Assembly (NCBI RefSeq): GCF_042660085.1
Contig: NZ_JBHSTI010000008.1
Span: 450,001 to 482,000, forward strand
DNA: 32,000 nt
Reading direction: 5' to 3'
From: Longivirga aurantiaca
Lineage (GTDB): Bacteria; Actinomycetota; Actinomycetes; S36-B12; CAIYMF01
Part shown: positions 1-32,000 of the stretch, piece after piece
Layout of the letters: every line of letters starts with the position of its first letter
Numbering within the stretch: position 1 is the first letter of the stretch
Notes under the pieces: model-generated
What the model saw: the letters and a program-made list of their open reading frames with translations, nothing else
The model's database searches: none
Told to the model about the DNA's origin: nothing
Position numbers and translations under genes: made by a program

Positions 1-740
<740 letters not shown>

Positions 741-760
741 CCTTCACGTGTGTGCCCTGA

Positions 761-949
761 GGGTCGATCACGGCAGTTCAACCGCACTTCTTGACCCGAA
801 CTCGGTCGCGTTCGCGCGCCCTGCCGTGATGAGGGGGTACGCCGTACCCGTGTCGGGGCCGGCGTGACCGGGGGCAGCCTCACTGTCCCCCGGGCTCCAA
901 GATCACGAGGAGGGGTCGTCGGGCGTGGTTCAACTGCCCTGATCGACCC
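761..949. repeat. 23-bp imperfect inverted-repeat pair bracketing a structured ~190-bp spacer between convergent gltA and dapD
   Basis: GGGTCGATCACGGCAGTTCAACC (761-783) matches the reverse complement of GGTTCAACTGCCCTGATCGACCC (927-949) at 21/23 positions. An internal alternative partner CTGCCGTGATG lies at 821-831. A small hairpin GGGTAC-GCC-GTACCC lies at 835-849. Confidence 0.6.
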
Positions 950-964
950 AAGGGGCAGAAATGG

Positions 965-1894
965 TCAGTCGTTGGCGTGCAGGTGCTCGTTGAGGGAGCC
1001 CCAGGCGCCGGAGCGCTGCCGGGCCTCGAGCGCGCCGGTCACGCTGTTGCGCCAGAACTGCAGCCCGTGCGCGCCGGAGAGGTCCTTGCCCTTGGCCACC
1101 GTGCCGTCGGGCAGCGTGATCTTCGACCCGCCCGTGACGTAGCAGCCGGCCTCGACCACGCAGTCGTCGCCGAGCGAGATGCCGACTCCGGCGTTCGCGC
1201 CGACGAGGCAGCGCTCGCCGATCGTGACCACCTCCGTGCCGCCGCCGGACAGGGTGCCCATGATCGACGCGCCGCCGCCGACGTCCGACCCGTCGCCGAC
1301 GACGACGCCCGCCGAGATGCGGCCCTCGACCATCGACGCGCCGAGCGTGCCGGCGTTGAAGTTCACGAACCCCTCGTGCATCACGGTGGTGCCGCTCGCG
1401 AGGTGCGCGCCGAGGCGCACGCGGTCGGCGTCGGCGATGCGGACGCCGGACGGCACGACGTAGTCGACCATCCGCGGGAACTTGTCGACGCCGAACACCG
1501 TGAGGTAGCCGCCGCCGCGGCGTACGGACACCTGCACCTGGTTCAGGCGGTCGATCGCCACCGGGCCGAGCGAGGTCCACGCGACGTTGGTGAGCAGCCC
1601 GAAGACGCCGTCGAGCGAGATCGTGCGCGGCTGCACCAGGCGGTGCGAGAGCAGGTGCAGGCGCAGCCATGCATCGGCCGCGTCGACCGGTGCGACCGAC
1701 AGGTCGGCGATCGTGGTCGTCAGCGTGACCGTGCGGGTGCCGCGGACGTCGTCCACGCGCGTCACGTCGCCGAGCCCGGCCACGTCCGTCGGCGTCGCCG
1801 ACAGCGCCGGGGCCGGGTACCAGACGTCGAGCAGCGTGTCGCCGGCGTAGGTCGCGAGGCCGACGGCGGAGGCGGGGGAGGAGAGCAGCGTCAT
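965..1894 (-). CDS. dapD: 2,3,4,5-tetrahydropyridine-2,6-dicarboxylate N-succinyltransferase (actinobacterial type)
   Basis: Left-handed beta-helix hexapeptide repeats are present ([52 protein letters not shown]). The gene is divergent from dapE, as in other actinobacteria. The start is trimmed to ATG 1894 (MTLLSSP); the upstream 31 codons look non-coding. Confidence 0.85.
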
Positions 1895-2061
1895 GCGGGC
1901 CAACCTACCGAGCGGGCACGCGACCACGCGGCCACGCGGCCAGGCGTCGCCAGGCGTCGGCGTTCCGCGAGGAGCTGTGGACTGCACTGCGTCCGTGACG
2001 GGCGCGGTCCGTCCTCGGAGGGTGGAATCACGCCGGGCGGGCTGGTTCCTGCTGGTGTCGT

Positions 2062-2076
2062 TAGGCTCTGCGGGTG
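2062..2076 (+). promoter_or_regulatory. candidate -10 box (TAGGCT) placed 6 nt before the GTG start: leaderless dapE transcript
   Basis: The sequence reads TAGGCT-ctgcgg-GTG with no Shine-Dalgarno upstream. The same geometry is seen at 5837-5851. Confidence 0.35.
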
Positions 2077-3156
2077 ACCGATGGACCCGTGCTCGACCTG
2101 CACGCCGACCTCGCCGACCTGCTGCAGTCGCTGATCGACGTCCCGAGCGAGTCGCGCGAGGAGCAGGCGCTCGCGGACGCCGTCGAGCGGGCGCTGTCGG
2201 CCTACCCCCACCTGGTCCTGACCCGCGTCGGCCACACGATCGTGGCCCGCACCGACCTCGGCCGCGCCGAGCGCGTGGTGATCGGAGGCCACCTCGACAC
2301 CGTGCCGGCCAACCACAACCTGCCGTCCGAGCGCCGCGACGTCGACGGCGAGGACCGCGTGTACGGACTCGGCGCGTGCGACATGAAGGGCGGCGTCGCC
2401 GTCGCCCTGCAGCTCGCCGCGACGCTCGCCGAGCCCACGCGCGACGTCACCTGGGTCTTCTACGAGGCCGAGGAGATCGACTCGCAGTTCAACGGCCTGC
2501 GCATCCTGGCCGAGTCGCACCCCGACCTGCTCGCGGGCGACTTCGCCGTCCTGATGGAGCCGAGCAACGCCGTGGTCGAGGCGGGCTGCCAGGGCACGAT
2601 GCGCGCCGAGGTGCGCACCACGGGAACCCGCTCGCACAGCGCCCGCAGCTGGATGGGCCACAACGCGATCCACGATGCCGGCGACGTGCTGCGCCGCCTC
2701 GCGGCGTACGAGCCTCGGCAGGTCGAGATCGACGGCCTGGTCTACCGCGAGGGCCTCAACGCGGTCGGCATCAGCGGCGGCGTGGCGGGCAACGTCATCC
2801 CCGACGAGTGCGTCGTCGCGGTCAACTACCGCTTCGCGCCCACGCGTTCGAGCGCGGAGGCCGAGGCGCACGTGCGCGAGGTGTTCGCGGGGTACGACGT
2901 CGCCGTGATCGACACCGTCGACGGCGCCCTGCCCGGCCTCGCCCACCCGGCTGCCGCCGCGTTCGTGGCGGCTGTCGGCGGCGCGCCGAGCCCGAAGTTC
3001 GGATGGACCGACGTCGCCCGGTTCACCGCCCTCGGCGTCCCCGCGGTGAACTTCGGCCCGGGCGACCCGTCGATCGCGCACAGCCAGGGCGAGCACTGCC
3101 CGGTCGGGGACCTCGCGACCGTTGCGCGCGGCCTGCGCGCCTGGCTCACCGCCTAG
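2074..3156 (+). CDS. dapE: succinyl-diaminopimelate desuccinylase (M20 peptidase family)
   Basis: 360-aa ORF with M20 metal-binding motifs ([20 protein letters not shown]). It is divergent from dapD. Confidence 0.9.
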
Positions 3157-3194
3157 CCGTACGCGGAAGGCGCGGGCTCTCCGAGTGGCGAGGC

Positions 3195-3608
3195 TCAGGG
3201 CGCGGTGACGAAGAGCGCGGCGTTGGCCCGCACGTTCTCCTGGTCGGTCCAGTACCCGGGGTCGGTCGAGACGAGCCGCCAGCCGGCCGTCGGCGAGGCC
3301 GACGACAGCGGCGGAAGGTACGCAGCGACCGTGACGGCTGGGTCCTGGCCCTCGATCGCCTTCACGTCGGCGGTGGTGTCCTGGAAGAGCAGGTCGGTGG
3401 CGAGGGTCTCGCCGAGGACGGCGTCCGCCACCTCGTAGTCGCTCACCCAGTAGTCGCGGCCGTCGTACCGGACGATCACCCCGGACTTCGAGCTGTCGAT
3501 GCCCGGCGATCCGCTGCCGAACCATCCGCTCGAGACGCCGAGAGCCGCCACGACGCCCACGATGACGGCGACGAGCGCGCCCACGGTCCACCCGCGCTGC
3601 TTGGTCAT
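3195..3608 (-). CDS. hypothetical membrane-anchored protein (single N-terminal TM, extracytoplasmic domain)
   Basis: Start trimmed to ATG 3608 (MTKQRGWTVGALVAVIVGVVAALGV). The upstream part of the track ORF is P/R/G-rich off-frame-like sequence. GC3-rich codons. Confidence 0.6.
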   Translation of the reverse strand: MTKQRGWTVGALVAVIVGVVAALGVSSGWFGSGSPGIDSSKSGVIVRYDGRDYWVSDYEVADAVLGETLATDLLFQDTTADVKAIEGQDPAVTVAAYLPPLSSASPTAGWRLVSTDPGYWTDQENVRANAALFVTAP

Positions 3609-3723
3609 GCCGCCACCCCACCCGAGTCGGTCCCCGCGGCGGTGTGACGCAGGCCTCACGCGCGCGGTTCCGTCGGTCCAGCCCGGGATGCCGCCCCGGC
3701 TGGGGGCGTGCGAGGCTCGCACC

Positions 3724-3975
3724 GTGAGCTTCAACCGGCGCAACCCCGACGACCCGCAGCCGAGGCCCTGGAACCCGTGGCTGCTCGGCGGCTGCATCGT
3801 CAGCGGCCTCGGGGCGTTCCTCCTGACCTTCCTGCTGCCGAACGAGCTCTTCGCGCCCGGCAACGAAGGCGTCGTCACGGTGACCGCGATGGTCTACATG
3901 GTCGGCTTCATCGCGCTCGTCGGCCTCTGCATCACCCTGGGCTACTGGGCCTCCCGGCAGCGCAACCGCCGCTAG
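3724..3975 (+). CDS. small (83 aa) two-TM membrane protein, function unknown
   Basis: GTG 3724 is followed by two hydrophobic segments (WLLGGCIVSGLGAFLLTFLL; VTAMVYMVGFIALVGLCITLGYW). GC3 bias is very strong. Its stop overlaps the convergent hydrolase stop (CTAG). Confidence 0.55.
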   Translation: MSFNRRNPDDPQPRPWNPWLLGGCIVSGLGAFLLTFLLPNELFAPGNEGVVTVTAMVYMVGFIALVGLCITLGYWASRQRNRR

Positions 3976-4895
3976 GGCACGAGCCCGTCCACGAACTCCA
4001 CGCTCGCGGCACTGATCTGCGCCCGGGCGTCGTCGTGGCTGATAGTGGGTGTCCCGTCACCGGGTTGCGGCCCGTAGTCGCCGAAGTACGCGTGCACGGC
4101 ACCCTCGATCACGGTGAACGTCGCGGTCGGCGGCAGGTTCGCCCGCGACGCGTCGATGTCGGAGGGGGTCGCGAGCCCGTCGAGGCTCCCCGACACCGAC
4201 AGCACCGACGAGCCGAGGGTGTCGCTCATGTCGGACGCGGGGTACGACGCGTAGAGCAGCAGCCCGGCCGCCACGCCGAGCCCGTCGGCGGTGCTCGACT
4301 CCGCCTCGATGGCGGCCACGGTGCCGCCGAGGGAGTGGCCGGCCACCACCCAGCGCTGCACCTCGGGGTACGCCGAGCGCGCCGAGTCGAAGGCGCCGAG
4401 CGCGAGGAACGCGATCGAGAGCGGCTGCTTCACGATCACGACCCGATGGCCCGCCTCGGCCAGGGGGCGCAGCACCGCGGCGTACGCCCGGGCCTCGACC
4501 TTCGCGCCGGGCTGGAACAGGACCCCGACCTCGTCGGAGCCCGAGACCGGCGTCAGCACGATGTCGGTCATCGACTCGGTCACGGTGACGGTCGCATCGC
4601 TCTGCAGGGCGGCCAGCGCCGGCTCGACCGCGCTGAACGGCCGCAGCCACCACATCGCGGCGACCCACAGGACGCCCAGCACGGGCGCGGCCACGCGGAG
4701 GAACCGCCGGAACCCACCTCGCTCGCGGGGTTCGCCGAGGGAGCGCACGAGGCTCACGACCGCGACGACGACCGTCAGCGCCAGGAGCACGGCGTACGCC
4801 GGGTGCCCGTGCACGACCGCCGGCCACGCCGTCAGGCACGCCCAGGCCACGACGGCGAGCGCCACCGCCGCCACACCCCGCGAGAACCAGACCAT
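3972..4895 (-). CDS. membrane-anchored alpha/beta hydrolase
   Basis: Nucleophile elbow GHSLGG is present. N-terminal hydrophobic segments precede the hydrolase fold. Start trimmed to ATG 4895 (MVWFSRG). Confidence 0.75.
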   Translation of the reverse strand: MVWFSRGVAAVALAVVAWACLTAWPAVVHGHPAYAVLLALTVVVAVVSLVRSLGEPRERGGFRRFLRVAAPVLGVLWVAAMWWLRPFSAVEPALAALQSDATVTVTESMTDIVLTPVSGSDEVGVLFQPGAKVEARAYAAVLRPLAEAGHRVVIVKQPLSIAFLALGAFDSARSAYPEVQRWVVAGHSLGGTVAAIEAESSTADGLGVAAGLLLYASYPASDMSDTLGSSVLSVSGSLDGLATPSDIDASRANLPPTATFTVIEGAVHAYFGDYGPQPGDGTPTISHDDARAQISAASVEFVDGLVP

Positions 4896-5045
4896 GTGCC
4901 CCTCACCCCCACCGCAGCCGTGTGCTGCGAGCCCGACGCTAGCGCCGCGTGCCGGCGCCGTACGCCCGGGCACGGCGCGAGGGGCGGCCCGCCGGAGCGG
5001 ACCGACCCTCGGCGACCAGGTCGTGCACGTGGTGCTGGGCCCGGG

Positions 5046-5666
5046 TCAGGCCGCGGCGCCGCGCCGCAGCTGACCGGCCACGGCGACGGTGCGCTGGGCC
5101 AGGTGGTCGAGAGCGGCGAACTCCTCGTCGGCCGGGGCGGCAGCACCGTTGAACGAGACGTGCGAGACGCCGTAGGGGTTGCCGTCGTTGAACTTCACGG
5201 CCGGGTCGGTGTAGCCCGGGGGCACGATGATGCCGCCGAAGTGGTAGACCGAGTTGTAGAGCGCGAGCAGCGTCGTCTCCTGGCCTCCGCGCTTGGTGCC
5301 GGTCGAGACGAACCCGGCGTACACCTTGTTGGCGAGCTTGCCCTGGGCCCAGAGGCCGCCGAGGCTGTCGAGGTACTGCTTGAGCTGCGCGGCGAGGTTG
5401 CCGAAGCGGGTGGGCGTGCCGAAGAGCACGACGTCGGCCCAGTCGATGTCGTCGGCGGTCGCGACCGGGATGTCGGCGGTGGCGGCAGCGTGGGCGGCCC
5501 AGGCCTCGTTGGAGGCGATGGCCTCGGCGGGCGCGAGCTCGGCGACCTTGACCAGGCGCACCTCGGCGCCGGCCTTCTCCGCGGCCTGTGCGGCGCGGGC
5601 GGCCATGGTGTGCACCGATCCGGTGGACGAGTAGTAGATGACGGCGACCTTGACGGCGTCGGACAT
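5046..5666 (-). CDS. wrbA: NAD(P)H:quinone oxidoreductase, type IV (flavodoxin-like WrbA)
   Basis: VAVIYYSSTGSVHTMA ... FGTPTRFGNLAAQLKQYLD ... STGTKRGGQETT is the typical WrbA pattern. A GGAGG RBS lies upstream of the ATG. Confidence 0.9.
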   Translation of the reverse strand: MSDAVKVAVIYYSSTGSVHTMAARAAQAAEKAGAEVRLVKVAELAPAEAIASNEAWAAHAAATADIPVATADDIDWADVVLFGTPTRFGNLAAQLKQYLDSLGGLWAQGKLANKVYAGFVSTGTKRGGQETTLLALYNSVYHFGGIIVPPGYTDPAVKFNDGNPYGVSHVSFNGAAAPADEEFAALDHLAQRTVAVAGQLRRGAAA

Positions 5667-5680
5667 GGGGAGCCTCCAGA

Positions 5681-5740
5681 GCAGTTAGTTGAGCGTTCAA
5701 CGTCTGCAAGTAGTTGAACACACAACAATTTGGTCTGCAA
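5681..5740. promoter_or_regulatory. operator-like imperfect palindrome plus direct repeats in the wrbA/LOG divergent region
   Basis: GCAGttaGTTGAgCGtTCAACgtCTGC (5681-5707) is followed by a GTTGAAC half-site (5713-5719). Two copies of TCTGCAA occur at 5703-5709 and 5734-5740. This is the locally most AT-rich stretch of the window. Confidence 0.3.
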
Positions 5741-5836
5741 CCCGGCGTCCGCTGATCGGGAGGGAGTTCACGCGGTGTTCACGGCGGGGCGACGCACGGA
5801 CGGGCCCGGGGTGGCCCGCGGCGGCGCAGGACGGGT

Positions 5837-5851
5837 TAGCGTCCTCGGGTG
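5837..5851 (+). promoter_or_regulatory. candidate -10 box (TAGCGT) 6 nt before the GTG start: leaderless LOG-family transcript
   Basis: The sequence reads TAGCGT-cctcgg-GTG with no SD. It parallels the dapE arrangement at 2062-2076. Confidence 0.35.
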
Positions 5852-6658
5852 AGCTTCCCCCTGCTGCCCGACGGCACCGCGCACCCGCCCACCCGCACCA
5901 AGGGCCCGGTGACCCTGCGCCGGTCGCAGGTGCCGCCGACGACGACCGACCAGCGCCTCCTCGACTCCCCCGGGGAGAGCGACTGGGTCCACACCGACCC
6001 GTGGCGAGTCCTGCGCATCCAGGCCGAGTTCGTCGAGGGCTTCGGCGCGCTCGCCGGGCTGGGTGCGGCGGTCAGCATCTTCGGCTCGGCGCGCACCAAG
6101 CCTGAGGACCCGGCGTACCAGCAGGCGCACGACGTCGCGGCCAAGCTGGTCGACGCCGGCTTCGCGGTGATCACGGGCGGCGGCCCGGGCGTCATGGAGG
6201 CGGCCAACAAGGGTGCGTACGACGCAGGCGGCACGTCGGTCGGGCTCGGCATCGAGCTGCCGTTCGAGCAGGGCATGAACGCGTACGTCGACCTCGGCGT
6301 GAACTTCCGCTACTTCTTCGCGCGCAAGACGATGTTCGTGAAGTACGCGCAGGCCTTCGTGGTGTTCCCCGGCGGCTTCGGCACCCTCGACGAGCTCTTC
6401 GAGTCGCTCACGCTCGTGCAGACGCGGAAGGTGACGTCGTTCCCCGTCGTCCTCGTGGGCACCAGCTACTGGGGCGGCCTGGTCGACTGGATCCGCGGCA
6501 CGATGCTCGAGACCGGCCGGATCTCGCCGCAGGACTTCGACCTCGTCCACCTCACCGACGATCTCGACGAGGTGGTCCGCATCATCCTTGCCGCGCAAGA
6601 GGTCCATGGCCGCGCGGGCAACGGCGCCCATCACGTCGAGCCCCCTGTGGAGGCCTGA
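5849..6658 (+). CDS. LOG family / TIGR00730 Rossmann-fold nucleotide-binding protein (long form with ~70-aa N-terminal extension)
   Basis: GGGPGVMEAANKGA and PGGFGTLDELFE motifs. Confidence 0.85.
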   Translation: MSFPLLPDGTAHPPTRTKGPVTLRRSQVPPTTTDQRLLDSPGESDWVHTDPWRVLRIQAEFVEGFGALAGLGAAVSIFGSARTKPEDPAYQQAHDVAAKLVDAGFAVITGGGPGVMEAANKGAYDAGGTSVGLGIELPFEQGMNAYVDLGVNFRYFFARKTMFVKYAQAFVVFPGGFGTLDELFESLTLVQTRKVTSFPVVLVGTSYWGGLVDWIRGTMLETGRISPQDFDLVHLTDDLDEVVRIILAAQEVHGRAGNGAHHVEPPVEA

Positions 6659-6659
6659 G

Positions 6660-7265
6660 ATGCCCTCGGTCGCAGTGTTCTGCGCGTCCAGCGAAGACAT
6701 CGACGAGCGGTACAAGGTGCTGGCCGCGGAGGTGGGCTTCGCGCTCGCCCGTCGCGGCTGGACCCTCGTCAGCGGCGGCGGCTCGGTGAGCTCGATGGGT
6801 GCCGTGGCGCGTGCTGCGCGCGCGGGCGGCGCGCACACCATCGGCATCATCCCCCGCGCACTGGTCGAGATGGAGGTCGCCGACCACGGCGCCGACGAGC
6901 TCGTCGTCACCGACGACATGCGTGAGCGCAAGGCCGAGATGGACCGTCGTGCCGACGCGTTCCTGACCCTGCCGGGCGGCATCGGCACGCTCGAGGAGCT
7001 GCTCGAGATCTGGGTCGCCCGCTCGCTGCGGATGCACGACAAGCCGATCGTCGTGCTCGACCCATGGCGCGACCTCCACCCGCTCGCCGAGCTCGTGAGC
7101 GGCCTCGTCGAGGCCGGCTTCGTGCGCGACGTCGCCGCCGCCCAGCTCGTGTGGACGTCGTCGGTCGACGAGGCGATGGCCGCGATCGAGGACGGCTGGG
7201 CCGAGGCGGGCAGCGTCGTGCACAGCGAGCCCACAGCGAACGAGTGGCTCGAAGCCGAGCCGTGA
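6660..7265 (+). CDS. LOG family protein (short form), tandem paralogue
   Basis: Motifs SGGGSVSSMGAVARAA and LPGGIGTLEELLE. ATG 6660 lies 1 nt after the upstream stop (TGAgATG). Confidence 0.85.
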   Translation: MPSVAVFCASSEDIDERYKVLAAEVGFALARRGWTLVSGGGSVSSMGAVARAARAGGAHTIGIIPRALVEMEVADHGADELVVTDDMRERKAEMDRRADAFLTLPGGIGTLEELLEIWVARSLRMHDKPIVVLDPWRDLHPLAELVSGLVEAGFVRDVAAAQLVWTSSVDEAMAAIEDGWAEAGSVVHSEPTANEWLEAEP

Positions 7266-7273
7266 CAGTCCCC

Positions 7274-7333
7274 GAGTTACTGCCCAAATGCTCGCTGAGC
7301 ATGGTCGTTCAACGACCATGTGGGCAGTAACTC
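7274..7333. repeat. 60-bp palindromic REP-like element, copy 1 (between convergent LOG and ICMT-like genes)
   Basis: The terminal arms GAGTTACTGCCCA / TGGGCAGTAACTC are perfectly complementary. Two inner hairpins are present: ATGCTC-GCT-GAGCAT and CATGGTCGTT-C-AACGACCATG. Positions 1-27 and 45-60 are shared with the copy at 25904-25963. Confidence 0.75.
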
Positions 7334-7340
7334 GCGTACC

Positions 7341-7820
7341 TCAGCGGAGGTAGGGGACGAGGGCCCAGCGGACCTGCATCCGGTACGCCGGATACTCGGG
7401 ATAGGCCTCGGCGAGCCACTGCTCCTCGACCTGGCGCTTGAGGTCGAGCACGACCGCGAGCGCGGCGAACGGGATCAGCACGCAGGGCGAGGTCAGCAGC
7501 GCCCAGCCGAGCACGCCGCAGAGCACCGAGAGGTACATCGGGTGCCGGACGACGCCGTACACGCCGTCGGTGCGCAGGCGCCCGCCGTCGCGCGGCTGCG
7601 GCAGCGCGGTGAGCGAGGGCCCCAGCCCCACCGCGGCGAGCACGGCGACGACGACGCCCGCGGACAGGACGAGGATCCCGATGTAGCGCAGCCCGCCGGC
7701 CCAGGCCTCGCCCCAGCCGGACAGGTCCGTGAGGCCCAGCACGAGGGCGACACCGAGCAGCGCGAACTGCAGCGCCACCCAGCCGCCGCCGCGGCCGCCG
7801 AGCCGGGGCAGGCCGCTCAC
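7341..7820 (-). CDS. isoprenylcysteine carboxyl methyltransferase (ICMT)/phospholipid methyltransferase family membrane protein
   Basis: Polytopic hydrophobic 159-aa ORF with the family motif DGVYGVVRHPMY. Confidence 0.8.
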   Translation of the reverse strand: MSGLPRLGGRGGGWVALQFALLGVALVLGLTDLSGWGEAWAGGLRYIGILVLSAGVVVAVLAAVGLGPSLTALPQPRDGGRLRTDGVYGVVRHPMYLSVLCGVLGWALLTSPCVLIPFAALAVVLDLKRQVEEQWLAEAYPEYPAYRMQVRWALVPYLR

Positions 7821-7905
7821 TGCGTGGATCCGTGGGTCATGGCCTCATCGTGCCGTGCCCGGACGCGCGTCGCCGCCCGGGTGGGGGCTCCGGGCGGTCA
7901 CGCGC

Positions 7906-7928
7906 GGGCATCCGGCGACCGGATGCCC
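7906..7928 (-). terminator. hairpin downstream of the Gly-Met-tail protein gene
   Basis: GGGCATCCGG-CGA-CCGGATGCCC is a perfect 10-bp stem, 19 nt past the stop. There is no U-tract, which is common in high-GC actinobacteria. Confidence 0.5.
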
Positions 7929-7946
7929 GTCGTCCGCGAGCTGCGC

Positions 7947-8537
7947 TCAGACGTCGTCGTCGTCGAGTCCCATGCCGGCCCCCATGCCGCCCCCCATGCC
8001 GGCCATGCCTGCGCCCATGCCGCCCATGCCGCCCATGCCCGCGCGGCCGCCGGCGACGCGGTCCTTGAGCTTCGCGAGGGCGTCGGGGGACAGCGCCCGC
8101 ACGGTGTCGGCCGTGCCCGCCGAGGCGCGCACCAGGGCGGTGTCGCCGACCACCAGGTCGGTGCCGCTCACGGTGCTGCGGTCACGGCGTACGACGGTGG
8201 AGTCGCCGATGGCGTAGGTGGCCGTGAAGCCGTCCGAGCTCTTCACGGTGACCGAGGTGGCGGATGCGGCTGTGATCTCGCCGCGCTGCACGTCGACCAC
8301 CTTCGTGCCGGTGTCGGTCTTCACGGTGAGGGACCCGTGCAGGACGTCGCGCATCATGCCGCGGCGCGCCTTCCCGGCGGCCGTGTCCGCCGTCGCCGCG
8401 GCCGCAGCCGTGCCCGACGGGACGGCTGCGGGGCCGAACGAGCCGGCGGATGCGACGCCGCTGAGGACGGTGGCGCCGATCGCCCCGGCGGTCACCCAGG
8501 CGACGGCGGTGGCGGCCTTGCGGGCGGTGGTGCTCAT
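7947..8537 (-). CDS. secreted protein with beta-rich core and C-terminal Gly/Met repeat tail
   Basis: Signal-peptide-like N-terminus (MSTTARKAATAVAWVTAGAIGATVLSGVASA). AGGAG RBS. C-terminus is GMGGMGGMGAGMAGMGGGMGAGMGLDDDDV. Confidence 0.7.
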   Translation of the reverse strand: MSTTARKAATAVAWVTAGAIGATVLSGVASAGSFGPAAVPSGTAAAAATADTAAGKARRGMMRDVLHGSLTVKTDTGTKVVDVQRGEITAASATSVTVKSSDGFTATYAIGDSTVVRRDRSTVSGTDLVVGDTALVRASAGTADTVRALSPDALAKLKDRVAGGRAGMGGMGGMGAGMAGMGGGMGAGMGLDDDDV

Positions 8538-8683
8538 GGCGTGCTCCTGCGGGGCTGGAGGACCTCGCGTCCTCGACTGCCTCCACTGTGCGCCGCCCCC
8601 GTACGGCAGTCGTCCCAGGCGTGTTCGGGTCGTGTAAAGACCGTCAGCGGCGACGCGGCAGCATCCTCATCGGACGACCAGGG

Positions 8684-9547
8684 TCAGGCGAGGCCGCGGC
8701 GGGCTGCTGCCGGTGGGCGGTGGCCGGCGATCGAGGCGACCATGTCGAGGGTCTGGCGGGTGGCTGCGACGTCGTGCGCGCGGTAGACCTGCGCGCCGAG
8801 CCAGGCCGAGACGGACGTGGCCGCGAGGGTGCCGAGAAGCCGGTCGGACGGCGCCGCGATGTCGAGCGTCTCGCCCACGAAGTCCTTGCGCGACAAGGAC
8901 ACCAGCACGGGCCATCCCGTGGCGACCAGCTCGGGGATGCGCCGCGTCGCCTCCAGGGAGTGCCGCGTGCTCTTGCCGAAGTCGTGGCCCGGGTCGATGA
9001 GCACCGAGTCGTGCGGCACGCCGAGGGCCACAGCCCGCTCGGCCTCGCCGACCGTCCGGCGCACGACGTCGGCGACGACGTCGTCGTACTCGACGCGGTG
9101 CGGCCGCGTGCGCGGAGTCGCGCCGCCTGTGTGCGTGCAGACGAGGCCGAGGCCGAACTCGGCGGCCACGGCCGCGAGCTCGGGGTCGTGGCCGCCCCAC
9201 GCGTCGTTCAGGAGGTCGGCGCCCTCGGCGGCCACCACGCGGCCCACCTCGGCACGCCAGGTGTCGACGCTGATCACGACGTCGTGGCGGGCGCGCACCG
9301 CCGCCACGAACGACGCAGTACGCCGGATCTCCTCGGCTGCGTCGACCTCGGCGCCAGGCCCGGCCTTCACGCCGCCGATGTCGACGATCCCGGCGCCCTC
9401 GTCGACCGCTCGGGCCACGGCGTCGAGCGCCGCCTTGTCGGTGAAGGTCGCTCCCTTGTCGTAGAACGAGTCGGGGGTCCTGTTCACGATCGCCATGACG
9501 ACGGTCTCGCCGTCGGCGAAGACGTGGCTGCCGAGCCGCAGCGCCAC
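8684..9547 (-). CDS. folP: dihydropteroate synthase
   Basis: Pterin-binding domain motifs VMAIVNRTPDSFYD and IDIGG. Confidence 0.9.
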   Translation of the reverse strand: MALRLGSHVFADGETVVMAIVNRTPDSFYDKGATFTDKAALDAVARAVDEGAGIVDIGGVKAGPGAEVDAAEEIRRTASFVAAVRARHDVVISVDTWRAEVGRVVAAEGADLLNDAWGGHDPELAAVAAEFGLGLVCTHTGGATPRTRPHRVEYDDVVADVVRRTVGEAERAVALGVPHDSVLIDPGHDFGKSTRHSLEATRRIPELVATGWPVLVSLSRKDFVGETLDIAAPSDRLLGTLAATSVSAWLGAQVYRAHDVAATRQTLDMVASIAGHRPPAAARRGLA

Positions 9548-9663
9548 CGCGCACCCCCTCCGACCGCGCCGTTCCGCAGGGTGCGGCAGGCGAGCCGGAC
9601 CAGCGTGGCATGCTCGTCCCGGGCGCGCCCCCGCAGGGCGCGCCGACCGTCGAGCCGAGAGGC

Positions 9664-10086
9664 ATGCACGTGACCGTCGTCTTCCTGCTGGTCGGCATCG
9701 CCGTGGTCACCGCCGTCGCGCTGCTCGCGGTCGGACGCCTCGGCGAGCTGCCCGAGGTGGAGCCCGACCGCGCACCCACGCTGCTTCCGGACACCCGCCT
9801 CGTCGAGAGCGACGACGTCGACAACGTCCGGTTCGCCGTCGGGCTGCGCGGCTATCGGATGGATGAGGTGGACGACGTCCTGGACCGCCTCGCCGCCGAC
9901 ATCGCCGAGCGCGACGCCCGCATCGCCGAGCTCGAGGGGCGTGGCGCCGGCGCCCCCGCTGCCGGTGCGGCGACGGCGACCGCCACGGGCACGGGCACCG
10001 CCTGGGCCGAGGCGAGCGCTGCGGATGCCGGTGCCGCCCCGAGCGCGGGCGCACCCGACGCCGGTCGCGGCGCACCCGAGGCATGA
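9664..10086 (+). CDS. DivIVA-domain membrane-anchored protein with Ala/Gly-rich low-complexity tail
   Basis: N-terminal TM (VVFLLVGIAVVTAVALLAV), then FAVGLRGYRMDEVDDVLDRLAADIAERDARIAELE. GAGAGG RBS before ATG 9664. Its stop overlaps the tag start (ATGA). Confidence 0.7.
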   Translation: MHVTVVFLLVGIAVVTAVALLAVGRLGELPEVEPDRAPTLLPDTRLVESDDVDNVRFAVGLRGYRMDEVDDVLDRLAADIAERDARIAELEGRGAGAPAAGAATATATGTGTAWAEASAADAGAAPSAGAPDAGRGAPEA

Positions 10087-10685
10087 CCCCGGTCGGCGAC
10101 GCGGTCGTCGGCGACGACGGCCTCGCCCGCTGCCCCTGGGGCCTGTCGACCCCGGACTACGTGGCGTACCACGACACCGAGTGGGGCCGGCCCGTGCACG
10201 GCGACGTGGCGATCTTCGAGCGGATCACGCTCGAGGCGTTCCAGTCGGGCCTGGCGTGGATCACGATCCTGCGCAAGCGCGAGGGGTTCCGCAGCGCCTT
10301 CGCCGGCTTCGACCTCGCGGCGGTCGCGGCCTTCGGCCCTGACGACCGGGCCAGGCTCCTGGAGGACGCCGGGATCGTGCGCAACCGGGCCAAGGTCGAC
10401 GCCACGCTCACGAACGCGCGCGCCACCCTCGCGCTCCTCGACGCGGACGGTGAGGGCGCGCTGGACCGGCTCGTGTGGTCCTTCGCCCCCGAACCGCGAC
10501 CGAGGCCGCGGAGCCACTCCGAGGTGGCCCCCAGCACGCCGGAGTCGGTCGCGCTGGCCAAGGCCCTGAAGAAGCGCGGGTTCGTCTTCGTGGGCCCCAC
10601 CACGATGTATGCCGCGATGCAGGCGATGGGCCTCGTCGACGACCACCTGCAGGGCTGCCACGTGCCCCCGGCGGCCGCTCGCTGA
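10083..10685 (+). CDS. tag: DNA-3-methyladenine glycosylase I
   Basis: YHDTEWGRPVHGD and FERITLEAFQSGLAWITILRKREGFRSAF are the canonical Tag pattern. Confidence 0.9.
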   Translation: MTPVGDAVVGDDGLARCPWGLSTPDYVAYHDTEWGRPVHGDVAIFERITLEAFQSGLAWITILRKREGFRSAFAGFDLAAVAAFGPDDRARLLEDAGIVRNRAKVDATLTNARATLALLDADGEGALDRLVWSFAPEPRPRPRSHSEVAPSTPESVALAKALKKRGFVFVGPTTMYAAMQAMGLVDDHLQGCHVPPAAAR

Positions 10686-10705
10686 ACCGCCCCGCCCCCC
10701 GCGGT

Positions 10706-10735
10706 TTGGGAGCACGGGTGGTGATCAGGGATAAT
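10706..10735 (+). promoter_or_regulatory. candidate housekeeping-type promoter for the DUF3117 gene
   Basis: TTGGGA-N18-GATAAT. An ~85-nt leader follows, containing the hairpin GGGCGCCGA-AC-TCGGCGCCC. Confidence 0.3.
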
Positions 10736-10824
10736 GGGCGAGTTCGCCCAGGTCTTCAGCCAGGGCGTCCGCGGGCGCCGAACTCGGCGCCCCACCGCAG
10801 GTACGACGCGAAAAGGGGTGCAGC

Positions 10825-10992
10825 ATGGCCGCCATGAAGCCGCGAACGGGCGATGGCCCGCTCGAGGTCACCAAGGAGGGTCGCGGCATCGTGATGCGCG
10901 TCCCGCTCGAGGGCGGCGGCCGTCTCGTCGTCGAGCTCACCCCCGACGAGGCGCGCGACCTCGGAGCCCAGCTCACGACCGTCGCCGGCTGA
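10825..10992 (+). CDS. DUF3117-family small conserved actinobacterial protein (55 aa)
   Basis: This ORF is not in the track (<60 aa). Translation: MAAMKPRTGDGPLEVTKEGRGIVMRVPLEGGGRLVVELTPDEARDLGAQLTTVAG. It is near-identical in pattern to the protein I recall downstream of tag in mycobacteria. RBS AAAAGGGG. Confidence 0.85.
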   Translation: MAAMKPRTGDGPLEVTKEGRGIVMRVPLEGGGRLVVELTPDEARDLGAQLTTVAG

Positions 10993-11011
10993 CGCCGGCG
11001 ACCACGACGAC

Positions 11012-11043
11012 AAGGCCCGGCCCCCGCACGGGGGCCGGGCCTT
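11012..11043. terminator. bidirectional hairpin between convergent DUF3117 and O-methyltransferase genes
   Basis: AAGGCCCGGCCCC-(cgcacg)-GGGGCCGGGCCTT, a 13-bp perfect stem. Confidence 0.6.
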
Positions 11044-11058
11044 CGTGCGGTCGGGTGC

Positions 11059-11709
11059 CTAGCGGCGTACGGCGGTGAGCAGGCCGTCGCCCACCGGGAG
11101 CAGGGCCACGACCCAGCGCTCGTCCTCGCGCAGCGCGGTGAGTACGCCACGGATCGCGATGGTGTCGGGATCGCGCTGCGCGGGGTCGGCCACCTTGTCG
11201 TGCCAGAGGCTGTTGTCGATCGCCATCACGCCGCCGGTGCGCAGGAGCCGGGCGGCCTCCTCGACGTAGTCGGCGTACTCCTGCTTGTCGCCGTCCACGA
11301 GCACGAGGTCGTAGGCGGCGTCCGCGAGGCGCGGGAGCACCTCGAGCGCGCGTCCGGTGATGAGCCGGGCGCGGGAGGCGGGGATCCCCTCGGCCGTGAA
11401 GGCCTCGCGGGCGTGGCGCTGGTGCTCCGCCTCGACATCGACGGACGTGAGCACGCCGTCCTCGCGCATCCCGCGCAGGAGCCAGAGCCCCGACACTCCG
11501 GTGCCGGTGCCGATCTCCACCACGTGCCGGGCGTCGATCAGGGCGGCCAGGAGGCGCAGCGTGGCACCCGCCCCGGCCAGGATCGGGACGCAGCCGACCT
11601 CCTCGGCCTTGGCGCGCGCCTCGGCGATCAGGTCGTCCTCGGCGACGTACGCCTCGGCGTAGTCCCAGCTGGCACGGTTCGCGGCGAGCGCGCGGGCGTC
11701 GGTGTCCAC
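11059..11709 (-). CDS. class I SAM-dependent O-methyltransferase (caffeoyl-CoA OMT-like)
   Basis: SAM-binding motif [15 protein letters not shown] and downstream motif [11 protein letters not shown]. Divergent from sigE, as in other actinobacteria. Confidence 0.85.
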
Positions 11710-11746
11710 GCGGCGAGGCTATCGGCAGCAGGGCTCTGACGTGGGC

Positions 11747-11773
11747 GGGAACCCCGGAGGCGTCCGGTTCGTC
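11747..11773 (+). promoter_or_regulatory. candidate ECF-type (autoregulatory) promoter upstream of sigE
   Basis: GGGAAC-N17-CGTC in the OMT/sigE divergent spacer. Confidence 0.3.
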
Positions 11774-11903
11774 CACGTGGGAGCGGCCCGGCCGGGCCGC
11801 GATTTCGCGCTGCGACGCAGAGGAAGGCACCATGGTGTCCACGACCGCTGGGGGCAGGGCCCACCTCGCCCTCGCGGACCGGTCGAGCGCGGAGGTGGTC
11901 GCC

Positions 11904-12512
11904 ATGAGCGAGCCGACGGAGCAGACGGGGGCCGACCCCGTCGTGGGTCCGGACTGGGACGCGCCCTCCTGGGACGACGTCGTCCGCGACCACGGTGCCC
12001 GCGTCTACCGCCTCGCCTACCGCCTGACCGGCAACCAGCACGACGCCGAGGACCTGACGCAGGAGGTCTTCGTCCGCGTCTTCCGCTCGCTCTCGCAGTA
12101 CACGCCGGGCAGCTTCGAGGGCTGGCTGCACCGCATCACCACCAACCTGTTCCTCGACCAGATGCGCCGCAAGGCCCGCATCCGCTTCGACGGCCTGCCC
12201 GACGACGCCGCCGACCGCATCCCCTCGCGCGAGATCGGCCCGCAGCAGCTGCTCGACGACCGCGCGTACGACGCCGACGTGCAGGACGCGCTCGACTCGC
12301 TCCACCCCGACTTCCGGGTCGCGGTCGTGCTCTGCGACGTCGAGGGCATGACGTACGAGGAGATCTCGGACCTGCTCGGCATCAAGCTGGGCACCGTCCG
12401 GTCGCGCATCCACCGCGGTCGCGCGGCGCTGCGGCAGGCGCTGGCCCACCGGACCCCCAAGACCGCCGTCCGCTTCCCGCTCGGCCACGACGCCGCGGGG
12501 GGCACCGCATGA
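11904..12512 (+). CDS. sigE: ECF RNA polymerase sigma factor SigE
   Basis: Sigma-2 ([18 protein letters not shown]) and sigma-4 ([29 protein letters not shown]) regions are present. GGAGG lies 8 nt before ATG 11904. An alternative upstream ATG is at 11832. Confidence 0.9.
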
Positions 12513-13114
12513 CCGTGCTCCCGGGCCTGCCAGGACGCCCCGGCGGCTGCCTCGGCGACCGCATCGCCGACCTCGCCGACGGGCGCCTCGCGCCGTCGGA
12601 CGCCGAGACCGCCTTCGCCCACGTCGCGGTGTGCGACCGCTGCCGCGTCTCCCTCGACACCGCCCGTGCCGCGTCCGCGGCCCTCTCCGAGCCGGCCCCC
12701 GGCCCGAGCGAGGACCTCCTGGCTCGTCTGCTCGGCATCCCCGCGGCCGAGGAGGCCGCGGCGCGCCCGTTCGTGCCGCCGGTCGTCCCGGCGCAGGCGG
12801 GCACCCGGCCGAGCGGTTCCGCGGGCGTGCGGCCTTCCGCAGCGGGCTCCTCGAGCCGGCCCGCCACCCGGCGCCGCCGGGTCCGTGTCGCCGTGGGCTC
12901 GGCCGCCGGCGCTGCCGCCCTGGCCGTCGCCGCCGTCGTGGGCGGCACCCCCGCCGCCCTGGGCGGCCCGCAGGCACCCGCGTCCCAGTTCGCCCCCGTC
13001 GTGGACGCGCTCGCCGGCGAGCACTCGGCGTCGACGCAGCGCATGCCGTTCTCCGGCCCGCTCGTGATCACCGCGGCGTTCGACAGCGGGTCCGGCTCGT
13101 CCGTCCGTCCGTGA
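12509..13114 (+). CDS. rseA: anti-sigma-E factor, ZAS-type with predicted TM segment
   Basis: ATGA overlap with the sigE stop. HxxxCxxC motif (HVAVCDRC). RRRR is followed by an Ala-rich hydrophobic stretch ([20 protein letters not shown]) and a ~50-aa tail. Confidence 0.75.
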
Positions 13115-13124
13115 GCGCCCGGTC

Positions 13125-14279
13125 GTGAGCGCGCGCCTCCTCGTCGTCACCGGGGCAGCCGGTGTGGCGGTCCTCGCCCTGTGCTCGCTCGCCGCCCTCG
13201 GCGGGAGCCCCTCGCAGGCGTCGAGCGACGGGTGGGCCGGGTGGACCGGCGAGGTCGACACCGCGGCGGTGTCCGACAAGGACGCGATGACCCCCGACGA
13301 CGCGGTCGCGGTGCGGCTGCTCGCCCGTTCGGCCGAGGCGGCGGGCTCGGTCGGCTACTCCGGACGGGTGACGGCCGAGGACAGCTCCGGCCTCGTCACC
13401 ACCACGCTCGTGCACGCCCCTGGCTTGGGCACCGTCACCACGGTGGTGTCGGACTCCCTGCGGGAGCCGGTCTTCGCGCCCGATGGCCGCAGCGGCTCGT
13501 TCGCCGACGAGGGCCGCCAGCTCGACCTGCTGCGCATCAACTACCGGGTGCTGCGCCAGGCCGACCTCGACACAGGCATCGCCGGCCGCCCGGCCGAGGC
13601 CGTGGTCGCCGTCGGGTCCGACGGCGCGACGGCCGCCCGCTACTGGCTGGACGCCGAGACCGGGCTGCTGCTGCGCAAGGAGCTCGTCGACGCGGACGGA
13701 GCCGTGCGCGTGCGGTCCGGGTTCGACCAGCTGAGCCTCACGTTCGACCCGGCCGTGGTGGCCAAGGCCGAGACGTCGCAGGTCGCCGACGCCTGGGGCG
13801 CCGAGCTCGACGAGGCCGGGCTCCGTGCCGCACGGCTCGCCGGGTGCGACTGCCCCGACTCCCTGCCCGGGGGCCTCACCCTCGTGGAGACCAGGCGTGC
13901 GCCCGCCGGGGCGGTGGGCGCCGTCCCCGTGGTCCACCAGCTCTTCTCCGACGGGCTCGTGAGCGCGTCGCTGTTCACCCTGCAGGGCTCGCTCACCGAG
14001 GCCGACACCGAGGGCCTCCGCGCCCGCGGCTTCGCGCTCACCGACCTCGACGGGCTGTCGGCCTGGGTGCGCGGCGGCAAGTCCTCGGCGTCGAGCGCGA
14101 CGGTCGTGTGGGAGTGCGACGACGACGTGCTCACCCTCGTCGCCGACGACGCCCTGCAGCCGCTCGCGGTCGCCCAGGCCGTGCTCTCGGCCCTGCCCCC
14201 GACGAGGCCGACCGAGGACGGCTCGTTCCTGGGCCGTGTCGCCCGCGGCTGGGACCGCCTGACCGGGGGAGGGGCGTGA
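13125..14279 (+). CDS. exported MucB/RseB-like sigma-E regulatory protein
   Basis: Signal peptide present. By-eye alignment to E. coli RseB blocks: LLARSAEAAGSVGYSGRV ~ LLQQMNLASQSLNYELSF; YWLDAETGLLLRKELVDADGAV ~ VWMDTESKLPMRVDLLDRDGET; LPGGLTLVE...LFSDGLVSASLF ~ LPQGFSEVS...LYSDGLFSFSV. Confidence 0.7.
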   Translation: MSARLLVVTGAAGVAVLALCSLAALGGSPSQASSDGWAGWTGEVDTAAVSDKDAMTPDDAVAVRLLARSAEAAGSVGYSGRVTAEDSSGLVTTTLVHAPGLGTVTTVVSDSLREPVFAPDGRSGSFADEGRQLDLLRINYRVLRQADLDTGIAGRPAEAVVAVGSDGATAARYWLDAETGLLLRKELVDADGAVRVRSGFDQLSLTFDPAVVAKAETSQVADAWGAELDEAGLRAARLAGCDCPDSLPGGLTLVETRRAPAGAVGAVPVVHQLFSDGLVSASLFTLQGSLTEADTEGLRARGFALTDLDGLSAWVRGGKSSASSATVVWECDDDVLTLVADDALQPLAVAQAVLSALPPTRPTEDGSFLGRVARGWDRLTGGGA

Positions 14280-14938
14280 GGCGCGGGGCTGTCATCGCGG
14301 CCGTCGTGGTCCTCGTGCTGCTGGGCGTCGCGGTCGGGGCGGACCGCGCGGCCGTGGCGGTGGCCGAGCGCACGGTGACCGAGCGCGTCGCCGCAGAGCT
14401 GCCCGGCGCGACCGACGTGACCACGTCGATCGAGGGCTTCCCGGCCCTGACCCAGGTGCTGCGCGGGTCGCTCGACCATGTGACCGTCACGGCGGCCGAC
14501 GTGCCCACCGAGCAGGGCACCCTCGACTCCGTCGTGGTCGACCTGTACGGCGTGGCCACGTCGTCGCCGCGCACGGCGTCCTCGGTCGAGGCCACCGCGG
14601 TCGTGCCGCTGGCCGTCCTCGCCGAGCAGCTCGGCGACAGCTGGGAGCTGGCGGTCGAGGGCGACGCGCTGACCGCGTCGTTCACCGGCGCGGTGTCGGC
14701 CACGGCGACGGTGGTGCCCGTGGTGACCGACGGCCGCATCACGCTGGACCTGCAGAAGTTCTCGCTCCTCGGGCTGGAGGTGTCGGGTGACAACGTCCCC
14801 GACTTCGTCACCCAGGCGCTCAACGACATGGTCGGCTCGGTCGGAGACCTGCCGTTCGGCCTGACGCCCACCGAGGTCACCGTGATCCCGACGGGCGTGC
14901 AGGTGCGGGCCGCGGGCACCGCCGTAGCGCTGGAGTGA
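14276..14938 (+). CDS. DUF2993 (LmeA-like, phospholipid-binding family) membrane-anchored protein
   Basis: GTGA overlap with the upstream stop. N-terminal TM, then the pattern IEGFPALTQVLRGSLDHVTVTAADV typical of DUF2993. Confidence 0.65.
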   Translation: MRRGAVIAAVVVLVLLGVAVGADRAAVAVAERTVTERVAAELPGATDVTTSIEGFPALTQVLRGSLDHVTVTAADVPTEQGTLDSVVVDLYGVATSSPRTASSVEATAVVPLAVLAEQLGDSWELAVEGDALTASFTGAVSATATVVPVVTDGRITLDLQKFSLLGLEVSGDNVPDFVTQALNDMVGSVGDLPFGLTPTEVTVIPTGVQVRAAGTAVALE

Positions 14939-15014
14939 CCGGCATCACCCCCCGGCGGTCGCCCGATCGGCAACCGCGCCCGAGTTCGCGCCGTCCCTAG
15001 GACGACGGCATGCT

Positions 15015-15041
15015 GGGAAGCCGACGGCCTCTCAGGACGTT
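15015..15041 (+). promoter_or_regulatory. candidate ECF (SigE-type) promoter upstream of htrA
   Basis: GGGAAG-N17-CGTT, about 40 nt before the GGAGAGAG RBS and ATG 15083. Confidence 0.3.
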
Positions 15042-15082
15042 CACAGGTTGCTCGCAGGTCGCACAACGGAGAGAGACACACG

Positions 15083-16492
15083 ATGGATGCACGCCCCGAC
15101 GAGCGCGCAGGAGAACCCATGAGCGACGAACGACCCCAGGACATCCCCGAGCCCGACGGCGGCTCGGTCGCCGTCCACGACGGCCAGCCCGACGCGCACG
15201 ACACCGTGGTCGTCCCGGTGCTCGACGCCGACACGCAGGACACCACCGTGCTCGCGGCACAGGACACCACCGTGTTCGCGGCGCCCGACCCGGCGGCCCG
15301 CGTCGACGGCCCGCCCGGGTACGCCGCCGGCACCCCCGTGCCCGGCTTCGAGCCGCCCCTCCTCGGTGCGCCCGAGGCCTGGGACGCGCCGCCGGCCGCC
15401 CCCGTCAAGCAGCGCACCGGCGGTGCCGGCCGCATCGTCGCGATCGCCGTCGCCTCGGGCCTGCTCGCCGGCGCCGTCGGTGGCGTGGGCGCGTACACGA
15501 TCGCCGAGAACCGCTCCGGCGGATCGCTGACGTCGTCGGGCGCGACCATCCCGCAGACCGACGCCGATCTCTCCGCGCGGCCCAGCGGGTCGATCGCGGC
15601 GGTCGCGGCCGCGGTCCTCCCGACGGTCGTGCAGATCGAGGAGCGCAACGGCACCGGAGGCGGCACCGGCTCGGGCTTCATCATCCGCGCCGACGGGTAC
15701 ATCCTCACCAACAACCACGTGGTCGAGGGCGCTGCCGACGGCGGCACGCTGACCGTGCGCTTCCAGGACGGCACCACCGTTCCGGCGAAGATCGTCGGCC
15801 GCGACACGTCGTACGACCTTGCCGTCATCAAGGTGGACAGGACCGGCCTGCCGGTGGCCACGCTCGGCAACTCCGACGGCATCGTGGTCGGCGACTCGAC
15901 CATCGCGGTCGGCTCGCCCCTCGGGCTCGAGGGCACCGTCACCGCCGGCATCGTCAGCGCGCTCAACCGTCCCGTGACGGCGGGCGGCTCGGGCGAGAAC
16001 TCGTTCATCAACGCGATCCAGACCGACGCCGCGATCAACCCCGGCAACTCGGGTGGCCCGCTGCTCGACGCCGAGGGCAAGGTCATCGGCGTCAACTCGG
16101 CCATCGCGTCGCTGTCGGACGGCAGCGGCCAGGCGGGCTCGATCGGGCTCGGCTTCGCCATCCCGATCAACCAGGCCCAGCGCGTGGCCGAGGAGATCAT
16201 CTCGGACGGAAGCTCGAGCCACCCGATCATCGGCGTGCAGGTCGACAGCCGGTACACCGGAGAGGGCGCCCAGGTCTCGGAGGTCACCGCCGGTGGTCCC
16301 GCCGAGGCTGCCGGTGTCACGAGCGGCGACATCATCGTCGACGTCAACGGCCGCGCGGTCTCGGACTCGACCGAGCTCATCGTCGCGATCCGCACCTACG
16401 CGCCGGGCGAGACCATCACCCTCGGCATCAAGGACGGCGACAGCGTCCGGACCGTCGAGGTCACGCTCGGATCGGACAGCTCGACCGGCTGA
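15083..16492 (+). CDS. htrA: membrane-anchored HtrA/DegP-family serine protease with C-terminal PDZ domain
   Basis: S1C catalytic motifs (TNNHVV, SYDLAVIK, GNSGGPL). TM segment (IVAIAVASGLLAGAVGGVGAY). PDZ-like C-terminus. Confidence 0.9.
   Translation: MDARPDERAGEPMSDERPQDIPEPDGGSVAVHDGQPDAHDTVVVPVLDADTQDTTVLAAQDTTVFAAPDPAARVDGPPGYAAGTPVPGFEPPLLGAPEAWDAPPAAPVKQRTGGAGRIVAIAVASGLLAGAVGGVGAYTIAENRSGGSLTSSGATIPQTDADLSARPSGSIAAVAAAVLPTVVQIEERNGTGGGTGSGFIIRADGYILTNNHVVEGAADGGTLTVRFQDGTTVPAKIVGRDTSYDLAVIKVDRTGLPVATLGNSDGIVVGDSTIAVGSPLGLEGTVTAGIVSALNRPVTAGGSGENSFINAIQTDAAINPGNSGGPLLDAEGKVIGVNSAIASLSDGSGQAGSIGLGFAIPINQAQRVAEEIISDGSSSHPIIGVQVDSRYTGEGAQVSEVTAGGPAEAAGVTSGDIIVDVNGRAVSDSTELIVAIRTYAPGETITLGIKDGDSVRTVEVTLGSDSSTG
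15236..15283 (+). repeat. in-frame tandem duplication (2 x 24 nt) in the cytoplasmic N-terminal tail of HtrA
   Basis: CAGGACACCACCGTGCTCGCGGCA / CAGGACACCACCGTGTTCGCGGCG match at 22/24 positions. They encode QDTTVLAA / QDTTVFAA. Confidence 0.8.
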
Positions 16493-16518
16493 TCCCGCGA
16501 GGCACTGCACGTCGTACC

Positions 16519-16552
16519 CTGGGGGCGCCGACCGCGAGGTCGGCGCCCCCAG
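16519..16552 (+). terminator. strong hairpin between htrA and tatB (terminator or attenuator)
   Basis: CTGGGGGCGCCGACC-GCGA-GGTCGGCGCCCCCAG, a perfect 15-bp stem with a 4-nt loop. Confidence 0.6.
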
Positions 16553-16576
16553 GCGCGTCAGGAAGGCGGTGAGCAC

Positions 16577-16945
16577 GTGTTCTTCGACATCGGGACGGGC
16601 GAGTTCCTGTTCATCGCGCTCGTCGCCGTGCTCATCCTCGGGCCTGACAAGCTGCCGAAGGCCATCGCCAGCATGGTGCAGTGGGCGCGCGTGCTGCGCA
16701 CCCAGGCGATGAACGCCCGGCGCGAGATCGTGGCCGCGGCCGATCTCGATCCCACCATCACCGACGACCTCAAGCAGTCGGTGAAGGACCTGGCCGACCT
16801 GCACCCGCGCCGGCTCGCGGCCTCGATCCTCAGCGACCCCGAGCCCGAGCCGAGCGGCCCCGCAGGTCCTGCCGCACCGGCCCGCGGCGCGACGGGCAGC
16901 TCCACCGCCGCACCTGCTGCAGCGTTCGACCCCGACGCCACCTGA
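16577..16945 (+). CDS. tatB: Sec-independent (Tat) translocase subunit TatB
   Basis: MFFDIGTGEFLFIALVAVLILGPDKLPKAI is the canonical TatA/B N-terminus. An amphipathic helix and a Pro/Ala-rich tail follow. GTG start. Confidence 0.85.
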   Translation: MFFDIGTGEFLFIALVAVLILGPDKLPKAIASMVQWARVLRTQAMNARREIVAAADLDPTITDDLKQSVKDLADLHPRRLAASILSDPEPEPSGPAGPAAPARGATGSSTAAPAAAFDPDAT

Positions 16946-17182
16946 GCGTCGACGCCGACCGGCACGAGCGGGTGGTGATCACTGCTCCGTCCGGGCCATG
17001 TGCGTCCCGTCAGCGGTGTGCCACGGTGCCGAGCAGGACGTCAGAGCCGACGGGGGTCGGCCCGTCCCGCTGGACGTATCAGGGAGCCGGTCCCGACCTC
17101 CTCCGGGTGAGGCCGCGCGCAGCGCGCGTCCCCGGCTGCCCGACGCGCAGTGCGTCCGGAGCCACGACCCGAGGGGGTTCGG

Positions 17183-18463
17183 ATGACCGACTACTGGCGC
17201 GAGGCCCGCGATGCGCGCACCGACGACCCGAACCGTCCCGGTTTCCGCATCTCGCACGTGGAGACAGACGACGGCGGGTTCCTGTTCGTACCCGACGAGC
17301 TGCTGGTGAGCGGAGCGGCCGCTGACCTTCTGCCGGTCCTGCAGGGTCCCGAGTACATCGAGCTCACCGACACGTCGCCGGGCCTGTCCGCCACCACCGT
17401 GCGGTGGTTCTCGTACGGTGGCCCGGTCCCCTTGCTGGACCACGTCGCGGCTCTTCAGGCCGATGCCCGCGGCGCGGCCCCGGCAGCCGGAGTGGATCCG
17501 GACGCCTGCCGGGTCACCCCGCACTACGTCATGTCGGGCGAGCCGTGGATCTACAAAGGTGGCCCCTTCGACCAGGTCCGTCCGGCCGAGCCGTGGTCGT
17601 CCGGACCCCTGCCGGTGCCTCTCTCCGCCCCGCATGTGGCCGTGCTCGACACCGGCATCCCCATCGAGACGCCGGGCGGGGGCATGGCTCGCCTCCGCGT
17701 GGACCCGGAGGAGGACGTGGATCGCCTGTGGCCGCCCGGGCAGGACGGGCCGTCGTTCGGCGCGGAGGCAGGGCACGGCGCGTTCATCGCCGGACTCGTC
17801 AACCGGATGACCAGCAGTCAGGCCGGCATCGTCGCGCTCCGCGTGCTGGACACCGACGGCTACGGGACCGAAGTCATGGTGGTCGACGGGTTGCACCGTC
17901 TCCGTGCCGCACATCCCACGATCGGTGTCATCAACCTCTCGCTCGGCACCCGGACCGATGGCCTCGCGCCGATCGGCCTCACGGAGGCGATCGAGGCGTG
18001 GCCCACCTCCACCGTCTTCGTGGCAGCCGCGGGCAACTGCGGTGTCACCGACCTGCCGTACTGGCCCGCTGCCATCGGTCGGGTCGTGGCGGTGGCGGCC
18101 ATCGGGTGGAACGGCGGCTCACCCGAGCCGGCGCCGTTCAGCAACACCGGTGACTGGGTCGACCTCTGCACCGACGGCGTGAGCGTCCTCAGCATCCACT
18201 CCTTCGGGCGGGTGCCGATCGACAGCGCTTCCTTCGACCTGATCGAGGGGTGGGTGCGCTGGAGCGGCACGTCGTTCGCCGCTCCCATCGTGGCCGCCGA
18301 GATCGCGCGCCGCATGGTCGAGCGGAACATAGGGGCGGGCGCCGCCCTGCGGAGCCTCCTGGCCGACCTGCCTGACGCCTCGGCAGTGTCGCCCGCTCTG
18401 CGCGGATTCGGTCGTCTCTACGACCCCAGGCAGTCGGTGGGGATCGACCCGACGTCGCCGTGA
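17183..18463 (+). CDS. S8 (subtilisin-family) serine peptidase, no signal peptide, ~150-aa unassigned N-terminal region
   Basis: Catalytic motifs VAVLDTGI (D156), GHGAFIAG (H198), AAAGNCG (N285) and SGTSFAAP (S364). GAGGGGG RBS before ATG 17183. The hydrophilic N-terminus is MTDYWREARDARTDDPNRPG. Confidence 0.85.
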   Translation: MTDYWREARDARTDDPNRPGFRISHVETDDGGFLFVPDELLVSGAAADLLPVLQGPEYIELTDTSPGLSATTVRWFSYGGPVPLLDHVAALQADARGAAPAAGVDPDACRVTPHYVMSGEPWIYKGGPFDQVRPAEPWSSGPLPVPLSAPHVAVLDTGIPIETPGGGMARLRVDPEEDVDRLWPPGQDGPSFGAEAGHGAFIAGLVNRMTSSQAGIVALRVLDTDGYGTEVMVVDGLHRLRAAHPTIGVINLSLGTRTDGLAPIGLTEAIEAWPTSTVFVAAAGNCGVTDLPYWPAAIGRVVAVAAIGWNGGSPEPAPFSNTGDWVDLCTDGVSVLSIHSFGRVPIDSASFDLIEGWVRWSGTSFAAPIVAAEIARRMVERNIGAGAALRSLLADLPDASAVSPALRGFGRLYDPRQSVGIDPTSP

Positions 18464-18483
18464 GTCCTGCACCCGGGACGTGC

Positions 18484-21129
18484 CTAGGCGCCCACTGCGA
18501 CGAATGTGCCCGCGACCACCCCGGCGGCGGGCTCCTCGGCACCCAGTGATCCCCTCACGCGCTGCAGGGCTTCGTCCGGGGCGTGCCCCTGCGCCAGTTC
18601 CCGGTGCAGGCTCGTCATCACCAGGGCGGTGAGCCCGTCGGGCACGGCTACAGGAGAGGCCACGACCGTCCGGGCTCCGACGCCGAGCGCGATCGCGGCG
18701 AGCCCGAGCACCTCCTCGCCGGCGACCGCGGCCCCGGCGGCGGCGCTGCACGCCGAGAGCACCACCACCGACGGCGCGCGCACCCAGGATGCGATGTCGT
18801 AGCCGCAGAGCGGACCGTCCGCAAGCGTCAGGGACGAGAAGAGCGGGTTGTCCCGGCGCAGAAGCCCGTGGGCCGCCAGGTGGAGGACGTCGACCTCCCG
18901 GGCGGCACGGCTGACGGCCGCGGTCGTGGCGTCCGCCGCGAGCGTCGCCGTCGCCTGCCGGTGGAGGCGGCTGACGGAAGTGCACTCGGCCTCCGCCGCG
19001 GGGAGGCCCGGACCGGCCAGTGCGGCCACCTTCCTGATCCGTTGCGGACCCACGTTCCGGGCGCGGTGCCACGAGGTCGCCGACGGCGCGATGGTCAGGT
19101 CAGCGCCGGCGATCGATGGCGCGATGGACCACGGGACGCCACCCAACGCGGAACCTGGGCAGATGGTGACCTTTCTGGCGCCTGCCACGGCTGCGAGCGG
19201 GGCGAGGATGAGCGAGTCCAGGCGTCGGACCAGGCGATGCAGCTCGACCGCCTGATCGAGCGCGGGCCGTGACGGCGACGCCCGCACCACGCGCCTGAGG
19301 GCGAAGGCGATCGACCGCTCGAGCCCGAGGACTTCGGCTGCTGCGCCCAGCCTGTGCGCCCCCGTCCCGTTCCGCGTGGTGGTGGTCGCGTGGATCTCCC
19401 CTTTCCAGCTGAAGAACTGCACGAAGACACCATCGCCGACGGCGGAGCGGGCCACCTCGGCGCCGATGACGTCGTGGTCTCCGTCCGCCGCTGCACGGCG
19501 GCGGGTCAGGCGGCGGACCTCACGTTCCGCAGCACGCACCGGGGAGGGGGACAGGCGGTCCCCGGCCGCTCGGGCCTCGGCCTCTTCGCTCTTGGCCCAG
19601 CGCCATCGCGTGAGTGCTGCGGCGACCTCGGGGTCGGGAGCCGGGCGCGCGGCGGGGTGGCGCAGCACGGCAGACCGGCCTCGTTCCACCCAGTCGAAGG
19701 CCTGCTCGGCGCAGCCCGCGTCGAGGGCCCGGCCGAGGCCCAGCTCCACGATGCGCCCGGACCGCGCGGCTGCGCCAGCGACGAGATCGACCGACCCCAG
19801 CGCAGCGTGAGCGTCGTCAGCCAGCGACCAGGCGCGGAGCAGCTGCCGCTGGGCTCTGCCGGTGTCGCCTGCCCAGCCGGCCCGCAGCGAGCGTGCGAGT
19901 GCCACCGTCGAGCGCCGTTCCCAGTCGCCGGCCGCCGGGCGACGTGACTCGACAGGCTCGAGCAGCTGCAGGGCGTCGGCGGGAGAGCGTGCGTGCATCG
20001 CCATCGCCGCGGACACGCGGAGATCGTCGGACTCGCGCGGCCAGTGGTTCTCCTCGAGCATCGCCACCAGTCGTTCGATCGACCGGGTCGTCGGCGCGGA
20101 ACGGGATCGCCGCAGCTGCGCCGACATCGCCACGTACTCGGCCATGGCCGTCCACTCGGGCCGGCCCTGGCGCCGTACCAGCCGGCGGGCCTCCTGGGCG
20201 GCGGCGACGACCGCGTCCAGGTCGGGCTCGCGATCCGACAGCAGGGCCGACGCGAGACTCAGCCAGCTCTCTGCCTCCAAGGCATTCCAGCCTCGGGACT
20301 GCAGCAGCGCTATGGCGCGTCGAGCGTCGGCGACGGCCTCGGCAGACAGACCCGCACGAGTGAGCACCTCGGCGCGCCCGGCCCAGTACTCGGGGCGGTC
20401 GAGATCCCCCCACTCCTCTGCGGAGGCGTCCAGGTTCCGGAGCGCCTGCGGTACGTCGCCTGCCATGCCGTACAGGTATCCGATGTTGTAGAGCACGTCG
20501 GCCGCATCGTTCCTCCGCCCTTCGGCGAGGAAGATCTCGCGGGCTCCTGTGAAGTCTGCGACTGCCCGGGCCGTCTCGCCGCGGGTCGCGAGCAGGATGC
20601 CCCGGTTGTTGAGCAGGCGGCTCTCCCACACCGTGTCGCGCGCACGGCGCACGGCCGGCAATGCCACGGCGTACTCGGCCAGCGCGTCGTCACCGTGGCC
20701 GGACCGCTGCAGCGACATGGCCCGGATGATCCGCAGCCGGTACGTCGTCTCCCCTCGAGAGTCCCGCAGCGCTCGCGTCGTGAGCGCCACGGCCTGGCCC
20801 ATCCGGCCGCGCTCCATGAGGACGTACGCGAGGCTCATCCGTGCTTCAGCCCCGACGTCCGGCCGCTCGTGCCGGTCGGCGATGCGCACCGCTCGGCGCA
20901 TCCGGCCCTCTGCCGTCTCGATCTCGCTCAGCTCCCGGAGCGCCAGCCCGGCCGCGCGATGGGCGGTGACGACGGCGCGGATTCCTTCTGCCGCAAGCGG
21001 TCTCGGGATCGCGGCGACGACGGCGTCTGCCACGGCGAGCGCAGCACGCGGGTCGCGGCCTACCTCGTCCAAGGCGTGCTCGGCCCGGGCGACGACGTCA
21101 TCGACGGCGTCGACGGCGCCCTCGGTCAT
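18484..21129 (-). CDS. TPR-repeat / CHAT-domain (caspase-fold) protease, 881 aa
   Basis: The N-terminal ~500 aa are helical TPR-like repeats (e.g. NNRGILLATRGETARAVADFTGAREIF, LYNIGYLYGMAGDVPQALRNL). The C-terminal CHAT dyad motifs are VLHLAAHG (His754, 18868-18870) and VVVLSACSA (Cys794, 18748-18750). Confidence 0.85.
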   Translation of the reverse strand: MTEGAVDAVDDVVARAEHALDEVGRDPRAALAVADAVVAAIPRPLAAEGIRAVVTAHRAAGLALRELSEIETAEGRMRRAVRIADRHERPDVGAEARMSLAYVLMERGRMGQAVALTTRALRDSRGETTYRLRIIRAMSLQRSGHGDDALAEYAVALPAVRRARDTVWESRLLNNRGILLATRGETARAVADFTGAREIFLAEGRRNDAADVLYNIGYLYGMAGDVPQALRNLDASAEEWGDLDRPEYWAGRAEVLTRAGLSAEAVADARRAIALLQSRGWNALEAESWLSLASALLSDREPDLDAVVAAAQEARRLVRRQGRPEWTAMAEYVAMSAQLRRSRSAPTTRSIERLVAMLEENHWPRESDDLRVSAAMAMHARSPADALQLLEPVESRRPAAGDWERRSTVALARSLRAGWAGDTGRAQRQLLRAWSLADDAHAALGSVDLVAGAAARSGRIVELGLGRALDAGCAEQAFDWVERGRSAVLRHPAARPAPDPEVAAALTRWRWAKSEEAEARAAGDRLSPSPVRAAEREVRRLTRRRAAADGDHDVIGAEVARSAVGDGVFVQFFSWKGEIHATTTTRNGTGAHRLGAAAEVLGLERSIAFALRRVVRASPSRPALDQAVELHRLVRRLDSLILAPLAAVAGARKVTICPGSALGGVPWSIAPSIAGADLTIAPSATSWHRARNVGPQRIRKVAALAGPGLPAAEAECTSVSRLHRQATATLAADATTAAVSRAAREVDVLHLAAHGLLRRDNPLFSSLTLADGPLCGYDIASWVRAPSVVVLSACSAAAGAAVAGEEVLGLAAIALGVGARTVVASPVAVPDGLTALVMTSLHRELAQGHAPDEALQRVRGSLGAEEPAAGVVAGTFVAVGA

Positions 21130-21135
21130 CGCGAT

Positions 21136-21591
21136 CTAGACCGTGATCCAAGCGGTCGTGACGCGACCGCCGTCAGGCCTGGTCAGCTCGAGCCGGAGCG
21201 GACCGCCGGTCGGCAGCTCGAGGTCGAAGTGCCCGTCCTCGAGAACGACGGTGAGGCGGTGACCAGTCAGGACGACGACGACCTCGCCGGCTGCACCGAC
21301 CGCGACGCCGTGGATCCGGACGCGACCGGTCACGGGGTCGGTGTCGACGTCGAGCTCGATCGTGATGTCGCCGCAGACGAAGGAGAGCATGCGCACGTCC
21401 GCGACCAGCGCCCGCGTGAGCACCGCTGGCTCGTCGACCCACGAGTCGGCCACGAGCTCGGCCAGCTCGGAGTCGAGGCTTCGCAAGGCGAACAGGGACT
21501 TCGCGTCGGCGATCACATGCTCGGGAACGGCGTCGGCCTCCGACGTGACGTCGCGCAGCCGGGACTCGAAGGCGTCCTCGGACGTGGTCAT
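21136..21591 (-). CDS. 151-aa soluble orphan protein, translationally coupled between the ECF sigma and TPR-CHAT genes
   Basis: Its ATG overlaps the sigma stop (ATGA at 21588-21591). Its stop is 6 nt before the CHAT ATG. GC3-rich. Acidic helical N-terminal half, beta-rich C-terminal half. No TM and no zinc motif. Confidence 0.7.
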   Translation of the reverse strand: MTTSEDAFESRLRDVTSEADAVPEHVIADAKSLFALRSLDSELAELVADSWVDEPAVLTRALVADVRMLSFVCGDITIELDVDTDPVTGRVRIHGVAVGAAGEVVVVLTGHRLTVVLEDGHFDLELPTGGPLRLELTRPDGGRVTTAWITV

Positions 21592-22214
21592 GACTCACCC
21601 CCGGTCGACAGTGCTGCGTCGGTCACATCGACCACGTCGTCGGGGTCGAGCGCGCCGCTCTGCAGGGCCAGTGTGCGCAGCTTGGCGAGGCAGCGTGCGC
21701 GAGTCGGCCCGATCGAGCCGATCGGCATGTCGAGTGCATCGGCGATCTCGGCGTACGCCGGCGGTGGGTCCGCGACGAGGACGCGCAGCAACCGGCGGCA
21801 CGGATCGGGGAGCTCGTCGAACACCTGCCAGAGCGCGGCATCGCGCTCGGCCACGAGCATCGCCGACTCGACGGGTGCGCGCTGATCGGGCACCCGGTCC
21901 AGCCACTCGTCGGCCGGCACCGGTGGTTCGCGGTGGGAACGCTTGAGCACGAGGAGGCACTCGCGTCGCGCCACGACCGCGAGCCAGCCTCCGAGTCGCT
22001 CGGGCTCCTGGATCCGGTCGAGGTTCTCCAGCAGCCGCAGCCAGGTGGTCTGGACGATGTCGGCGCAGTCGGTCGCGGAGAGGCGGTGAGTCCGTGCCGT
22101 GGCCCACAGCAGGCCGGTGAACCGGTCGACGAGGGAGTCCCAGGCGACGGAGTCGCCCGCCGCCGCTGCCGCGAGCAGCGGCGCGACGGGTTCGTCGTAG
22201 GCGCTGGAGACCAT
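21588..22214 (-). CDS. ECF-type sigma-70 family RNA polymerase sigma factor
   Basis: Sigma-2 (DCADIVQTTWLRLLENLDRIQEPERLGGWLAVVARREC) and sigma-4 (AYAEIADALDMPIGSIGPTRARCLAKLR) regions are present. GGGAGG RBS before ATG 22214. The track ORF's extra 31 N-terminal codons are rejected. Confidence 0.85.
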   Translation of the reverse strand: MVSSAYDEPVAPLLAAAAAGDSVAWDSLVDRFTGLLWATARTHRLSATDCADIVQTTWLRLLENLDRIQEPERLGGWLAVVARRECLLVLKRSHREPPVPADEWLDRVPDQRAPVESAMLVAERDAALWQVFDELPDPCRRLLRVLVADPPPAYAEIADALDMPIGSIGPTRARCLAKLRTLALQSGALDPDDVVDVTDAALSTGGES

Positions 22215-22274
22215 GGCCCCTCCCTGATCGGAGTATCGCGCTCGAACTGCGTGCAGGCCAGGGGATTCACGTCG

Positions 22275-22309
22275 AGATGGGCCGGGACGCATCTCGTCCC
22301 GGCCCATCT
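22275..22309 (-). terminator. strong hairpin separating the upstream membrane-protein gene from the sigma operon
   Basis: AGATGGGCCGGGACG-CATCT-CGTCCCGGCCCATCT, a perfect 15-bp stem, 45 nt past the 22354 stop. Confidence 0.55.
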
Positions 22310-22353
22310 GCCGACCCCCGAGTGGATCAGTCGAGGGCCACCTGTTGCGGTGA

Positions 22354-22941
22354 TCAGCCTGTGGCGTGGGCGCCGAAGTAGTGGCGCTCGATGGCCTCGG
22401 CCCAGGAGGGGTCGTCGTACGGCGGGACGAAGCGGTCGTTCCACACCGTGCGCTCGCCGCCCGAGGGCTGGGCCTGGTAGCCGTTCGACCGCGGCACCTG
22501 CGAGTCCAGCACGCTGGAGTAGCCGGTCGTGCCGGTGAACGCGTACGAGCGGTGGAGTCCGCCGACCTGCTGGCCGATGACGCTGGTCGGCACGACGGCA
22601 GCCGCAGCGACGGTCCCCGCGTAGTTGCCCTGCGTCTTGGCGAGCCGGTCGAGCCGCGCCTCGGACTTCAGCCGCGCGGCGATGCCGGCGCGCTCCGCGA
22701 CGTCCAGGCCGCCGGACCTGGACCGGGCGAGCGCGGCGCGCTGCTGCGCCTCGAGCGCGTCGGGGCCGCCGGCCCGCGGCGCGGACGACACCGCAGGGGT
22801 GCTCGTCGTCGCCGTGAACGACAACCGGGGGACGACGACTGCGGACACTGCGACCAGCGTGACGACGCCGATGCCGACGAGCAGCGGGGTCTTGCCGAGC
22901 GACGACGGCGTGGCGGTCGGGGTGGCGGTGATCGTGGACAT
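22354..22941 (-). CDS. hypothetical membrane-anchored protein (N-terminal TM, ~150-aa extracytoplasmic region)
   Basis: ATG 22941 is preceded by GAGAGGAA. TM segment LLVGIGVVTLVAVSAVVV. I recognise no family. Confidence 0.6.
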   Translation of the reverse strand: MSTITATPTATPSSLGKTPLLVGIGVVTLVAVSAVVVPRLSFTATTSTPAVSSAPRAGGPDALEAQQRAALARSRSGGLDVAERAGIAARLKSEARLDRLAKTQGNYAGTVAAAAVVPTSVIGQQVGGLHRSYAFTGTTGYSSVLDSQVPRSNGYQAQPSGGERTVWNDRFVPPYDDPSWAEAIERHYFGAHATG

Positions 22942-23008
22942 GGTGGTTCCTCTCGGGGGTTGTACGCGGTGCGGGGTGAGGTCCTGCCGGAGCGGGACCG
23001 GGGGCCGA

Positions 23009-23176
23009 TCAGGCGAAGGCGGGCCGAGCCCGGCGCAGGAGCTCGAGCCAGCCGACGAGGCGCACGGGGGGCCGCCACGCCGGCAGCTGGCCGGGCTCGG
23101 TGGACAGGCGGGCCAGAAGGGCATCCGGGCGAGCCTCGGGCCGGGGAAGGGGGTTCGGGCCGGCTGTGCTGCTCAT
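23009..23176 (-). CDS. possible 55-aa ORF of unknown function
   Basis: ATG 23176 lies about 6 nt after AGAGGAG. About 90% of codon third positions are G/C by hand count. Translation: MSSTAGPNPLPRPEARPDALLARLSTEPGQLPAWRPPVRLVGWLELLRRARPAFA. No homologue recognised. Confidence 0.3.
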   Translation of the reverse strand: MSSTAGPNPLPRPEARPDALLARLSTEPGQLPAWRPPVRLVGWLELLRRARPAFA

Positions 23177-23337
23177 GGCTGCTCCTCTGGTCTGCACCGG
23201 CTCGGTGGAGCCGGACACCTGGGAAGAGCGGCAGACGGGCGTCCTGATACACCCCACGGCGATCGGCACGGGGCAGTGGGTGGCGCCGCATAGCCTGGGC
23301 GGCACCTTGACTGGGCGAGGAGGCTCGATGGCTGACG

Positions 23338-23678
23338 CTGACGACGTGCGCCGCATCGCGCTCGGCCTCGCAGGTGTCGAGGAGATCGACAGCGCAGGGT
23401 TCGACTTCCGCGTGGGAGGCAAGGGCTTCGTGTGGTCCTACCCCGATCGCGAGGGCGGGCGCCGCGTGATCCGCACCGACGTCGCCGTCCTCTACGTCGG
23501 CGACGAGGCCGAGAAGCAGGCGCTGCTGCTCGGGGAGCCGGGCATCTTCTTCACCGCCCCGGGGTACGACGGCTGGGCAGTCGTGATGTGCCGGCTCGAG
23601 AAGGTCGGCGTACGTCGTCTGCGCGAGCTCGTCACCGATGCGTGGCGGATGCGGGCGCCGGAGCTCGACGCGCGCTAG
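23338..23678 (+). CDS. MmcQ/YjbR-family protein
   Basis: GAGGAGG RBS. The pattern DDVRRIALGLAGVEE ... FRVGGKGF ... FFTAPGYDGWAVVMCRLEKV ... LRELVTDAWRMRAP matches the YjbR fold family. Confidence 0.7.
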
Positions 23679-23679
23679 C

Positions 23680-24684
23680 TCAGCCGAGCAGCGGTGGCCT
23701 GCGTGGGAGGTCGGCCTCGAACACCTCGAGCAGCCATTCGGGCATGGCGTCGCCGTACTCCCGCCACGCGGGCTCGTCGACGTTCGTCAGGGCCTGCCGG
23801 TACGACAGCGACCGCGTCAACGGCCCCACCCGCTGCGCCAGCGAGACGAGGCGCCGCAGCGTGGGCCGGTCGTGCAAGTCGGTCCACGCGTCGGTGTAGG
23901 CGTCGACGACGAGCCCGAAGGCGGGGTCGTCCGGCGCGAGCTTGTGGTGGAAGGCGATCGAGTTCAGCGTCGCGAGCATCGTGCCGAACGGGTGGCCGAC
24001 GCAGGAGTCGCCCCAGTCGATGATCACCGGGCCGCGCGCGAGGATGTTCGAGTCGTGCAGGTCGTCGTGCTGCAGGGTCGGCGCGATGCCCGAAGCCTCG
24101 AGCTCGGCACAGGCCTCGGCGTACGCCGGCAGCACGGCGCGCAGCCGCGCGGCGTCCTCCCGGCTGAGCGCTGCGGGCGCCCGCTCGGCCTCGAGGACGG
24201 CGATGGTCTGCTCGAGCAGCCGCGGCATGCGGGTGGGCCGCAGGTCGCCGACCCCGAGCGCCACGATCGCGTCGACGTGGGGCTCGGTCAGGCGCTGCAG
24301 ATGGGCGTAGAGCGCGAGGTGGTCGGCCATGCGCTCGGGCGGCGTCGTGCCTCCGTACGCCACGCGGGAGACCTCGCCGCCGTCGGGCAGCAGGACCAGG
24401 CCACGATCGAGGTCGTGGGCGAGCGGGCGCGGCACGTGCGGGAGGTCGAGCTCGGCCAGCAGCACGAGCAGGGGCACCTCGAACAGCGCGCCGTCGCCCG
24501 GAGCCTTGAGCCACACGGGATCGGCGTCGGTCTCGAGCCGTAGCGCGGTCGACCACGGCCGCGCGTGCGGCTGGGTCCATGCGCGCAGCGTGAGGCCGTG
24601 CGGCGCCAGCGCTCGAGCTCCCCACTCGAGGGTGTCCTCGAGCCATTCCGTGCTGGCCCAGCGGCCGGGGGTGGGGGCCTTCAC
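23680..24684 (-). CDS. phosphotransferase-family protein (aminoglycoside/choline-kinase-like fold)
   Basis: Catalytic loop LQHDDLHDSNIL and metal-binding IDWGDS. There is no in-frame ATG near the 5' end. The best start is GTG 24684, 19 nt after the mrp stop. Confidence 0.7.
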   Translation of the reverse strand: MKAPTPGRWASTEWLEDTLEWGARALAPHGLTLRAWTQPHARPWSTALRLETDADPVWLKAPGDGALFEVPLLVLLAELDLPHVPRPLAHDLDRGLVLLPDGGEVSRVAYGGTTPPERMADHLALYAHLQRLTEPHVDAIVALGVGDLRPTRMPRLLEQTIAVLEAERAPAALSREDAARLRAVLPAYAEACAELEASGIAPTLQHDDLHDSNILARGPVIIDWGDSCVGHPFGTMLATLNSIAFHHKLAPDDPAFGLVVDAYTDAWTDLHDRPTLRRLVSLAQRVGPLTRSLSYRQALTNVDEPAWREYGDAMPEWLLEVFEADLPRRPPLLG

Positions 24685-24703
24685 CCCGTCATGCTGCCCG
24701 AGG

Positions 24704-25843
24704 TCAGAGCCTGCCCGCAGGGGTGATTCCGAGCGACATCCCGGCGAGACCGCGGGCGCGCGTGCCGAGGCGGGTCGCGACCTCGGTGAGGACGGTCGAG
24801 GCCGGGGCGTCGGGGTCGGACGCGACGAGCGGCGTGCCGTTGTCGCCGCCCTCGCGCAGGCGCACGTCGAACGGCACCCGTCCGAGCAGCGGCACGTCGG
24901 TGCCGAGCTCACGCGTGAGGGTCTCGGACACCATCTGCCCGCCGCCGGAGCCGAAGAGGTCCATCGGCTCACCGCAGTGCGGGCAGGGGAAGGACGACAT
25001 GTTCTCGACGACGCCGGCGAGGCGCTGCTTGGTCTGCTGCGCGAGCATGCCCGCGCGGATCGCCACCTCGGCCGCCGCGGTCTGCGGCGTCGTCACGACG
25101 ACGAGCTCGGCCTGGGGCAGCAGCTGCGCGGTGGAGATGGCGACGTCGCCGGTGCCCGGGGGCAGGTCGAGCAGCAGGACGTCGAGGTCGCCCCACCACA
25201 CGTCGGCGAGGAACTGCTGCAGCGCGCGGTGCAGCATCGGGCCGCGGAACGCGACGGGTTGCGAGACGCCACCGGGCTTGAACGCCAGCATCGAGATCAC
25301 GCGGACGCCGTACGCCTGCGGCGGCATGATCATGCCCTCGACCATCGTCGGCGGCTCGGTCGCGCCGAGCAGGCGCGGGATCGAGTGGCCGTAGATGTCG
25401 GCGTCGACGAGGCCGACGGACAGGCCCTGCATCGCCATCGCGACCGCCAGGTTGGCGGTGACCGACGACTTGCCGACGCCGCCCTTGCCCGAGGCGACGG
25501 CGTACATGCGGGTGAGGTTGCCGGGCTTGGTGAACACGATCTCGCGCTCGTCATGGCCGACGAGCGAGGCCCGCAGCTCCTTGCGCTGCTCCTCGTTCAT
25601 CACGTCGAGCTCGACCTCGACGGCGCTGACCCCGGGGACGGCGCCGACGGCCTCGACCACGCGCGAGGTGATGGTGTCGCGCATCGGGCAGCCGGAGACG
25701 GTGAGCCAGACGGCCACACGCGCGACGCCGTCGACGACCTCGCGCGACTTCACCATCTTGAGATCGGTGATCGGGCGGCGGATCTCGGGGTCCTCGACCG
25801 TCGCGAGGGCAGCATCGATCAGGTCGAGCAACGTCTGGGACAT
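24704..25843 (-). CDS. mrp: Mrp/ApbC/NBP35-family Fe-S cluster carrier ATPase
   Basis: N-terminal DUF59-like domain (VEDPEIRRPITDLKMV). Deviant Walker A SGKGGVGKSS. CPHC cluster-binding motif. Confidence 0.9.
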   Translation of the reverse strand: MSQTLLDLIDAALATVEDPEIRRPITDLKMVKSREVVDGVARVAVWLTVSGCPMRDTITSRVVEAVGAVPGVSAVEVELDVMNEEQRKELRASLVGHDEREIVFTKPGNLTRMYAVASGKGGVGKSSVTANLAVAMAMQGLSVGLVDADIYGHSIPRLLGATEPPTMVEGMIMPPQAYGVRVISMLAFKPGGVSQPVAFRGPMLHRALQQFLADVWWGDLDVLLLDLPPGTGDVAISTAQLLPQAELVVVTTPQTAAAEVAIRAGMLAQQTKQRLAGVVENMSSFPCPHCGEPMDLFGSGGGQMVSETLTRELGTDVPLLGRVPFDVRLREGGDNGTPLVASDPDAPASTVLTEVATRLGTRARGLAGMSLGITPAGRL

Positions 25844-25903
25844 GCCCTGATGCTACGTGCGGTGCCGATGCCCGGCAGAACCGCCTCCGCCCTGGACGGA
25901 CGC

Positions 25904-25963
25904 GAGTTACTGCCCAAATGCACGTTGAGCTCGGCCGCTCAGCGTGCATTTGGGCAGTAACTC
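25904..25963. repeat. 60-bp palindromic REP-like element, copy 2 (single long hairpin; probable terminator of the GspE-like gene, upstream of mrp)
   Basis: GAGTTACTGCCCAAATGCACGTTGAGC-tcggcc-GCTCAGCGTGCATTTGGGCAGTAACTC forms a 27-bp stem with one G-T pair. It starts 6 nt past the stop at 25970-25972. Confidence 0.75.
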
Positions 25964-25969
25964 GGAGGG

Positions 25970-27694
25970 CTAGGCGGAGTGGTCGGGGTCGTCGGGGACG
26001 GCGCGGACGATCTCCTCGAGCGTGGTGCCGCCGCGGCGGGCGAGCTCGACGGCCTGCTCGCGCATCGACCGGGTGCCGGCGAGCCGGGCGGCCCGGCGGA
26101 TCGAGGACTCGTCACCGCCCTCGAGCAGGGCGCGGCGCACCTCGGGGCCGACCTCGAGCGTCTCGAGCACGGCGGTACGGCCGCGGTAGCCGGTGCCGCC
26201 GCAGGCGAGGCAGCCGACGGTCTCGAGCCAGCCGCCGACCGGGTCGGACACCCAGAGCGTGGCGAGCAGGAACGGGTCGGGGTCGTGCCGCACCGCGCAC
26301 TCGGGGCACGGCACGCGCACGAGCCTCTGCGAGAGCACGAGGGCGAGGGACGACGTCAGCAGGTAGCCCGGCACGCCCATGTCGAGCAGGCGCGTCACGG
26401 CCGACGCCGAGTCGAGCGTGTGCAGCGTCGAGAGCACCAGGTGGCCGGTGAGGGCCGCGCGTACGGCGAGCTCCGCGGTCTCGCGGTCTCGGATCTCCCC
26501 GACGAGCACGACATCGGGGTCCTGGCGCAGGGCCGCGCGCAGCCCGCGTCCGAACGTCATACCGGTGCGTTCGTCGATGTGCACCTGGGTCACGCCGGGC
26601 AGCTCGATCTCGACCGGGTCCTCGAGGGTGATCACGTTGCGACTGGAATCCACGCCCTCGGAGAGCGCGGCATAGAGCGTGTTGGTCTTTCCCGAGCCGG
26701 TCGGACCGGTGATGAGCACGAGCCCCTGCGGACGGTGGACCACGTCGAGCAGCAGCCGCTGCTGCTCACCGGTGAGCCCGAGCGCGTCGAGCCTGGGCAG
26801 GCGGTGCGACGCCGGGAGCAGCCGCACCACGACCGTCTCGCCATGCATGCTCGGCAGCGTCGAGACGCGCAGGTCGACCCGCTCACCCTCCACGCGCGTG
26901 AGGGCACGGCCGTCCTGCGGGAGCCGGCGTTCGATCACGTCGAGGTCGGCGATGATCTTGAATCGCGCAGTGATCGCGCTGCTGCCGGTCCGTGGCAGCA
27001 GGAACGTCTCGCGCAGCACGCCGTCCACACGCATGCGCACGCGCACGCCGTCGCGCGACGGCTCCACGTGCAGGTCGCTGGCGCCCGCGCGCACGGCGTC
27101 GGCGAGCAGGCGGTCGACGAGGCGGATCGTGGCGGCGTCGGTGGCGGGGTCCGCGTCGTCGACAGGTACGTCGACCGGGGTCACCTCGTGCAGGAAGTCG
27201 GCGACGAGGGTGGTGTCGACCTGCTGGCTCCACACGATCGCCAGCGCCTCGCGGATGCGGCTCTCGGGGGCCACGTGAGCGTCGATGCCGGTCACTCCGG
27301 TGAGAGCGCGCACGTCGTCGAGGGCGACGACGTCGACCGGGTCTGCGACCGCGACCGCGAGCCGCGTGCCGCGCCGGGCGAAGGCCACGACGGCGTGCCG
27401 CTCGGCCAGGGCCCGGGGGATGAGGCGGGCGACGGCGGAGTCGACGTTGCCCGGGTCGAGGTCGATGAGGGGCAGGACGTGCTGCACGGCGAGCGCACGG
27501 GCGAGGTCGGACTCGTCGACGAGCCCGAGCTCGCGGACGACCCGGCCGAGCCGCCTGGTGCCGCCCGAGGCGAGGCGCGACTCGAGGGCGGCCGCGACCT
27601 GGTGGTGGTCGAGCAGCCCGAGCTGCACGAGCACGTCGCCGAGGCGCGGGCGCCCGACGGGCTCCTCGCCGGTCACGATCGGGTGGACGCTCAC
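25970..27694 (-). CDS. GspE/PulE/MshE-family secretion/pilus ATPase with N-terminal T2SSE_N (MshEN-like) domain
   Basis: Walker A GPTGSGKTNT. Tetracysteine CPEC...CLAC. N-terminal RLGDVLVQLGLL / RLGRVVRELGLV repeats. The start is uncertain; GTG 27694 is chosen. The track ORF's upstream 160 codons overlap the DUF1003 gene and look non-coding. Confidence 0.8.
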   Translation of the reverse strand: MSVHPIVTGEEPVGRPRLGDVLVQLGLLDHHQVAAALESRLASGGTRRLGRVVRELGLVDESDLARALAVQHVLPLIDLDPGNVDSAVARLIPRALAERHAVVAFARRGTRLAVAVADPVDVVALDDVRALTGVTGIDAHVAPESRIREALAIVWSQQVDTTLVADFLHEVTPVDVPVDDADPATDAATIRLVDRLLADAVRAGASDLHVEPSRDGVRVRMRVDGVLRETFLLPRTGSSAITARFKIIADLDVIERRLPQDGRALTRVEGERVDLRVSTLPSMHGETVVVRLLPASHRLPRLDALGLTGEQQRLLLDVVHRPQGLVLITGPTGSGKTNTLYAALSEGVDSSRNVITLEDPVEIELPGVTQVHIDERTGMTFGRGLRAALRQDPDVVLVGEIRDRETAELAVRAALTGHLVLSTLHTLDSASAVTRLLDMGVPGYLLTSSLALVLSQRLVRVPCPECAVRHDPDPFLLATLWVSDPVGGWLETVGCLACGGTGYRGRTAVLETLEVGPEVRRALLEGGDESSIRRAARLAGTRSMREQAVELARRGGTTLEEIVRAVPDDPDHSA

Positions 27695-27756
27695 GAGGGA
27701 GACATCGGCAGTTCTGCGCGGATGTTGAGCGTCCGAGCGGGGGTTCCGCGGCCGGG

Positions 27757-28314
27757 TCAGGCGTCGGTGTCGTCTGCGTCGTCCTCGGCCGTGGCCTTGG
27801 CCTTCTTCGCCTTCGCCTTGGTCTTCGCCGCCCGCTCGTCGAGGTCGTCGAGCAGGTCGCGGAGCTCGCTGCGGATGTAGTCGCGGGTGGCGACCTCGCC
27901 GAGGGCGACCCGCAGCGACGCGACCTCGCGCATGAGGTACTCGGTGTCGGCGATGAGGCGGTCGGTGCGCGCCCGGTCGTCCTGGTACTGCACGCGGTCG
28001 CGGTCGGCCTGGCGGTTCTGCGCGAGCAGGATGAGGGGAGCGGCGTACGACGCCTGCAGCGACAGCAGCAGCGTGAGGCCGATGAACTGCCACTCGTCGA
28101 AGCGCAGCTCCTTCGGCCCGAAGGTGTTCCAGAGGACCCAGGCGATGATGAACCCGGTCATGTAGCCGATGAAGCGCCACGACCCGAGGAACCGCGCGAT
28201 GCGCTCGGACAGGCGGCCGACGCGCTCCGGGTCGACGGACGGGCGCAGCGTGACGCCGCGCTCGGTCGGCTGGTCGAGGCGGGGCCCCCGACGCTCGTCA
28301 CGGTCACGCGCCAT
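27757..28314 (-). CDS. DUF1003 membrane protein
   Basis: GSWRFIGYMTGFIIAWVLWN ... LLLSLQASYAAPLILLAQNRQADRD is the typical DUF1003 pattern. Lys/Ala-rich acidic C-terminal tail. Confidence 0.85.
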   Translation of the reverse strand: MARDRDERRGPRLDQPTERGVTLRPSVDPERVGRLSERIARFLGSWRFIGYMTGFIIAWVLWNTFGPKELRFDEWQFIGLTLLLSLQASYAAPLILLAQNRQADRDRVQYQDDRARTDRLIADTEYLMREVASLRVALGEVATRDYIRSELRDLLDDLDERAAKTKAKAKKAKATAEDDADDTDA

Positions 28315-29590
28315 GGGTCACCTCCTCCTCGTCGTCCGTCGCGGCGTCCGGGTCGTTGTCGGCGTCGCGCCAGTTCTCGGGGAGCATGTGGTCGATGACG
28401 TCGTCGACCGTGATCGCGCCCAGCAGGTGGTCGTTCTCGTCGACCACGGGGATCGCCACGAGGTTGTACGTGGCGAAGTAGCGCGTCACCTGAGACAGGG
28501 GCGCATCCGGGCCGATGGGCTCGAGGGCGTCGTCGAGGACGGCCGAGACGAGGCTCGACGGCGGCTCGCGCAGCAGGCGCTGGAAGTGCGCGACGCCGAG
28601 GTACTTGCCGGTCGGCGTCTCGAACGGCGCGCGCACGACGTACACCTGGGCAGCCAGGGCGGGGGACAGGTCCTGGTCGCGGATGCGGGCGAGCGCCTCG
28701 GCCACCGTGGAGTCGGGCGGCAGGATCACCGGCTCCGGCGTCATCATGCCGCCGGCGGTGTAGTCGTCGTAGCTGAGCAGGCGGCGCAGGTCCTCGGCGT
28801 CCTCCGGCTCGACGAGCGACAGGATCGCCTCGGCGGTCTCCGGCGGGAGCTCGGAGAGGAGGTCGGCGGCGTCGGCCGGGTCCATCTCCTCGAGGACGTC
28901 GGCGGCGCGCTCGCCCTCGAGGGCCGCGACGATCTCGACGCGGTCGTCCTCGGGCAGCTCCTCGAGGACGTCGGCGAGCTTCTCGTCGTCGAGGGCGGCG
29001 GCGAGCTCGAACCGGCGCTTGGGCGTGAGCTCCTGCAGCACGTTGGCGAGGTCGGCAGCGCGCAGCTTCTCGACCGTGGCCAGCAGGCTGACCACGCCCT
29101 GCTCGGGGTCGGGGAGGGTGAGGCCCGACAGGGCGCTCCACTCGACGACGACCGTCTCGCCACGACGTCGGAAGCCGCTGCCGCCCTTGCGGACGAAGAT
29201 CTTCTCGACCGACCAGTCGCGGGTGCGCTCCTGGCGGATGCCGACGTCCTGCACCGTGACCTGCTCGCCGGTCTCGAGCAGGGTCACGCGCTTGTCGAAC
29301 AGTTCGGAGAGGACGAGGGTCTCGCCGGCGCGCTGCTCGAAGCGGCGCATGTTGAGCAGGCCGGTGGTGACGACCGCGCCCTCGGTCACGTTGGTCACGC
29401 GCGTCATGGGGCAGAAGATCCGGCGGCGGGGCTGCACCTCCACCACGAGGCCGAGCACGCGGGGGGCGTTGCTCCCGTGCCGGAGCGCGACGACGATGTC
29501 GCGCACCTTGCCGACCTGGTCTCCGCGGGGGTCGAAGACGGCGATGCCGGCGAGGCGGGCGATGTAGACCCTCGTCGGCGCTCCGCTCAT
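28304..29590 (-). CDS. soluble PRC-barrel + MgtE_N + CBS-pair protein (no MgtE membrane domain)
   Basis: MgtE_N-type acidic helical repeats (ADLANVLQELTP..ADVLEELPEDD..AADVLEEMDPADAADLLSELP) are followed by a CBS pair. It overlaps the DUF1003 start by 11 nt. Confidence 0.85.
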   Translation of the reverse strand: MSGAPTRVYIARLAGIAVFDPRGDQVGKVRDIVVALRHGSNAPRVLGLVVEVQPRRRIFCPMTRVTNVTEGAVVTTGLLNMRRFEQRAGETLVLSELFDKRVTLLETGEQVTVQDVGIRQERTRDWSVEKIFVRKGGSGFRRRGETVVVEWSALSGLTLPDPEQGVVSLLATVEKLRAADLANVLQELTPKRRFELAAALDDEKLADVLEELPEDDRVEIVAALEGERAADVLEEMDPADAADLLSELPPETAEAILSLVEPEDAEDLRRLLSYDDYTAGGMMTPEPVILPPDSTVAEALARIRDQDLSPALAAQVYVVRAPFETPTGKYLGVAHFQRLLREPPSSLVSAVLDDALEPIGPDAPLSQVTRYFATYNLVAIPVVDENDHLLGAITVDDVIDHMLPENWRDADNDPDAATDDEEEVTHGA

Positions 29591-29734
29591 GAGCGCAGCG
29601 TATCGGCCTGGTCAGGCACATCCCGACGGGAAACGCTGTGCCGTCCGCAGGCGCGGCAATGCTGTTGACGCGGGAGCCGGATGCGGGTGTGGTGGATCCC
29701 GAGCTCCTTCCGGAGCGTGCCGGGAGGAGGGATC

Positions 29735-31027
29735 GTGGACGACCCCGCCCGTCTCGAGGAGACGGACGACGTGGAGGTCGACCCGCCGGTGGGCGGCGCG
29801 GTCCCTTCGGGCGACGACCCTCCGCCGAACTGGGTGCGCGACGCGACGCTGTTCCTGGCCGGGCAGACGGCGTCGCTCTTCGGGTCGTCGCTGGTGCAGT
29901 ACGCGATCATGTGGCACCTGACCCTGACGACGCAGTCCGGGCTCGTCCTCATGGGCGCGACCATCGCCGGCTTCCTTCCGCAAGCGGTGGTGTCGGTGTT
30001 CGCCGGGGTGTGGGCAGACCGGCACAACCGCAAGCTGATCGTGATGGGTGCGGACGCGGTCATCGCCCTGACCACCCTGGGCCTCGTCGTGCTGCTGCTG
30101 CGCGGCGTCGAGGACCTGTGGCTGATCTTCCTGACGCTCGCGATCCGCTCGGTCGGCGCCGGCGTGCAGACCCCTGCCGTGAGCGCGCTCATCCCGCAGA
30201 TCGTGCCCGCGGCCAGCCTCATGCGGGTCAACGGCATCAACACCAGCATCCAGTCGGGGTCGATGCTGCTCTCGCCGGCGGTGGCGGCCTGGCTGTACGC
30301 CTCCTTCGACCTCGTCGCCGTGCTCATGGTCGACGTCGTGACGGCGCTGATCGGCATCGGACTGGTGCTGCTCGTCCCCGTCCCGGCGATCGCCCGGAGC
30401 GCCGTGGCCATGGGCTACCTGGACGACCTCAAGGCGGGGCTGGGCTACGTCAGGACCCACACGCTCGTGCGCCGGGTGCTCGTCTTCTACGCGATCATCT
30501 TCGTGCTCGTCGTCCCGCCGTCGTACCTGACGCCGCTGCTGGTGGTGCGAACGTTCGGCGACGAGGTCTGGAAGCTCACGGCGAACGAGCTCGCGTTCAG
30601 CATCGGGATGGTCGTGGGCGGCGCCTTCCTCGCGTGGTGGGGCGGCACACGCGACCGCATCGCGATGCTCGTCGGCGCCTCGATCGGGGTGGGCGTGCTG
30701 AGCATCGCCCTCGGCCTCGCCCCGTACCTCTGGATCTTCCTCGTGTTCATGTTCCTGGTCGGTGTGTGCATCCCGTTCTTCTGGACCACCTCGACCACGC
30801 TGCTGCAGGAGACGGTCGAGAACGACTTCCAGGGCCGGGTCTTCGGCCTGCTCGGGATCGTGATGGCGCTCGCGATGCCGTTCGGCATGCTGGTCTTCGG
30901 GCCGCTCAGCGACGTGGTGAGCGTCCAGGCGCTCCTGGTCGGCGGAGGCGTGCTGACGATCCTCGTGGGGATCGTCGTGGCCACCCGCAGCCCCGTCTCG
31001 GAGGAGTCGCACGCGGCGAGTGCGTGA
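29735..31027 (+). CDS. MFS transporter (12-TM type)
   Basis: Polytopic hydrophobic ORF. GGGAGGAGG RBS before in-frame GTG 29735. The track start at 29681 is considered less likely. Confidence 0.8.
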   Translation: MDDPARLEETDDVEVDPPVGGAVPSGDDPPPNWVRDATLFLAGQTASLFGSSLVQYAIMWHLTLTTQSGLVLMGATIAGFLPQAVVSVFAGVWADRHNRKLIVMGADAVIALTTLGLVVLLLRGVEDLWLIFLTLAIRSVGAGVQTPAVSALIPQIVPAASLMRVNGINTSIQSGSMLLSPAVAAWLYASFDLVAVLMVDVVTALIGIGLVLLVPVPAIARSAVAMGYLDDLKAGLGYVRTHTLVRRVLVFYAIIFVLVVPPSYLTPLLVVRTFGDEVWKLTANELAFSIGMVVGGAFLAWWGGTRDRIAMLVGASIGVGVLSIALGLAPYLWIFLVFMFLVGVCIPFFWTTSTTLLQETVENDFQGRVFGLLGIVMALAMPFGMLVFGPLSDVVSVQALLVGGGVLTILVGIVVATRSPVSEESHAASA

Positions 31028-31069
31028 GCCCGGGCGGTCGTGCCGGCCGACGTCCGGTTGGATGTGCGC

Positions 31070-31999
31070 ATGACCGAGGCCGGCGAGGTGCGCGCGAACG
31101 CCGTGTCCCGGCCGCCGGGCACCGACATCGCGCTCATGGCGGTCGCGGTCACGGCCATCTCGACGTCCGGCCCGATCATCGCCGCGATGGCGGCCCCGGC
31201 CCTCGCCATCGCCTTCTGGCGCGGCGTCTTCGGCGGCGGTCTCACCCTGCTGTGGGCCCTCGTGCGGCAGCGGGCGGAGCTGTTCGCCCTCAGCGGCAGC
31301 TCGCGGCGGTGGACCGTGATCGCGGGGCTGCTCCTGGGTGCGCACTTCGCGACCTGGGTGCCGAGCCTGCGCTTCACCTCGGTGGCGGCGTCCACCGCCC
31401 TGGTGGCGACGCAGCCCGTGTGGGCGGCGCTCATGGCCCGGGCGCAGGGTGCCCACGTCGCGCGGCAGGCCTGGGTGGGCATCGGGGTCTCGCTGCTCGG
31501 CATCCTCGTGCTCACGGGCATCGACTTCTCGATCAACCCCATGGCCCTCGTGGGCGACCTTCTCGCCCTCGCCGGCGCCGTGCTGGCCGCGGCCTACGTC
31601 ACGGCAGGGGAGAAGGCACGCCAGACGGTCTCGACGCCCGTCTACACCGGCGTCGCCTACGTGGTCTCGTCGCTGGCGATCCTGCCGCTGTGCCTGCTCC
31701 TGGGTGCGTCGCTCACCGGCTACTCCGCCCGCGACTGGTGGCTCCTCGTGGCGCTCACGGCCGGTGCCCAGCTGCTCGGCCACACGCTCATCAACCGGGT
31801 GCTCAAGACCACCTCGGCCACCGTGACCAGCCTGGCGATCCTGTTCGAGATGCCGGGTGCCACCCTCATCGCGGCTGTCTGGCTCGGACAGGTGCCGCCG
31901 CTCGCGATCCTGCCCGCGCTCGTCCTGCTCTTCGCAGGCCTCGTGCTGGTGATCCGCTCGGGCGACCGGCGGGTGCTCTCCGAGTCGCCCCCGGTCTGA
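31070..31999 (+). CDS. DMT-superfamily (EamA-like) transporter
   Basis: 10-TM-like hydrophobic profile with two EamA-type halves. Starts at ATG 31070 (alternative GTG 31040). Stop TGA at 31997-31999. Confidence 0.8.
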   Translation: MTEAGEVRANAVSRPPGTDIALMAVAVTAISTSGPIIAAMAAPALAIAFWRGVFGGGLTLLWALVRQRAELFALSGSSRRWTVIAGLLLGAHFATWVPSLRFTSVAASTALVATQPVWAALMARAQGAHVARQAWVGIGVSLLGILVLTGIDFSINPMALVGDLLALAGAVLAAAYVTAGEKARQTVSTPVYTGVAYVVSSLAILPLCLLLGASLTGYSARDWWLLVALTAGAQLLGHTLINRVLKTTSATVTSLAILFEMPGATLIAAVWLGQVPPLAILPALVLLFAGLVLVIRSGDRRVLSESPPV

Positions 32000-32000
32000 G

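Follow-up and report, generated by a model that had tools for sequence, protein, structure and literature searches.

An ECF54-type sigma factor locus of Longivirga aurantiaca combining a small soluble protein, a TPR-CHAT protease and an S8 subtilase

The window analysed here is a stretch of 32,000 nt from Longivirga aurantiaca (Actinomycetota). Four genes, two further genes upstream of them and three non-coding elements form the locus of interest:

17076..17102, plus strand: promoter-like bipartite motif GTATCAGG-N14-CTCCT, 81-107 nt 5' of the S8 start codon
17183..18463, plus strand: S8 subtilase, predicted to be cytoplasmic, 426 aa (ORF list; Pfam Peptidase_S8)
18484..21129, minus strand: TPR-CHAT protease, 881 aa (ORF list; Pfam CHAT and TPR)
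21136..21591, minus strand: small protein, putative partner of the sigma factor, 151 aa (ORF list; AF2 model)
21588..22214, minus strand: ECF sigma factor, 208 aa (Sigma70_r2, TIGR02937; ECF54-like gene context)
22275..22309, minus strand: perfect 15-bp hairpin between the membrane-protein gene and the sigma gene (folding)
22354..22941, minus strand: single-pass membrane protein, ~195 aa, in the sigma transcription unit (alignment to the L005 and L003 orthologues)
23009..23176, minus strand: conserved 55-aa ORF with the motif PxWRPPxRLxGxLE, first gene of the lineage-specific operon
23224..23250, minus strand: the motif again, as GTATCAGG-N14-CTCTT, at the head of the operon 55-aa ORF/membrane protein/sigma/151-aa protein/TPR-CHAT

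The stop codon of the sigma gene and the start codon of the 151-aa gene overlap as ATGA (raw sequence gagtcATGAcc), the junction between the 151-aa gene and the TPR-CHAT gene, TAGatcgcgATG, leaves a gap of 6 nt, and the S8 and CHAT genes have their stop codons 20 nt apart. These junctions and the ORF coordinates, given by a first-pass annotation made from the sequence alone, were confirmed in the raw sequence, and its domain calls (CHAT, TPR, S8, ECF-type sigma) were borne out by Pfam and NCBIfam profile searches. In the Longivirga lineage, the operon extends beyond the stretch 17183-22214 and takes in the two upstream genes.

The sigma factor matches Sigma70_r2 (8.6e-10) and TIGR02937 (2.9e-16), the latter spanning sigma2 and sigma4; both matches together correspond to residues 55-212 of the 239-aa sigma ORF. 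A longer sigma ORF starting at 22307 appears unlikely because the orthologues measure 207-208 aa, a GGGAGG stands 5' of 22214 and the strong hairpin lies across 22275-22309. The protein is thus a minimal actinobacterial ECF, made of sigma2 and sigma4 only, with no regulatory extension. No recognisable anti-sigma was found beside its gene: the 151-aa protein itself matches neither a Pfam nor an NCBIfam model, and no anti-sigma family. Among the relatives of this small protein, on the other hand, 8 of 28 match PF13620, and Peptidase_S8 and CHAT proteins are both present in the neighbourhood.

This set of features is that of ECF54, a group described as having no anti-sigma and, as neighbours, carboxypeptidase-regulatory-like, subtilase and CHAT proteins, with a control by proteolysis proposed (PMC8999054). 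In the main text of Casas-Pastor et al. 2021 (PMC7826278) the neighbourhood also includes a 4Fe-4S cluster protein. The only such candidate near our module is Mrp/ApbC (24704-25843), whose match to Fer4_NifH (3e-4) reaches 20.7 bits versus a cutoff of 25, and no 4Fe-4S gene adjoins the module in the Kribbella, Saccharothrix and Microbacterium loci. The locus is well supported as an ECF54-type regulatory module of Actinomycetota, the membership being assigned by gene context and not by the group HMM. To ECF specialists the architecture should come as no surprise, since the neighbourhood was reportedly catalogued by Huang and colleagues in 2015, in the Journal of Bacteriology, and was catalogued again in the main text of the 2021 survey. 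The four-gene architecture is not new: it matches gene for gene the published ECF54 neighbourhood. For the architecture of the 151-aa protein, the promoter motif and the two extra upstream genes, we found no report in PMC8999054 or in the main text of PMC7826278.

That the four genes belong together was a premise of the first-pass annotation, and the survey of neighbourhoods agrees with it: all four are found in 28 of the 33 Actinomycetota loci with enough flanking sequence, in seven different gene arrangements. The taxa concerned are Sporichthyales/Nanopelagicales, Propionibacteriales, Pseudonocardiales, Micromonosporales, Geodermatophilales, Micrococcales, Acidimicrobiia and Thermoleophilia, with Longivirga, Kribbella, Saccharothrix, Micromonospora and Microbacterium as cultured hosts. 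This supports the view that the four genes form a co-conserved functional module. The sigma gene lies directly upstream of the small gene, on the same strand, in 32/33 loci, often with overlapping codons, as sigma/anti-sigma pairs are usually arranged. In three loci (L027, L038 and L039) the sigma and small genes have neither CHAT nor S8 within 8 kb, so that the proteases are not obligatory neighbours.

The 881-aa protein matches Pfam CHAT (2.1e-34) as well as TPR_1, TPR_2 and TPR_12. Its AF2 model (pLDDT 86, pTM 0.86) shows about 26 helices over residues 2-549, then the CHAT caspase-like domain (568-880). The dyad His754/Cys794, placed by the first-pass annotation at these residues, is intact and invariant in 32/32 orthologues. 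Searched with Foldseek, the model matched separase, Csx29 and DdvA at E values around 1e-12 (Csx29 8eey_B, E=3e-12 with a TM of 0.36-0.48; DdvA 8rot_A, E=5.5e-12), separase and DdvA being as good as Csx29. As modelled, the protein has a separase/Craspase/DdvA-type fold. At the sequence level, it matches no CHAT protein of the PDB, Csx29 included. Profile search and AF2 model show no zf-HC2 domain, the helical repeats starting at residue 2, and no hydrophobic membrane-type segment is seen on reading the sequence.

The Peptidase_S8 domain of the S8 protein (1.5e-17) covers residues 150-393; the roughly 150 residues before it match no family. Its closest solved structures are those of thermitase and subtilisin. 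The catalytic residues D156/H198/N285/S364 stand where the first-pass annotation had put them and are invariant in 35/35 orthologues, so that neither the triad of S8 nor the dyad of CHAT is degenerate. The claim that the enzyme carries no signal peptide is consistent with an N-terminus devoid of any hydrophobic stretch, as judged from its residues only. A GTG at 17150 is a possible alternative start, but the orthologues align from the ATG (17183).

The AF2 model of the 151-aa protein comprises two N-terminal helices of low confidence (pLDDT 50-68), a disordered linker at 49-61 (below 50) and a C-terminal CarboxypepD_reg-like beta-sandwich at 65-151 (above 90). The fold search with this model returned generic beta-sandwiches only (CrdA, SOD1), none at E<1e-3, and the family profile detected no solved chain at E<0.2 among the PDB chains, which include Csx30. 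One of 28 relatives gave a non-significant match to RsgI_N (E=0.13). The family is large, with 5086 clusters at 50% identity, and shares the motif DxELAxLxxDS. A first alignment, in which ELAxLVADS appeared invariant, owed this to a bias of the word-based search behind it; an unbiased set of 146 representatives conserves only D40, L43, A44, L46, D49 and S50. The most conserved residues sit in helix 2, where they look like one face of a helix closed by a DS cap. The reading of "LVAD" as a caspase-type cleavage site was dropped, since V47 and A48 vary in the unbiased set.

The motif GTATC-N17-CTC has exactly two matches in the window, for 0.04-0.08 expected, and both point into the module. The position upstream of S8 is also occupied in the orthologous loci L005, L009 and L011, and the position at the head of the operon in the relatives inspected for it, L005 and L007-L014. 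In a set of 56 loci, the stretches 5' of module genes make up 2.6% of the sequence and hold 20 of the 80 matches (p=1.4e-14). GTATC alone is modestly enriched over permutations of the same composition, and the bipartite form is the significant one. The enumeration of exact k-mer pairs gave GC-rich noise only, and had to be normalised against control windows. The presence of the motif 5' of both the S8 gene and the sigma operon suggests that the sigma factor regulates its own operon and that S8 is one of its targets; judging by where the motif lies and by its geometry, we infer that GTATC-N17-CTC is recognised by the sigma factor of the module.

Several known systems couple a TPR-CHAT protease or a protease pair to a sigma factor. 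The type III-E Craspase locus encodes Cas7-11, Csx29 (TPR-CHAT), Csx30, Csx31 and CASP-sigma (PMC10028731). Like the Longivirga locus, it places a cytoplasmic TPR-CHAT gene beside an ECF-like sigma; its inhibitor is a small sigma-binding protein, and it has sigma-dependent autoregulatory promoters (PMC10028731) where we find a candidate motif. Unlike it, the Longivirga locus has neither Cas7-11 nor CRISPR array, its activating signal cannot be target RNA, and it has an S8 protease in place of Csx31, to which nothing in the locus is similar. The parallel with Csx29/Csx30 drawn by the first-pass annotation extends to the fold of the TPR-CHAT protein, which resembles separase and DdvA just as much, and fails at the sequence level, where no relation to Csx29 or Csx30 was found.

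In Myxococcus xanthus, the DdvA-DdvS system also ties a TPR-CHAT protein to an ECF sigma, the cleavage of the anti-sigma linker by CHAT being proposed (PMC11506125). In DdvA, a membrane helix joins an N-terminal zinc anti-sigma domain and a periplasmic TPR-CHAT in one polypeptide; the Longivirga protease, by contrast, is a separate cytoplasmic protein, and the 151-aa candidate sigma partner is encoded by its own gene and possesses neither zinc anti-sigma domain nor membrane helix. The combination of two proteases, a sigma and a small protein recalls SAVED-CHAT/PCaspase/PCc-sigma/PCi (10.1101/2023.06.23.546230) and CalpL/CalpT/CalpS, and the type III-B protease cascade acting on a sigma/inhibitor pair gives a precedent for the pairing of CHAT with S8. 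However, these systems belong to CRISPR or CBASS loci, and it is cyclic oligoadenylates that activate them, via SAVED domains, whereas the Longivirga locus lacks SAVED domains, cyclases and cas genes alike, its second protease being a subtilase instead of a caspase or Lon.

We propose that this ECF54-type module releases its sigma factor by proteolysis of a gating partner, from autoregulated promoters, a mechanism to which we would give an even chance. The sigma factor would be made together with the soluble 151-aa partner, their genes being translationally coupled. The N-terminal helices of the partner, with DxELAxLxxDS, would keep the sigma inactive, and its beta-sandwich might serve as a docking handle. 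Upon a signal, the cytoplasmic TPR-CHAT protease, possibly with S8, would cut the disordered linker and free the sigma, which would then transcribe from GTATC-N17-CTC its own operon, in a positive feedback, and the S8 gene. The S8 so induced might clear the fragments or reset the switch.

The two proteases might instead degrade the sigma factor itself, the 151-aa protein being an adaptor or a protector and not an anti-sigma. This is the form of proteolytic control stated for ECF54 in the review (PMC8999054), and it accords with the want of a detectable anti-sigma domain in the 151-aa protein as with two proteases having intact active sites and no signal peptide. On the other hand, the universal and often coupled pairing of sigma and small genes, together with the make-up of the small protein (helices, linker, domain), is better explained by a stoichiometric binding partner, and in the characterised TPR-CHAT/sigma systems it is the inhibitor that is cleaved, or proposed to be (PMC10028731, PMC11506125). 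We consider the degradation of the sigma unlikely.

Conversely, CHAT and S8 could be the outputs of the switch: the sigma, under the control of the small protein and another signal, would start a cytoplasmic proteolysis serving stress, development or protein turnover. In many taxa the motif precedes S8, and it also precedes operons containing CHAT; its position before S8 fits equally well a subtilase that is a mere output; moreover conserved neighbours of ECFs may be targets and not regulators, as pointed out in the main text of Casas-Pastor et al. (PMC7826278). Being a target is nevertheless compatible with feedback regulation, and in the window the CHAT gene belongs to the transcription unit of the sigma and small genes. 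Besides, proteases built as TPR-CHAT are typically specific and gated by a partner, not bulk ones: separase, Csx29 and DdvA each have a bound regulatory partner as their established or proposed target (PMC10028731, PMC11506125). That both proteases are outputs only seems to us rather improbable.

The absence of cas gene and CRISPR array from the 32 kb, already noted in the first-pass annotation, agrees with our scans: no CRISPR-like array was detected in the window and no recognisable cas gene or other defence gene among the ORFs identified, the identified neighbours being housekeeping genes (the first 11 kb are annotated in part); the related loci give the same picture. PADLOC-DB yielded no antiphage system, the sigma and the 151-aa protein having no match at all, and no NCBIfam defence model exceeded its threshold for the proteins of the module; below threshold, PADLOC gave weak matches to a subtilase model (7.9e-9, 33 bits), IetS (1.7e-5, 21 bits) and BovA (3e-3, 14 bits). 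The module sits between tatB and mrp, in a housekeeping region that is syntenic in relatives of 47-93% identity, and its GC content is that of its surroundings, which is unlike mobile defence islands. A Cas-independent antiphage or abortive-infection module, whose TPR sensor would detect infection and whose proteases would trigger a defensive or lethal response, can be likened to Craspase, CalpL/T/S, SAVED-CHAT/PCaspase and DdvA/DdvS, where proteases and ECF-like sigmas are coupled to defence, but these searches, the conserved synteny and the matching GC make such an output, suggested at first, very improbable.

Returning to the release of the sigma from a cleaved partner, a bolder version of this mechanism would make the locus a Cas-independent equivalent of Craspase and DdvA signalling that stands on its own, in which TPR-CHAT, with S8 in a cascade or feedback, cleaves a new class of soluble anti-sigma, a family of more than 5000 clusters, and frees an autoregulating sigma. 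We regard it as possible, if on the doubtful side. If true, the gating of sigma factors by caspase-like proteases would be an ancient and widespread signalling device of actinobacteria and not a CRISPR accessory. Should the release mechanism as first set out be right, TPR-CHAT proteins would gate sigmas in ordinary chromosomal signalling, away from CRISPR and defence, which bears on the evolution of Craspase and DdvA, and the 151-aa protein would stand for a new kind of soluble anti-sigma. For ECF54, where proteolytic control has so far only been guessed at in the literature, the analysis provides a candidate promoter motif, catalytic residues and, in the small protein, a helix that may bind the sigma and a linker that may be cut.

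As for the two upstream genes, neither product matches Pfam. The membrane protein (51% identity to the L005 and 35% to the L003 orthologue) is specific to the lineage, i.e. Longivirga and MAGs labelled Nanopelagicales; the 55-aa ORF is 53% and 45% identical to called genes of L005 and L003 respectively. Consensus scans for sigma70 promoters and terminators between 16900 and 23400 found nothing. The hairpin at 22275..22309 has a fold energy of -32.8 kcal/mol (z-score -4.65) and a sequence conserved in related loci; it may act as an attenuator, or as a terminator without U-tract, and is followed at ~22225-22230 by a sigma70-like -10 element, GATACT.

The four genes that the first-pass annotation had grouped, three of them as one operon, were confirmed at the same coordinates by the ORF list and the raw sequence:

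17183-18463, plus strand: S8 protease, 426 aa, Pfam Peptidase_S8 (1.5e-17)
18484-21129, minus strand: TPR-CHAT protein, 881 aa, Pfam CHAT (2.1e-34) and several TPR families
21136-21591, minus strand: small protein, 151 aa
21588-22214, minus strand: ECF sigma factor, 208 aa, Pfam Sigma70_r2 (8.6e-10)

Their tight packing was confirmed in the same way: the sigma stop overlaps the start codon of the small gene (gagtcATGAcc), 6 nt (TAGatcgcgATG) separate the stop of the latter from the start of the CHAT gene, and 20 nt lie between the stop codons of the S8 and CHAT genes. The proposed domains were all recovered by profile search, NCBIfam TIGR02937 covering both sigma domains; the 151-aa protein of the window has no Pfam match. 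The catalytic residues lie at the positions first assigned to them and are invariant in orthologues, 35/35 for D156/H198/N285/S364 of S8 and 32/32 for H754/C794 of CHAT. An annotated protein of Longivirga aurantiaca (order Sporichthyales) matches the CHAT protein at 100% identity.

The 151-aa protein belongs to a large family, since the 87 relatives of a word-indexed search became 5086 clusters at 50% identity by profile search (2172 with E<=1e-10); among the sources giving a name, none uses any other than "hypothetical protein". A genome scan seeded on this protein gave 53 loci from across Actinomycetota; since its search pattern was the motif best conserved in the family, recall is partial. 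Each locus was scored by phmmer, with the window's four proteins as queries. The complete set of four is present, in seven arrangements differing in order or orientation, at 28 of the 33 loci whose two flanks each reach 6 kb or more; sigma lies directly upstream of the small gene in 32 of the 33. The four genes form a conserved module rather than having come together by chance. MAGs labelled Nanopelagicales keep them at the same chromosomal site, between tatB and mrp; Kribbella has them in another neighbourhood with CHAT inverted; Saccharothrix and Petropleomorpha carry small, sigma and S8 genes on one strand with CHAT divergent; in Microbacterium sigma, small, S8 (a 556-aa gene, 8e-26) and CHAT form a single co-directional run. 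The most frequent layout is sigma, small, CHAT on the opposite strand and S8 divergent from CHAT, that of the window being limited to its own lineage. At some loci, L027, L038, L039 (Jiangella) and L036, neither CHAT nor S8 occurs within 8 kb of the sigma-small pair; the pair then either functions alone or has its proteases encoded at another site.

The locus matches gene for gene the neighbourhood of the sigma group ECF54 described in a review (PMC8999054, citing Huang et al. 2015 and Casas-Pastor et al. 2021), with no anti-sigma and with carboxypeptidase-regulatory-like, subtilase and CHAT proteins as neighbours; on gene context and taxonomy it is an ECF54-type module. The "carboxypeptidase" of that description is the small protein: PF13620 (CarboxypepD_reg) is matched by 8/28 members of its family (best E-value 1.7e-5). 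Casas-Pastor et al. (PMC7826278) places ECF54 among the groups without anti-sigma or clear regulator, and records a 4Fe-4S neighbour. Our literature searches found no experimental study of any ECF54 member; such modules are known from comparative genomics.

Bipartite words were enumerated upstream of 49 sigma genes, with 1100 control windows for normalisation. GTATC with CTC 15-18 nt further on came first, and the aligned sites, (A/C)T-GTATCAG(G/C)-N14-CTC(T/C)T, have the geometry of ECF promoters. The 56 loci examined (1.54 Mb over both strands) hold 80 matches. Of these, 20 lie in the same-strand regions that extend 300 nt upstream from a sigma, CHAT or S8 gene and make up 2.6% of the sequence (p=1.4e-14). 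The window contains exactly two copies, versus 0.04-0.08 expected, at positions kept in related loci; the minus-strand copy heads a unit that reaches beyond the 17183-22214 interval first delimited:

17076-17102, plus strand: motif copy 1, 81-107 nt upstream of the S8 start
23224-23250, minus strand: motif copy 2, at the head of a transcription unit continuing into sigma
23009-23176, minus strand: 55-aa ORF with the motif PxWRPPxRLxGxLE
22354-22941, minus strand: single-pass membrane protein of ~195 aa
22275-22309, minus strand: perfect 15-bp GC-rich hairpin with no U-tract (-32.8 kcal/mol, z-score -4.65)

In distant taxa the motif precedes sigma, precedes S8, or separates sigma from the small gene. 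We infer that it is the sigma's own target promoter, though another regulator could bind it instead; on our inference the module would be under positive autoregulation and S8 would belong to the regulon. Kribbella loci (L002 9297-9337; equivalents in L017, L020 and L024) carry two such motifs back to back, ~32 nt apart, upstream of sigma, the minus-strand copy having no obvious gene ahead. In two unclassified actinobacterial MAGs a well-conserved copy, CGCAAAGTTCGTGTATCAGGACGG...CCTC, lies downstream of S8 (L029 7581 and L030 5918, both plus strand), which hints at an additional regulon gene beyond the four.

The 55-aa ORF and the membrane protein lie between the upstream motif and sigma, co-oriented with it; both are kept in this lineage and have no Pfam match, and the modules of Kribbella, Saccharothrix and Microbacterium lack them. 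Between the membrane-protein gene and sigma stand the hairpin, whose sequence is kept in related loci, and a sigma70-like -10 element (GATACT, or CATAAT in relatives), which together suggest a basal promoter in addition to an inducible upstream one. A 239-aa sigma ORF from an alternative ATG at 22307 is disfavoured because the hairpin overlaps this ATG.

In the AF2 model of the 151-aa protein (28 sequences), helices at residues 4-19 and 24-48 (pLDDT 50-68) and a disordered stretch at 49-61 (below 50) precede a confident beta-sandwich at 65-151 (above 90). With this model Foldseek returned generic sandwiches only; the family profile found no relative among solved structures. Over 146 representatives picked without the word index, the best-conserved residues, D40, L43, A44, L46, D49 and S50, gather at the end of helix 2 as one helix face and its cap, a pattern that points to a surface for protein binding and not to a linear cleavage motif. 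The TPR-CHAT model (pLDDT 86, pTM 0.86) shows 26 helices, then a caspase-like alpha/beta domain with a disordered loop after Cys794. In structure it comes closest to separase (5e-13), to Csx29 as found in Craspase (3e-12) and to DdvA's TPR-CHAT domain (5.5e-12), without a sequence match to any of the three; the architecture is shared with them but points to no specific kinship with Csx29. The sigma is a divergent ECF whose nearest solved relatives are SigE-type (E about 5e-4). In a 20-sequence alignment C139 (PxxCRRLLRVL) and C175 (TRxRCL) of its sigma4 region are invariant and C86 nearly so; C139 and C175 may form a redox or metal site, and the cysteines may be linked to the reported 4Fe-4S neighbour.

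The most likely working model is a protease-gated sigma switch. The small protein would bind sigma via its helices; TPR-CHAT, perhaps with S8, would cut its linker on some cue; the freed sigma would switch on its own operon and S8, which would then clear the fragments or reset the switch. Each step has a precedent: Csx29 cleaves the sigma inhibitor Csx30 (PMC10028731), in the transmembrane anti-sigma DdvA the CHAT domain has been proposed to cut the anti-sigma linker of the same protein (PMC11506125), and SAVED-CHAT activates a second protease adjoining a sigma factor (bioRxiv 10.1101/2023.06.23.546230). The first-pass annotation was right in its observation and is partly supported in its reading. 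Established here are the co-conservation of the genes, their intact active sites, the folds, and the motif with its placement; the likeness to Craspase is one of analogy only. That the proteases degrade sigma itself, the literature's own proposal for ECF54 (PMC8999054), seems to us unlikely. We are equally doubtful that they are outputs only, even if conserved ECF neighbours may be targets rather than regulators, as Casas-Pastor et al. (PMC7826278) caution. A defence system, also envisaged at first, is very improbable given the lack of PADLOC or NCBIfam system match, the syntenic housekeeping location and the uniform GC content.

As first noted, the window contains no CRISPR-like array. Those neighbours of the module that were identified are all housekeeping genes: citrate synthase, DapD, LOG, Tag, YjbR, APH, T2SSE ATPase, MgtE, MFS and EamA, together with:

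11832-12512: SigE, followed by a probable RseA
13125-14279: MucB/RseB-like gene
14276-14938: LmeA
15083-16492: HtrA
16577-16945: TatB
24704-25843: Mrp/ApbC, beyond the module

In this lineage the module fills the tatB-mrp gap inside the conserved actinobacterial sigE region, of which SigE to TatB occupy 11832-16945, so that two ECF sigma systems, each with its own proteases, stand side by side. At 7969-8051, about 9 kb away from the module, there is a short, imperfect tandem repeat with CCCATGCCG-type units and periods of 9, 12 and 21 nt, probably a coding repeat of low complexity with no relation to the module. A YjbR-family gene (PF04237) lies a few kb from the module in three distant taxa, Longivirga (23328-23678, plus strand), Microbacterium and Petropleomorpha (L061 13709-14065 and L062 10477-10815), a proximity that may be due to chance or may reflect a loose functional link.
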